Source: an uncultured Neomegalonema sp. (GTDB taxonomy: Bacteria > Pseudomonadota > Alphaproteobacteria > Rhodobacterales > Rhodobacteraceae). From it: a stretch of 57,665 bases of DNA. The stretch covers positions 1 through 57,665 of the forward strand of contig CAZXMX010000001.1 of assembly GCA_964641645.1 (NCBI GenBank). Direction: 5' to 3'. The translations under genes and the position numbers were made by a program. Of this stretch, positions 1 through 57,665 are shown in pieces (position 1 is the first letter of the stretch; each line of letters opens with the position of its first letter). The notes under the pieces are model-generated. The model saw only the letters and a list, made by a program, of their open reading frames with translations, was not told the DNA's origin and did not search any database.

Positions 1-308
1 CGGTCCAAGTGCGGGCACGCTTCCACATGTACGGTGAGGAGATCAGATCCGGCGGCGGCAAACGGCGCGAGATAAGCATCAGTCGGCTCGATCATGAGGT
101 GAACGTCCATCACCGTTTTTACGTGAGGGCGGATGGCTGCGACCAGCGGTGGACCAAAGGTTAGATTGGGTACGAAGTGACCGTCCATGACATCGACATG
201 GACCCAATCACAGCCCTGCGCCTCAATCGCTTCGCATTCAGCGCCAAAATTCGCGAAATCAGCGCTGAGAATAGATGGAGCAATCTTGATTGAACGGTCG
301 AATGCCAT
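1..308 (-). CDS. rpe: ribulose-phosphate 3-epimerase, N-terminal part (gene runs off the window start)
   Basis: Reverse translation from ATG at 308 gives [54 protein letters not shown]..., the canonical Rpe N-terminus. It is absent from the ORF track because no stop lies in the window. Confidence 0.85.
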
Positions 309-367
309 GGTTTTCCCCTGAAATATAATCAGGGAGATAAGGCAGGGATCAGCCCAAAATTCAAGTA

Positions 368-904
368 TCAGTCGTCCGTATCAACGGCGGCATAGGTTTC
401 CGCAGCAACGATCGCCAAGCGAAGGCGCGAGGAACTCTCAGCGTAGAGCGGAAAGACCCCGCGATACTGCATGATGAAAGCTCGCTCAACCGAGGGAACC
501 GTGCCCCGCGAAAACATCGGTTTACGCAAGACCGAAGCTGTGATGGCCTCGTGATACCGCGATTCAACGAATTCTTCGTCCAGCGTTTCGCTCATCCAAC
601 CTTCGCGCATGTGATCGGAGGATGGCGCATCCAATTGCTCGCCCTGCGAAAGCACGTAAAAATCGACGATGCCCTCAACTTCTACCGGTTCAACATGGCG
701 AACCCAACGCAACAGTTGCCGAACCCCCGGCTGAGCAAGCAAAACCAGCTCGTCGGGCAGAAGGTGCCCTTTACAGAACTGATCGTACCATCCTGCAAAA
801 GCGGCTACCGGGTGCTTTTCAGGCAAAGCGTCACGCTCAAGCGGTGTCAGACCGTAACTCCGGCTTGAAGATTCGTTCGTATCTTTTCTCAGAACGGCGG
901 ACAT
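368..904 (-). CDS. hypothetical protein, possibly PAS_5/DUF1457-like
   Basis: 188-aa ORF. I prefer the internal ATG at 904, preceded by GAGG with 6-nt spacing, over TTG at 934. The pattern W..G.LP...L..V.HVE...DF.Y.L.G...YRG..PL resembles alphaproteobacterial PAS_5 proteins. The family call is weak. Confidence 0.45.
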
Positions 905-1150
905 GGGCACCCTCGATGCGGACGTATTGATCAAGAAATTGTATTCGAGACCTGCTAACGGACGTTTAAAACAATTAACCCATTGAATTTACATCGTATA
1001 ATTCGCCCCAATTGCGTGATCCACGGCCCTTAAATCAGCCGTCGAGCAGGCTTTCATTATCCAAATAAATTCAGCGCGTCCTGCGATTTTTCCGATATTA
1101 ACGAATGAAAGCATCGAAACTGCGTGCTGAACGGGGGACATCGGATTTCT

Positions 1151-1618
1151 ATGCCGAGCAAGTCAAAAGCAGACCAGACACCAGCTTTACACCTCGTAAA
1201 GCTGAGCGTCGGTTCCGAAAGCGTCGAGGGCCTTGCTGAATGGCAAGCGCTCCGTAGGGCCGAACGCGAAGTTGCTGGCATCGATCCACGCTCGCGACAC
1301 GTAACGAGAATGACCCCGAAGCGCAGCGCCGAGCTGCTTGCCGGTGGATCCATCTTTTGGGTTATCAAACGAAACATTGTCGCGCGTCAGCGGATCGTCG
1401 CGTTGGAACCCGTAGTCGGCGAAGATGGCATTTCGAGATGTGCGATCATTCTTGACCCAACACTCGTCCGGACCGAACTCCGCCCGAAGCGCCCCTTCCA
1501 AGGCTGGCGATATCTAACATCCGCCGACGCACCCCCCGATTTAACCGACGAAGGCGAAGTGCTCGCCGATATGCCTGGTGCAGTGAGGGAAGCCCTTGCT
1601 TCGTTCGGCGTGCGCTAA
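1151..1618 (+). CDS. DUF1489 family protein
   Basis: LHLVKLSVGSESVEGLAEWQ... and the WRYL motif are typical of alphaproteobacterial DUF1489. ATG at 1151 is in frame with the track ORF 1124..1618. Confidence 0.7.
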   Translation: MPSKSKADQTPALHLVKLSVGSESVEGLAEWQALRRAEREVAGIDPRSRHVTRMTPKRSAELLAGGSIFWVIKRNIVARQRIVALEPVVGEDGISRCAIILDPTLVRTELRPKRPFQGWRYLTSADAPPDLTDEGEVLADMPGAVREALASFGVR

Positions 1619-1706
1619 TGCCCGGCGAAACCGATCTCGCGCGCTTCCGACATGAAATGAAGTACGTTCTTGATTCCCGGCGGTTCAGTTTTCCTGAAGA
1701 CGCAGC

Positions 1707-2963
1707 ATGATCGCGCCGGAAACACTCCTCCGCACCATGTTCGATGCAGCGGTCGCAGCCGCAGACCCGCTCATCTGCGTTCCACCCCATCTGCCTGATC
1801 CGCCAAAGGGCAGACTTGTCGTCGTCGGGGCGGGCAAAGCATCAGCTCGGATGGCTCAAGCCGTCGAAGCGCATTGGAAAGGCGAATTCAGCGGGCTCGT
1901 CCTAACGCGCTATGGTCATGGCGCGCCCTGCGATAGAATAAAAATCATTGAAGCCTCGCATCCAGTCCCCGATGCCGCTGGCGTTGCCGGAACACGCGAA
2001 ATTCTTAATGCTGTTTCTGATCTGACAGAAGACGACCTCGTGCTGGCATTGATTTCAGGCGGTGGGTCAGCATTGCTGACGTCACCAGCTGACGGGATCT
2101 CACTCGACGCCAAACGCGACGTCAATCAAGCGCTCTTGAAATCTGGCGCGGCCATCGGCGAGATGAATACCGTTCGGAAACATCTGAGCGCCGTGAAAGG
2201 TGGCGGGCTTGCAGCGGCCGCTTTCCCAGCCCGTGTCTTGTCACTGATGATTTCCGATGTTCCGGGGGATAATCCAGCCGTCATTGCCTCTGGCCCGACC
2301 GTCGGGACGGACACAACACCTGCAGACGCGTTGGCTCTGCTTGAACAGTATGAAATAGACATCTCACCTGAGGTAAAAGATCACCTTCGGCGCGGAACAC
2401 CGCCTCCCAAACCGACGGACGAAGCGCTATCCCGCGTCGATAATCGCATCATTGCAGCACCACAGTTGTCGCTGGAAGTTGCGGCAGCGGTAGCCCGCGA
2501 AGCGGGGGTAACTCCCGTAATCCTCGGCGACGCGATTGAAGGAGAGTCGCGCGAGGTCGCAAAGGTTCATGCCGGCATTGCAAACCAAATCCTACGGCAT
2601 GGGCAACCCGCACCAGCGCCCTGCGTCATCATTTCTGGTGGAGAGACGACCGTAACGGTTCGCGGAAATGGGCGCGGCGGGCGCAATGTTGAGTTCTGCC
2701 TCGCATTGGCGATTGCCCTCGAAGCCAACGAGCGCGTTTGGGGCATTGCTGGCGACACAGATGGAATTGACGGCGCCGAAGAAATTGCCGGGGCCATGGT
2801 CACGCCCGATCTTCTTGAACGAGCAAAGGCCAAAAATATCGACCCGCGACAATCTCTTTCAAACAACGATGGTCATGCATTTTTTGAGGCGCTTGATGCA
2901 CAAGTCGTTACTGGTCCGACCCTGACGAACGTCAATGACTTCCGCGCTATTCTCGTCGTCTAG
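1707..2963 (+). CDS. glycerate 2-kinase / hydroxypyruvate reductase family protein (DUF4147 + MOFRL, TtuD-like)
   Basis: 418 aa. VVVGAGKASARMAQAVE, LISGGGSALL and GGETTV blocks are typical of type-2 glycerate kinases. Confidence 0.85.
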   Translation: MIAPETLLRTMFDAAVAAADPLICVPPHLPDPPKGRLVVVGAGKASARMAQAVEAHWKGEFSGLVLTRYGHGAPCDRIKIIEASHPVPDAAGVAGTREILNAVSDLTEDDLVLALISGGGSALLTSPADGISLDAKRDVNQALLKSGAAIGEMNTVRKHLSAVKGGGLAAAAFPARVLSLMISDVPGDNPAVIASGPTVGTDTTPADALALLEQYEIDISPEVKDHLRRGTPPPKPTDEALSRVDNRIIAAPQLSLEVAAAVAREAGVTPVILGDAIEGESREVAKVHAGIANQILRHGQPAPAPCVIISGGETTVTVRGNGRGGRNVEFCLALAIALEANERVWGIAGDTDGIDGAEEIAGAMVTPDLLERAKAKNIDPRQSLSNNDGHAFFEALDAQVVTGPTLTNVNDFRAILVV

Positions 2964-2967
2964 AACG

Positions 2968-3492
2968 CTACACCACCTCAACCATCCCCTTGCGAAACCG
3001 CTCCGCGTTGTGGACATAATGTTCGGCTGTCGCTTTGAGCGCAGCAATCTGGCCGTCCGCCAGCTCACGAACAACCTTGGCCGGCGCGCCGAGTGCCATT
3101 TGACCGTCTGGAACTTCTTTACCCTCCGGCAGCAAAGCATTCGCACCAATAAGCGATCCCTTGCCAATTCGCGCGCCGTTCAAGACGGTTGCGCCCATCC
3201 CAATCAACGATCCGGCCCCGACGAAGCAGCCATGGATAATCGCGGCATGGCCGAGCGTCACATCTTCCTGCAGCGTAAGCGGAAAGCCGGGATCGGAATG
3301 CAAAACACATCCGTCTTGAACATTGCAGCGCGGTCCAATCGTGACCGGTTCATTGTCCCCTCGAATGACCGCATTAAACCAAACGTTCGCACCCTCCCCG
3401 AGGATCACATTTCCAACGACCACCGCTCCCGGCGCGACCCACGCGGTCGGGTGAATCTGTGGCGCAATGCCATCAAGAGAAAAAATGGGCAT
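2968..3492 (-). CDS. gamma carbonic anhydrase family protein (hexapeptide-repeat, YrdA/PaaY-like)
   Basis: 174 aa. MPIFSLDG..P.IHPTAWVAPGAVVVGNV.LGEGANVWFNAVIRGD is the classic gamma-CA left-handed beta-helix sequence. Confidence 0.85.
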   Translation of the reverse strand: MPIFSLDGIAPQIHPTAWVAPGAVVVGNVILGEGANVWFNAVIRGDNEPVTIGPRCNVQDGCVLHSDPGFPLTLQEDVTLGHAAIIHGCFVGAGSLIGMGATVLNGARIGKGSLIGANALLPEGKEVPDGQMALGAPAKVVRELADGQIAALKATAEHYVHNAERFRKGMVEVV

Positions 3493-3609
3493 ATCTTCAA
3501 CCTAACTAAACAGAAAACTTCGTTCGAAGGATGGTATCATATCGCTGGACACTGGTAGAACAAACATACACCGCCGCAAACAAAAGCAAATTTCGCGGAA
3601 GGACGATTA

Positions 3610-4059
3610 ATGAACGCGCATCAAGAAGTCATCGGCTCTTGCCTCTGTGGTGGCGTCAAATTTCGCGGCACGCCCTCAGACAGAGGGACGGGCGTCTGTC
3701 ACTGCAAAATGTGCCGAATACAATCTTCCGGACCTTTCTTTGCGGTCCGGATGGAGAGCGGTGTAACCCTGACGGAAGACAGCAATCTCAAGTGGTATGA
3801 CGCATCAGACATTGGCGAACGTGGATTTTGCCGCGAATGTGGGAGCACGATGTTCTGGCGCTCCAAGGATGCTGCCCCCGGAGAATGGGCTGTCAGCGCA
3901 GGCACCCTGCCCGACGATTCCGTCGCGCCGATCTTCGAGCATATTTGGAATGATGATAAGCCGCCCTATTATGAGTTTGCAGACACCACGCCGAGGAAAA
4001 CAGCCGCGGAGTGCCTCGCAGGAGCACCGGCTCCCAAGCCCCACGGAGAAACGACGTGA
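3610..4059 (+). CDS. GFA family protein (glutathione-dependent formaldehyde-activating enzyme-like / CENP-V fold)
   Basis: The CLCGGV...CHCKMC...CRECGS cysteine pattern is present. GGAAGGA precedes the ATG. Confidence 0.8.
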   Translation: MNAHQEVIGSCLCGGVKFRGTPSDRGTGVCHCKMCRIQSSGPFFAVRMESGVTLTEDSNLKWYDASDIGERGFCRECGSTMFWRSKDAAPGEWAVSAGTLPDDSVAPIFEHIWNDDKPPYYEFADTTPRKTAAECLAGAPAPKPHGETT

Positions 4060-4427
4060 GAATTTCTAAAAGTTTCAAAAATCCAACTGGTCAGACATTC
4101 GTTGTTGGCTTGGTTGTGGTTGGCTTGATTTCGGGCATCGCCGTCAGCCTCCCGACCAAATCGCTGGCCTTCGAACCGGGGCAACGCTGGTCCTGTGTCA
4201 CGGATCAAGGAGAACAAGCATTCTTGGCGGTGCTTGATGTCGAAGGCGAAGCGGTATCGTTCTCATGGGGCGTTATGAACGAAGAGGACAACTCCCTCAC
4301 GAGTCTCTGCAACAAACGAGACGAGCTGTCCGTTCAAGAGATGGGCGAGTTCTGTAAACTGCTCGGAACGGGGTTTTCAGCAGGCCATGTCAAGCTCGAC
4401 GAGGCTTGCGAGGCAAAGGCGCAATAG
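4056..4427 (+). CDS. hypothetical small membrane-anchored/secreted protein
   Basis: In-frame GTG at 4056 overlaps the GFA stop (GTGA). The N-terminal hydrophobic segment is FVVGLVVVGLISGIAVSL. I recognise no family. Confidence 0.4.
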   Translation: MRISKSFKNPTGQTFVVGLVVVGLISGIAVSLPTKSLAFEPGQRWSCVTDQGEQAFLAVLDVEGEAVSFSWGVMNEEDNSLTSLCNKRDELSVQEMGEFCKLLGTGFSAGHVKLDEACEAKAQ

Positions 4428-4440
4428 CGGAAGGCCGCGA

Positions 4441-5493
4441 TCAAGTGTCAGGGGTGACATCATCCCATTCTTGGCCAAGATAACCAATCAGCCAATTCAG
4501 TGCGCGATGGCGCTCTAATGCAACGCCGGGGTCGAGACCCGCTGGTGGCTCTCGATCGTTTACCCGAGCATCCACCAATGCCCAGCGATACCGATAGATC
4601 AAATCGGCCTCGTCGAGGAGATCATCCATCGGGCGAAGCGTTGTCTTCTCAATCATCGTCTCAATATTCTCGCCCCGAACGATCGCACCGATTGATCGAA
4701 CATCAACTATTTCACGCGGCGGACTCAGCTCTTCAACAGCAGACAAAGCCCAAAGCATCGTCCAAGCGGCTTCGTATCGCCACGCAAACTGAACCCGGTC
4801 GATTGTCGTTGGGTTCTCATTTTCGATGAATGAGGCTTCTTCGGGTGTCAAAAAGCTTCGAACGCCAAAATCATCAATGAGCGCTTCAACGACCTCTTGA
4901 TCCAACCCTTCCCCTTTTACGGCTGTCGCGAGGATCGCCAAGGTTCGCCCTACAACTTGTCGATGGGTTCGCCCGGTGGTTTGCCCCACATCAACGATCA
5001 CTGGAAGTTTTAGGTTTAAAGGAACGCCGTCCGTCCGAAGGGTTTCTTCTGATCGCGCTTTCCGAGTTTTTGCCGCCTCGGTTGCTGCCGCCCCAATCTT
5101 CCCAATTCGCACCTTCCTCGTTTGGGCCTCGCGCGTTTTTGGGCCGGGCGTGGCAATCGGAGCAAGCGATGGCACGATCCCGAGGGATTCAACGGGAACA
5201 GTCGCAGTCGTTGCTCTCACTCGCGTCTTACCCGCCGTATCGGCGTTTGTTGAGCCGTCTTCATCCGAAGTGCTTGGCAACTCCTCCGTCAGCTCAGGCT
5301 TCTCAGCTTCATTGGCCGTCGTATCGTCTACCTCCCGAGAGACACCATCACTATCAAGCCCGTTACTATCAGCTCCTCGTTGAGTTTCTGGGGTCTCATT
5401 TCGGTCCGTGAGACCTTTTTCGGCCTGATCTTTCGCCATCGCGAGCGGCGAAAAGACAAGTGCCAGTGCCAGAATTGCCCCAAAAAACCTCAT
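4441..5493 (-). CDS. secreted protein with acidic low-complexity region and C-terminal DUF4272-like domain
   Basis: Signal peptide MRFFGAILALALVFSPLAMA. The C-terminal FAWRYEAAWTMLWAL...YRYRWALVDARV...ERHRALNWL...WDDVTPDT pattern matches my recollection of DUF4272. Confidence 0.6.
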   Translation of the reverse strand: MRFFGAILALALVFSPLAMAKDQAEKGLTDRNETPETQRGADSNGLDSDGVSREVDDTTANEAEKPELTEELPSTSDEDGSTNADTAGKTRVRATTATVPVESLGIVPSLAPIATPGPKTREAQTRKVRIGKIGAAATEAAKTRKARSEETLRTDGVPLNLKLPVIVDVGQTTGRTHRQVVGRTLAILATAVKGEGLDQEVVEALIDDFGVRSFLTPEEASFIENENPTTIDRVQFAWRYEAAWTMLWALSAVEELSPPREIVDVRSIGAIVRGENIETMIEKTTLRPMDDLLDEADLIYRYRWALVDARVNDREPPAGLDPGVALERHRALNWLIGYLGQEWDDVTPDT

Positions 5494-5588
5494 AATGGAG
5501 AAACTACCCGGTTATGCACGGATGGCAATGCTTGACGCAGCCAACAATTTCGCGTTCCGGTACCCGGCGCAGATTGAGAAGGCAGATC

Positions 5589-7964
5589 ATGAAAAGTACC
5601 ACAAGAGCCGTTGTCATTGGTGGCGGAATCGCCGGGTGTTCGGCACTCTACCATTTGACCCAAGAAGGCTGGACAGACGTCGTGCTGATTGAGCGCGACG
5701 AGTTGACCAGCGGCACGACTTGGCATTCTGCGGCTCAGGTTACGAACTTCGGTGCCATTCAGGTGATGGTGGGCCTTAAAAGCCATTCGATCCGCCTCTA
5801 TCGTGAGTTAGCCGATGATCCAGAATACCCAATCAACTACAATCACGGGAATGGTGGCCTACGACTTGCGTCGGAAGAATGGCATCTCGATGGCTATCGA
5901 CACTTTCAATCCATGGCGAAGGGTATGGGGGTCGATTACGAGGTCCTCGATCCAGCAGAATGTGGCCGACGACACCCTCTGATCTCCACAGAAGGACTCG
6001 CAGGCGCGCTTTGGGACCCGCATGACGGCGATATCGACCCTGCACAACTCTGCCAAGCGCTCGCCAGGCGCGCTCGAAAGGCGGGTGCAGAGGTTTACCG
6101 CCATACGCCCGTAACAGGGCTATCTCAGCGAGAAGACGATAGTTGGACCGTGCATACCGCTAAAGGCGATATCGACTGTGAAGTCGTGATCAATGCCGGT
6201 GGATACCGCTGCAACGAAGTGGGAGCGATGATGGGTGTCACCCACCCCGTCGTCTCGATGGAGCACCAGTATTTCGTCACTGAAGAAATTCCAGCTTTGG
6301 CCGCCTTAGATCATCGCGTTCCACTTCTTCGGTGTCCCACCGATGACTTTTACTCCCGCCAAGACAAAAAAGGGCTCTTGCTGGGCTTCTACGAACAAGA
6401 TTGCAAAACATGGGGCACAAAGGGGATCGACCCAGACTTCGCCAACGCCCTTTGCCCGGATGATCTCGACCGGATTATGCCTGTCTTAGAAAACGTCTTC
6501 GAGCGCGTTCCGGCCGCCGCTGAAGTCGGCATCCACACCATCGTCAACGGACCCATCACTTACACACCCGACGGCGCGCCGCTCGTTGGAAAGATCCCGG
6601 GCAAGCGCAACGCCTATTGCATCACGGGCCTAAGGGCCGGCGTCGGAGAAGGCGGCGGTCATGGTTGGCTTTTGGCTCAAATGGTTGTCCACGGCGAGGC
6701 CGAATACGATACATGGGCGCTCGACCCCCGCCGGTTTGGGACCTGGGCCGATCAAGGTTACACGGCGGCAAAAACGATCGAAGACTATCAAAACGAATTC
6801 CGCTTTCACAAACCTCACGAACAACGTCCTGCTGGCCGAAACCTTCGCATGACGCCCTTGCATGATACTCTGAAAGCTGAAGGCGCGCGATTTGGCGTTG
6901 TGAATGGATGGGAACGTGCGCTGTGTTTTGCACCAGATGGGTTTACCGAAGAGCCAGGATTTGGCTTTACCAATGCCCACAGTATTGTTGCCGCCGAAGT
7001 AGAGAATATTCAGAGCGGCGTCGGCGTCGGCGAAGTGAACGGGTTCAACCGTTATGAAATCACCGGCGAGGGCGCTCTCGATTGGCTCGATCAAATCGTG
7101 TGCTCGCGTGTCCCACGCAAACCCGGCAAGGTCTCTCTTGCCTATGCGTTGAACTACCAAGGCGGCATCAAAACCGAGGCGACGCTCGCTCACCTAGCGG
7201 ACGGTCGCATTTGGTGGGGCTCGGCGGCAGCGGCGGAATTACATGACCTAGATTGGCTGCATGAACTCTCGCCACCAAGCGGGGTCAAAATCACGCCACT
7301 CACCGAAAGCCATACGATCCTCGTCATCGCAGGGCCAAAGTCGGGCGACGTTCTGGCGTCCGCACTTCCGGATGCCGATTGGACTTTCCGTTGGTTGAGC
7401 GCGATGCAACTTTCGAACGGAATCGTCGCGATGGCTGTCAGCTTCTCCGGCGAAGTCGCGTGGGAACTGCACATCCCGAACGACCTACTGACTGAAACGT
7501 ATCAAGCGATCCGTACAGCGGGCGCAAAACCATTCGGCCTCTACGCCACGGAATCGATGCGTCTCGAAAAAGGGTATCGCCATTGGAAGGCTGATCTCAT
7601 CACCGAATTTAACCCCGTCGAAAGCGGGCTGGCGCGATTTATTGCGAAAAAAGAATACATCGGAAAGGCCGCTGTTGAAGCGCAGCCCATCCGCAGGAAG
7701 TTCGTGTCATTCATTGTCGACACAGATCGTCATCCCGCGCATGCTGGCGACTCGATCATGGCCAATGGTGAAGTGGTCGGCACCATCACATCAGCAGGCT
7801 GGGGACACCGGACCGGTAAGAACATCGCAATGGGTTTTGTCGATCCGGCCCATTCAAGCATTGGAACGGACCTCGCTATCTGGACCAGCCACGGGAACCT
7901 AGCCGCAACCGTTTGCGAACCCTGCCTCTACGACCCTGACAACACGCTCGTTCGCCAACCGTGA
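5589..7964 (+). CDS. FAD-dependent oxidoreductase fused to GcvT-like aminomethyltransferase domain (dimethylglycine/sarcosine dehydrogenase family)
   Basis: ATG 5589 is preceded by GAGAAGG. The VVIGGGIAGCS dinucleotide fold is followed by C-terminal folate-binding GcvT-like blocks. The product is about 790 aa, typical of this family. Confidence 0.85.
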   Translation: MKSTTRAVVIGGGIAGCSALYHLTQEGWTDVVLIERDELTSGTTWHSAAQVTNFGAIQVMVGLKSHSIRLYRELADDPEYPINYNHGNGGLRLASEEWHLDGYRHFQSMAKGMGVDYEVLDPAECGRRHPLISTEGLAGALWDPHDGDIDPAQLCQALARRARKAGAEVYRHTPVTGLSQREDDSWTVHTAKGDIDCEVVINAGGYRCNEVGAMMGVTHPVVSMEHQYFVTEEIPALAALDHRVPLLRCPTDDFYSRQDKKGLLLGFYEQDCKTWGTKGIDPDFANALCPDDLDRIMPVLENVFERVPAAAEVGIHTIVNGPITYTPDGAPLVGKIPGKRNAYCITGLRAGVGEGGGHGWLLAQMVVHGEAEYDTWALDPRRFGTWADQGYTAAKTIEDYQNEFRFHKPHEQRPAGRNLRMTPLHDTLKAEGARFGVVNGWERALCFAPDGFTEEPGFGFTNAHSIVAAEVENIQSGVGVGEVNGFNRYEITGEGALDWLDQIVCSRVPRKPGKVSLAYALNYQGGIKTEATLAHLADGRIWWGSAAAAELHDLDWLHELSPPSGVKITPLTESHTILVIAGPKSGDVLASALPDADWTFRWLSAMQLSNGIVAMAVSFSGEVAWELHIPNDLLTETYQAIRTAGAKPFGLYATESMRLEKGYRHWKADLITEFNPVESGLARFIAKKEYIGKAAVEAQPIRRKFVSFIVDTDRHPAHAGDSIMANGEVVGTITSAGWGHRTGKNIAMGFVDPAHSSIGTDLAIWTSHGNLAATVCEPCLYDPDNTLVRQP

Positions 7965-8022
7965 GCGAAACGGATCGATGTAAAACCGATCGGATCGGAC
8001 AAAGAACTGCGAAACGCGCATC

Positions 8023-8934
8023 GTGCTAGCGATTGCACTCATACTCGATGCCGTTTTCGGAGAACCCGATTGGCTTTGGCGGCGACTCTCTCACCCTGCG
8101 GTTCTGATGGGGCGGGCGGTGACTTGGGTTGAGGAAATCGGCAACTCTGGCGACAAACTTTACCTCAAGGGAATAGGCGCAATCCTCGCTCTGATTGCGC
8201 TGGCCCTGATCATCTCGGTTCCACTCTCATGGTCCGGATTCTATGGGGTGTTTGAGATCATTGGGGCGGCCATCCTTTTGGCACAGCGCAGTCTTTCTCA
8301 ACACGTCAACGACGTCGCATCGGGCTTGAATATTTCCCTCGAAGAAGCCCGCAAGCGCGTGGCGATGATCGTGGGGCGTGACCCCGAAACATTAGATGAC
8401 AGCGGCGTCGCCCGAGCTGCGATTGAAAGCGCTGCGGAGAATTGGTCAGACGGTGTCATCGCACCCGCCTTTTGGTTTTTGATCGCAGGCCTTCCCGGAA
8501 TCACCGTTTACAAGATGGTCAACACGGCAGACTCGATGATTGGCCATCGCTCACCGCGATATGCCCAATTCGGATGGGCCTCTGCACGATTGGATGATGT
8601 TCTCAATTGGATTCCAGCGCGACTCAGCGGCCTCCTCATCTGTCTGATTGGAGGTCGACGTCCAGCGCTTAAGATCATGTGGCGCGATGCGCGAAAACAC
8701 AAATCCCCCAATGCTGGTTGGCCAGAAAGCGCTCTCGCTGCAACCCTTCGCATCGCTGTGGCAGGACCAAGGGTCTATAATGGTGTGACGACAGACGACC
8801 CCTTCCTCAATGCAGAAGGGAGACGAAAACTCGACGCCGTTGACGTTAGTGACGCCATGACAACCTTGTGGATGGCTTGGAGCGTCTTACTGGTGATCGC
8901 AATTATCTACGGCGTGTTGGCCTACGCCTTCTGA
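8023..8934 (+). CDS. cobD: adenosylcobinamide-phosphate synthase CobD/CbiB
   Basis: GTG start. LDAVFGEP..L.HP....G and NTADSMIGH motifs are characteristic of CobD/CbiB membrane proteins. Confidence 0.85.
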   Translation: MLAIALILDAVFGEPDWLWRRLSHPAVLMGRAVTWVEEIGNSGDKLYLKGIGAILALIALALIISVPLSWSGFYGVFEIIGAAILLAQRSLSQHVNDVASGLNISLEEARKRVAMIVGRDPETLDDSGVARAAIESAAENWSDGVIAPAFWFLIAGLPGITVYKMVNTADSMIGHRSPRYAQFGWASARLDDVLNWIPARLSGLLICLIGGRRPALKIMWRDARKHKSPNAGWPESALAATLRIAVAGPRVYNGVTTDDPFLNAEGRRKLDAVDVSDAMTTLWMAWSVLLVIAIIYGVLAYAF

Positions 8935-9806
8935 GCTTGCTCGTACTGGGTTTGTCGTTGGGCAAATCGAATTCGATCTTTGTCCGAGTACTCGTCAATG
9001 CAAGACGGACAACTCACGCCCACTCGATAATCGGGTGACATCTCTGCTTCCGGGGAAACGGGCCGTCCACACGCACCGCAGGCCGAATGCTCGCCCTGCC
9101 CGAGACCATGCGTAACGGATACGCGCTTGTCGAAAACATAGCATTCGCCGTTCCAACGACTTTCGTTTTCGGGCACCGTCTCAAGATATTTGAGAATACC
9201 ACCTTTCAGGTGATGAACATCCTCGACGCCTTGATCGATCAACCAACTCGTCGCTTTTTCACAACGTATTCCGCCCGTACAAAACATTGCGACCTTCTTT
9301 CCTTCAAAGGTCTCCGCGTTTTCGCGCCACCAATCAGGAAACTCTCTGAAGGTTTCCGTTCTCGGATCAATCGCTTGCTCGAAACTTCCGATCATCGTTT
9401 CGTAAGTGTTGCGTGTGTCGATCACCACAACGTCTTCGCGTTCGATCAAGGCATTCCAGTCTTCGGGTTCAACGTAAGTCCCAACCCTTGCGCGAGGATT
9501 AGTGTTGGGTTCGCCCATCGTAACGATCTCAGCTTTCAACCGGACTTTCATCCGACGGAAAGGGCTCTCTTCTGCCTCGGACCTTTTCCAGTCCAGATCG
9601 GCGCAATCCGGCAAGGTCCGTAAATAAGAAAGCACGGTCTGGATCGCCGCCTCGCCCCCCGCGATGGTTCCATTCACGCCTTCAGTTGCCAATAGCAAGG
9701 TACCGCGAACCCCTTCCCGCTCGCAAAGCGACAGCAAAGGGGCACGCAACACTTCCGGGTCATCGAAGCGGGCAAAATGATAGAGAGCTGCAACCGTGAA
9801 AGTCAT
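8922..9806 (-). CDS. trhO: rhodanese-related sulfurtransferase, tRNA uridine(34) hydroxylase TrhO (UPF0176/YceA)
   Basis: AALYHFARFDDPE...GTLLLATEGVNGTIAG and the rhodanese active-site loop CTGGIRCEKA are present. Confidence 0.85.
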   Translation of the reverse strand: MTFTVAALYHFARFDDPEVLRAPLLSLCEREGVRGTLLLATEGVNGTIAGGEAAIQTVLSYLRTLPDCADLDWKRSEAEESPFRRMKVRLKAEIVTMGEPNTNPRARVGTYVEPEDWNALIEREDVVVIDTRNTYETMIGSFEQAIDPRTETFREFPDWWRENAETFEGKKVAMFCTGGIRCEKATSWLIDQGVEDVHHLKGGILKYLETVPENESRWNGECYVFDKRVSVTHGLGQGEHSACGACGRPVSPEAEMSPDYRVGVSCPSCIDEYSDKDRIRFAQRQTQYEQAQKA

Positions 9807-9837
9807 TTGCGCTCTTTACGCGGCCCAGTGCAAAGGC

Positions 9838-10692
9838 TCAAGCTGCATACGCCTCTCTGACATAGCGCCCAAACTCTCGGCCCAAATCTTCGTTGGCCGT
9901 ATTCTCCGCGATGTAAAGGTTGATCGAGAACTCCGGCAACTTCGGCAGCTTTCCGTTGTGAGGGATCGCCTCTAAGCGATCATCATACGATCCATCCAAG
10001 ACAGCCATGATCGACAAGTCAGCAGCCGTCGCCATGGTCGCGCCGAGATCCGTGTCGGTTTCGACCCCCGCATGCCATTCAAGACCAGCATCATCCAGGG
10101 CGGCTTGAGCCACGGGCTTGAAAGCACAATGTTTGGCGCTTGCAAACGCAACTGGGTCCTTTGTCCATGCTTTCCCGCCCGGTGCGCCGCACCAAGTCAG
10201 CGGCTGAACGGCAAGACAATCTGCAGCCGGGTTTGCCTCCGCCTCCGTCGTTAAGATCACGTCGAGCTTTCCGGCGTGGAATTCATCCAACAGCTTCGCC
10301 GAGTAGGAGCTGACAAAATTCACGCGAACCCTCGGGAAATCCCGGTCAAACCGGCTTAGAATCTCCGGGCCATGGGGGTAGATGATGTCGCAAGGAATAC
10401 CGAACGCGACGGAGCCCTCAAAGCGCGGGGCAATCATCCGATCCACAGCATCATCATTCAGCGCGATCATTCTGCGCGCATATTCAAGCAGTTGCTCACC
10501 TTCGGTCGTCGGTGCCACCCCGCGTCCCGCCCGATCCAGCAACGTCGTATCGAGGCTCTGTTCCAGTCGCTTGATCTGCATAGAAACCGCAGACTGGGTA
10601 AGGTTCAACCGAGACGCCGCCCGAGTCACCCCGCCCGCGTCAATGACCGCTGCAAAACTCCGAAGCGTTCCGACGTCCAAATTTCTTCGCAT
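9838..10692 (-). CDS. LysR family transcriptional regulator
   Basis: MRRNLDVGTLRSFAAVIDAGGVTRAASRLNLTQSAVSMQIKRLE is a canonical LysR HTH. I prefer ATG 10692 over TTG 10704. Confidence 0.85.
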   Translation of the reverse strand: MRRNLDVGTLRSFAAVIDAGGVTRAASRLNLTQSAVSMQIKRLEQSLDTTLLDRAGRGVAPTTEGEQLLEYARRMIALNDDAVDRMIAPRFEGSVAFGIPCDIIYPHGPEILSRFDRDFPRVRVNFVSSYSAKLLDEFHAGKLDVILTTEAEANPAADCLAVQPLTWCGAPGGKAWTKDPVAFASAKHCAFKPVAQAALDDAGLEWHAGVETDTDLGATMATAADLSIMAVLDGSYDDRLEAIPHNGKLPKLPEFSINLYIAENTANEDLGREFGRYVREAYAA

Positions 10693-10912
10693 CAACCACT
10701 CCAATCAACAAAAGCGATGAATAGCATCACAAACATTCGATTTACTGATGGGATCATGTCTGCGAGGTCTCATTCCGTCAAGTGATGCTGAAAGAGCAAT
10801 TCATCACTATTTGTGAGATATATTATCAGCACGTGTGCTGGCCAACACAGCTCTCCTTCGCCGGGTGCTGCAAAGTCATCGCACAACACCGCAAGTGAAG
10901 GAGAACATCATC

Positions 10913-11125
10913 ATGGCGACCGCAATCAAACGCAGTTCCCTGCACTGGATTGAAAGTGCTATTGCCGCCCCGATTCACGGATTGGTGGGTTGGTATCGCG
11001 TTTCACAAGAGCGCGCAGAGCTTACAAAATTGCCAGCAGATCGCTTGTCCGACCTTGGCATTACTAAGCGCGAGGTTGAATGGGAAGCCGCTCGCCCATT
11101 CTGGCAGGCGAAGCGCGACAATTGA
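10913..11125 (+). CDS. DUF1127 domain-containing small protein
   Basis: ATG 10913 is preceded by GAAGGAGA. The C-terminal LSDLGITKREVEWEAARPFW is the DUF1127 signature. Confidence 0.7.
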   Translation: MATAIKRSSLHWIESAIAAPIHGLVGWYRVSQERAELTKLPADRLSDLGITKREVEWEAARPFWQAKRDN

Positions 11126-11157
11126 TCCTACCAAACGTCCGCGCATGACCTAGATTT

Positions 11158-11176
11158 CCCTCAACAGCGTTGAGGG
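11158..11176 (+). promoter_or_regulatory. 8-bp perfect hairpin (CCCTCAAC-agc-GTTGAGGG) whose 3' arm contains the phrB Shine-Dalgarno
   Basis: Read directly. GAGGG at 11172-11176 lies 6 nt upstream of the TTG start at 11183 and pairs with CCCTC at 11158-11162. It could alternatively be a weak terminator for the DUF1127 gene, although no U-tract follows. Confidence 0.4.
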
Positions 11177-11182
11177 AATCAT

Positions 11183-12589
11183 TTGACGGCAACACTTTAC
11201 TGGGTGCGAAAAGACTTCCGTCTTTCCGATAACGCTGCACTGCTTTCCGCCCTGGACACGGGTGGGCCGGTGGTACCTGTGTGTATCCTCGACGAGGTCG
11301 TTGAGACCTACGGCGCCGCGCCAAAATGGCGCTGGGGCGAAGGCGCAAAGGTTTTCGCCAAGACGCTCGAAACGAAGAAATCCAAGCTGATCTTTCGGCG
11401 GGGCCAAGCGTTAGAAGTGCTCCGCGATCTCATCGCTGAAACTGGGGCAACCCGCGTCGTCTGGGGCCGTCAGTACGACCGCGCGGCTAAAGTCCGAGAT
11501 ACCGCTGTCAAAGCCGCCCTAAAGGCGGACGGCATCGAGGCCATCAGCGTTCGAAATCATTTGCTGACCGAACCGTGGGAAATTGAAACTAAAACCGGCG
11601 GTCCGTATCGCGTCTATACGCCCTACAAGAACGCGTGCTTGGCGCGAGAGCATTTCTCCGCACCGCACCCTGCGCCATCAAAGTTCCAAGCTCCATCGAA
11701 CTGGCCGGCCTCGGACACGCTCGACGATTGGCGACTCGACAAGGCCATGGATCGCGGAGCAAGTGTCGTTGCCGAGTATTCTGCTGTCGGAGAGAAAGCC
11801 GCGCTCAAACGCCTCGACACATTCCTCGACAAACTGGCAGATTATTCCAACGCACGGGACACGCCCTCAGTCGTCGGCACGTCGCGACTCTCGGAAAACC
11901 TTGCTTGGGGCGAGATTTCGCCCCTAACAATCTGGTCGGCTGTCAAAGCCGCGCCGGGCGGAAGCACCGATGGCGCAAAAATCTTTCTCTCCGAAATATT
12001 GTGGCGCGAGTTTGCCTACCACCTCACGCATCATTATCCGCACATCGGCGATTCGAATTGGCGGGACGAGTGGGACAACTTTCCTTGGCGCAAAGACAAT
12101 GACGACGCCGAAATCTGGCGGCGGGGCATGACCGGCCTCCCCTTCGTTGATGCGGCGATGAGAGAACTTTACACCACCGGGACAATGCACAACCGCTTAA
12201 GGATGCTGACCGCCAGCGCGCTGACCAAACATCTTATGACCGACTGGCGTGTGGGCGAGAAGTGGTTTGCAGATTGCTTGCTTGATTGGGACCCTGCTTC
12301 GAACGCGATGGGGTGGCAATGGGCGGCGGGCTCTGGTCCTGACGCCTCGCCCTTCTTCCGAATTTTCAATCCGGAAACGCAGCGAGACAAATTCGACCGT
12401 GCCGGGACGTATGTTGAGAACTGGTTGGCTGAGAAAGCTCTCAAACCATCGAAGGATGGACAACGATTCTTCGAGGCCATTCCAAAAAGCTGGGCCATGA
12501 CACCAGATCAAACCTATCCAAACCCTATTGTTGACTTGAAGGCGGGCCGCGAACGCGCACTCGCGGCGTATAAGGAACTGCGTTCATGA
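11183..12589 (+). CDS. phrB: deoxyribodipyrimidine photolyase / cryptochrome family protein
   Basis: 468 aa. LYWVRKDFRLSDN, WREFAYH, GWQWAAG.G.DA.PFFRIFNP and the TG.P.VDA.MREL blocks are present. Confidence 0.85.
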   Translation: MTATLYWVRKDFRLSDNAALLSALDTGGPVVPVCILDEVVETYGAAPKWRWGEGAKVFAKTLETKKSKLIFRRGQALEVLRDLIAETGATRVVWGRQYDRAAKVRDTAVKAALKADGIEAISVRNHLLTEPWEIETKTGGPYRVYTPYKNACLAREHFSAPHPAPSKFQAPSNWPASDTLDDWRLDKAMDRGASVVAEYSAVGEKAALKRLDTFLDKLADYSNARDTPSVVGTSRLSENLAWGEISPLTIWSAVKAAPGGSTDGAKIFLSEILWREFAYHLTHHYPHIGDSNWRDEWDNFPWRKDNDDAEIWRRGMTGLPFVDAAMRELYTTGTMHNRLRMLTASALTKHLMTDWRVGEKWFADCLLDWDPASNAMGWQWAAGSGPDASPFFRIFNPETQRDKFDRAGTYVENWLAEKALKPSKDGQRFFEAIPKSWAMTPDQTYPNPIVDLKAGRERALAAYKELRS

Positions 12590-13902
12590 AAATTGCTGTG
12601 ATCGGTGCCGGAATATCCGGCCTAGGGGCAGCGATGGCGTTGAAGGACGACCACGACGTCACGGTCTATGAAAAACAATCTCGTCTTGGTGGTCACGCAA
12701 ACACGGCCATTATCGACTACCCGCTGGCAAATGGCGGCACGCGAGAGATCGCCGTCGACACCGGTTTCATTGTCTACAATCGCAAAACTTATCCAAACCT
12801 CTGCGGATTTTTCGACCATCTTGGTGTGGAAACAGAATGGTCCGATATGTCGCTCGGATTCTCAATCGATGAGGGCCACATTGAGTGGGCCGGGGACGAT
12901 CTCAACAAAATCTTTGCGCAGCGCCGAAACCTCGTTCGGCCCCGGTTTATCAAGATGGCCCGAGAGGTCCTCAAATTTAACGACGAAGCCCTCGCCGATT
13001 TTCATGCTGGAATGGACGGCTCGGTTAGTATCGGAGAGTGGTTGGGTAAACGCGGTTACTCCGATCAGTTCAAGCGCTGGTACCTCTACCCGATGGCGGG
13101 ATCGATCTGGTCAACCCGCAGTTCGGACATTGCCAATTTTTCAGCACGCGCTCTTTTCGGATTCTACGAAAACCACGAGCTGTTTGCGGGTCTCGGCGGC
13201 GCGGTGCAATGGCGAACGGTGACGGGTGGCTCGCGTCAATACGTTGAGAAGGTCTCCAATTTCCTTGGCAGTCGCGTAAAACTGAACGCTGCCATCACAG
13301 CCGTTGAAAACGGTGGACTCGTTCGGCTCGCAGACGGTTCGGCTGTAGAGTACGATCAGGTCATTCTCGCGACGCACTCTGATGAAGCCCTCGCACTACG
13401 AAGCGACGCGGACGATCAAACGCGCGACCTCCTGTCCTCAATCCGATACGCGCCAAACAAAGCTTACCTCCACCGCGATGATAGTCTGATGCCTCGCAAC
13501 AAGCGCGCATGGTCGAGCTGGAACGCTCTATCCGGAGGAACTGCGCAGTCCAAGGGCGCAAGCCTCAGTTACTGGATGAACCGCCTCCAGAATATCGATC
13601 GGGACACGCCATTATTTGTGACACTGAATCCAGAACACGAACCTGATCCGGCTCTAACTTTCTCGTCGGTTGAATATGCACACCCGCAATACGACGCTGC
13701 TGCATTTGCAGCACAAGAGCAATTCGACACAGTTCAAGGCCGTAACGGAATTTGGTATGCTGGCGCGTGGCTTGGTTTTGGTTTCCACGAGGATGGTTTA
13801 AGGGCCGGACTTCGCGTCGCGACATCCTTAGGTTCTCGGCCTGAATGGGTTGCGGACACGGCGACACCAATTCGATCCGAAGCGTTGTTGGCTGCTGAAT
13901 GA
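12586..13902 (+). CDS. NAD(P)/FAD-binding oxidoreductase (amine-oxidase/phytoene-desaturase-like, COG2907-type)
   Basis: MKIAVIGAGISGLGAAMAL...VYEK..RLGGHANT. ATGA overlap with phrB. Confidence 0.8.
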   Translation: MKIAVIGAGISGLGAAMALKDDHDVTVYEKQSRLGGHANTAIIDYPLANGGTREIAVDTGFIVYNRKTYPNLCGFFDHLGVETEWSDMSLGFSIDEGHIEWAGDDLNKIFAQRRNLVRPRFIKMAREVLKFNDEALADFHAGMDGSVSIGEWLGKRGYSDQFKRWYLYPMAGSIWSTRSSDIANFSARALFGFYENHELFAGLGGAVQWRTVTGGSRQYVEKVSNFLGSRVKLNAAITAVENGGLVRLADGSAVEYDQVILATHSDEALALRSDADDQTRDLLSSIRYAPNKAYLHRDDSLMPRNKRAWSSWNALSGGTAQSKGASLSYWMNRLQNIDRDTPLFVTLNPEHEPDPALTFSSVEYAHPQYDAAAFAAQEQFDTVQGRNGIWYAGAWLGFGFHEDGLRAGLRVATSLGSRPEWVADTATPIRSEALLAAE

Positions 13903-14732
13903 TCCTCCCCGCGCCATCCGTCTATGTCACGCGCGTCATGCACCTGCGCATGTTGCCGAAGGGAAATCGAAAGCACCAATTCCGCTATTCTGTCTTTCGA
14001 TTTTGGCTGGACATCGACCAGATCGAACAAACACTCAAGAACCTTAAAACCGTGGGGTACAACCGATTCAATCTCTTCGGTTTCTTTGAACGCGATCACG
14101 GTCCGCGCGACGGGACACCCTTGCGCCCATGGGTGGAATCTTTGCTCGCGGACGAAGGTGTTGCACGCCCTGCCCGCATCATGCTCTTCTGTCTGCCGCG
14201 TGTCTTTGGATACGAGTTTAACCCCCTTGCGATGTACTGCGCTTATGATGAGCAAGGCAAATTGACGGGAGTGGTTTATCAGGTCCGCAACACCGACGGC
14301 GACCTCTCACCCTACGTCGCCAATGTTCAGCGCGACGGACTGAGACATGGGATGGAAAAGACCTTCTATGTCTCGCCCTTTATTGACGGCGACCAACGCT
14401 ATGGATTCACCCTCCGCGCTTCGGACGAGTCGATCGCGCTTCGCATCAAGGTCGATAGCCCTTCCGGCCTCACAATGATCGCGACCGAAGTAGGCGAGTC
14501 CCAAGCGCTAACGGATCGCGCGCTTCTAAAACTGGCCATACTCAAACCGCTTTTGAGTTTCAAAATTATTCTCGGCATTTACTTCGAGGCTGTTCGCCTG
14601 CGCTTAAAAGGCGCACCGTTTTTCAAACACCCTGGCAACAACGGTCTGTATCAGTACACATCTAGGCAAATTAATTCGGGCGCAGGATCAGTGTCTCCCG
14701 CTCGCTCCAAGGAAGTTCGAGACCCCACATGA
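13899..14732 (+). CDS. DUF1365 domain-containing protein
   Basis: V.H.R..P....F.Y.VF.F.LDID and FFERDHG blocks are present. ATGA overlaps on both sides. This is the usual partner of the flanking two genes. Confidence 0.8.
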   Translation: MILPAPSVYVTRVMHLRMLPKGNRKHQFRYSVFRFWLDIDQIEQTLKNLKTVGYNRFNLFGFFERDHGPRDGTPLRPWVESLLADEGVARPARIMLFCLPRVFGYEFNPLAMYCAYDEQGKLTGVVYQVRNTDGDLSPYVANVQRDGLRHGMEKTFYVSPFIDGDQRYGFTLRASDESIALRIKVDSPSGLTMIATEVGESQALTDRALLKLAILKPLLSFKIILGIYFEAVRLRLKGAPFFKHPGNNGLYQYTSRQINSGAGSVSPARSKEVRDPT

Positions 14733-15952
14733 CGACATCTAACGAACGCATCACGGATCTCAACTCTGCAGGAAAGTTACCTCGCTGGTTCCATACAGTA
14801 TTTAGCACGGTTCAATGCCTTGAGCGTGGTCGCCTTGAGATTACCCTTCCCGATGGCCGCACGTTCGTTGCCGAAGGGAAGGATGACGGCCCGGTCGGAG
14901 TTGTTCATTGCCACAACAATAAAACGTGGGGCCGAACCATTCGTGACGGCGCAGATATTGGTTTTGCCGAAGCCTATGTTGATGGCTGGTGGTCATCTCC
15001 CGACCTTCATGCGGTCTTAGATGTCTCGCTGCTCAACAACGAGGAGATGGCGCGAAATCTAACCATGACACCCATCGCCCGCGTCGTCGAAGGCTTACGT
15101 CATCTCACACGCCGCAATACGCGAAAAGGATCGCGCAAAAACATTCACGCGCATTACGACCTGGGCAATGCGTTTTACGAGCTTTGGCTGGACCAAAGCA
15201 TGACATACTCTTCGGCGCTCTATTCCTCACCCGGCGATACGCTCGAACGCGCTCAACAGAACAAGTACGCGGCGCTCTGCGACAATCTCAATCTCGAAAA
15301 CGGCCAATCCGTTCTTGAAATTGGCTGTGGTTGGGGCGGCTTTGCCGAATACGCCGCAAAAGAACGGGGAGCGAAAGTCACGGGCCTCACGATCTCTCAG
15401 GAACAGCACGACTACGCCAAGAAACGCATCTTTGATGCTGGACTGAACGAGCAGGTCGAAATTGTCATGCGGGATTACCGCGACGAAACGGGCACCTATG
15501 ACCGTGTCGCCTCGATCGAAATGTTCGAGGCGGTTGGTGAGAAATTTTGGCCGGTATTCTTCAACGCCCTGCGAGACCGCTTGAAGCCCGGCGGACTTGC
15601 ATCCATGCAAGTCATCACCATCGCCGATCATCTGTTTGAGGGGTATCGCGGCAAGGTCGATTTTGTTCAAAAACACATCTTCCCGGGCGGCATGCTCCCT
15701 TCGCCAAGCGCGCTTCGAGACCAAACAACCAAGGCAGGATTAAGCTGGAACGGTTCGCAGGAATTCGGACAAAGCTACTCAACCACCCTCCGTAAGTGGT
15801 CAACCGATTTCAACGCAAGGTGGGACGACATCGTGCCCCTCGGCTTTGACGAGCCTTTTCGGCGCAAATGGAACTTTTACCTTGCCAGCTGCGCGGCTTG
15901 CTTTCTCGCCGGCACGACGGACGTCACGCAAATGACGGTTCAGAAGGCATAA
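14729..15952 (+). CDS. cyclopropane-fatty-acyl-phospholipid synthase family SAM-dependent methyltransferase
   Basis: HYDLGNAFYELWLD..M.YSSA, VLEIGCGWGGFA and SIEMFEAVG blocks are typical of CFA/mycolic-acid-synthase-like enzymes. Confidence 0.85.
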   Translation: MTTSNERITDLNSAGKLPRWFHTVFSTVQCLERGRLEITLPDGRTFVAEGKDDGPVGVVHCHNNKTWGRTIRDGADIGFAEAYVDGWWSSPDLHAVLDVSLLNNEEMARNLTMTPIARVVEGLRHLTRRNTRKGSRKNIHAHYDLGNAFYELWLDQSMTYSSALYSSPGDTLERAQQNKYAALCDNLNLENGQSVLEIGCGWGGFAEYAAKERGAKVTGLTISQEQHDYAKKRIFDAGLNEQVEIVMRDYRDETGTYDRVASIEMFEAVGEKFWPVFFNALRDRLKPGGLASMQVITIADHLFEGYRGKVDFVQKHIFPGGMLPSPSALRDQTTKAGLSWNGSQEFGQSYSTTLRKWSTDFNARWDDIVPLGFDEPFRRKWNFYLASCAACFLAGTTDVTQMTVQKA

Positions 15953-16021
15953 CGCTCACAAAGATTGCCAAGCGGCTCACTTCGTGGAAACCCTTGTTTT
16001 GAGAAGCAAGGGATTCTGGAT

Positions 16022-17242
16022 ATGAGCGTGACAGTCGATTTTCAAACACCGAAACGCAGCAGCTATGATGTCATCATCGTTGGCGGCGCAATGTATGGGT
16101 CTTCCGTCTCTTGGTGGCTGTCGGACAATGCCGATTTCAACGGAACGGTGCTGGTTGTAGAACGTAATCCGACCTACGAAAATACTTCGACCACCTGCAC
16201 CAACAGTTGCATCCGCCAGCAGTTCTCAAATGAAATCAACGTTCAGGTCTCGCAGTTCGGCGCAGAGTTTATCAAGAATTTCCGTTCGTTCATGGGCAAT
16301 GATGATCGGGTGCCCGATGTGGTGTTGCAAAGTTATGGCTACATGTATTTGGCTGATACTGCCGAGTTCGCTCAGACCCTCCAAGAAGCCCAAGCCGTCC
16401 AGAAATCGCTCGGCTCGGCGACGAAGCACATGACCCGTGATGAAATCGCCCGCGACTACCCTTTCTACATGCTGGACGATATTATCGGGGCAAACCACAA
16501 CCTGGTGGACGAAGGCTATTTTGACGGCAATACGCTGTTCGACTGGTGGAAACGCTCCGCGAAAGAACGCGGCGTCGAGTACCTCACCAACGAAGTTACC
16601 GGCATGACCAAGAATGCGGCGGGAACGAGGATTGAGAGCGTCACACTCTCGACTGGCGAAACCCTCGCATGCGGCACTGTCGTCAATTGTTCAGGACCCC
16701 GTGCTGTTCTCACCTCGCGCATGGCTGGCATCGAAGTTCCTGTCGAGCCGCGCAAACGCTACACCTTCATCTTCGACGCGGAAAATCCGCTCGATCAGGA
16801 CCTGCCGCTCACAATTGATCCCTCCGGCGTCCATATGCGCACCGATGGGCAGTATTACCTTGCGGGTTGCCCGCCGGATGAAGACCCCGCCGTTGACTAT
16901 GACGACTTCGTTCAGGATCACTCGATATGGGAAGAAAAAGCGTGGCCAACGATCGCCAACCGCATTCCGCAGTTCGAAGCGATCAAGCTCATTAACTCAT
17001 GGGCTGGCCATTATGCCTTTAACGTTCTCGATCAAAACGCGATTATCGGACCGCACACGGAGGTCGAAAATTTCGTCTTCGTGAACGGATTCTCAGGCCA
17101 CGGCTTCCAACAGTCGCCAGCAATGGGACGCGGCGTCGCGGAGTGGATTGCACATGGCGAATACCGCACGCTCGATCTTTCGCCGTTTGGATATGATCGC
17201 GTAGCCGAAGGTCGAAAATTTTTGGAAACAGCAATCATTTGA
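16022..17242 (+). CDS. FAD-dependent oxidoreductase (DAO family)
   Basis: YDVIIVGGAMYGSS dinucleotide fold and C-terminal GFSGHGFQQSPA motif. ATG 16022 is in frame with the track ORF. Confidence 0.8.
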   Translation: MSVTVDFQTPKRSSYDVIIVGGAMYGSSVSWWLSDNADFNGTVLVVERNPTYENTSTTCTNSCIRQQFSNEINVQVSQFGAEFIKNFRSFMGNDDRVPDVVLQSYGYMYLADTAEFAQTLQEAQAVQKSLGSATKHMTRDEIARDYPFYMLDDIIGANHNLVDEGYFDGNTLFDWWKRSAKERGVEYLTNEVTGMTKNAAGTRIESVTLSTGETLACGTVVNCSGPRAVLTSRMAGIEVPVEPRKRYTFIFDAENPLDQDLPLTIDPSGVHMRTDGQYYLAGCPPDEDPAVDYDDFVQDHSIWEEKAWPTIANRIPQFEAIKLINSWAGHYAFNVLDQNAIIGPHTEVENFVFVNGFSGHGFQQSPAMGRGVAEWIAHGEYRTLDLSPFGYDRVAEGRKFLETAII

Positions 17243-18036
17243 CCCTGAACCCCAGCAGCAAAGTCATTGTCTTCACCGACATCCACATCGATGTGGAGCC
17301 AAGGGCCGATGCACCCAACGCCGAAGAACGTCTTGCCGCTGGTGTCGCTCATGTCATGGCCCATCAGCGTAATGCGGATCGGGTTATCATCACCGGCGAC
17401 CTAACCCACAAGGGCGATATCGCGTCATACGAGCGAATCCGCGATCTGTTGGTTCCGCTGAAACTTCCTGTCCATCTGCTCGTTGGCAATCATGATCACC
17501 GGGAGAATTTCCTCAAAGTCTTCCCAGAAACACCGACAGATCCCAACGGATTCGTCCAATCCGTTATCGAAACTCCTGATGTCCGACTCATCTTGCTCGA
17601 TACGCTTTTCGGGCCGCCTTATGAGTATCCGGCCTCGCACGCGGGCAAGCTTTGCCAAGATCGCCTCAGCTGGCTTCAAAACATCCTTACTGAGAGCGAC
17701 AAACCTTGCGTCATCCTGATGCATCACCCGCCCATGAAAACCGGCTTTGCCGCAATGGACCCCATCATGCTGCGGGACAGCGATGCGTTCTATGAGATCG
17801 TCGAAGATGCGGGGACGGTCACACACCTCATCTGCGGCCATATCCACCGAACAATATCGGGGAGCCATCGCGGGTTATCTTATTCAATGTTTAAGAGTTT
17901 TGTCGGCCAAATGCCGCTCAATTTCGAGACGACCGATACCCAAGTTGAGGTCAATGAACCACCGGCCTACGGCGTGCTTTTGATGACTTCGCAAGGGATT
18001 GCCGCACACAGTGAAGACTTCCTGTTCGACCATTAA
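17239..18036 (+). CDS. metallophosphoesterase (class III cyclic-nucleotide / GpdQ-like phosphodiesterase)
   Basis: FTDIHID, ITGDLTHKGD, VGNHDHRE, MHHPP and CGHIHR metal-ligand blocks occur in the canonical order. The TTG start overlaps the upstream stop. Confidence 0.8.
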   Translation: MTLNPSSKVIVFTDIHIDVEPRADAPNAEERLAAGVAHVMAHQRNADRVIITGDLTHKGDIASYERIRDLLVPLKLPVHLLVGNHDHRENFLKVFPETPTDPNGFVQSVIETPDVRLILLDTLFGPPYEYPASHAGKLCQDRLSWLQNILTESDKPCVILMHHPPMKTGFAAMDPIMLRDSDAFYEIVEDAGTVTHLICGHIHRTISGSHRGLSYSMFKSFVGQMPLNFETTDTQVEVNEPPAYGVLLMTSQGIAAHSEDFLFDH

Positions 18037-18158
18037 CGAGTGGAATAGTTGGTTAACGTATAGAATTTTATGGATTATTTTCGCAAAATTGTTCGCAGTA
18101 ACTAATTTTATAGCAACCAACCTCCAGTAAAGTGTCCTCCTCAATCGTGGGGGAAACC

Positions 18159-18494
18159 ATGGCTTCTGCATCAGCTCTTCAAGAACCAGTGATCGACCGT
18201 CAGGCGCTTGATCGCCATACGATGGGCAACGCGGCACTCCAGCAAGAGCTATTCATCCTGTTTTTCGATCAGATGCCGGTCTATCTCGACCAACTCGACG
18301 AAGCCGTTTCCAGCAACGATCAAGATAGCTGGCGGATGGCCGCTCACGGAATTAAAGGGTCGAGCCGCGCGCTCGGGTTTAATCGGCTCGCCAAGCTGTC
18401 TGCAGAGTGCGAGACCAAAGCACCTCAAGGCGCTGCGGTTTCAGAACTTCGCGAAGTCATCGAAGCGACACGCGAAAGCCTCGAAGAAACCTAA
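18159..18494 (+). CDS. single-domain Hpt (histidine phosphotransfer) protein
   Basis: AHGIKGSSRALG contains the phospho-accepting His in the H.lKGs context. ATG 18159 is preceded by GGGGGA. Confidence 0.7.
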   Translation: MASASALQEPVIDRQALDRHTMGNAALQQELFILFFDQMPVYLDQLDEAVSSNDQDSWRMAAHGIKGSSRALGFNRLAKLSAECETKAPQGAAVSELREVIEATRESLEET

Positions 18495-19490
18495 TCAACC
18501 GATCTGAACGACAACTTTTCCCGTCGCCTGACGGGTCTCAAGCAGGCGCAGCGCCCCGACGCCGTCGGCGAGCGGAACAATATCCGAGATCAACGGTGTA
18601 ATTTTACCGTCGACGGCCCAGTCAAACAGCCTCGACAGACTTTCTGCCATCACTTCCGGCGCTCGGTCGAAATACGCACCCCACCAAAACCCGATGGCAT
18701 CGATGTTTTTAACCAGCAAGTGATTGGCCTTCAGCGGAGGCACATCACCGGACGCGAACCCTATTGGCATGTACCGCGCCTCAAAGGCACTGGAGCGCAA
18801 CAGCGCCGATCCTAAAGCCCCTCCGACGGGATCAAAGATCACATCGGCCCCGTGACCATCTGTTAATTCGATAATGCGATCCCGCAATGCTGGCGTATCG
18901 AGATCAAAGTCATCTGGGTCCAGAACAGCCTCTGCGCCCTTATCAAGTGATGCCTGACCTTTTGCCTCTCCTCGCGCCACCGCAATTACCCGCGCCCCCA
19001 TCAGCGTACCGAGTTCGACGGCGGTTAAACCTACACCGCCCCCCGCTCCGGCAACGACTAAGACCTCACCAGCCTGCAATCTGCCCCGCCGAGCAAGGCC
19101 CAATTCCGCTGATCCGTATGCAATGGGAATGGCCGCCACGGCTTCATCGCTCAAACCGTGCGGTGCCGCGGCACAAGCATCGGCCTTAACCAATGCGTAT
19201 TCGGCTAAACCGCCAGAGCCGCAATATGCGGCAACCCGCGTGCCGCGCCATCCCGGATCAAGGCCCTCGCCAACAGCGTCAATCTGACCGCAAATCTCGC
19301 CTCCGGGCGCGAATGGAAGCGGCGGCGTTTGCTGATAAGTGCCGCGGGTCATCAGCAGATCCGCAAAGTTCAGCCCGCACGCAGAAACCTTAACACGAAC
19401 CATACCAGGCCCAGGTTCTGGGATCTCAATATCCTCCAAAGAGACCCCGTCTAAACCACTAAATTCTCGCGTGATCAGTGCTTTCATCAT
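18495..19490 (-). CDS. NADPH:quinone oxidoreductase family protein (MDR superfamily)
   Basis: MKALI...V.V.ACGLNFAD...G.Y and AGAGGVG nucleotide-binding motif are present. Confidence 0.85.
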   Translation of the reverse strand: MMKALITREFSGLDGVSLEDIEIPEPGPGMVRVKVSACGLNFADLLMTRGTYQQTPPLPFAPGGEICGQIDAVGEGLDPGWRGTRVAAYCGSGGLAEYALVKADACAAAPHGLSDEAVAAIPIAYGSAELGLARRGRLQAGEVLVVAGAGGGVGLTAVELGTLMGARVIAVARGEAKGQASLDKGAEAVLDPDDFDLDTPALRDRIIELTDGHGADVIFDPVGGALGSALLRSSAFEARYMPIGFASGDVPPLKANHLLVKNIDAIGFWWGAYFDRAPEVMAESLSRLFDWAVDGKITPLISDIVPLADGVGALRLLETRQATGKVVVQIG

Positions 19491-19593
19491 GCGTCAAAAT
19501 CTTCCCAAACATTACGAACGGGACGTTTACCCTTTTGCGGTACGATAAACCAGTTTCGCAGATGGGTGTGCCATTTGCGGCAATGGAGTTCTG

Positions 19594-20181
19594 ATGTCAG
19601 GCGCAGCATACCGCAGAGCCACTAAGAACCATGCGGTTCGGGTCGATCACACTGATGGCAGTGTGACGAACGGCTTTGTGCCTGTGCCAATGGGCATGGA
19701 TTTCGTTGGCACCATGATGCAAGCGCAGCACTTCATGCATTTCGAGACTGACAGCGGCGAATTAACGTTGATGAACGTCGCTTCCATAAAACGGATCACA
19801 AGCCTCGAAAGCGAAGAAGAAAATGCGAAAAAGGCGCAAAGTAAGGCCGATAAAGCGCGCGCTGAACGAGAAGCTGAAAATGCGCGAAAACGCGCAGAAG
19901 AAGAAGCTGCCAGAAAAGCTGCCGAGGAAGCAGATTCCCCAAGCGACGGGACAATCTACTGGACGGCAGAAGAATATGACGCGCTCGAAATCCTTGGCCT
20001 CAAAGCGAAAACGACCAAAGAAGAGATTTCAGCGGCCTACAGAAAACTCGTCAAACTCTATCACCCCGATCGCCTTCGAGGGCTTGGCGTTTCGCCGAAG
20101 AAAATCGAATTTGCAGCCGACCGTCTTGCTGAGATCAACGACGCCTATCGCCGTCTATCAAGTTCCGCAAAGGCCGCCTAA
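19594..20181 (+). CDS. J-domain protein (C-terminal DnaJ domain, charged coiled linker, unknown N-terminal domain)
   Basis: C-terminal EILGLKAKTTKEEISAAYRKLVKLYHPDR carries the HPD tripeptide. The central region is a KAEREAENARKRAEEEAARKAAEE helix. Confidence 0.75.
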   Translation: MSGAAYRRATKNHAVRVDHTDGSVTNGFVPVPMGMDFVGTMMQAQHFMHFETDSGELTLMNVASIKRITSLESEEENAKKAQSKADKARAEREAENARKRAEEEAARKAAEEADSPSDGTIYWTAEEYDALEILGLKAKTTKEEISAAYRKLVKLYHPDRLRGLGVSPKKIEFAADRLAEINDAYRRLSSSAKAA

Positions 20182-21131
20182 CCGGCCTTCGCTAAGCGTT
20201 TCAGTGCCGCAATCACTTCCGTCTGACTGACCTGATGAGCCATGTGGCCGATGCCGGGGAGCTCGGTCAATCGTACCGCAGGATTGGCTGCTTTGAACCG
20301 CCTTGCATGATCATCAATCGGGACAATTCGATCCGCTGTTCCATGAAGCAATTCGACCGGCACGCTCAAGCTCGAATATCCCTGCGAGACAACCCTCATC
20401 GCGTCATTCACATTGGTAATATCGCGGCCATTCTCTCGGAACGTAGAAGGTCGCGAAGCCAACTCCGCTCCGATGTAATCGGCATAACCGGTTGGGGGAT
20501 CTTGAGGTTGAAAGACCCAATTCACCGCTCGCTTAGCGCCACCGTTTAAAGCTCGCCGACGAACCAGTGCATTAACGGATGGACCAAAAACCGCGGTCGC
20601 TGCAGCGGCGTGATAGGCATTATCTCCAGCGGGCCAAGGATAGGTCAAACCAGAGACAATCGCCGTACCGGAAAGACTGTCAGGCGCATCAACCGCCCAA
20701 GCTGCGGCGACGGCACCGCCGTAGCTGTGGCCAAGAACGAGAGGCTGCTCAACCCCCAGTGCCGCAACAGCTTCGCGCAAAATCGCTGCCTGCGCAGATG
20801 GGGTATCAGCACGCCCCGGTCCTCGTTCTGAATATCCGTGACCCGGACGATCCACAGCTAGGGCGGTGAAGCCCTGCTCCGCTAAGGCATCGCTCAAAGC
20901 GAAGGTAAAATCACGCAAGTTCCCCGAGGCGCCGTGGATCAACACAACGGCAGGACCAGAACCACGCTTATCATAGTGGACCCGCGTCCCCGCCGCCGTC
21001 ACAAACTGACCGACCGGAGGATACTGACCTTCAACCGTCGCCGTAAACTGCGAAGCTGGCGTTGCACAACCAGACAGCAAGCCAGTCGCGCCAAGTCCGA
21101 GCAACATTTTACGCCGAGTCCATCGTGACAT
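20178..21131 (-). CDS. alpha/beta hydrolase, probable Tat-exported lipoprotein
   Basis: N-terminal RRKMLLGLGATGLLSGC has a twin-Arg motif plus a lipobox. VVLIHGASGN and the nucleophile elbow GHSYGG are present. Confidence 0.8.
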   Translation of the reverse strand: MSRWTRRKMLLGLGATGLLSGCATPASQFTATVEGQYPPVGQFVTAAGTRVHYDKRGSGPAVVLIHGASGNLRDFTFALSDALAEQGFTALAVDRPGHGYSERGPGRADTPSAQAAILREAVAALGVEQPLVLGHSYGGAVAAAWAVDAPDSLSGTAIVSGLTYPWPAGDNAYHAAAATAVFGPSVNALVRRRALNGGAKRAVNWVFQPQDPPTGYADYIGAELASRPSTFRENGRDITNVNDAMRVVSQGYSSLSVPVELLHGTADRIVPIDDHARRFKAANPAVRLTELPGIGHMAHQVSQTEVIAALKRLAKAG

Positions 21132-21381
21132 GTCATTTCCTCTCAGTTGAGAGGCTAGCTAGAGCCACGCATGACCACTTCAATGACGTTCTAAGCGCCG
21201 ACACCGTTTTGCGATCATGTTTGAAACACGCTCGCTCTAATGCCCTACAATTAGAACAAAAAATGAATATTGATTGCTTTGAAAAGGATTCGGTTTGCCA
21301 AAATTACCGGTCTGTGCCACCCCAAGGAAGAACCGTAAATTCGGTTAAAGCACAATTTTTATATGTGAATGGGGAAAAGCG

Positions 21382-22671
21382 ATGACGGATGTCAATCAAC
21401 TCGGATTTGAAACACGCATGATTCACGCAGGCGCGGCACCTGATCCGGCCACGGGCGCGCGGCAAACTCCGATCTATCAGACATCATCGTTCGTTTTCAA
21501 AGATGCGGCTCATGCCGCACGACTCTTTAGCCTACAAGAAGTCGGCTACATCTATTCTCGCCTCACGAACCCAACCGTCGCCGCTCTGCAAGATCGGTGT
21601 GCATCCCTGGAAGGCGGCGTTGGCGCTGTAGCAACGTCGTCAGGTCACGCGGCACAAATCCTTGCCCTCTTCCCCTTGATGAGCCCCGGCAAAAACATCG
21701 TCGCAGCCAAAAAGCTCTATGGCGGTTCGATCAACCAATTCTCAAATGCGTTTAAACGCTTTGGTTGGGAAGTGAAGTTCGTTGACGGTGACAACCTCGA
21801 CGAAGTTGAGGCCGCCATCGACAGCAACACGCGCGCCCTCTTCTGTGAAAGCCTCGCCAACCCCGGCGGTGTCGTCACCGATCTAGAAGGTTGGGCAAAC
21901 GCCGCGAACGACGAAGGTTTGCCGCTCATCGTCGACAACACGATGGCCACCGCCGCGCTGTGCCGCCCCATTGAATATGGTGCAACGATTGTTGTGAATT
22001 CGACCACCAAATTTCTCAGTGGTAACGGCACCTCTATTGGCGGCGTCGTCGTCGATAGCGGTACGTTCGATTGGACCAAGAGCGGCAAGTTCCCATCGCT
22101 TTCCGAACCTGCACCAGAATACAACGGCATCAAATTCCATGAAGCACTCGGTCCGATGGCTTACACCTTCTTTGGTATTGCCGTGGGCCTTCGCGATCTG
22201 GGCGCAGCGCAAACCCCGCAAAATGCGTTCTACACCTTACTCGGCATGGAAACGCTGTCGCTACGGATGCAGCGCCACTCTGAGAACGCGATGAAGGTTG
22301 CCCAACACCTCGAAGGCCATGCAGCGGTTGATTACGTCAGCTACGCCGGGCTGAGTTCTTCGCAATATAATGGCGCGGCCCAAAAGTACCTGCCAAATGG
22401 CGCAGGTGCCGTCTTCACCGTTGGTTTGAAAGGCGGCTATGACGCAGGTGTCAGCCTTGTCGATAATCTACAACTCTTCTCACACCTCGCTAACATTGGT
22501 GATGCGCGGTCGTTGATCATCCACTCGGCCTCGACCACGCATAGCCAATTGTCGGATGCAGAACGAACTGAAGCAGGAGCGGGAGCAGAGGTTGTTCGTC
22601 TTTCGATCGGACTTGAAAATGCGGAAGATCTGATTGCCGATCTCGATCAAGCGTTGGCGAAAAGCGCTTAG
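21382..22671 (+). CDS. metY: O-acetylhomoserine aminocarboxypropyltransferase (sulfhydrylase)
   Basis: 429 aa. GFETR..HAG...D..TGAR..PIYQTSSFVF, NSTTKFLSGNG (PLP-Lys) and the IGDARSLIIHSASTTH blocks are present. Confidence 0.9.
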   Translation: MTDVNQLGFETRMIHAGAAPDPATGARQTPIYQTSSFVFKDAAHAARLFSLQEVGYIYSRLTNPTVAALQDRCASLEGGVGAVATSSGHAAQILALFPLMSPGKNIVAAKKLYGGSINQFSNAFKRFGWEVKFVDGDNLDEVEAAIDSNTRALFCESLANPGGVVTDLEGWANAANDEGLPLIVDNTMATAALCRPIEYGATIVVNSTTKFLSGNGTSIGGVVVDSGTFDWTKSGKFPSLSEPAPEYNGIKFHEALGPMAYTFFGIAVGLRDLGAAQTPQNAFYTLLGMETLSLRMQRHSENAMKVAQHLEGHAAVDYVSYAGLSSSQYNGAAQKYLPNGAGAVFTVGLKGGYDAGVSLVDNLQLFSHLANIGDARSLIIHSASTTHSQLSDAERTEAGAGAEVVRLSIGLENAEDLIADLDQALAKSA

Positions 22672-22740
22672 ACCTCGCCTCATTTTCATCGGCGTTCGCC
22701 CGGCTCGACCGGGCAAACCATTCATACTGGGAATACTCCA

Positions 22741-23736
22741 TTGAAAGCACTCGTCTACACCGGCGTCGGACAACTTGAGTATCGCGACGTGCCTGACGCT
22801 GAGCCGAGCGCAAATCTGAGTCGAGTAAAAATCGAGGCCGTGGGTATCTGCGGCTCTGACATGCACGCTTATCATGGCGCAGACCCGCGCAGAATGCCGC
22901 CGCTGATCCTCGGACATGAAGCCTGCGGCATTGCAGAGACAGGGCGATACGCGGGACATCGCGTTACGGTCAATCCGATGACGACGTGTGGGCATTGCCG
23001 ATATTGCATCGAGGGACGCGATAATATCTGTCCTGATCGCAAACTGCTGTCGATCCCTCCGAGGGAGGGGGCATTCGCGGACTATCTGGTTATCCCCGAC
23101 AGCAATCTCGTGCCCGTTCCTGACGGCGTCGCTCCGGAACAAGCTGCCCTTACAGAGCCTATCGCTTGCGGGTGGCATGCAATCCGTATTGGCGCGGAGC
23201 GACTGTCTCAGCCGCTTGCCACCGCACGTGTCGTCATTATTGGCGGCGGCGCCATCGGGGTTGGATCAGCACTTTGTGCCGCTGACCAAGGCGCAAAGGA
23301 CATTTGGATCGCTGAACCAAGCGCGGACCGCCGGGCAACAGCAACCGCAGCGGGGCCTTTCAAGACCTATGACCCTCGCGAAGGCGGGCCAGAAGAATCT
23401 ACCGCCGATCTCGTTATCGACGCCTATGGCTCAGAAGCCTCTCGAGCCGACGCGTCGCGTCTGGCTGCGCCGGGTGGTGTCATCGCGCATATCGGCCTCG
23501 CTGGCGGGGATGCCGGTCTCGATACTCGGAAGATGACGCTACAAGAAATCACCTTCATCGGCACCTATACGTACACAATGGCCGACTTCCACGCGACGGC
23601 GCATGCAATTTTCGCTGGTCGGATGGGTGACTTCAATTGGATTGACCGCCGACCTCTTAGCGAAGGCGCACAAGCGTTCAAAGACTTGGATACCGCGTCG
23701 GTGGCAGCAGCAAAAGTCGTTCTCATTCCAGCTTAA
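22741..23736 (+). CDS. zinc-dependent alcohol dehydrogenase family protein (sorbitol/threonine-DH-like)
   Basis: GICGSDMHAYHG, GHE, the structural-zinc C..C..C cluster (CGHCRYCIEGRDNIC) and GGGAIG are present. TTG start. Confidence 0.85.
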   Translation: MKALVYTGVGQLEYRDVPDAEPSANLSRVKIEAVGICGSDMHAYHGADPRRMPPLILGHEACGIAETGRYAGHRVTVNPMTTCGHCRYCIEGRDNICPDRKLLSIPPREGAFADYLVIPDSNLVPVPDGVAPEQAALTEPIACGWHAIRIGAERLSQPLATARVVIIGGGAIGVGSALCAADQGAKDIWIAEPSADRRATATAAGPFKTYDPREGGPEESTADLVIDAYGSEASRADASRLAAPGGVIAHIGLAGGDAGLDTRKMTLQEITFIGTYTYTMADFHATAHAIFAGRMGDFNWIDRRPLSEGAQAFKDLDTASVAAAKVVLIPA

Positions 23737-23885
23737 TGCGTTCAAAAACAAAAAATTAGCGCTTGTTTTCACGTGTCTTTGAAATGAATTCAAAGCATAA
23801 AAACCTCGCCATGCTTCGGGTGATTTAACTATTTTCTCCCTCAATAAGGCACTCGTATTACGCCGCTACGTTGAGGGATCTGGTC

Positions 23886-24635
23886 ATGCTGGTCGCAGAG
23901 AAATTTAGCACGCCTGTCGAAATACAGCGCCGCGCCGAAAAGCGCGTCCCCTATATTGAACCTTGCTTTGCTCAGACTGACAGCCATTCCCTGTGGGTCA
24001 AATCCATCAACTTGTCCGAAGGCGGCATGTGTATCGCCGTTGATCGACTTGGCGTCCTAACGCGCGGGATTGGCGTTGCAATATTCATCCAGAACTTTCC
24101 CGCACTCGACGCCCGTGTTCAGTGGACGCGAGCAAACATCGCCGGATTAAAGTTCACATCGCCGACAGATGAAAACTCAGACTTCGTAGAACTCATCAAA
24201 CGGCTAAAAGCCGGAGAACCAGCATGGCTTCCGATATCAAAGCCAGATATCGACTCCGTGGTCGGTGAGAGCCTTCACGACCTCCTGAATCCGAGAGAAA
24301 CGACAATCCTGACGCCTGAAACGGAAATGGCGACGCAGCCGCTTGTGCAACTTCGTGCTCACGAGCGCCTCAATTTTACCGAAACCTGTTGGGTTCAAAC
24401 GGATAAACGGAAGTTCCAAGCCGAAGGAATGAACCTCTCAGAGGGTGGCATGTGTTTACGTTTGAACGGCCTTGGAACCATGCATAACGGCAAGGATGTT
24501 CAGATCATCTTCAAGGGCCACTCACCCATCGATGCAACGCTGCGATGGAGCAAAGAACGGGTGATGGGCTTTCAATTCCTAACACCGATCAAGGGTCATC
24601 CGATTTTGCGGGATCTCGTTCCAATCGAAGACTAG
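23886..24635 (+). CDS. tandem PilZ-domain protein (two complete c-di-GMP-binding motif sets)
   Basis: Domain 1 carries RRAEKR (RxxxR) followed by NLSEGG ((D/N)xSxxG). Domain 2 carries RAHER followed by NLSEGG. ATG 23886 is preceded by GAGGGA at 7-nt spacing. Confidence 0.8.
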   Translation: MLVAEKFSTPVEIQRRAEKRVPYIEPCFAQTDSHSLWVKSINLSEGGMCIAVDRLGVLTRGIGVAIFIQNFPALDARVQWTRANIAGLKFTSPTDENSDFVELIKRLKAGEPAWLPISKPDIDSVVGESLHDLLNPRETTILTPETEMATQPLVQLRAHERLNFTETCWVQTDKRKFQAEGMNLSEGGMCLRLNGLGTMHNGKDVQIIFKGHSPIDATLRWSKERVMGFQFLTPIKGHPILRDLVPIED

Positions 24636-24896
24636 CCGAACCGTTGATACACGTTAGCGTCGATCCTATCGATCAGACTCGAATTGTTTCAATCGAGCGA
24701 AGCATGCTCGAAGGTCAGAAATCCTTAGCGCATGCGAAGAAAGCACTCCGGGCGGTTTCCACGGCGTTTTTCCATCCGTAAACCGATCACATTTCCTCGC
24801 GAAAGTGTGGACCGGTAGGCAACCTGACCCGCAAGTTCTATTCTGTGAAAGACGATAGTATTGACGCTATCGGAAAGTGCGGAATAGTTACCCACG

Positions 24897-26822
24897 ATGA
24901 AAAATGTCGAACTGTGCGAACCCGACGTAGGCGTCACCTCTGCCTTAGTTCGGCCCTTGCAACGGGAACAGCGTTCCGAAGGCGGACGCGGGATCGCTGT
25001 TTGCCTCACGCTCTATAATGAGCCAGCAAACCTTCTGCAGTCTTCATTAGAAACGCTTATCGCCAGCCTTGATCAATTAGGAGATCAGAGCTCTGAATTT
25101 TCTCACGCGGTCGTTTGTGTTATCGCCGACGGCGAGACCCATCTTTCGAACTCCGCGCGGACTTACCTGGATACGTTGGGGCTCACGCCGCAAGGCCAAT
25201 CCCTTCGTGGATTCAAGGGCACGATTGACGCGCGAAAAATTCTTCCTTCCCAGTCACTGGGAACATTCGTTCGGAGTTCGTCTTCCCGAATGGAAATTTC
25301 GCTTCGGTTGGTTTCAAAAACAGATAATGCAGGCAAGCTGGATTCGCATTGGTGGTTCTATCAGGAAATTTGCCCACAGATTCAACCCGACTTCTGCTTT
25401 CAGATTGATGCAGGAACCGTCCTAGAACCGAATGCGATCGCTGAGATGTGCGCCACCTTCGATGCTGATCCCAACACCGCAGGAATCGCGAGCAATGTCA
25501 TGATCGCGCCCCCAGAAGACGGCAACCTGCTGGAACGTTTTCAATCGGGTGACTTCGCCGTTCAGAAAACTATTCGCTGGCCGTCGGAAGTCTTTAGCGG
25601 TTTTTTATCGGTCATTCCCGGACAGTTCAGCGGCTTGCGTTGGGAAGCCTTTGCAAAACCTAAAGCACTTGGTGAGCCTTCACCAAAAGATCGATATCTC
25701 CGCGGACAACACTGCGATACCGCGACTGAACGCATGATGTATCTCTCCGAAGATCGCATCATGGGCTTTGAATTAACAACGGAGACGGGGACGATCAATC
25801 GATTAAACTTCGCGCCAAAAGCGGATTGCCATACCGACACCTGCAATACGCTATCTGAATTGCTGCAACAAAGGCGCAGATGGTTAAACGGTAGCTTATT
25901 TTGCCGAAGCTGGATGATCCGAAAGATTTTTGAAATTTTCGCGGATGGTTCGCAATCAGCTACGCATCGCGCACGCTTTGCTCCGGCACTTCTGAACCTC
26001 AGCATCCAACATTTGCTCGAATGGTTCCTACCGCTTTTGAACATTCTTTTGCTCGCCGTCACGTGGAACTCACTCGTTAGCTTAGCGTGGCCCTATACAG
26101 CAGGTGTCATTTTTACGGTGATTGCGAGCATTTGGCTATTGCCAACCGGCTTAGCGCTAACCGGCACCGTTAAGCGGCTAAGCTCGCGACAAGTCGAAAT
26201 CCTCCTCCAAATCGTCAAGATGACGTTCGTCGCGATCATCGCGATCAATCTAACGAGTTTAGCGCAAAAGTCGGAGACGACGGCCTACCTGTATTACCTG
26301 TCGATGCCCTTTGCATTGACCGCCGGCGCTTTCTTAGGAGCTCTCATATCGAACCGCGCGTTGCTCAAGCACCTGAGAGCTTCCATTTTCACCTTTATCT
26401 CGCTCGCGCCATCGATGTGGTTGATGCTGTCGTCTTACGCTTTTTTCAACTTGCACGATGGCAGCTGGGGAACGAAAGGCTTGCACCAGCAGGACACCGT
26501 GGTTTCGGCCAAAGAGCGCTCCATCGCCGAACAGTTTAAACGGCTCCGGTTGGGGATCGTCTCGGCTTGGCTCATTTCAAATTCTGTGTTGGCGGCGATG
26601 CTATTGCATTCCGACAACATGGGGATCGCTCTAATCGCAGCGGCAAGTCTGCAAATCGCGATGATTGCAACTGGCCTGTTAGGAGTGATCTCAATCAAGT
26701 TGAAGCAAACGAACGATGTGCTTCCTCGACCGTGGAATCTTCTGAAAACGCTTCAGCGCCGTCTCATTCGAGGCCCAGTAAGCCAACCCCAAAATGCCTA
26801 TCGTCGCGCGCGTCGAACTTAG
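24897..26822 (+). CDS. chitin-synthase-like processive family-2 glycosyltransferase (fungal division-1 signature set, 6-7 C-terminal TM segments)
   Basis: Motifs in order: CLTLYNE (aa 36-42), VVCVIADGE (72-80), KLDSHWWFY (147-155), QIDAGT (169-174), IPGQFSGLRW (240-249), MYLSEDRIMGFEL (281-293), LLQQRRRWLNGS (322-333), several hydrophobic helices, then FFNLHDGSWGTKG (516-528). Confidence 0.8.
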   Translation: MKNVELCEPDVGVTSALVRPLQREQRSEGGRGIAVCLTLYNEPANLLQSSLETLIASLDQLGDQSSEFSHAVVCVIADGETHLSNSARTYLDTLGLTPQGQSLRGFKGTIDARKILPSQSLGTFVRSSSSRMEISLRLVSKTDNAGKLDSHWWFYQEICPQIQPDFCFQIDAGTVLEPNAIAEMCATFDADPNTAGIASNVMIAPPEDGNLLERFQSGDFAVQKTIRWPSEVFSGFLSVIPGQFSGLRWEAFAKPKALGEPSPKDRYLRGQHCDTATERMMYLSEDRIMGFELTTETGTINRLNFAPKADCHTDTCNTLSELLQQRRRWLNGSLFCRSWMIRKIFEIFADGSQSATHRARFAPALLNLSIQHLLEWFLPLLNILLLAVTWNSLVSLAWPYTAGVIFTVIASIWLLPTGLALTGTVKRLSSRQVEILLQIVKMTFVAIIAINLTSLAQKSETTAYLYYLSMPFALTAGAFLGALISNRALLKHLRASIFTFISLAPSMWLMLSSYAFFNLHDGSWGTKGLHQQDTVVSAKERSIAEQFKRLRLGIVSAWLISNSVLAAMLLHSDNMGIALIAAASLQIAMIATGLLGVISIKLKQTNDVLPRPWNLLKTLQRRLIRGPVSQPQNAYRRARRT

Positions 26823-26835
26823 CGGAAAGTCGGGG

Positions 26836-27504
26836 TCATTGAATCTTTCGACCATTCAGGTCGCAATAGGCACCGCCGGTATTCATCTCCCAACCGCGCG
26901 TCAGAAGCTGACCGTTCGACTGCCGCAGATTTAAAATTCCGATATGAATCTCAGAGCCAGTCAGGCTGTTCTGCGCCACCATCACATACGTAACGACACT
27001 TCGATCGCGGCGTAGTTCGAGAATTTCTCCAGCGCCTTTAAACGAATTACCAGAGCTAAAAGTACTCTCGCCTTTTAGAATGCCGGGAGCTGAGACACGG
27101 AAGACCTGTTGGCTTGCGGCGTCGACATCTTGGACAAAAAAGTTGACGTCGCAGGACGCCTCATGCTCCCAACGCCCACTTAATGCACCATCGCTCAAAC
27201 TCGAAAGCGAGTCATTCGCTGGATCATGCCACGCCGTATGATCTGCAACTTTCGGTGTCCACGCTTGTCCGGTCTTTTTCTGAAAAAGCTTCGTTGCGCT
27301 GTCGACAAAACGACCATCCGAAAAATGTAGCAAGTAGGCCGAGATAATCCCGGAATTTTCGGTTCTCTTCGCTGCAGTCCAAAACTGTTGCTCGGCGCTT
27401 TGGATCTCAGCGGATGACGCCTCGACGATACGAGGGTGGGAAACGAAGAACGATCCGACGACAATCGCCATGAAGGCTGCATGAACCAGTTTCAAGAACG
27501 TCAC
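26836..27504 (-). CDS. hypothetical exported protein
   Basis: N-terminal hydrophobic segment AAFMAIVVGSFFV. I recognise no family. The start is uncertain: GTG 27504 overlaps its own GAGGAG, while TTG 27495 has better spacing. Confidence 0.5.
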   Translation of the reverse strand: MTFLKLVHAAFMAIVVGSFFVSHPRIVEASSAEIQSAEQQFWTAAKRTENSGIISAYLLHFSDGRFVDSATKLFQKKTGQAWTPKVADHTAWHDPANDSLSSLSDGALSGRWEHEASCDVNFFVQDVDAASQQVFRVSAPGILKGESTFSSGNSFKGAGEILELRRDRSVVTYVMVAQNSLTGSEIHIGILNLRQSNGQLLTRGWEMNTGGAYCDLNGRKIQ

Positions 27505-27520
27505 TCCTCAGACAAACAAC

Positions 27521-27550
27521 AAAACAGCCGCCCAAATGGACGGCTGTTTT
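27521..27550 (-). terminator. rho-independent terminator downstream of the YceI-family gene (usable in both orientations)
   Basis: AAAACAGCCG-cccaaatgga-CGGCTGTTTT forms a 10-bp perfect stem. On the minus strand it is followed by GTTGTTTG and on the plus strand by CATTC. Confidence 0.65.
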
Positions 27551-27577
27551 CATTCAACTAGGTGAGCAGTTATCAGA

Positions 27578-28186
27578 TCACCAACCGCCTTCTCTCATTT
27601 CCGAGTTAATCACCAACCGGACCCGGTCTGACGTGAGAGGTGCAAACATTCCAACGCCAAATTCTGAGCGGAGGATCGAACCTTCGGCGCGAATACCGAC
27701 CCAATCACCTTCGTAGTAGGGAATGAATTTGCCAAGCGGATGCTTCCCTTTGTGAAGTAATTCGACATCCAACGTAATCGACTTTGTCACGTCTTTGATC
27801 GTCAGTTCACCTTCGATTGTAAGGCCGCTCGCAGAAATCTGCTTAGCGCCCGTGGAAACAAATTTAATCTCCGGGTGCTTTTCGACCTCAAAGAAGTCCG
27901 CGCTTTTTAGGTGTTTGTCTAAGCCTTCAACGCCCGTATTAATGCTACCAGATTCAATGGTGACATTGACCGCGGTTGCGTCCTTGTCTTCTTCGTCGAA
28001 ATCAACTGTCCCTTTGACGCCATCCCAGCGTCCAGACTGCTCTGATACGCCAGCATGGTTCCAGAAGAACCGAACATCGGTGTGCCCTGGGTCCAGGTGA
28101 AAGGTATCAGCGACTGCTGGCGCCGAAGCGAACAAGGCAGCAGTTAAGATCGTTGTCGTCAAAGCGCGCATATTGTTTTCCATCAA
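27578..28186 (-). CDS. YceI family (polyisoprenoid-binding) periplasmic protein
   Basis: Signal peptide, then F.LDPGHTDVRF...H.G.S...G.....G...FD, the YceI signature. Confidence 0.85.
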   Translation of the reverse strand: MMENNMRALTTTILTAALFASAPAVADTFHLDPGHTDVRFFWNHAGVSEQSGRWDGVKGTVDFDEEDKDATAVNVTIESGSINTGVEGLDKHLKSADFFEVEKHPEIKFVSTGAKQISASGLTIEGELTIKDVTKSITLDVELLHKGKHPLGKFIPYYEGDWVGIRAEGSILRSEFGVGMFAPLTSDRVRLVINSEMREGGW

Positions 28187-28276
28187 TAAACTGAAAACTC
28201 GAACCGCAATTTTTCTTTGTTATGCGGATGCAGCAATACAAGAGTTTGTGAGTTTTCGTTACCTGATGCCCACCAC

Positions 28277-28308
28277 AAAAAACGGGCCGCCCCGAAGGAC
28301 GGCCCGTT
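28277..28308 (-). terminator. rho-independent terminator of glnA
   Basis: On the minus strand AACGGGCCG-tccttcgggg-CGGCCCGTT is followed by TTTTT, 24 nt after the glnA stop. Confidence 0.8.
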
Positions 28309-28331
28309 CCGCAGTCAAACTGCCGCCAGCA

Positions 28332-29741
28332 TTAGCAGCTGTAGTACATCTCGAACTCGACCGGGTGAGGCGTGTGCTCGTAGCGGTAAACTTCTTCCCA
28401 CTTGAGGTCCATATAGCCTTGAATTTGATCTTCCGAGAAAACGCCGCCCTTAACGAGGAAGGCATGATCTTCCGCCAGCGAGTCCAGCGCTTCGCGCAGA
28501 GAACCACAAACGGTCGGGATACCAGCCAGCTCTTCTGGCGGCAGATCGTAAAGATCTTTCTCCGAAGGATCGCCCGGATGGATTTTGTTTTCGATGCCGT
28601 CAAGGCCAGCCATCAACAGCGCGGCAAAGCAGAGGTATGGGTTTGCTGCTGGATCAGGGAAACGAGCCTCAACGCGTTTAGCCTTCGGCGACTCTGTCCA
28701 CGGAATGCGGACGCAGCCTGAACGGTTGCTTGCAGAATACGCTCGCAGCACCGGTGCTTCAAAACCTGGAATCAGGCGCTTGTAGCTGTTGGTCGATGGG
28801 TTGGTGAACGCGTTCAGTGCTTTTGCATGTTTGAGAACGCCGCCGATGAAGAAAATCGCTTCATCACTGAGGTCTGCATAGCCGTTGCCCGCGAAGAGCG
28901 GCTTGCCGTCTTTCCAGATCGACATGTTGACGTGCATTCCGGTGCCGTTATCGCCCGCAATCGGCTTTGGCATAAACGTCGCGGATTTGCCGTAAGCTGC
29001 CGCCACGTTGTGGATGACGTACTTGTACTTTTGCAGGTTGTCGGCTTGCTCAACAAGGCTGCCGAAGATCATGCCCAGCTCGTGCTGCGACGCTGCAACT
29101 TCGTGGTGGTGCTTGTCGACCTTCATGCCGATTTGCTTCATCGTCGAAAGCATCTCGGAACGGATGTCCTGTGCGGAGTCCGTCGGGTTGACGGGGAAGT
29201 AGCCGCCTTTAACGCCCGGACGGTGACCAAGGTTGCCCATCTCGAAATTCGTACCGGAGTTCCAAGGGCTGTCAGCCGCGTCAACTTCGTAGCTGACCTT
29301 TTCCATCTTCACGTCGAAACGCACGTCGTCAAAGAGGAAGAACTCCGCTTCAGGTCCCCAGAACGACTGGTCGCCGATACCACACGCTTTAAGGTGCGCT
29401 TCAGCTTTGCGCGCCGTACCGCGTGGGTCACGCTCGTAGGCTTCGCCCGTGTCTGGCTCAACAACGTCAGCGAAAATCGCGAGCGTCTTTTGTGCATAGA
29501 ACGGATCAATATACGCGCTGGTGGCGTCTGGCATCAGTTTCATGTCGGAATTATCGATGCTCTTCCAACCTGCGATGGACGATCCATCAAACATCCAGCC
29601 TTCGGCAAACCAATCTTCGTCGATGATGTCGACGATGGCTGTCACGTGTTGCATTTTTCCGCGTGGGTCGGTGAAGCGGATATCGACATATTCGATGCCC
29701 TCATCCTTGATCATTTTGCAGATAGTTGCTGCGTCGCTCAT
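28332..29741 (-). CDS. glnA: glutamine synthetase, type I
   Basis: 469 aa. FTDPRGKMQH, MFDGSSI, the NGTGMHVNMS(I)W block and the adenylylation-site region NLYDLPPEE-like (KDLYDLPPEEL) are present. Confidence 0.95.
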   Translation of the reverse strand: MSDAATICKMIKDEGIEYVDIRFTDPRGKMQHVTAIVDIIDEDWFAEGWMFDGSSIAGWKSIDNSDMKLMPDATSAYIDPFYAQKTLAIFADVVEPDTGEAYERDPRGTARKAEAHLKACGIGDQSFWGPEAEFFLFDDVRFDVKMEKVSYEVDAADSPWNSGTNFEMGNLGHRPGVKGGYFPVNPTDSAQDIRSEMLSTMKQIGMKVDKHHHEVAASQHELGMIFGSLVEQADNLQKYKYVIHNVAAAYGKSATFMPKPIAGDNGTGMHVNMSIWKDGKPLFAGNGYADLSDEAIFFIGGVLKHAKALNAFTNPSTNSYKRLIPGFEAPVLRAYSASNRSGCVRIPWTESPKAKRVEARFPDPAANPYLCFAALLMAGLDGIENKIHPGDPSEKDLYDLPPEELAGIPTVCGSLREALDSLAEDHAFLVKGGVFSEDQIQGYMDLKWEEVYRYEHTPHPVEFEMYYSC

Positions 29742-29775
29742 AGAAGTGTCCCTCTCAGTGTCTTGTGTGTTCGGG

Positions 29776-30189
<414 letters not shown>

Positions 30190-30334
30190 AACTTTTAATG
30201 ATTATGTTTCAATAACTTATCTAACACTACCTGTAATTTGATGCCTAATTTATAGGCGGGATGATGAAAGTTTAGGCATTAAAACTTGTCTCTGTGATGG
30301 GCAGGCAGACGAATTGCTCGGAGGAGATTAAGGC

Positions 30335-30810
30335 TCAATCCAACCGATCCAGCCAACCGGCGAACGCTGCGTGAGCGCCGGGATGTTCAGGCATCAAGTG
30401 TTTTGATCCGAACATGGAGCTGGTGACTATCATATCTGCGGTGGCGCGATTGCAGGCGACTGGGACTTCGTACAAACGGAGAGCCGGACGAGTGCTTTCA
30501 CATCAACATCGTGCGGCTGGGCGGTCATGACATCTTGAAAGAAGATCAAGGCGTCGAGCTTTTCTTCTGCGATCAAAGCTCCCATTTGTTGATCGCCGCC
30601 GAACGGCCCGCTCTTAAGCGCGGAGATGTCGAGGTGGGGTAAATGCTCATTGAGCATCTTCCCGGTTGTTCCTGTTGCAACAAAATGATGCGGCGAAAGC
30701 GCTTCAACATTCGCTGTAACCCACTCAAGCAACGGCGCTTTCATCCGGTCATGGGCGACGAGACCAATCGTAAGCGCCTGAAACTCAGTCACTAATTTTT
30801 CCTCAATCAA
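30335..30810 (-). pseudogene. mgsA: methylglyoxal synthase disrupted by a 1-nt frameshift near 30474-30476
   Basis: Frame A (30430..30810) reads ...GLVAHD...GTTG...DVKALVRLSV and then ends in non-homologous residues. The adjacent frame continues LYEVPVACNRATADMIVTSSMF... to TGA at 30335-30337. The combined length would be 158 aa, close to E. coli MgsA at about 152 aa from memory. Confidence 0.75.
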
Positions 30811-31290
30811 TTTTATCTATCGAAACAAACTGGCAATACCCTGGTGGCATACTCAGTAAATGTAAGGCTAGTGGGCATTTGACGCGAGTTTTACGCTTGG
30901 ATTCAATCCGATTTGAGCTAACCTAAACTTGGTTATCGGGGGCGATAAGATGAGTGATACACTAAGTTGGCTACTAGGACGACGAGCAAGCGTTGCTGAC
31001 AGACAGGCGCTTGGCGAGGATATGGTTCCTTCTCCGGAGGCTCTCGCAGAGAGATCATCGCTATCTCGGGCGGCCTCTGAAGCAAGCGACGACAAGCAGT
31101 CGAACGGACCTTTTCGATCCGCCGCGCTCGGACCGGTTCGCGATTTCCCGGTTTAGACCTATAAGCGTCGATACCAGCCGCCATTGACACCCGACTCTTT
31201 CATGGGCAATCCATGCTTTAGCAAGTCGGGGACGAAGTGGGGTCAGGTATCTTGGATCGAGACAGCACGAAAGCTCTTGCCTCGGACCAC

Positions 31291-33000
31291 ATGGGTTCAG
31301 GCGAGGCTTTGTTTGAAGCGCGTTCAATTTCCAAATCATTCGGAGACGTCAGGGCGAACCATGACGTCTCGCTTTCCGTAAAGGCTGGCGAAAAACTAGC
31401 GTTGCTCGGTGAGAATGGTGCCGGAAAATCAACGTTAGTCAAAATGATAAACGGCGTTCTTAAACCAGATTCTGGTGCTTTTTTCTGGAATGGAAAGCGC
31501 GTATCAATTTCTTCACCTGCTGCTGCAAAGCGCATCGGTATCGGCATGGTGTTTCAACACTTTTCGAGCTTTGACGCGCTGACTGTTCTTGAAAATCTTG
31601 CAATCGCTCTCCCTCATTTCTCCGTCAGAAAGATTCGAAAGGACCTGAGGGATATTAAAGAACGTTATGGTCTCGCCATCGACCCAAACCGTCGTGTGGA
31701 ACGCCTTTCGGCGGGGGAGAAACAGCGGGTCGAGATTGTTCGCGCATTGCTGCAAAAGCCCAAGCTTTTGATCCTCGACGAGCCAACTTCGGTCCTCACA
31801 CCTCAAGAAGCCACCAGCTTATTTGAAACCCTCAATTCTCTTTCCGCTGATGGTATGGCGCTGATTTACATTTCGCATCGCCTCCCGGAGATTAAAGAGC
31901 TATGCGATCGCGCCACGGTATTGCGGCATGGCGAAGTCGTCGGCTCTTGCATCCCGGCTGAAACGTCCGTTGCTCAAATCGCGGAAATGATGATTGGCAA
32001 AACCGCCGATCCAATTCATCGGGTTGATGCCTTCGTCGGCGGTGTCCGATTGAACGTCGAGAACCTTTCCGTTCCCATCAAGGATGGTGTGCCGCTGAAA
32101 GACGTTAGTTTCACCGCCCGTCGTGGCGAGATCATGGGGATCGCTGGTGTTGCGGGTGAAGGACAAGAGGCACTGTTTTCAGCGCTCAGCGGAGAGATCT
32201 TGGCTCGGCGGGCACGAAGCATTCAAATCGACGGTCGTTCTATCGGCTCGTTGGGGCCAAAAGCACGTCGGAAACTGATGGGTTCCTTCGCCCCTGAACA
32301 GCGCCTAGGCCATGCTGCGATTGCCGACTTAAACCTAACGGACAACCTGCGTTTGACACATCATGGCCTGCCGAATTCAGGACGTAAGAATTTGAAAAGG
32401 CGCGCGACGACAATTCGTAAGAACTTCGACGTGCGCGCGGCCAAGGGTGATCCGAAGGCCGGAACCCTTTCGGGCGGCAATCTCCAGAAATTTGTCATTG
32501 GTAGAGAATTGGATCGAGAGCCCAGCGTCTTCGTGGTCGCGCAACCGACCTGGGGCGTTGACGCCGGGGCAGCGAGCTTCATCCGCAATGCGCTGCTTGA
32601 ACTGACGCAACGTGGTGCAGCGGTTGTGCTGATCTCCCAAGACCTCGACGAAATCTTCCAAATCGCAGACAGGGTCGCTGTGCTGCACCGCGGCAGTTTG
32701 TCTGAAACTTATGCGATCGATGAGATGACACCCGACAAGATCGGACTATTGATGGCTGGCGCCGACATATCAAATTACACGCCACCCGCCAAAACGGACC
32801 CTTCGACTTCTGTTGCCTCGATTTCGCAAGCGAAACCAAAGCCTATCGCTCCCGTCCAGCCGCTTCCCAAATTGCGGACAGAAGAGGCTCAAGCCATCGA
32901 AAAACCCGCCCCAACTGCTCTACGATATACAACGAGTGGCACGACAACGACGGCGTGGACGCCGCATGAGATGATTCAGCAGTTTGAGAAACGACCATGA
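31291..33000 (+). CDS. ABC transporter ATP-binding protein with duplicated NBDs (BMP/nucleoside-sugar type), plus a ~78-aa P/T-rich C-terminal tail
   Basis: Two Walker A/LSGG sets: GENGAGKST and LSAGEKQRVEI, then a degenerate second P-loop and LSGGNLQKF. I prefer ATG 31291 over GTG 31237. Confidence 0.85.
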   Translation: MGSGEALFEARSISKSFGDVRANHDVSLSVKAGEKLALLGENGAGKSTLVKMINGVLKPDSGAFFWNGKRVSISSPAAAKRIGIGMVFQHFSSFDALTVLENLAIALPHFSVRKIRKDLRDIKERYGLAIDPNRRVERLSAGEKQRVEIVRALLQKPKLLILDEPTSVLTPQEATSLFETLNSLSADGMALIYISHRLPEIKELCDRATVLRHGEVVGSCIPAETSVAQIAEMMIGKTADPIHRVDAFVGGVRLNVENLSVPIKDGVPLKDVSFTARRGEIMGIAGVAGEGQEALFSALSGEILARRARSIQIDGRSIGSLGPKARRKLMGSFAPEQRLGHAAIADLNLTDNLRLTHHGLPNSGRKNLKRRATTIRKNFDVRAAKGDPKAGTLSGGNLQKFVIGRELDREPSVFVVAQPTWGVDAGAASFIRNALLELTQRGAAVVLISQDLDEIFQIADRVAVLHRGSLSETYAIDEMTPDKIGLLMAGADISNYTPPAKTDPSTSVASISQAKPKPIAPVQPLPKLRTEEAQAIEKPAPTALRYTTSGTTTTAWTPHEMIQQFEKRP

Positions 33001-34112
33001 TCCGCGTTGAAAAGCGGCCTGCTCCATCGACAACCGCGTCAATCCTCTCTCCGATTTTTGCCATCGCGCTGACGATCATCTGTGGACTCTTGATGATCAG
33101 CGCTGCCGGGAAATCCCCGGCGGAGGCCATGGACGTCTACTTCTTATTCCCCTTCAATGATCTGGCCGCGTATTTCAACGCGCCACCTGATCAGCGTGCA
33201 GGCCTTTTGTACCAACCAGCTGAAGTCCTCGTGAAAGCCATCCCTCTGGCTTTAATCGGGGTCGGGTTGGCCGTTGCATTTCGAGCTGGGATTTTCAATA
33301 TCGGCGCGCCCGGCCAATACATCCTAGGAGCCATCTTTGCAGGAGGCGTCGCTTTACATGCACCAGAAGACGCACCGCGCATTGTCCTATTACCGGCCTG
33401 CCTGATTGCCGGAGCCTTCGGCGGATTGCTTTGGGCGCTCATTCCAGCCTTCTTTCGCATTCGCACCGGCGCGAGTGAAATTCTTACGAGCCTCATGCTG
33501 AGCTATGTCGCAGCCTTGTTACTCGATTGGCTCGTGCGAAACCCTTGGAAAGACCCCCTTGGTTTTGGGTTTCCACAAAGCCGAGACTTCCCCGACAATG
33601 CGATCATTCCGATCATGCTAGAAGGGACACGCCTCCACTGGGGTCTTGTCTTGACCGTGATTGTCATCGCCCTGCTCTGGTTCGTGATGTCACGGACAGT
33701 TACCGGGTTTCGCGTAACGGTCACGGGCCTTGCGCCGCGCGCCGCACATTTCGCAGGCTTCAAACAATCAGCAACCGTATATTCTGTTTTTCTTCTGTCC
33801 GGCGCACTCGCGGGATTGGCGGGAGCTGTTGAGGCGACCTCGACAATCGGACAGCTTCAACCAGAAATTTCTGCTGAATATGGATTTGCTGCGATTATTG
33901 TCGCGTTCTTGGGTCGGCTGCATCCGGTTGGCGTCCTCTTCGCCGCACTGATATTGGCAATGACCTACATTGGCGGCGAGAATGCTCAAATTTTGCTCGG
34001 CTTGCCAAAAAACGCGACCTTGGTGTTTCAAGGAATGCTGCTGCTATTCCTACTCGCATGTGACGCTTTAATTCATTACCGCCTTCGCTGGCATTCGGCA
34101 CGGAGAGCATAA
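32997..34112 (+). CDS. ABC transporter permease (BPD_transp_2, YufP/RnsC-like)
   Basis: Multi-TM protein. ATGA overlap with the ATPase gene. FNIG..GQ motif region is present. Confidence 0.85.
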   Translation: MIRVEKRPAPSTTASILSPIFAIALTIICGLLMISAAGKSPAEAMDVYFLFPFNDLAAYFNAPPDQRAGLLYQPAEVLVKAIPLALIGVGLAVAFRAGIFNIGAPGQYILGAIFAGGVALHAPEDAPRIVLLPACLIAGAFGGLLWALIPAFFRIRTGASEILTSLMLSYVAALLLDWLVRNPWKDPLGFGFPQSRDFPDNAIIPIMLEGTRLHWGLVLTVIVIALLWFVMSRTVTGFRVTVTGLAPRAAHFAGFKQSATVYSVFLLSGALAGLAGAVEATSTIGQLQPEISAEYGFAAIIVAFLGRLHPVGVLFAALILAMTYIGGENAQILLGLPKNATLVFQGMLLLFLLACDALIHYRLRWHSARRA

Positions 34113-34113
34113 G

Positions 34114-35019
34114 ATGGAACCGTTTTTGATTGCTGTCGTCATCGCAGCCACTCCATTCCTGTATGCCGCGACGGGCGAGCTGATTGCAGAGCGATCCGGC
34201 GTCCTAAATTTGGGCGTTGAAGGCATGATGCTTCTCGGTGCTGTCGCTGCCTTCGCAACATCTCTGACCACGGGATCGAGCCTGTATGGCATTGCTGCGG
34301 GAGCCGCAGCCGGTGCAGCAGGCGCTTTGCTCTTTGTCATCATCGCTCTTGGGTTTTCAGCGAACCAGGCCGCAACAGGACTCGCCTTGACCATTTTTGG
34401 CGCAGGAGCCAGTGGTCTGATCGGGCAAGGCTACGTCGGACAAGCACTCTCGCCGCTCCCAAAACTGCCCATCCCAGAGGCTTGGTCAGAGTTCGCCGCC
34501 GCTCGAATTTTACTCGGCCATGACGGGATGGTTTACGGAGCTTTCGCGCTAGTTTTCGTGACGTGGTGCTATTTGCGCTTCACGCGATCAGGTCTAAGAC
34601 TTCACGCAATCGGTGATGACCACCACTCCGCACAAGCACAAGGATTGTCTGTACTGCGCGTTCGCACGTTTGCCGTGTTGTTTGGAGGCGCGTGTGCAGG
34701 TCTAGGCGGCGCCTACCTTTCATTGGCTTACACGCCGCTTTGGGCCGAGGATATGACGGCCGGACGAGGCTGGATTGCTCTTGCATTGGTGGTCTTTGCG
34801 AGTTGGCGATTGTTCCGCGTGACGATTGGTGCGCTCATTTTCGCAGCGTTTGATCAAGCAGGAAATTATCGCGAGACGCTAAACATCGATATTCCCTCGC
34901 AATTTTTATCGATGGCCCCGTACGTGGCAACGATCATCGCCTTGGTCATCATCTCAATTGCAAGTCGTCGGTCTGACACGCCGGCATGTTTAGGACGAGA
35001 ATTTAGACCGGATCGGTGA
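34114..35019 (+). CDS. ABC transporter permease (BPD_transp_2, YufQ/RnsD-like)
   Basis: GELI.ERSGVLNLGVEGMM is typical. It starts 2 nt after the upstream stop. Confidence 0.85.
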   Translation: MEPFLIAVVIAATPFLYAATGELIAERSGVLNLGVEGMMLLGAVAAFATSLTTGSSLYGIAAGAAAGAAGALLFVIIALGFSANQAATGLALTIFGAGASGLIGQGYVGQALSPLPKLPIPEAWSEFAAARILLGHDGMVYGAFALVFVTWCYLRFTRSGLRLHAIGDDHHSAQAQGLSVLRVRTFAVLFGGACAGLGGAYLSLAYTPLWAEDMTAGRGWIALALVVFASWRLFRVTIGALIFAAFDQAGNYRETLNIDIPSQFLSMAPYVATIIALVIISIASRRSDTPACLGREFRPDR

Positions 35020-35145
35020 ACCTCGAAATTTCGTGAAATTTTCGCCGTAGACCTTTGATATGTCGCGTACGAGACTTGCGCACATTGCCATGTGCGTGCT
35101 TGTCTTCAACTCAGATTCTTAGAGCGTGAAGCGGCTGGAGGCTTG

Positions 35146-36234
35146 ATGGCCAATACGAATGGATCGAACGACTTCGTCGTCTTCGATCAGGTACAGAAAA
35201 GCTATGACGGTGAAACGCTTGTCGTGAAGAACCTCAACCTGTCCATTGGGCAAGGTGAATTTTTGACGATGCTGGGGCCGTCTGGTTCCGGCAAGACGAC
35301 CTGTCTGATGATGCTTGCGGGCTTTGAGACGTCAACCCACGGCGAAATCCGCCTCGATGGACGACCGATCAATAATATCCCACCGCATAAACGCGGCATC
35401 GGCATGGTGTTCCAGAACTACGCCCTGTTCCCGCACATGACCGTTGCCGAGAACCTCGCGTTTCCCTTGCAAGTCCGGAAGATGAGCAAGGCCAACACGC
35501 GCGATAAGGTCGCGAAAGCACTTGATATGGTTCAGATGGGCGAATTCGGGGATCGCCGTCCATCTCAACTTTCGGGTGGGCAACAACAGCGGGTTGCGCT
35601 CGCTCGCGCTTTGGTTTTTGAACCTGAATTGGTGTTGATGGATGAGCCGCTTGGAGCCTTGGATAAACAGCTCCGCGAACACATGCAGTATGAGATTAAG
35701 CACATCCACGAACGCCTTGGTGTTACCGTGGTTTATGTCACTCATGATCAATCCGAAGCGCTTACGATGTCAGACAGGATCGCCGTGTTCGATGATGGCG
35801 TGATCCAACAGCTTGCCCCACCGGCTGTCTTATATGAAAAACCCGAGAATGCCTTTGTCGCCTCTTTTATTGGTGAGAATAACAAATTGGGCGCTCGTAT
35901 TGATAGCGTATCTGAAGGCGTGGCTACGGTAACACTCGACAATAGCAGCCAAGTTCAAGCGCTCGCCGTAAATTGTGGTGAGAGCGGGAATACACTGCTT
36001 TCAATCCGTCCTGAACGCGTTTTGCTCGCAGCCGATGCACCAAATCGCCTCGATGGGAAGGTTCTGGAGTTGATCTACCTCGGCGATCATATCCGCTGTC
36101 GCATGGCAGTGGCAGGTCACGACGAGTTTATTGTTAAGGTTCCGAATTCCTCGGATCATGCAGCCTTAAATGTGGGCGAAACATGCCCCGTGGGCTGGGT
36201 AACCGAAGATTGCCGCGCGCTTGACGCGGCGTGA
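35146..36234 (+). CDS. ABC transporter ATP-binding protein (PotA/polyamine-opine type with C-terminal TOBE-like domain)
   Basis: GPSGSGKTT, LSGGQQQRVALARAL, LMDEPLGALD. ATG 35146 follows GGCTGGAGG. Confidence 0.85.
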   Translation: MANTNGSNDFVVFDQVQKSYDGETLVVKNLNLSIGQGEFLTMLGPSGSGKTTCLMMLAGFETSTHGEIRLDGRPINNIPPHKRGIGMVFQNYALFPHMTVAENLAFPLQVRKMSKANTRDKVAKALDMVQMGEFGDRRPSQLSGGQQQRVALARALVFEPELVLMDEPLGALDKQLREHMQYEIKHIHERLGVTVVYVTHDQSEALTMSDRIAVFDDGVIQQLAPPAVLYEKPENAFVASFIGENNKLGARIDSVSEGVATVTLDNSSQVQALAVNCGESGNTLLSIRPERVLLAADAPNRLDGKVLELIYLGDHIRCRMAVAGHDEFIVKVPNSSDHAALNVGETCPVGWVTEDCRALDAA

Positions 36235-36306
36235 CATGACATCGACCGCGTCGCGGTCGGTGAACAAGACGGCCGGATCATCCCGGCAAAACCAGGGAGT
36301 TATCAA

Positions 36307-37392
36307 ATGACAAGAGCAATCCTGCTCGCCGCAGCAAGCGGCATCGCCCTTACGGGCGTGGCTCAGGCCGAAGACACCATCACAGCCGTTTCATGGGGCG
36401 GTGCCTACACGAAGTCCCAAGTCGAGGCGTATCACAAGCCTTGGATGGCGAAGACCGGCAACAAAATCATCTCCGAAGACTACAATGGTGGTCTGGCGCA
36501 AATCAAAGCTCAGGTTGAAGCTGGAAACGTAACGTGGGACATCGTTGACGTCGAACTGTCCGACGCCATCCGTGGTTGCGACGAAGGTCTGCTCGAAGAA
36601 ATCGATCACTCGAAGCTTCCAGATGCGCCAGACGGCACGCCTGCAACGGAAGACTTTATTGGTCTTGCACTTCACGATTGCGCAGTCGCGAACATCGTTT
36701 GGTCGACCATTTATGCTTACGATGGTTCGGCATACACCGCGTTTGAGCGCCCACGTTCCATGGCTGACTTCTTCAACACGAAGGGCTTCCCGGGCAAGCG
36801 CGGTCTTCGCAAGTCGCCAAAAGCGAACCTCGAAATGGCACTGGTTGCAGACGGTGTGGCGGCAGCGGACGTTTACGACGTTCTCGCCACGGATGAGGGC
36901 GTTGATCGCGCTTTCACCATGCTCGACACGATCAAGGACGACGTTGTTTGGTGGGAGTCAGGCGCGCAGCCTCCACAGCTTCTTGCCGACGGCGAAGTTA
37001 AAATGACCACCGCGTACAATGGTCGTATCTTCAACGCGATGGCATCCGAAGGTAAGCCATTCGAAATCGTTTGGGACGGTCAGGTCTTTGACGTTGACCT
37101 GTGGGTGATCCCCAAAGGCGCGCCGAACATGGAAGCCGCTCTCGACTTCCTCGCGTTTTCGACGGACACGCAACGTTTGGCAGACCAAGCTGCTTGGATC
37201 TCTTACGGTCCTGCACGTCTTTCGTCTTCGGCACTGGTCGGCAGCTACAACTCCGATCCAGACCTCGCCATGGGTCCGCATATGCCAACCGCACCTGCGA
37301 ACTTCTTGAACGCGATCGCAAACGGGTTCGAGTTCTGGGCTGACAACCAAGACGAACTGAACGAGCGTTTCAACGCTTGGCTGGCCAGCTAA
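36307..37392 (+). CDS. ABC transporter periplasmic substrate-binding protein (PotD/PotF-like, SBP family 1)
   Basis: Signal peptide MTRAILLAAASGIALTGVAQA. The VSWGGAY...Y block is typical of spermidine/putrescine-type binding proteins. Confidence 0.85.
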   Translation: MTRAILLAAASGIALTGVAQAEDTITAVSWGGAYTKSQVEAYHKPWMAKTGNKIISEDYNGGLAQIKAQVEAGNVTWDIVDVELSDAIRGCDEGLLEEIDHSKLPDAPDGTPATEDFIGLALHDCAVANIVWSTIYAYDGSAYTAFERPRSMADFFNTKGFPGKRGLRKSPKANLEMALVADGVAAADVYDVLATDEGVDRAFTMLDTIKDDVVWWESGAQPPQLLADGEVKMTTAYNGRIFNAMASEGKPFEIVWDGQVFDVDLWVIPKGAPNMEAALDFLAFSTDTQRLADQAAWISYGPARLSSSALVGSYNSDPDLAMGPHMPTAPANFLNAIANGFEFWADNQDELNERFNAWLAS

Positions 37393-37454
37393 AGTAATAC
37401 GGGCCGTCCCAACAGGGGCGGCCCATCTAATCCTTCTATCAAGCGGTATGCCGA

Positions 37455-38744
37455 ATGTCTGAGACGATGCAGCAACCTCACGCGTTTGAGCAGCAAACAG
37501 CCGGTGACGGAACTCTGCTCGCAGCCGACGGCACACCACTAAAGCAAAAATTACGACAAGCACTGAAGGTAAACCGCCGTCGCGCGTTCCTGCTCGTCGC
37601 ACCGCTCTTACTGTTTATCTTCGCCAGCTTTGTGATCCCAATTGCCGTGTTCCTCGCGCAGGGTGTTTACAACGACACCTATGAAGAGCGGATGCCCGCT
37701 TCGACTATTGCGTTGTCAGATTGGGACGGGGCATCAGAGCCAACCGAAGATATGGCCGCAGCACTGGTCGCGGATCTCATCGTGAGCCGCAAAGCAAAGA
37801 CCATCGGCAAGGTCGCAACCCGCGTGAATGTTGAGCAATCGGGCACACGGTCGCTGTTCACCAAAACGGCACGCAAAGCCGCCAAGATGGAACCGCCGTT
37901 CCTTCCCGCGCTTATCAAGATCGACAAAGACTGGGGTGATCTTGAAACGTGGCAAGCGATGAAGATCGCTGCAACTTCGTGGACCCCCGCCTATTTCGCT
38001 GCTGCCGTCGACAAGAAATTCAACGCTGACGGATCTTTTACCGATCAGGAAGAAACGCGCCAGATCTATGTCTGGCTGTTCTTGAAGACGCTAATGGTCT
38101 CTGCCGGTGTCATGGCAATTTGCATCCTTCTTGGCTTTCCGGTCGCCTATCTGATCGCCCACTTACCTGCACGCCACGCAAACCTGCTGATTATTCTCGT
38201 GCTGCTGCCCTTCTGGACCTCACTGCTGGTGAGAACGACCGCATGGATCGCGATGTTGCAGGGCGAAGGCGTTATCAATGACATTTTGGTCTGGACCGGC
38301 ATTACTTCAGATGAATCGCGTTTCAGTCTAATCTACAACATGACCGGAACTGTCGTCGCGATGACTCATATTCTGTTGCCGTTCATGATCCTCCCAATCT
38401 ACTCGGTGATGAAAGCGATCCCGCCCAGCCATGTTCGCGCCGCCAAAAGCCTCGGCGCGACGAACTGGACTGCGTTCTGGCGGGTTTATTTTCCGGCAAC
38501 AATCCCCGGCATCGGCGCGGGTGGATTGCTCGTCTTTATCCTCGCGATCGGGTACTACATCACGCCTGCATTGGTCGGCGGCAGCGATGGTCAGCTCATC
38601 TCGAACTTTATCGCCTACCACATGGAAAAGTCGCTGAACTACTCCCTCGCCGCGGCACTGGGAGGAATTCTGCTGGTGAGCGTCCTCATCTTGTATTGGC
38701 TCTATGACCGCATTGTCGGCATCGACAACATGAAGCTCGGATAA
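37455..38744 (+). CDS. ABC transporter permease (PotB-like) with ~150-aa periplasmic insertion after TM1
   Basis: The EAA-loop region SLGATNWTAFWRVYFP is present. At 429 aa it is longer than typical PotB. Confidence 0.85.
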   Translation: MSETMQQPHAFEQQTAGDGTLLAADGTPLKQKLRQALKVNRRRAFLLVAPLLLFIFASFVIPIAVFLAQGVYNDTYEERMPASTIALSDWDGASEPTEDMAAALVADLIVSRKAKTIGKVATRVNVEQSGTRSLFTKTARKAAKMEPPFLPALIKIDKDWGDLETWQAMKIAATSWTPAYFAAAVDKKFNADGSFTDQEETRQIYVWLFLKTLMVSAGVMAICILLGFPVAYLIAHLPARHANLLIILVLLPFWTSLLVRTTAWIAMLQGEGVINDILVWTGITSDESRFSLIYNMTGTVVAMTHILLPFMILPIYSVMKAIPPSHVRAAKSLGATNWTAFWRVYFPATIPGIGAGGLLVFILAIGYYITPALVGGSDGQLISNFIAYHMEKSLNYSLAAALGGILLVSVLILYWLYDRIVGIDNMKLG

Positions 38745-38748
38745 TCAG

Positions 38749-39768
38749 ATGGCAAAGCTCCCTCCCTACGCCACCACTGGCGAGCGCGTCTGGAAGTTCA
38801 CTTACCTGACGATCTGCGCGTTGATCTTCGTGTTCCTCATCACGCCAATTCTCGTGATCGTTCCACTCAGCTTTAACATCGAGCCGTATTTCAGCTTCAC
38901 CGAAGGGATGCTGAGTTTCGACAAGGAAGCCTACTCGACGCGCTGGTATGCCGACATTTTAGAAAACGGCATGGCCGATCCAGATCAACCGCGCAGCTGG
39001 AGTATATTTGGCGATTGGCTCTGGCGCGCTCTCAGCCCGTTTCATACGGCTCCTGCAAGTTTCTTCACGGATATGTGGGAGAACGCGCAGTGGATTCGGG
39101 CGATGCGGAACAGCTTTTTTATTGGATTCTTCGCAACCATTATTGCGGTCACGCTTGGCACACTTGCCGCCATCGGTCTGTCACGATCCGAAATGCCCGC
39201 GCGCGGAGCGATCATGTCATTGCTGATCTCTCCATTGATCGTTCCGCTCGTGGTGACGGCATCAGGGATGTTTTATTTCTATTCAACCAACTTCAATCCG
39301 GACAGTTGGTTGATGGGCAACGAGGACGCGAGTCGTTGGATTTTGGCTCAGACCCATGCGGGCGTTATTCTGGCACACGCAGCACTTGGAACCCCCTTTG
39401 TCATCATAACGGTGACCGCCACGCTAGTCGGTTTTGATAAGTCTTTGGTCCGAGCAGGCGCATCGATGGGTGCGGGTCCAGCGCAGACCTTCTGGAAAAT
39501 CCAGATGCCATTAATCTTGCCTGGCGTCGTCTCGGGAGGGCTTTTCGCCTTCATCACATCATTTGACGAAGTGGTCGCTGCTCTGTTTCTCGCGGGTCCA
39601 GAACAGAAAACCATTCCACGACAGATGTATTCAGGTATCCGCGAGCAGATTTCGCCGACCATTCTAGCAGTTGCAACAATTCTTGTGATCTTGTCGGTGC
39701 TGCTGCTCGCGACTTTGGAATTGCTTCGTCGTCGCAGTGAACGGCTGCGGGGCATGACTCCGGCCTGA
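38749..39768 (+). CDS. ABC transporter permease (PotC-like) with enlarged first periplasmic loop
   Basis: EAA-like region AGASMGAGPAQTFWKIQMPL. Multi-TM. Confidence 0.85.
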   Translation: MAKLPPYATTGERVWKFTYLTICALIFVFLITPILVIVPLSFNIEPYFSFTEGMLSFDKEAYSTRWYADILENGMADPDQPRSWSIFGDWLWRALSPFHTAPASFFTDMWENAQWIRAMRNSFFIGFFATIIAVTLGTLAAIGLSRSEMPARGAIMSLLISPLIVPLVVTASGMFYFYSTNFNPDSWLMGNEDASRWILAQTHAGVILAHAALGTPFVIITVTATLVGFDKSLVRAGASMGAGPAQTFWKIQMPLILPGVVSGGLFAFITSFDEVVAALFLAGPEQKTIPRQMYSGIREQISPTILAVATILVILSVLLLATLELLRRRSERLRGMTPA

Positions 39769-39816
39769 GTTTCGCCTATTTTACGGCATCAGGTGACGAA
39801 AATGATGGAGAACGTG

Positions 39817-40125
39817 ATGAAACCGATTTTTTCTATTGCCCTATTGGGCGTACTTGCAGGCTGCAACACATTCGAAGGCGTCGGTCGGGATCTAGCTGCG
39901 GGTGGGGAGGCGATTGAAGAAGCTGCGGTTAGTGCTCAGCAGCCTGTCGTTCAACCGAGACCTCAACCACAGCCAGTTTTCCAACAGGTGCCACAACAAC
40001 AGAGCATCTATCAGCCGGTTCCTCAACAACAACCGATTATCCAGCAGCAGCCGATTATTCAGCAACAGCCCATTCAGCCTTATAATCCGGCCACCCAAGT
40101 TCCGAACAGCAGCTACACGTTCTAA
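39817..40125 (+). CDS. entericidin A/B family lipoprotein with ~60-aa Pro/Gln-rich C-terminal extension
   Basis: MKPIFSIALLGVLAGCNTFEGVGRDLAAGGEAIEEAAVSAQQ aligns by eye with EcnA/EcnB (lipobox-CNT..G.G.D...G..I..AA...QQ). GGAGA lies 6 nt before ATG 39817. Confidence 0.65.
   Translation: MKPIFSIALLGVLAGCNTFEGVGRDLAAGGEAIEEAAVSAQQPVVQPRPQPQPVFQQVPQQQSIYQPVPQQQPIIQQQPIIQQQPIQPYNPATQVPNSSYTF
40024..40077 (+). repeat. three imperfect 18-nt in-frame tandem repeats encoding QQQPII / QQQPII / QQQPIQ
   Basis: Read directly: caacaacaaccgattatc / cagcagcagccgattatt / cagcaacagcccattcag. Confidence 0.7.
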
Positions 40126-40173
40126 GGCCGGTTAAGACGTCTATCACGCCGGCTCCGATAAATTAACCGCGCT

Positions 40174-40923
40174 CTACTCGTCGAGCGCGGCAATTACCTC
40201 GTCGGTCATTTCGGCGTTGGACGTGACATTTTGCACGTCGTCATCGTCTTCAAGCGCATCGATCAACTTCATTAGAGACTTGGCCTGATCCACATCAACG
40301 GGATTGGTGTTTTGAGGCCGCCAAGCGAGTTTTGCGCTTTCCGGCTCTCCAAGTGCAGCCTCCAAAGCGGTCGAAACATCGTTCAGGTCAGTGTCCGCAC
40401 AATATATCGTATGACCACTCTCTTCATCGCTTTCGACATCCTCCGCGCCCGCTTCAATTGCGGCCTCAAAGATCGTGTCAGCATCGCCAGCGTCCGCCGG
40501 GTAGAGAATTTGTCCAACGCGGTCGAACATGAATCCCACGGACCCCGTTTCGCCAAGGTTGCCCCCGCTTTTCGAGAACGTTGATCGAACCGTTGATGCG
40601 GTCCGGTTTCGGTTATCGGTCAGCGCTTCAACAATCATCGCGACTCCGCCGGGGCCATAACCCTCGTAGCGGATCTCTTCGTAATCATCGCCCTCTCCCG
40701 CTTGTGACTTTTTGATCGCGCGGTCGATATTGTCTTTCGGCATAGACTGAGACTTCGCCTCACGCACTGCGAGGCGCAGGCGCGGGTTCTTGTCTGGATC
40801 AGGGTCGCCCATCTTGGCGGCAACAGTGATTTCTTTCGAAAGCTTGGAGAACAGCTTTGAGCGCAGCTTATCCTGCCGACCTTTACGGTGCTGAATATTG
40901 GCCCATTTGGAATGACCGGCCAT
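40174..40923 (-). CDS. yebC: YebC/PmpR family DNA-binding transcriptional regulator
   Basis: [38 protein letters not shown] is the invariant N-terminus. Confidence 0.9.
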
Positions 40924-40972
40924 GAGTCACCTCGTTATCTAGAATGCGGTTTTACGGAGGTTATAGGGGCTG

Positions 40973-41992
40973 CTAACCCGAAACGGAAGCCCGCCTGAAC
41001 GACGGCGCTCGCTCCGTTTCAGCCGATGCCTCCCAGACGCCGCGCGCCACCGCTCGGGCGACGCAATCTGCTGCGGCCGCGCCATAGCGCATCACGTCCT
41101 CAGGTTCCACATCCGCTGGTCGATCAGCAGGACAAACAGCAAAGATCGTATCGCCATCAAACGGGGCGTGGCTGGGCCGAATCGCGCGAGCCAGCCCATC
41201 CTGAGCCATTACCGTCATTCGCATCAGCGAGATGCGATCCAGCGGCACCGAACAGGCAACAACGCCGATGCAGGTCGCTTGGGCCGCTGTCACGCCGCCC
41301 TTGCGATCCACAGGCAGCGGGTCCGTGACATTCGATGCAAGGTCCGGCTTCAATCCACCGAATTCTCCCTCAATCTCGAATGGCCAAGACCAAAAGCAGT
41401 GTCCTCCCGGCATCACCGGAGACCCGATGGAGTTCACAGCGACCAAGGCTGAAACCACGCGGTCTTCCCCCATTTCAAGGGAAGCGGTTCCGAGGCCGCC
41501 AAGCCAAGCTCCGGTTGTTGCGCCATATCCGGCCCCCACCGATCCGCACGGTACGTCTTGGGATTCTGCCTTCATCGCTTCTGCCGCGAGCGAACGGTAA
41601 GGCGGTTCATCGTTCCAAGACTTGTCGCCGCCGTTGTTCAAATCGTAAAGCGATGCCGCCGGGACGATCGGAACGGGTGGAGTGGCGGCGACAGGAACGA
41701 AACCTTCTCCTTCCGCCGATAGTATAGAGGCGACTTTATCTGCAGCCCCAAGACCAAAAACTGATCCTCCAGAGAGGCAAATCGCATGCGCAATACCGAG
41801 CGTTCCGTCGTTCCCGACAGCGTCTGTTTCGCGTGTCGCCGGCCCGCCTCCGCGAACGTCGACCGAGCACCGCATAGCCCGGTTAAAACGGACGACCGTG
41901 ACACCGGTTCGAGCTTTTAGATCTTCAGAATTTCCGACACGTATTCCACTAACATCCGTCAGAGCATTGCGCGCTCCGGGCCGCGTGATCAC
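40973..41992 (-). CDS. P1 family peptidase (DmpA/S58 L-aminopeptidase-like, Ntn hydrolase)
   Basis: NALTDV.GI.VG....L.A.TGVTVV N-terminus and the internal GxT/S autoprocessing-type region (GYGATTGAWLGGLGTAS) are present. Confidence 0.8.
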   Translation of the reverse strand: MITRPGARNALTDVSGIRVGNSEDLKARTGVTVVRFNRAMRCSVDVRGGGPATRETDAVGNDGTLGIAHAICLSGGSVFGLGAADKVASILSAEGEGFVPVAATPPVPIVPAASLYDLNNGGDKSWNDEPPYRSLAAEAMKAESQDVPCGSVGAGYGATTGAWLGGLGTASLEMGEDRVVSALVAVNSIGSPVMPGGHCFWSWPFEIEGEFGGLKPDLASNVTDPLPVDRKGGVTAAQATCIGVVACSVPLDRISLMRMTVMAQDGLARAIRPSHAPFDGDTIFAVCPADRPADVEPEDVMRYGAAAADCVARAVARGVWEASAETERAPSFRRASVSG

Positions 41993-43383
41993 TCAGTGCC
42001 TGCCGTGTCGGGAATGCTCACGCGGAAGCAGGTTCCATCGGTCGTGCTATCGACGAGTTCAACACCGCCCCCGTGGCCGCGCGCCAGCTCCAGCGCAATG
42101 GCGAGGCCAAGCCCGCTCCCGCCTTTGCGAACACCGCCCTTGAAGGCTTTGAACAAGTTCTCACGAGCCACCATCGGCATTCCCGGCCCATCATCGATAA
42201 TGTCGATCTCAGCTTTGCCATCGTAACGCCGAGCAGAGAGAGCCACCGTTCCGCCATTTCCGTTTGCTTCCAATGCCTGTGCAGCGTTTCTGGCAAGGTT
42301 GTGGACGATCCGGTAAAGTTGATCGGGGTCTGCTTCGACGTAGGCATCGGGCTCGCAGGTGACTTCAACGTTCACACTCTCTGAATGTGCGAGTGTCAAA
42401 TGCTCTTGAACTTCGGCTAGGAACGTTGGCAACATTACGCGGCGACGTTCAGGCTCAAGTTCTTCGGCTTTACCAAATTCCAGCGTCCGCTCGCATAGTG
42501 CCGTCGCACGGTCGAGTGATCGAAGCAATTTCGGCGCGGTCTTCGCAACCATCGGATCTTGGCTTGTCTCCAAACGGTCCGTCAAAATTTGTGCAGAAGC
42601 CAAAATATTTCTTAGATCGTGATTGATCTTCGCGACCGCTTCACCCAACCCGGCTAGCCGGGTTTTTTGCTTCAACGAAGCACGTAACTCAGTCTGCATC
42701 GCAGCAAGCTCAGCCTGTGCTTCGCCAATTTCATCGCGTCCAGTGCCGGGCACAATAATCGTTGCCGCCTCGGGTGCTTGCCGAAACGCAATCATGTTCG
42801 ACGTCACCTGACGGATCGGACGCACAAGCCAACGATTCAGACTCAGGAAAACAAGGCCAGCCGTCAACAACGAGATAATGAGAGAGACCGCCAAAACACG
42901 TAGGCCAAAAGCGACCATCGCATCGCGCAATTGCGTTTCGCGAAGCGTGATTTCTACTTTGTCGCCCATTGGGTTTCGCGCGGCTTCTGGCGAGCCCATG
43001 ACCCTGATCACTCGCCGAGGGTCGTTCCGAGCTAGAACTTTGAAGCCCTCAAGCAGATCATCAAAAGTTGTCGTTTCATCCAGATCGAACGTTTCATTGA
43101 CCGGATCGGCCCAATTTCCGCGTAACACCGGAACATGCGCACCGCTTCGCTGCAAGGCAATTGAACGAACCTCAGCGCTTCGTAGCAAGTCCATTTCGTT
43201 ATCGGAACCGACTTCTCGATCCAACAAAGCAAGAGCAACAATGTTTGATGCAGCCAAACGCTCTTTTAGATAGTCCACCCGAAATCGCGCTACGGATGGG
43301 GCGAATACGAGAACCTCGGCCAGCATCACGAATATAATCGTGAGGACCAGCAATCGTCCCGACAAACTGCGCAACATTCGCAT
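41989..43383 (-). CDS. sensor histidine kinase (2 TM, HAMP, HisKA, HATPase_c)
   Basis: H-box INHDLRNIL, N-box HNLARNAAQA, G1 DDGPGMP and G2 GSGLGLAIA are present. 4-nt overlap with the downstream peptidase gene. Confidence 0.85.
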   Translation of the reverse strand: MRMLRSLSGRLLVLTIIFVMLAEVLVFAPSVARFRVDYLKERLAASNIVALALLDREVGSDNEMDLLRSAEVRSIALQRSGAHVPVLRGNWADPVNETFDLDETTTFDDLLEGFKVLARNDPRRVIRVMGSPEAARNPMGDKVEITLRETQLRDAMVAFGLRVLAVSLIISLLTAGLVFLSLNRWLVRPIRQVTSNMIAFRQAPEAATIIVPGTGRDEIGEAQAELAAMQTELRASLKQKTRLAGLGEAVAKINHDLRNILASAQILTDRLETSQDPMVAKTAPKLLRSLDRATALCERTLEFGKAEELEPERRRVMLPTFLAEVQEHLTLAHSESVNVEVTCEPDAYVEADPDQLYRIVHNLARNAAQALEANGNGGTVALSARRYDGKAEIDIIDDGPGMPMVARENLFKAFKGGVRKGGSGLGLAIALELARGHGGGVELVDSTTDGTCFRVSIPDTAGTE

Positions 43384-43413
43384 TCTTATGATGCCTTTCC
43401 GTTGCCTTGAGCC

Positions 43414-44832
43414 TTAGCCCAGTTTCGAGAGCAACCCGACGATTTTTCGCGTTCGGTCACTAAATAATTTGGGCGTATAATGGCTTCCGGCAACTCTTTT
43501 GCTGGCTTCGCCCAATGTGGGGTAGGGAGCCACATATCCGGCCATGGCGCCGATCTTCTGTTTACTCGCGATGGCGAAAGCCCAAAGGTGGATCATCTCC
43601 CCCGCGCCCTTACCAACAATAGACGCACCAATGATCTTCGAGCCTTTAAGCACAACCTTAATCAAGCCTTTGCCAGTACGTTCCGCCTGAGCCCGATCTG
43701 TCTCGTTAGCGGCGAAACGCAAGACCGAAACTCCTGACCCAAACTTCGACTTTGCCTGATCTTCGGTCAGGCCGACATGTGCGATCTCAGGGTCGACATA
43801 GGTCACCCAAGGAATGTGAGCCGTTGAAGCTTTCGCCCAAAACATCTGGAACAGCGCGCTTCGGATGACGACACCTGCATGATACCCGGCGACGTGCGTA
43901 AATTGGAGGCCACCAGTTACGTCACCAATCGCAAAGACTTTTTTGTTCGTCGTTTTTAAGTTCGCACCAACGGAAATCCCACGGCGGCTGTACTCAATTC
44001 CCGCCTTCTCGAGATCAAGCCCGTCTACATTCGCCTGTCGCCCCACGGCCATCAAAAGGTGTGAACCTTCGACAACTTCTCCACCTTTTAGGTGAACCTG
44101 AATTTTACCCCCGTCATTTGAAACCCGCTCAGCCAACGCATCCTCGCGAATATCGAGGCCCTCGGCCCGCAAATTCTCCAATGCGATTGCCGTCAGTTCC
44201 GGGTCATCTTTTCCGAGGGCTTTTGCCCCCTCTAGAACAACAACGTCTGCACCAAGTCTCCGATGAGCTTGCGCCATTTCCATACCGATAGGACCACCGC
44301 CAACGACGATCAGGCGTTCCGGCAACTCGGTGTTGTCGAAGATCGTTTCGTTCGTGAAGTACGGAGTTTCTTGTAGACCTTCAATCGGCGGTACGAAGGG
44401 TGAAGAACCGGTCGAAATCACGACGCGACGGGCCTCAATCGTATAACCGCCCGCTTCGACGGTGGTTGCCCCGACAAATTTTGCGCCGTCGCGGATTACC
44501 GTACAACCCAGCCCTTCAAATCTCTCCTGACTATCGTGAGGGGCAATACCTGCGATCACGTCCTTCACATGAGCATTTACCGCAGCGAAATCGACTTTCG
44601 GTTCATCAGCCGCAACCCCGAACTTCTCGCCTGAACGATGGGCATGGGCCGCTTTTGCGGCAGCCAGCAGCGCCTTCGAGGGGACACAGCCGTAGTTCAG
44701 GCAGTCGCCGCCCATCTCGCCCTTTTCGATCAGTGCGACAGAGGCACCCATTTGGACAGCCCCGGCAGCGACCGACAGGCCACCAGACCCCGCGCCGATA
44801 ACACACAAATCAACTTTCAAATTTTTAGACAT
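43414..44832 (-). CDS. FAD-dependent pyridine nucleotide-disulfide oxidoreductase (dihydrolipoyl-dehydrogenase / mercuric-reductase-like, no NmerA domain)
   Basis: CVIGAGSGGL, the redox-active CLNYGCVPSK and a C-terminal dimerisation domain are present. ATG 44832 overlaps the upstream gene by 8 nt. Confidence 0.85.
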   Translation of the reverse strand: MSKNLKVDLCVIGAGSGGLSVAAGAVQMGASVALIEKGEMGGDCLNYGCVPSKALLAAAKAAHAHRSGEKFGVAADEPKVDFAAVNAHVKDVIAGIAPHDSQERFEGLGCTVIRDGAKFVGATTVEAGGYTIEARRVVISTGSSPFVPPIEGLQETPYFTNETIFDNTELPERLIVVGGGPIGMEMAQAHRRLGADVVVLEGAKALGKDDPELTAIALENLRAEGLDIREDALAERVSNDGGKIQVHLKGGEVVEGSHLLMAVGRQANVDGLDLEKAGIEYSRRGISVGANLKTTNKKVFAIGDVTGGLQFTHVAGYHAGVVIRSALFQMFWAKASTAHIPWVTYVDPEIAHVGLTEDQAKSKFGSGVSVLRFAANETDRAQAERTGKGLIKVVLKGSKIIGASIVGKGAGEMIHLWAFAIASKQKIGAMAGYVAPYPTLGEASKRVAGSHYTPKLFSDRTRKIVGLLSKLG

Positions 44833-45601
44833 CGGCCTCGTCTTTCGCAGCAGCAGAATTGCCGCGTACTTTCTTGATAACAATTGGCATGATCGCCAAA
44901 GCAATCAAAGCGGCGAAGGGACCCCAAACAGAGGGCTCGGCAAAGATGTTGAGCGATATGTCACCGCCTTGAGCAAAGACCTCACCGAGGCCCGTTCCGA
45001 TTGACGTGTATACGGCCGTGCCGGGGAGAATACCTAGAAATGTCGTCCAAACGTAGGTGAACAAGGAAACTCCGAAGAACGCGGGTAGCAAGTTGGCGAC
45101 AAAGAACGGAAGCGCCGGAACGAGGCGCAACAAGAACAAGAAGCTGATCTCATTTTCTTGGAAGCTCTTCTCGAACTTCTCCATCCAAGGCCCTGCGCGT
45201 TCTTTTAACGATTCGCCGAAACTGGTTTTCGCAGCAATGAAGATACAAGCCGCACCGGTAGTCGCGCCAACGACAGTCAACAACGTTCCCGGCACCAACC
45301 CGAACAAAAACCCGCCCGTTAACGTCATAAACGCCGCGCCCGGGATCGAGAATGCGACCACAAGAACATAGGCCAGCACGTAGACGAGAGCGGCGAGTAA
45401 ATAGTTGTCGTCTCGCCAAGCCAATAGTGCTTCGCGGTTATCTCGAAGGGTATCGAGGGACAAATACTCACGCAGGAAAATGAAACCCAAGATTGCACCA
45501 CCACCTAAAGCGATAAGCGGTAGGAACCGGGTTAAGCTCTTCTCTTGCCCGGAAGAGATTTGTGATGCGGTCGTTTCTGCCATGTCTCTATCTTTCGTCA
45601 T
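44825..45601 (-). CDS. TVP38/TMEM64 family (DedA superfamily, SNARE_assoc) membrane protein
   Basis: Multi-TM protein with the F....P.P......GG.LFG and R..P..PF...N block. I prefer ATG 45601 (GGAAGGA at 7 nt) over the upstream alternative start at 45676. Confidence 0.75.
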   Translation of the reverse strand: MTKDRDMAETTASQISSGQEKSLTRFLPLIALGGGAILGFIFLREYLSLDTLRDNREALLAWRDDNYLLAALVYVLAYVLVVAFSIPGAAFMTLTGGFLFGLVPGTLLTVVGATTGAACIFIAAKTSFGESLKERAGPWMEKFEKSFQENEISFLFLLRLVPALPFFVANLLPAFFGVSLFTYVWTTFLGILPGTAVYTSIGTGLGEVFAQGGDISLNIFAEPSVWGPFAALIALAIMPIVIKKVRGNSAAAKDEADV

Positions 45602-45749
45602 GGGTGAGTCCTTCCTGCCTGTCCCGACAGTGATGCCGTTATTGCGTATAAGGGTTAGCAGAGAGACCCACTTCACGGTGCATTGAGGCGTTGTGAACCG
45701 GCCTTAGATGATTGAAACAAATCGATACGTTCGTAAAGCGTTCATGGCG

Positions 45750-45778
45750 TTGACGTGAACGAATGCTCGCTCTATAAG
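45750..45778 (+). promoter_or_regulatory. sigma-70-type promoter for rpmH (TTGACG-N17-TATAAG)
   Basis: Read directly. The 17-nt spacer was counted. It lies about 88 nt upstream of the rpmH GTG. Confidence 0.55.
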
Positions 45779-45865
45779 CCCGTCTCCGACCCCGGGCCTT
45801 CTGGCTTGGGCGTACTTGGTATGTTTACACAGCGGGGCTTGCCCCCAATAATAGGAGCGGCCCCC

Positions 45866-46000
45866 GTGAAACGCACGTTTCAACCCAGCAACCGCGTTCG
45901 CAAGAACCGCCATGGCTTCCGCGCGCGCATGGCCACCAAAAATGGCCGTAAAATCCTTAACGCCCGGCGTTCCCGTGGACGGAAAAAGCTCAGCGCTTGA
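45866..46000 (+). CDS. rpmH: 50S ribosomal protein L34
   Basis: (V/M)[43 protein letters not shown]. The GTG start is preceded by AGGAG. Confidence 0.95.
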
Positions 46001-46010
46001 TGACACCGAT

Positions 46011-46373
46011 GTGAGCGTAGAACGTTCTACGCTTGTCGGATTGCAACACCGGCGAGACTTTCTCGCTGCAGCGAAAGCTCGAAAAGCCGTCACTGACGGC
46101 TTTATTCTTCAATATCGGGCGCGTCGCGACGACTCTGATGACATCCGAGTCGGCTTTACTGCCTCCAAAAAGGTCGGAAATGCTGTAATTCGCAATCGCG
46201 CGAAACGCCGGATGCGTGCGCTTGCGAACGGGCTCTTGCCTACCTGTGGGGAAGCTGGATGCGATTACGTATTGATTGCTCGGAAAAACACCACGATCGA
46301 CCTGCCCTTCGACGCTTTGAGCCGTGACTTTCTCAAGGCGATTGAACGCTCGCGTCCTAGTGGTACCCGATGA
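46011..46373 (+). CDS. rnpA: ribonuclease P protein component
   Basis: RRDFLAA.......GF.L.........RVGFTASKKVGNAVIRNRAKRRMR is the RnpA signature. The start (GTG 46011) is the first in-frame start after the rpmH stop and is uncertain. Confidence 0.8.
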   Translation: MSVERSTLVGLQHRRDFLAAAKARKAVTDGFILQYRARRDDSDDIRVGFTASKKVGNAVIRNRAKRRMRALANGLLPTCGEAGCDYVLIARKNTTIDLPFDALSRDFLKAIERSRPSGTR

Positions 46374-46618
46374 TCCGTCGCGGCATTGTTGGCCTCATGA
46401 AAGTCCCTGTTCACATCTACCGGGCTGCCATATCACCTCTGATTGCATCAAATTGTCGATTTCAACCAACTTGTTCTTCCTATGCCTTGGAAGCATTGGA
46501 CCGCCATGGCCCGATCAGAGGGTTAGCGATGACGATTCGCCGCTTAGTGAAGTGCAGGCCGGGTGGAGGAAGTGGATTTGATCCGGTCCCAGCCGAAGAT
46601 AAACCGCAAAACTCTTGA
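46370..46618 (+). CDS. yidD: membrane protein insertion efficiency factor YidD
   Basis: YR..ISP.....CRF.PTCS.YA.EA...HG...G......R...C.P. ATGA overlap with rnpA. Confidence 0.9.
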   Translation: MIRRGIVGLMKVPVHIYRAAISPLIASNCRFQPTCSSYALEALDRHGPIRGLAMTIRRLVKCRPGGGSGFDPVPAEDKPQNS

Positions 46619-46702
46619 CCTAGCGGTCGCAGACCGCTTGAACCATCGCGACCTGCACACAACCTGTTGCGGGAAAGATTTCCTATACTTCGGAGCCATT
46701 GA

Positions 46703-48493
46703 ATGGGCGACCAAAAAAACCTGATTCTCGCAGCCGTGCTGAGTTTCCTTGTCATCGGACTGTGGGAAGCATTTGTGATCGGCCCGCAGCGCGAGGAAGC
46801 TCGGATCGCTCAGGAAATCCAGGCGGCTCAGCGAGCGGAAAATCCTGAGGTCACGGCAGATGGCGCCTCAGCGCCTGGCGGGATCGTCGCACCCGCTCAA
46901 GCCGTCGTGCTTTCCCGAGAGGATGCGCTCGCGAAAAGCGGTCGCGTGACGATTGATAGTCCGGCGGTTGACGGTTCAATTTCTCTAATTGGCGGCCGGA
47001 TCGATGACCTCAACCTGAAAGATTACCACGTCACAATCGAAGAAGGCTCTCCGGAAGTCACGCTGCTTTCCCCAGAGAACGGACCTGCGGCTTACTATTC
47101 AGTTTTTGGCTGGTTCGGCGCGAACGCGGGTTCGTTGCCCGGATTGAAAACCGAGTGGAAGCAAACCGAGGGTGGAACGCTCGGCCTGAATGCACCGGTT
47201 ACTCTTGAATGGACGAACGATAAGGGCCTCGTTTTTAGCAAACGTTATGAGATCGACAAAGACTACCTCTTCACCGTAACGCAAGAGGTTACGAACTCGT
47301 TTGACGAGACTTTAACGCTGCGCCCCTACGGCCTGATCGCACGCCACGGCGAACCTGAAACACTCGGTATGTATCTGCTGCATGAAGGCGCTATCGGCGC
47401 GGCGGACGGAATTACCGAAGAGTTGGATTACGACGAGTTTGCTGATGCGCCTTTTGAGCGGGCAGAGAATGCGAACATCACGAAAATCGACGTCGCCAAT
47501 AACGGCTACATTGGCTTCACTGACAAGTACTGGATGACCGCGCTCATTCCAGAACCGGGAACGGCTTTCACCGCAGCCTATAAAGTCGGGATAAAGGACG
47601 AAGTTTATCAAACGGACGTCCGGCTCGATGCGGTCTCTGTCGCTCCCGGCGAGTCCGCCAGCAGCAAAATTCATTTCTTTGCTGGCGCAAAACGCGCTGA
47701 AGTCCTCAAGGAATACGAAGAGTCGCTCGGCGTTGATCGTCTGTACGATGCGATTGACTGGGGTTGGTTCTACTTCTTGACCAAGCCATTCTTCTGGCTC
47801 CTCAGCACGATCTACAAACTGGTTGGCAATTTCGGCGTCGCGATTATTCTGCTCACTTGTATCGTCAAGATGGTGATGTTCCCGCTCGCCTATAAATCTT
47901 ATGTCTCAATGGGGCGGATGAAAAAGCTTCAGCCGCAAACTGAAAAGATCAGGGAGAAACACAAAGAAGATCCGCAAGCGATGCAGCGAGCGATGATGGA
48001 TCTTTACAAGAAAGAGAAGGTCAACCCGGCAGCAGGTTGCTTGCCGATCCTCCTCCAAATTCCTGTATTTTTTGCGCTCTATAAGGTTCTCTTCGTCACG
48101 CTCGAAATGCGTCACGCACCCTTCTTCGGATGGATCAAAGACCTTTCAGTTCCGGACCCAACGAGCATCTTCACAGGCTTTGGACTCTTTGATTGGTCGC
48201 TACCAACCTTCCTACTGATTGGTATTTGGCCAATCATCATGGGCATCACGATGTGGATGCAGATGCAGTTGAACCCTGCTCCACCGGACCCGATCCAAAA
48301 GAAAATCTTTGCTTGGATGCCAGTGTTCTTCACCTTCCTCCTTGGGTCTTTCCCAGCGGGCTTGGTGATCTACTGGACTGCAAACAACGTCCTAACGATC
48401 ATTCAGCAAGCCACGATTATGAAGTCGCAGGGAGCGAAGATTGAGCTGTTCGACAATATGAAAGCTCTATTCACACGTAAGAAGACGGAATGA
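46703..48493 (+). CDS. yidC: membrane protein insertase YidC
   Basis: 596 aa with a large periplasmic P1 domain. The C-terminal 60-kDa-IMP core carries GNFGVAIILLT...K, MMDLYKKEKVNP..GCLP.L.Q.P.F.ALY and PAGL.IYW..NN. Confidence 0.95.
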   Translation: MGDQKNLILAAVLSFLVIGLWEAFVIGPQREEARIAQEIQAAQRAENPEVTADGASAPGGIVAPAQAVVLSREDALAKSGRVTIDSPAVDGSISLIGGRIDDLNLKDYHVTIEEGSPEVTLLSPENGPAAYYSVFGWFGANAGSLPGLKTEWKQTEGGTLGLNAPVTLEWTNDKGLVFSKRYEIDKDYLFTVTQEVTNSFDETLTLRPYGLIARHGEPETLGMYLLHEGAIGAADGITEELDYDEFADAPFERAENANITKIDVANNGYIGFTDKYWMTALIPEPGTAFTAAYKVGIKDEVYQTDVRLDAVSVAPGESASSKIHFFAGAKRAEVLKEYEESLGVDRLYDAIDWGWFYFLTKPFFWLLSTIYKLVGNFGVAIILLTCIVKMVMFPLAYKSYVSMGRMKKLQPQTEKIREKHKEDPQAMQRAMMDLYKKEKVNPAAGCLPILLQIPVFFALYKVLFVTLEMRHAPFFGWIKDLSVPDPTSIFTGFGLFDWSLPTFLLIGIWPIIMGITMWMQMQLNPAPPDPIQKKIFAWMPVFFTFLLGSFPAGLVIYWTANNVLTIIQQATIMKSQGAKIELFDNMKALFTRKKTE

Positions 48494-49143
48494 CCCCTTA
48501 CACCGAAGGTGAGATCGAAGCTGGGCGTCTTCTATTCGCCCGCGAGGCTGACTTCATCATCGGCGCGGCGAAGCTTGAGCAATTGCCAGCCGGTGATCGT
48601 CTCGAAATTTGCTTCGCCGGGCGTTCCAATGTCGGGAAGTCGAGTCTGATAAATGCCCTAACGGGACGCAAAAATCTTGCACGGGCATCGAACACACCGG
48701 GTCGGACACAGCAACTCAATTACTTTGCGTTGGCGCATCCGGACATTGTGAGCCTGTACCTCGTCGATTTACCCGGTTACGGCTATGCCAAAGCACCAAA
48801 GTCAGAAGTCGAGCGCTGGCAAGGTGTTCTGAATGGATACCTCTCAGGGCGTGCAAGCCTGCGACGCTGCTTTCTGCTGATCGACTCGCGCCACGGCATC
48901 AAAGCTGTCGATACCGAAATCATGGATATGCTGGATGCGGCGGCAGTGAGCTACCAAACCGTTTTGACCAAAGCGGATAAGGTTAAAGCTGCAGCACTGG
49001 ATTCTGTCATCGAAGCAACCGCGAAGATCATTAGCAAACGCCCTGCCGCCTATCCGCAGCTGATAATCACTTCGGCGGAGAAACAAGAAGGCATCGAAGA
49101 TCTTCGCGCAGCTGTTGTTCGGCTTGCGATGGAGACTGGTTAA
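48490..49143 (+). CDS. engB: ribosome biogenesis GTP-binding protein YihA/YsxC (EngB)
   Basis: GRSNVGKSSLINAL (G1), DLPGYGYA (G3) and TKADK (G4) are present. ATGA overlap with yidC. Confidence 0.9.
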   Translation: MTPYTEGEIEAGRLLFAREADFIIGAAKLEQLPAGDRLEICFAGRSNVGKSSLINALTGRKNLARASNTPGRTQQLNYFALAHPDIVSLYLVDLPGYGYAKAPKSEVERWQGVLNGYLSGRASLRRCFLLIDSRHGIKAVDTEIMDMLDAAAVSYQTVLTKADKVKAAALDSVIEATAKIISKRPAAYPQLIITSAEKQEGIEDLRAAVVRLAMETG

Positions 49144-49724
49144 CGCAACCCGTCTTCGCCCTTGGCATCATGATGCTCCAGCCCACCGACCCTCGGCAGG
49201 GGGCGGCCCGAATCGGCGACTGAGATTGCGACCATGATCTCATTCGTTCGTGGCGCATCATTGATGCGCACTTCCATCCCATCGAAATGGGAGCGAACAT
49301 AAGCGGCATCTTTGTGTCCTAAAGGAATGTCGAGCGGCGCGCCCATTGATCCCATTTTTTTTGACGATGGCACGAGCGCCGCGCCCTTTTCAACAGCGGC
49401 TCGGAGCGGTTTACCCATACGTGGATGCAAGAGGGCAGCGGCATGCTCTAACTCGCCAGTCTCGCCAACCATCGCGGCTTTCCCATAGCTTTGTGCTTGT
49501 TCGGGCGTAATGCCAAGCGCCGCAACGCATTTCTCCCCAAGCAATCCACCAAGCTCCTCGCCAATCTGCATCAAGGGATCGAGATCTTCGACGTACTGGC
49601 CGGCGAAGGGGTTCTCAATGACAGCAATCGCTGCGGCACGGCGCGTGGGAGGGGAGATCGTTTGACCTTGTTCCGATAGCGTCTCTTCAACAGTCACAAC
49701 AATTTTTCGAATCTTGGCCTTCAT
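49140..49724 (-). CDS. 'amino acid synthesis' family protein (AA_synth / DUF1185), function unknown
   Basis: IRK.V...E......G.......R.A...VI.NPFAG.YVEDL..L and GK.A.VG..GE.EH.AA..HP blocks match my recollection of this family. Confidence 0.7.
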   Translation of the reverse strand: MKAKIRKIVVTVEETLSEQGQTISPPTRRAAAIAVIENPFAGQYVEDLDPLMQIGEELGGLLGEKCVAALGITPEQAQSYGKAAMVGETGELEHAAALLHPRMGKPLRAAVEKGAALVPSSKKMGSMGAPLDIPLGHKDAAYVRSHFDGMEVRINDAPRTNEIMVAISVADSGRPLPRVGGLEHHDAKGEDGLR

Positions 49725-50617
49725 GCCATCCCTCCCGTCATTTCAACGTTTTTCAAAAGCAGAGTTTCCGTGCGTTCGAGGGACGACATGAACATCCCGC
49801 TCCCGACTACCTTCCGCTGGCCCTGCAATCCCAGAACCACAGCGTTGATCAAGCCACGATGCAGCATCTTCTCTGCGCAGCTTTGCCCGCGCATCAATGC
49901 CGACGAAATATCGGTCTCAGATAGCGCACCGACCTCCACCGTTACCATTCGGCTTCCGAGATCGCTATCAGGAGAAAGCTGTAGGGCTGGCACCCGCTTG
50001 ATCTGATCAGACGTCGGCACATCAACCGCATTTCCGATCAGCGTTGCGGCGACATCAGCCGTCGCAGCATCTTTTGCAAAGACGGTCACAAACTCTGCCA
50101 CACCGAGCGAGTGAGATCGTCCACCCCAACCACTCGTCGCAACGCCACCAATTCCGTCGCTAGCTTGAACCATGACCGGGGTGAGTGTCACAGATTCATT
50201 TCTGACATCGCCGACACCAATCGTGAGGCTTTCTTTGCCTCCAAGCCAAAGCGCAATATCGCCACCGTTGTTGACGCTCGCTTTCGCGAGCGTTCGACCG
50301 TCAAGCGTCGCGGCGAGAATATGATCCGCCACTGATCCCGCCACTGCCGCCATCGGAGTCACAAACGCCTCGTGGCGCTCGGTGGCCTCGACCATCCGCT
50401 TGGCGACCTGCCCTTGTACGACAAGACCATGCGCTTCGCGGCGCAACTGAGGTAATTCATCGACTAAAGTTTGTAGAACTGTTTCAAAAGCTGTTGCAGC
50501 TTGCCGATAGGCCGCTTCGATTTCGCTTTCATCACCCCAAGATTCAACGATCAAATCGATCGGGCCATGCTGCAGATGCAAACGCCTTCCCAATACAGCG
50601 GATTGAGGTCCCGTCAT
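49721..50617 (-). CDS. UPF0280 family protein (ApbE-like fold), function unknown
   Basis: L.HGPIDL.....G and the ATSGWGGRSHSLG block are present. ATG 50617 gives an ATGA overlap with the upstream stop, whereas the track start 50644 would overlap by 31 nt. Confidence 0.65.
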   Translation of the reverse strand: MTGPQSAVLGRRLHLQHGPIDLIVESWGDESEIEAAYRQAATAFETVLQTLVDELPQLRREAHGLVVQGQVAKRMVEATERHEAFVTPMAAVAGSVADHILAATLDGRTLAKASVNNGGDIALWLGGKESLTIGVGDVRNESVTLTPVMVQASDGIGGVATSGWGGRSHSLGVAEFVTVFAKDAATADVAATLIGNAVDVPTSDQIKRVPALQLSPDSDLGSRMVTVEVGALSETDISSALMRGQSCAEKMLHRGLINAVVLGLQGQRKVVGSGMFMSSLERTETLLLKNVEMTGGMA

Positions 50618-52083
50618 TCGCCGTTCTCGGCCTTCACCGGCCATGGAACACCCTCGACGGCAAACTCCCGCCTATGGCCCACAAGACGGTGATCGTTCTG
50701 CGGCCCCACGCGTCCGGCAACGGCATCGTCGAGAGACATGATATGATCGGCATGACCTCCAAGTGCCAGATACTCGTCCCGCGGTAGGGTAAACTCGATC
50801 GGCGCCACCAGTGCAGGCGTCGGAACATACCCAAAGGCACCTTTCGGCATCTGTGTGACATCCGCCATAATCGTAATCCCGCCACCGGGCCACAGATATG
50901 CCGGAGCTCCGCCGATCGTAACGTTCGCGAGAGCTTTTCTCACCGAGCGCGTCAACCGAACCGGGTTTTCCGTCGCTCCTGCTCGCAGTGATCCTCCCGC
51001 TCCCCCCATAAATGCAACCGAGCACAGGGCGGGCTCACAGTTTTCCTCGATGCGTTCAATCGACGGCATCAATTGTTCCGGCATCTCTTTCTCGACAGGC
51101 GTTAGACCTTCATTCAACTCAAAATAGGCGAAGTTTTCACCAGTCGTCGAAACCATCAACATCGATTGTCCAGGTTTCGCCACGTCTGGTTTGAATTCTT
51201 TGAGAATGGCGAGCGGGTCCGTCAGATCGGTTCCTCCCCAACCCGTCCCGGAATTCGCGACCTGAAAATATCGTCCCGGCGTCGATCGGCGACCGTTGAT
51301 ACGAATACCGCTCGCCGGCCAATTGAGCACTTTTCCCGCCTGATGCTCCGATACGACGCCCGTGATGTGGTCATCGACCACAACCACTTCATCGACAAGG
51401 CCCTGCCACTGCGATGCGAACATTCCCACGGTTGCCGAGCCACAACCAACTCGCATTCGTTCTTCGGGCGTGCCGTCAATAATCGGAGCTGCCCCTGCCT
51501 CGACAATGACGGTCAATCCATTATCAATCGTGAATTCAACAGGTTCACAGTTACACAAGGCCAACAACGTCGAACAGGTTACGCGGCCCTCCTTTTTTCC
51601 GCCCCCTGTCAGGTGATGTACGCCGCCGAGCGATAACATCTGCGAACCGTATTCAGCCGTCGTTACGTGACCTACTGGCTCGCCCTCGCATCGGACCAAT
51701 GCGCGTTCCGGGCCGAGGTGACGATCTGTATCAATCTTCACTTTGGCACCGCAATAACTGAAGATACCTTCGGTCACGACTGTTACGATATCGATGCCAT
51801 CAATCTCGGACGAGACGATGAAAGGCGCGGGCTTGTAGTCTGGATAGGTCGTGCCTGCACCAATGGCGGTCACGAAGGTTTCCTTCGGCGCGATACGACC
51901 ATCCCAATCGTCTCCGACGAAAGGAACTGCTTGATCTGCTCGCTCTAAAATCACCAAAGGATCAACGCGCACCAATTCGCCACCTTCATTGGCGTAGCGG
52001 TCACAAGCGCCGGAACGACCATCCGCGATATAACACATCACCGGACAGGCATCGCAGCGGATCTTCTCGACGCGTTCAGCCAT
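50614..52083 (-). CDS. 6-hydroxynicotinate-reductase-like iron-sulfur/flavo-protein
   Basis: The N-terminal KIRCDACPVMCYIADGRSGACDRYAN cysteine cluster is the hallmark of proteins annotated as 6-hydroxynicotinate reductase (Hnr). 489 aa. Confidence 0.65.
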   Translation of the reverse strand: MAERVEKIRCDACPVMCYIADGRSGACDRYANEGGELVRVDPLVILERADQAVPFVGDDWDGRIAPKETFVTAIGAGTTYPDYKPAPFIVSSEIDGIDIVTVVTEGIFSYCGAKVKIDTDRHLGPERALVRCEGEPVGHVTTAEYGSQMLSLGGVHHLTGGGKKEGRVTCSTLLALCNCEPVEFTIDNGLTVIVEAGAAPIIDGTPEERMRVGCGSATVGMFASQWQGLVDEVVVVDDHITGVVSEHQAGKVLNWPASGIRINGRRSTPGRYFQVANSGTGWGGTDLTDPLAILKEFKPDVAKPGQSMLMVSTTGENFAYFELNEGLTPVEKEMPEQLMPSIERIEENCEPALCSVAFMGGAGGSLRAGATENPVRLTRSVRKALANVTIGGAPAYLWPGGGITIMADVTQMPKGAFGYVPTPALVAPIEFTLPRDEYLALGGHADHIMSLDDAVAGRVGPQNDHRLVGHRREFAVEGVPWPVKAENGE

Positions 52084-54779
52084 TAGTGAACAACTTTCAA
52101 CGCAGCCAGAACTTTATCTGGCGTTGCTGGCAGATGACGAACCTTCGCACCGGTCGCATGACGGATCGCATTTAGGATCGCTGGGGCAGTGGGGATCAGA
52201 ACGTGTTCTCCCAGACCCTTCGCACCGTAAGGCCCTTCCGCATCCGGGACTTCGATAATGTGATGGGTGAAGGACGGCATATCGCCAAATGTTGGGATGA
52301 GGTAGTCGTGCAGATTTTCGGTTTTGCCCGGCACAAAATTCTCCATCAGCGCCAGCCCGATCCCTTGGGCCACACCGCCTTCGATTTGCCCTTCAATCAG
52401 TAGAGGATTAATTGCGCAGCCTACATCATGCGCCGTCGTGATATGATCTAACTTAACCGTCCCCAGACGTGTATCGACCGTTAGCTCGACCATCTGCGCA
52501 CCATACCCATAAACGGCATAGGGTTTTCCTTGGCCGTTCTCGTCCAACGCGGTTACGGGAGGGTTATAGGTTTCCTCCGCCGTGAAAACGTAGCCATGTG
52601 CATCCGATGGCATCCCCGACAACTCGACTGCGGTCTCGCCAAAACGGATCGTCCCATCCCCGATCGTGAACTGTGCATCCTCAGCTACATTTGCATGTCG
52701 CAAGATCGAGGCTCGTAACGCTTTTCCAGCCAACATCGCAGCTGCCCCCGTCACGTAGGTTTGCCGCGACGCAGACGTCTTGCCGCAATCCGGCGTTAGA
52801 TCCGTATCTCCACCGACGAGACGAATGGCATGGACAGGGACTCCAAGCGAGTCAGCAGCAATCTGCGTGATGACCGTGTTCGCGCCCTGCCCTATATCCA
52901 TTGCGCCTTGGTGCAATACTACTTCGCCGGACGCAGTGACACCCATTCGGATGGTCGAAGGATTCGGTAGAGACGTATTTCCGCACCCATACCAACACGA
53001 AGCAATCCCGATTCCTTTTCGCAATCCCGACCCATTTGCATTTTTGTTAAACGAAGCGATGCGTTCTCCGACGACGGACCATTCCGACGCAAGCGCCTCT
53101 AGGCACGCAGCAATGCCAACACCGGTCTCAAAGACCTGTCCGGTGACCGTAGGCTGACCATCTCGGAGCGCGTTCTTTAAGCGAAACGCAAGTCGGTCCA
53201 TTCCAATGTTTTCAGCTAAGTCATCAAAGGCGAGCTCTTGCGCGATTGCAGCTTGTGGAACCCCAAACCCGCGAAACGCACCTGCTGGCGGACAATGGGT
53301 ATGAACGGCAATACTCCGCGCGCGATAATCCGGCGTGTAATAAGGTCCAGAAGCATGAACCGGAACCCGGTTCGCAACCGTCGGCCCCCAGCTCGCGTAT
53401 GCACCGGTGTTAAAGGTCCCTTGAAAGTCAAAACCGCTGACGACGCCTTCCCGATCGCAACCGACCGTTAGCGTAATCTCCGAAGGGTGGCGCTTCGTCG
53501 TCGCGCGCATGGAATCGCCGCGTGTGTAGCAAATTCCAACAGGGCGATTGAGGTGCCAGGCAGCGAGAGCAACATAAGGTTGGAAAGATACATCGAGTTT
53601 GGAACCAAAGCCGCCACCACATGCGGTCGGCACAACACGCACCGCTTCCATATCGAGTGCCATGATCGCAGAGAGTTCTTCCCGATCCATCGTCGCCGCT
53701 TGCGTACATCCATGAACGGTGAGCCGATTGCCTTCGCGCTCCGCCCAACCGGCTTCAGGTTCGATGTATGCGTGCTCGATAAACGGAGTCGACGTCTCTA
53801 CCGTTACCGAATGCGCCGAATTCGCAATCATACCTTCAGCGTCGCCCCGTTGGACGAGACCCGTGATCAGAATATTGTCAGGACGTGAGCGGTGAAGAGC
53901 GTCGGCCTCCAGTGCCTCGTCAGGCGTCGTTGCGGATGGACGTTCTTCCCATAAGACTGGAAATTCGCTTTCGCGCAGGGCACGAACTGCTTCGGGTTCA
54001 CCAACGACACAGGCCACTGCCTCGCCTCGATATCGAGCGACGCCGTCCGCAAAAACAGGTTGATCCGCGAGCGGCGGAATAACGCCGAAACAGTTTTTAC
54101 CGGGAATGTCACGCGCGTCGAACCACGCTAGCAACCCATGCTTCGATAGATACCTCTCAGTGTCCCCAAAAGTGAACGCTGCATGTGGATGTGGCGAACG
54201 AATAACGCGAGCTAGCAGCGCATCGTCTGGCAATGCGTCGTCGCCGTAGATAAGGCTACCCTCAACTTTTGGACGCCCATCGAGGTGCGCGATCGCGCGT
54301 CCAATACTTTGGCCCGCACTCGGTTTCTCACGACGGGAATTTAACGTTGTTGCCGTCATGACGGCGTCAACAATCTTCGCGTAGCCAGTGCATCGACACA
54401 GCACTCCACCAAGGGCATCTTCCACTTCCTGTTGAGCAGGTCGCGGGTTACTTCGTAGCAAAGCAATGGCCGCGACTATCATTCCCGGTGTGCAAATTCC
54501 GCACTGCGCGGCACCGTGGTGAAGGAAGCTCTCGCGAAGGCGTTCTGTGAGAGGATCGTCTGCCAACCCCTCCAAAGTCGTAACATCCGATCCATTAACT
54601 TGGCCCGCAGCCGTCAAACATGCACAGACAGGTGAGCCGTCGATCAGAACGGAACAGGCGCCGCAATCTCCGGCGTCACAGCCAACTTTGGTTGCCGTTA
54701 AACCCAATTCATTTCGCAAGAACGCCGACAACCGCACTGTAGGGTTCGTCGCGCCGACTTCCGAGCCATTGACTCTCAT
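52083..54779 (-). CDS. xanthine-dehydrogenase-family molybdo-hydroxylase, fused [2Fe-2S] (small-subunit) + molybdopterin-binding (large-subunit) polypeptide
   Basis: N-terminal GCDAGDCGACSV...C and CG.CTPGM iron-sulfur motifs are followed by about 740 aa of aldehyde-oxidase/XDH a/b-hammerhead and Moco-binding blocks (GGGFG, the E near the C-terminus in GLGE). Confidence 0.85.
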   Translation of the reverse strand: MRVNGSEVGATNPTVRLSAFLRNELGLTATKVGCDAGDCGACSVLIDGSPVCACLTAAGQVNGSDVTTLEGLADDPLTERLRESFLHHGAAQCGICTPGMIVAAIALLRSNPRPAQQEVEDALGGVLCRCTGYAKIVDAVMTATTLNSRREKPSAGQSIGRAIAHLDGRPKVEGSLIYGDDALPDDALLARVIRSPHPHAAFTFGDTERYLSKHGLLAWFDARDIPGKNCFGVIPPLADQPVFADGVARYRGEAVACVVGEPEAVRALRESEFPVLWEERPSATTPDEALEADALHRSRPDNILITGLVQRGDAEGMIANSAHSVTVETSTPFIEHAYIEPEAGWAEREGNRLTVHGCTQAATMDREELSAIMALDMEAVRVVPTACGGGFGSKLDVSFQPYVALAAWHLNRPVGICYTRGDSMRATTKRHPSEITLTVGCDREGVVSGFDFQGTFNTGAYASWGPTVANRVPVHASGPYYTPDYRARSIAVHTHCPPAGAFRGFGVPQAAIAQELAFDDLAENIGMDRLAFRLKNALRDGQPTVTGQVFETGVGIAACLEALASEWSVVGERIASFNKNANGSGLRKGIGIASCWYGCGNTSLPNPSTIRMGVTASGEVVLHQGAMDIGQGANTVITQIAADSLGVPVHAIRLVGGDTDLTPDCGKTSASRQTYVTGAAAMLAGKALRASILRHANVAEDAQFTIGDGTIRFGETAVELSGMPSDAHGYVFTAEETYNPPVTALDENGQGKPYAVYGYGAQMVELTVDTRLGTVKLDHITTAHDVGCAINPLLIEGQIEGGVAQGIGLALMENFVPGKTENLHDYLIPTFGDMPSFTHHIIEVPDAEGPYGAKGLGEHVLIPTAPAILNAIRHATGAKVRHLPATPDKVLAALKVVH

Positions 54780-55606
54780 GGCTTCGCCGCCTCATCCAAC
54801 GTGCGCTTCACCAATTCAACAGCAGCGAGTGTCCTATACCAGGCTGGTGCCCGAACATCAGAAATCGGGGATAAGTCAGAAAATCTCTCTTCCGTCACCA
54901 CCTTAGAGACCTCGGAGAGTGGCATTCCAAGCAATGCCGCTTCAATATCGAACAGTCGTTTCGCAACGGCAGAACATGCCCCGACAGCAATCGCAGCTTT
55001 GGAAATGCAATCGCCATCGACTTCCAACCGAACCGCCACCATGGCGATCGAAATCACAAGGTACTTTCGCGTACCAAGTTTCAGAAATGCTGACCGTCCG
55101 AGCGCCCCCTCTTCCGGAATGAGAATGCCCGTTACGAGTTCGTTCGATGAAATGTCGGTCTGCCGATTTCCTAAAACGAATTCGCCGAGTGGAATGACGC
55201 GCTGTCCATCCGACGATGATAGCTCCACGCCGGCATCCATGACCAACAACGGTGGCACGCCATCGGCAGCAGGAGATGCGTTACACAGGTTGCCGACAAT
55301 TGTCGCGCGGTTCTGAATTTGAACGGACCCAACTTCGCGAGCTGCCAGTTTCAGTGCATCGAATGCGGGTGGGAGGTCCGCATGGATAACGTCGGTCCAC
55401 GTGGTCAGCGCACCGATCCGCCATCCATCGTCCACGCGCTCAATGCCGCGCAAAGGTTCTATACCAGAGATATCAAGGATCGGTGAGAGGGGGAGCTCGT
55501 CCCCCAGGCCGGGGAAATAGTCCGTCCCTCCAGACAAAACATCCCAATGGCCCTTCGCTAACAAGGCCAGTGCTTCGTCAATCTGTGTCGGTCTCGCAAA
55601 CTCCAT
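54776..55606 (-). CDS. FAD-binding subunit of molybdo-hydroxylase (CoxM/XdhB-like, FAD_binding_5 + CO_deh_flav_C)
   Basis: F..P.....A..LL.......L.GGTD and IQNRATIGGNL-type (IQNRATIVGNLC) blocks are present. ATGA overlap with the downstream gene. Confidence 0.85.
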   Translation of the reverse strand: MEFARPTQIDEALALLAKGHWDVLSGGTDYFPGLGDELPLSPILDISGIEPLRGIERVDDGWRIGALTTWTDVIHADLPPAFDALKLAAREVGSVQIQNRATIVGNLCNASPAADGVPPLLVMDAGVELSSSDGQRVIPLGEFVLGNRQTDISSNELVTGILIPEEGALGRSAFLKLGTRKYLVISIAMVAVRLEVDGDCISKAAIAVGACSAVAKRLFDIEAALLGMPLSEVSKVVTEERFSDLSPISDVRAPAWYRTLAAVELVKRTLDEAAKP

Positions 55607-55629
55607 GGCGAGACCCTAGAAGCCTCAGT

Positions 55630-56118
55630 TTAGAAGAACAACCACCGTGGCGTTTTAGCCGCATACTGATCGTACGCCGCACCAAAGGTTTGGCTCAAAA
55701 TGACCTCTTCCGATCGAATAATGAACATTGTCATTGCGCCAATGTAAGCCACGGAAGCTGTCAAAGCTGCAGCAATTGAGAAATAACTGATCGAGAGAAG
55801 TGGTAGCAGAAATGCGACATAAATCGGATTGCGTGTCACACCAAAAATTCCCCCTGTCGTCAGGGTTTGCGGCTTACCGTAAGAGCCGGAAAGCAGCGAA
55901 AGCCTCATGTAACGCTGTACCAACGATGCACTGACAAAAAACAATAGGATTGACGTCGCAAGCACCGCCGCGCCGATGCCGCCATTTCCAATATCGATCA
56001 ATGCCGTTGGTGACATTGCGAGAAACAACCCTCCTGCGTAGCAGGACCAACTCACCCAACTGCTTGGGCAAATTTGGTTAACGTTGAATGCGCCATATCG
56101 AGGTTGGGATTTTGCCAT
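55630..56118 (-). CDS. isoprenylcysteine carboxyl methyltransferase (ICMT/PEMT) family membrane protein
   Basis: LTTGGIFGVTRNPIYVAFLL and E..L...FG..Y..Y...TPRW blocks are present. The start is uncertain; ATG 56118 follows GGAG. Confidence 0.65.
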   Translation of the reverse strand: MAKSQPRYGAFNVNQICPSSWVSWSCYAGGLFLAMSPTALIDIGNGGIGAAVLATSILLFFVSASLVQRYMRLSLLSGSYGKPQTLTTGGIFGVTRNPIYVAFLLPLLSISYFSIAAALTASVAYIGAMTMFIIRSEEVILSQTFGAAYDQYAAKTPRWLFF

Positions 56119-56324
56119 CTGCCCCGGCTCCTGTCTCATTTCAATCCATATTCCGACCCGTTGACCGCGTCTGGAAAGGTTTGAGAAAGGATGACGCAAG
56201 GAGCAGGCCACTCCCGTCAAGCTTGCGGAGCAGATGGCTCTCAGAGGTTAGTACCTAGTACGAGGCTACTTCAACTCGATCTCCGATATTGAAAGCCTTT
56301 GAGCGCACTCAATCGATCGGTCCA

Positions 56325-57665
56325 TCAGTAAACCCGCGCTTTAGGGGCAATTTTCGCCTGTTCGATTCCGCCTTCACCGACATTTGTCAGCGGATCAATA
56401 TGAACGGGACGATCTCCGAGGGTAACCCCACCGGACTCTGAAACCCACGATAGCGAATGGACGCGCCATTTTTCGTCATCGCGTTCCGTGTAATCTTCAC
56501 GCGCATGAGCCCCGCGACTTTCTTTGCGGTTTTCAGCCGAGTAGACGGTCGCAACTGAGTTCACCATCAGGTTCTCAAGTTCCAGCGTTTCCATCAAATC
56601 GGTATTCCAGATCAGCGAACGGTCCGTAACTTTGATGTCGGCCATATTCTGCCAAATCGCGGAAACTCGTTTGCAACCGGATTGCAGGGTTTCTTCTGTG
56701 CGGAACACCGCAGCGTCTTCTTGCATCGCGCGCTGCATATCGTCGCGCAAGTCCGCCGTTGGAGTGTCTCCGCTCGCATTACGGAGGCGGTCAAAGCGGT
56801 CCATAACCTTATCGACGCCAGCCTTCGGCATGTCTTTGTTCGCCGCGCCACGGTCAACAACTTCGGCTGCTTTGATGCCGGCGGCACGGCCAAAGACCAC
56901 AAGGTCGATCAGGGAGTTCGAGCCAAGGCGGTTCGCGCCGTGGACACTGGCACAACCAGCCTCACCAATCGCCATCAAACCCGGCACGATCGCGTCAGGA
57001 TCGCCGTCTTTCGGTGCAACAACTTCGCCCCAATAGTTCGTCGGAATACCGCCCATGTTGTAGTGAACGGTTGGCAAAACAGGAATGGGTGCCTTGTTGA
57101 GATCAACACCCGCAAAAATCCGCGCGCTCTCTGAAATCCCGGGCAAACGTTGATGTAGGGTTTCCGGCGGAAGATGGTCGAGGTGCAGGAAGATATGGTC
57201 TTTCTTCGGCCCCACACCGCGCCCTTCACGGATCTCCATCGTCATGCAACGCGAGACGACGTCGCGCGAGGCGAGGTCTTTGTAGGTCGGTGCGTAGCGT
57301 TCCATGAATCGCTCGCCCTCTGAATTGACGAGATAGCCGCCTTCACCGCGCGCACCCTCGGTAATCAGGCACCCTGCGCCGTAAATTCCGGTCGGATGAA
57401 ATTGAACGAATTCCATGTCCTGCAAAGGCAGTCCGGCACGCGCCACCATGCCATTGCCATCGCCGGTACAAGTGTGGGCTGATGTCGCCGAGAAGTACGA
57501 ACGCCCGTAACCACCTGTTGCGAGAATAACCATTTTGGCGCGGAAGCGGTGCAACGTGCCATCATCCAGTTTCCAAGCGATGATCCCGGTACAGGTCCCC
57601 TCGTCATCCATAATCAGATCGAGCGCGAAATACTCGATGAAGAACTCGGCGTCGTTCTTCACAGA
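56325..57665 (-). CDS. sdhA: succinate dehydrogenase flavoprotein subunit, C-terminal ~446 aa (5' end beyond window)
   Basis: [35 protein letters not shown] and ITEG.RGEGG are present, along with the C-terminal RGAHAREDY...RDD..W..H block. Confidence 0.95.

Follow-up and report, generated by a model that had tools for sequence, protein, structure and literature searches.

A chromosomal division-1 chitin synthase homologue of a bacteria-only clan, with a small secreted partner, in a Neomegalonema-like alphaproteobacterium

Introduction

Chitin is regarded as a eukaryotic polymer. Whether the chitin synthase (CHS) genes that are scattered among bacteria put out chitin or chito-oligosaccharide is a question that has stood since 2016. 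A stretch of 57,665 nucleotides from an uncultured Neomegalonema sp. (contig CAZXMX010000001.1, hereafter the window) carries a CHS homologue (Table 1). Division-1 CHS genes have been reported in bacteria (Goncalves et al., 2016; BMC Evol Biol 16:252; PMC5122149), with members in Dickeya, Pectobacterium, Brenneria, Agrobacterium vitis, Pseudomonas cichorii, Teredinibacter and Cellvibrio mixtus. A bacterial CHS, to which an earlier note on this DNA had drawn attention, had therefore already been published, and on phylogenetic placement the window CHS is a further member of this group. The literature searched yielded no functional or biochemical study of any bacterial CHS, and no link of Meganema or Neomegalonema to chitin.

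Taking the evidence together, we consider it probable that the gene encodes a division-1 CHS of a bacteria-only clan that would make chitin or chito-oligomers, that it forms a module with the convergent gene hyp222, and that it has an upstream element of its own.

Table 1. Features of the CHS locus, in window coordinates. Residue numbers refer to the CHS product.
Feature	Position	Strand	Remarks
Tandem-PilZ protein	23871..24635	+	254 aa; 261 bp upstream of CHS; Pfam PilZ E 1.3e-20, two stretches
Palindromic block GATCACATTTCCTCGCGAAAGTGTGGA	24785..24811	+	~90 nt upstream of CHS start; conserved; candidate operator/promoter element
CHS gene (chitin synthase homologue, bacterial clade of division 1)	24897..26822	+	ATG start, 641 aa; ORF listing, Pfam PF01644, PDB phmmer, AF2 model, Foldseek
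Chitin_synth_1 stretch (residues 39-188)	25011..25460	+	Entire Pfam profile; TLYNE 38-42, DGE 78-80, NAGKL 144-148, DAGT 171-174
VIPGQ (residues 239-243)	25611..25625	+	Counterpart of the PsChs1 VLPGA 'gate-lock' loop; proline retained
EDR (residues 285-287)	25749..25757	+	Counterparts of catalytic base (Asp286) and Glu285, by alignment
QRRRW (residues 325-329)	25869..25883	+	Interface helix 2, channel entrance, diphosphate contact; alignment, by PsChs1 counterpart
SWGTKG (residues 523-528)	26463..26480	+	In the cytoplasmic loop that joins interface helix 3 to TM5; model and alignment
hyp222	26836..27504	-	222 aa; convergent with CHS; Sec-type signal peptide; co-inherited with CHS

Integrity and chromosomal setting of the gene

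The closest orthologues keep the N-terminus of the product (MKNVELCEPDV in the window; MKKIELCESEI and MKNVELFETDV in the orthologues), which supports the ATG at 24897. The gene is intact, as had been noted earlier, and under purifying constraint: the frame is uninterrupted, and comparison with the orthologue at locus L001 gives a pN of 0.23 and a pS of 0.80. Only pN and pS are given, and no dN/dS, because synonymous sites are saturated in the CHS comparisons (pS 0.65-0.80).

The flanks consist of housekeeping genes, including glnA, glnB, O-acetylhomoserine sulfhydrylase, yidC, an sdhA-like gene and ABC transporters, and the nearby genes are those for PilZ, hyp222 and YceI. This gene order with bacterial flanks is repeated in independent assemblies from several sources, which rules out eukaryotic contamination, and the CHS gene is chromosomal in a Neomegalonema-like alphaproteobacterium of marine type. 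As to island boundaries, the window is free of tRNA genes and the CHS region has no flanking repeats; a tblastn search of the 72,556 plasmids of PLSDB found no CHS-like genes.

The G+C content of the CHS gene (0.518) lies below the window mean (0.547), as might be expected were the gene an artefact or relic, arising through eukaryotic contamination, mis-assembly or the decay of a recent fungal acquisition. However, the PilZ, hyp222 and YceI genes are equally low in G+C, and the recurrent bacterial flanks, the constrained and unbroken frame and the position of CHS within a bacteria-only clan all speak against it. We give this explanation next to no credence, and as far as sequence data allow it is refuted.

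A bacteria-only clan of chitin synthases

In a neighbour-joining tree (a distance method, without outgroup), 45 bacterial sequences were split from 10 named eukaryotic CHS in 100/100 bootstraps, with the window CHS on the bacterial side together with Cellvibrio mixtus itself and species of Pectobacterium and Allorhizobium. The window CHS groups at bootstrap 100 with uncultured Neomegalonema MAGs, its closest relatives, and these are followed in the subclade by Marinomonas, Hahella and Cellvibrionaceae. The clan as a whole takes in at least 47 species-level genomes from Alpha-, Beta- and Gammaproteobacteria, Bacteroidota, Cyanobacteria and Desulfobacterota. Membership of a bacteria-only clan points to an old transfer followed by spread among bacteria, rather than a recent arrival from fungi; on this phylogenetic evidence, the CHS lineage is old and horizontally scattered among bacteria, and was not recently acquired from a fungus.

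The likeness to fungal class I-III enzymes in particular, on which the earlier note had dwelt, does not stand. Fungal matches to the window CHS carry Chitin_synth_1N (PF08407), unlike CHS itself, which has no match to this profile at E <= 1 and only ~30 residues ahead of TLYNE. The N-terminal region of eukaryotic division-1 Chs (MIT, LG and SP subdomains or Chitin_synth_1N, with roles in dimerisation and regulation) is wholly missing. The bacterial CHS described in 2016 share this short N-terminus and the absence of Chitin_synth_1N, and like the window CHS they have all of the D,D,D,QxxRW and CHS-specific motifs (Goncalves et al., 2016). The window CHS is ~27-31% identical to them and falls in a separate subclade, and its host belongs to the Rhodobacterales, a group absent from the 2016 list.

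The gene contexts also differ. Other bacterial CHS homologues stand near genes for NRPS or ABC exporters, or near DUF1800/DUF1501 genes, a setting more suggestive of a small molecule or an oligosaccharide as product than of structural chitin. An operon context of sugar epimerase, DUF1501 and DUF1800 is typical of the clan, though not universal (PMC5122149); it was seen at 7-10 other CHS loci and is missing at the window locus, which also lacks NRPS genes and an ABC exporter of that kind, and has instead a clade-specific secreted partner and a di-PilZ neighbour.

Profile, sequence and fold comparisons

Chitin_synth_1 (PF01644) is the best Pfam match of CHS, at 73.3 bits (E 2.8e-20; cut-off 25 bits) over profile positions 1-163 of 163. 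Glyco_trans_2_3 (49.3 bits) and Chitin_synth_2 (46.1 bits) score lower, the ranking that the earlier note had anticipated, and no cellulose-synthase Pfam model is listed at E <= 1. A generic GT2 as best profile, the outcome set against the chitin synthase reading in that note, did not emerge: the NCBIfam model PgaC_IcaA scores only 22.7 bits, where its cut-off is 422. In a phmmer search of the PDB the best matches, aligned over residues 33-542, were Chs1 of Phytophthora sojae (PsChs1; 4e-36), Chs2 of Candida albicans (CaChs2; 5e-33) and Chs1 of S. cerevisiae (ScChs1; 1e-29), and hyaluronan synthase was reached only at E 0.42.

The AF2 model (pLDDT 85.3, pTM 0.84) places a cytoplasmic GT-A domain at residues ~31-318, with three interface and six transmembrane (TM) helices at ~319-606. 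This is the helix pattern of ScChs1, and the model has the full Chs fold of GT-A domain, interface helices and six-TM channel. Foldseek gave E 5e-27, and its best 20 matches are all chitin synthases (TMq 0.72-0.76); the next family is hyaluronan synthase, with TMq no higher than 0.44; BcsA stands at a TM of ~0.35. Superposition on fungal and oomycete Chs, proposed earlier as a check, thus favours the chitin synthase fold (TM ~0.75 for PsChs1 7wjm, CaChs2 7stl and ScChs1 7xs6/8k3t, against <= 0.44 for other families), at 19-21% identity in the structural alignment and with an rmsd of 4.6 A to ScChs1 8k3t.

NodC is a bacterial GT2 that builds beta-1,4-linked GlcNAc chains out of UDP-GlcNAc, and its products are not known to exceed DP 4-5. 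Nor is it known to have a six-helix channel or the blocks TMYNE, NSHxWF and SWGTKG. No NodC match to CHS at E <= 1e-3 was obtained by tblastn in the 72,556 plasmids of PLSDB, which we take to include rhizobial symbiosis plasmids with nodC.

Conservation of functional motifs

All eight motif strings listed in the earlier note are present in the translation: CLTLYNE (residues 36-42), VVCVIADGE (72-80), KLDSHWWFY (147-155), QIDAGT (169-174), IPGQFSGLRW (240-249), MYLSEDRIMGFEL (281-293), LLQQRRRWLNGS (322-333) and FFNLHDGSWGTKG (516-528). Nine functional motifs have been defined in PsChs1, mutation of which impairs activity (TMYNE, DGR, KASKL, DVGT, QHFEY, VLPGA, EDR, QRKRW and SWG), and CHS has a counterpart at the aligned position of every one (TLYNE, DGE, NAGKL, DAGT, QSGDF, VIPGQ, EDR, QRRRW and SWG). 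The first four correspond to the uridine-binding 'tub' of PsChs1. Catalytic and gate residues are the same in the two enzymes, changes that are conservative or specific to the clan occur in three of the motifs, and the residues of the uridine tub, catalytic cave and channel entrance are kept or conservatively replaced. EDR is invariant in all 45 bacterial and all 10 eukaryotic sequences, as are QRxRW and WGTKG across the 45 bacterial sequences.

The bacterial clan has PGQ, QxxDF and DGx where eukaryotic Chs have PGA, QxFEY and DGR, and the last residue of VIPGQ is Q in 45/45 bacterial sequences and A in 10/10 eukaryotes. The loop that leads from interface helix 3 to TM5 has ~20 residues in CHS, against 56 in the domain-swapping loop of ScChs1. 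The changes from DGR to DGE, QHFEY to QSGDF and VLPGA to VIPGQ, along with the much shorter swapping loop, are points against a chitin product.

Proposed function and alternative products

From sequence and model, CHS is most likely a processive transferase that uses UDP-GlcNAc and releases its product, chitin or chito-oligomers, by extrusion into the periplasm. We infer the GlcNAc specificity and the chain length of the product from conservation of motifs and fold. By analogy with the eukaryotic structures, UDP-GlcNAc would be bound by the cytoplasmic GT-A domain, in a pocket formed by TLYNE, DGx, NxGKL and DAGT, with Asp286 of EDR as the putative catalytic base. The nascent beta-1,4-GlcNAc chain would then thread past the gate loop with VIPGQ and the helix with QRRRW, and cross the six-TM-helix channel into the periplasm as chitin or chito-oligomers, where the secreted hyp222, with its TPR hairpin and beta-barrel, could plausibly handle it.

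A possible but rather unlikely alternative is that CHS makes only short chito-oligosaccharides in the manner of NodC, serving as signals or building blocks in the periplasm or after export. This possibility was raised by Goncalves et al. (PMC5122149), and the occurrence of related bacterial CHS genes in NRPS clusters or beside ABC exporters is consistent with it, as is the shortening of the swapping loop, which has been proposed to coordinate two protomers for fibre formation. Of the 72 Pfam families matched by the other window genes, the 25 commonest include no outer-membrane export component, whether porin or TPR-barrel exporter, which fits as well. They include no chitin deacetylase or chitinase either, and both absences count against the main reading above. 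However, CHS keeps in full the six-helix channel and gate-loop architecture of processive Chs, NodC is too distant for detection, and the locus holds no gene to decorate or use an oligosaccharide.

A change of sugar specificity, giving another beta-linked, mixed or modified polymer (e.g. glucosamine-containing or hyaluronan-like), seems to us very unlikely. The clan-specific positions in DGx, QxxDF and PGQ would fit such a change, in some relatives the synthase is linked to an epimerase or fused to an aminotransferase (partly PMC5122149), and CHS evolves fast, with a dN of 0.27 against 0.02-0.05 in the housekeeping neighbours. Against this stand the retention of the tub, cave and channel-entrance residues, the far weaker likeness to hyaluronan and cellulose synthases, and the absence of any epimerase or aminotransferase at the window locus.

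The convergent partner hyp222

In all loci of the Neomegalonema clade, at two different chromosomal sites, hyp222 is adjacent to CHS and convergent with it, -3 to +53 bp from the CHS stop. The two genes diverge in parallel, with identities of 73/70/65/59/57/56% for CHS and 76/72/64/56/56/53% for hyp222, and in this subclade they move between chromosomal sites as a two-gene module.

The hyp222 family comprises 14 proteins and has two invariant Cys, and neither Pfam nor NCBIfam gives a match. A search of 1.84 billion proteins with its profile returned one full-length cluster and otherwise only the N-terminal TPR-like repeat, which it shares with caspase-domain proteins. The model (pLDDT 83.8) has a TPR-like hairpin at ~30-90 and an 8-stranded soluble beta-barrel at 110-221, for which Foldseek gave weak matches only, to small designed, nitrobindin-like or lipocalin-like barrels. 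An outer-membrane barrel was considered and rejected by eye, given a charged strand face with the hydrophobic core opposite, and no C-terminal aromatic signature. From its linkage to CHS, hyp222 plausibly handles the CHS product in the periplasm.

Upstream region and the tandem-PilZ neighbour

CHS appears to have a conserved upstream control element of its own. Of the region between PilZ and CHS, the CHS-proximal ~130 bp are conserved in four lineages despite saturated synonymous sites, and the distal half is not; within the conserved part, the palindromic block is a candidate control element belonging to the CHS gene itself. No riboswitch or known RNA was found in this intergenic region, and promoter and terminator scans gave counts no better than shuffled sequence.

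The tandem-PilZ protein has canonical c-di-GMP motifs in both domains (R21AEKR25 with N47LSEGG, and RAHER at ~161-165 with N188LSEGG), and its orthologues keep the RxxxR and NxSxxG motifs. It adjoins CHS in at least four lineages (loci L001, L048-50 and L055), including cases with a further gene inserted on the upstream side of PilZ. As in BcsA-PilZ, Alg44 and PgaCD, a membrane GT2 synthase-translocase is found beside a PilZ protein with canonical motifs, and on these grounds the protein might switch CHS on through c-di-GMP, as a trans version of the BcsA PilZ domain or Alg44, in a system for biofilm-matrix chitin. We regard this as unlikely. At L054 a 45%-identical di-PilZ orthologue lies in the same flank (DnaJ, hydrolase, sulfhydrylase, ADH) with no CHS beside it, whereas in the 56-59% subclade CHS and hyp222 occupy another site, with no di-PilZ neighbour, and L051 has CHS without PilZ; the PilZ gene therefore looks like a resident of the flank. 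Moreover, it is the half of the intergenic region nearer to PilZ that lacks conservation, and phmmer, at limited sensitivity, found no PilZ near CHS in the other ~40 bacterial loci. Unlike in BcsA/Alg44-type systems, the window PilZ is a separate protein that does not appear to be inherited together with the synthase, and no BcsB/BcsC-like or PgaA/PgaB-like partners of CHS were found. PilZ was accordingly downgraded as a part of the CHS system; its membership is doubtful, and the suggested link to c-di-GMP is weak.

Significance

The genome scan widens the known range of the bacterial CHS clan. With one synthase and one small secreted partner, and no NRPS, DUF1501 or DUF1800 genes, the window locus is among the simplest contexts seen and thereby well suited to heterologous expression, and a bacterial Chs that lacks the eukaryotic regulatory N-terminus may be of use in structural work and in the production of chitin or chito-oligosaccharides. 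It is conceivable, if quite unlikely, that CHS and hyp222, perhaps under the control of the neighbouring di-PilZ c-di-GMP receptor, make up a minimal machinery, not described before, that lays down genuine chitin as a cell-surface or biofilm matrix. If a Gram-negative marine alphaproteobacterium did build such a matrix with CHS and hyp222, bacteria would join the producers of chitin.

Family assignment and fold

The window encodes an intact chitin synthase homologue (CHS), for which the position and length proposed in the earlier note agree exactly with the ORF listing, and every motif string quoted there is present in the translation. The start annotation is backed by the conservation of the N-terminal MKNVELCEPDV in the nearest orthologues. 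The window (57.7 kb) is otherwise typical alphaproteobacterial chromosome, carrying glnA, glnB, yebC, yidC and genes for O-acetylhomoserine sulfhydrylase, a succinate-dehydrogenase-type flavoprotein, photolyase and ABC transporters. It contains no tRNA genes, and repeats were not found on either side of the CHS region.

The expected ranking of Pfam models was borne out: Chitin_synth_1 (PF01644) matches CHS over the entire profile (E 2.8e-20, 73.3 bits, cut-off 25), ahead of Glyco_trans_2_3 (49.3 bits) and Chitin_synth_2 (46.1 bits). Chitin_synth_1N gave no match at E <= 1, and no NCBIfam model came near its own cut-off (PgaC_IcaA, 22.7 bits, cut-off 422). In the PDB, CHS matches the chitin synthases Chs1 of Phytophthora sojae (PsChs1; 4e-36, residues 33-542), Chs2 of Candida albicans (5e-33) and Chs1 of Saccharomyces cerevisiae (ScChs1; 1e-29), with hyaluronan synthase at E 0.42.

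Structure gives the same assignment. The best 20 PDB matches in Foldseek of an AlphaFold2 model of CHS (29 homologues as input; pLDDT 85.3, pTM 0.84) are all chitin synthases (E ~5e-27, TMq 0.72-0.76; rmsd 4.6 Å for ScChs1 8k3t), the next family being hyaluronan synthase (TMq <= 0.44), with BcsA at ~0.35. As described for ScChs1, the model combines a GT-A domain with three interface and six TM helices, IF3 lying between TM4 and TM5. The cytoplasmic loop bearing SWG is ~20 residues long, compared with 56 for the domain-swapping loop of ScChs1.

Motifs and predicted catalytic competence

Nine motifs have been defined in PsChs1, mutation of each of which impairs activity (PMC9556331), and all nine have counterparts in CHS (see table). 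EDR, QRxRW and WGTKG are invariant in 45/45 bacterial and 10/10 eukaryotic sequences. The bacterial clan differs from eukaryotes in having PGQ for PGA and QxxDF for QxFEY, and the third residue of DGx varies within it. By analogy, UDP-GlcNAc would be the donor, Asp286 the probable catalytic base, and the enzyme may push a beta-1,4-GlcNAc chain processively into the periplasm. The 25 commonest of the 72 Pfam families in the window include no outer-membrane exporter, deacetylase or chitinase.

CHS is under constraint, as seen from pN 0.23 against pS 0.80 with the orthologue at locus L001 of a relative, although saturation of synonymous sites precludes a reliable dN/dS. Both glnA (pN 0.019) and the sulfhydrylase gene (0.046) evolve far more slowly than CHS.

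Features of the CHS locus and of related loci (nucleotides, or residues of the CHS protein for motifs)
Feature	Sequence	Position	Strand	Remarks
CHS ORF	window	24897-26822	+	ATG; 641 aa
Tandem-PilZ gene	window	23871-24635		upstream of CHS
Near-palindromic block	window	24785-24811		~90 nt upstream of CHS start
Same block	L001	5889-5915
Same block	L048	5888-5914
Same block	L055	1227-1253
hyp222	window	26836-27504	-	convergent to CHS; 222-aa protein
Hairpin	window	27521-27550		between yceI stop and hyp222 start
Low-G+C patch	window	23871-28186		PilZ, CHS, hyp222 and YceI genes
di-PilZ orthologue	L054	8001-8735
CHS ORF, Pectobacterium peruviense	L039	5869-8949		1026 aa
TLYNE	CHS	38-42		PsChs1 TMYNE
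DGE	CHS	78-80		PsChs1 DGR
NAGKL	CHS	144-148		PsChs1 KASKL
DAGT	CHS	171-174		PsChs1 DVGT
QSGDF	CHS	216-220		PsChs1 QHFEY
VIPGQ	CHS	239-243		PsChs1 VLPGA
EDR	CHS	285-287		PsChs1 EDR
QRRRW	CHS	325-329		PsChs1 QRKRW
SWG(TKG)	CHS	523-528		PsChs1 SWG

Relatives and phylogeny

A protein search with CHS returned 55 relatives, comprising unnamed metagenomic proteins (65-70% and 56% identity), bacterial proteins at 27-35% (Marinomonas spartinae, Alteromonadaceae, a deltaproteobacterium) and eukaryotic ones at ~25% (Plasmodiophora, Spongospora, Mortierella, Synchytrium, yeasts). Scanning one genome per GTDB species gave at least 47 bacterial loci, a lower bound since what the scan detects depends on sequence patterns (Dickeya was missed). 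Of these loci, the four nearest (56-65%) are in MAGs labelled uncultured Neomegalonema (Rhodobacterales); others lie in Alphaproteobacteria (Acetobacteraceae, Roseiarcus, Rhizobiaceae), Betaproteobacteria (Massilia, Polaromonas, Rhodoferax, Burkholderia), Gammaproteobacteria (Cellvibrio, Hahella, Marinomonas, Pectobacterium), Bacteroidota, Cyanobacteria and Geobacter/Desulfobacteraceae. Two distinct CHS paralogues occur on separate contigs in each of three MAGs: Alteromonadaceae NORP12, alphaproteobacterium MFD04463.bin.3.342 and Pseudomonadota SOY_29_metabat_66 (pairs L009/L014, L019/L025 and L026/L028).

In a distance-based neighbour-joining tree without outgroup (65 sequences, 549 columns), all 45 bacterial sequences are split from all 10 named eukaryotic ones in 100/100 bootstraps. 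The window CHS falls inside a Neomegalonema subclade (support 100), to which Marinomonas, Hahella and Cellvibrionaceae come nearest (support 93). CHS is no recent fungal import.

The earlier note's interpretation of CHS is supported. Its claim to novelty does not stand, because division-1 CHS genes have been published from about a dozen bacteria (Goncalves et al., 2016; PMC5122149), where they were read as a single eukaryote-to-bacterium transfer followed by spread between bacteria. These proteins have a short N-terminus without Chitin_synth_1N, and Cellvibrio mixtus, a species of that study, shares a clan with the window CHS, as do species of two of its genera, Pectobacterium and Allorhizobium. 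CHS thus adds a further member to a known bacterial class and extends that class to a new host group. The same study reported an aminotransferase fusion, with which the length of the Pectobacterium peruviense ORF fits (610-700 aa being typical of the clan). Our literature search, including papers citing that study, found no functional test of any bacterial CHS, whose activity its authors described in 2016 as untested, and no paper linking CHS to PilZ or c-di-GMP, or Meganema/Neomegalonema to chitin.

Gene neighbourhoods

Published contexts of bacterial CHS are epimerase, DUF1501, DUF1800 or secondary-metabolite clusters (PMC5122149). Our census reproduces these (DUF1800 at 10 loci, DUF1501 at 7, epimerase at 4, NRPS within 5 kb at 9) and adds ABC exporters (11 loci, within 5 kb). 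The NRPS-type domains are AMP-binding, Condensation and PP-binding, at loci including L009, L013, L014, L018, L022, L026, L027 and L035, with the NRPS gene directly beside CHS in several (e.g. L013, L022, L026, L027, L035). This proximity of NRPS genes and ABC exporters suggests that some clan members act in small-molecule pathways.

Both domains of the tandem-PilZ gene have canonical RxxxR and NxSxxG motifs, kept in orthologues, and the gene adjoins CHS in L001, L048-50 and L055. It seems to be a resident of the flank, beside which the CHS-hyp222 module lies, because in the related lineage L054 its orthologue occupies the same DnaJ-hydrolase-sulfhydrylase-ADH flank without an adjacent CHS, and the 56-59% CHS subclade has no di-PilZ neighbour. 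CHS might be controlled by c-di-GMP, but support for this is poor. The di-PilZ protein, a c-di-GMP receptor, is diverging unusually fast between the window and L054 lineages (45% identity, against 83-91% for flanking genes). G+C is 0.506-0.522 in a patch extending beyond the module, compared with 0.591 for the upstream ADH, 0.550 for the downstream glnA and a window mean of 0.547.

The CHS-proximal ~130 bp of the PilZ-CHS intergenic region is conserved in four lineages even though their synonymous sites have reached saturation, and the PilZ-proximal half is not, which suggests that CHS has its own promoter or operator. The near-palindromic block GATCACATTTyCTCGCGAAArTGTGGA, which lies within this stretch and is itself conserved in the four lineages, is a candidate operator; L002 and L003 have a different palindrome, CACAAATTTGTG, upstream of CHS. 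Rfam families gave no match in this region.

The partner gene hyp222

The product of the partner gene hyp222 has a signal peptide and two invariant cysteines, and its C-terminus (TRGWEMNTGGAYCD) is highly conserved. The gene is co-inherited with CHS, lying -3 to +53 bp from the CHS stop in all Neomegalonema-clade loci. These include L051, where the pair has a wholly different neighbourhood (MaoC and FAD synthetase upstream, radical-SAM downstream), and divergence of hyp222 parallels that of CHS. Only 14 proteins belong to the family, which has no match in Pfam. Its profile found one full-length cluster among 1.84 billion proteins; all other matches are confined to 40-70 residues at the N-terminus, which form a repeat in caspase-domain, TPR and YfiO-like proteins. 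In the model (pLDDT 83.8), a helical hairpin region at the N-terminus precedes an 8-stranded barrel, and Foldseek gives nothing beyond weak matches to small soluble barrels. The hairpin (residues about 30-90, AEQxFWxAA...SAYLLHFxxGRFxxxA) recurs in 3-11 copies in large bacterial proteins, and most of the eight scanned also have caspase (Peptidase_C14) domains and weak YfiO-/TPR-type matches. From linkage alone, we infer that hyp222 may act on or together with the CHS product in the periplasm.

A strong hairpin of 13 pairs beside hyp222, followed by a minus-strand T-run, looks like a yceI terminator, and hyp222 would therefore have its own transcription.

Of continuing interest are the biochemistry of the bacterial CHS clan as a whole and the compact pairing of CHS with hyp222 at this locus.
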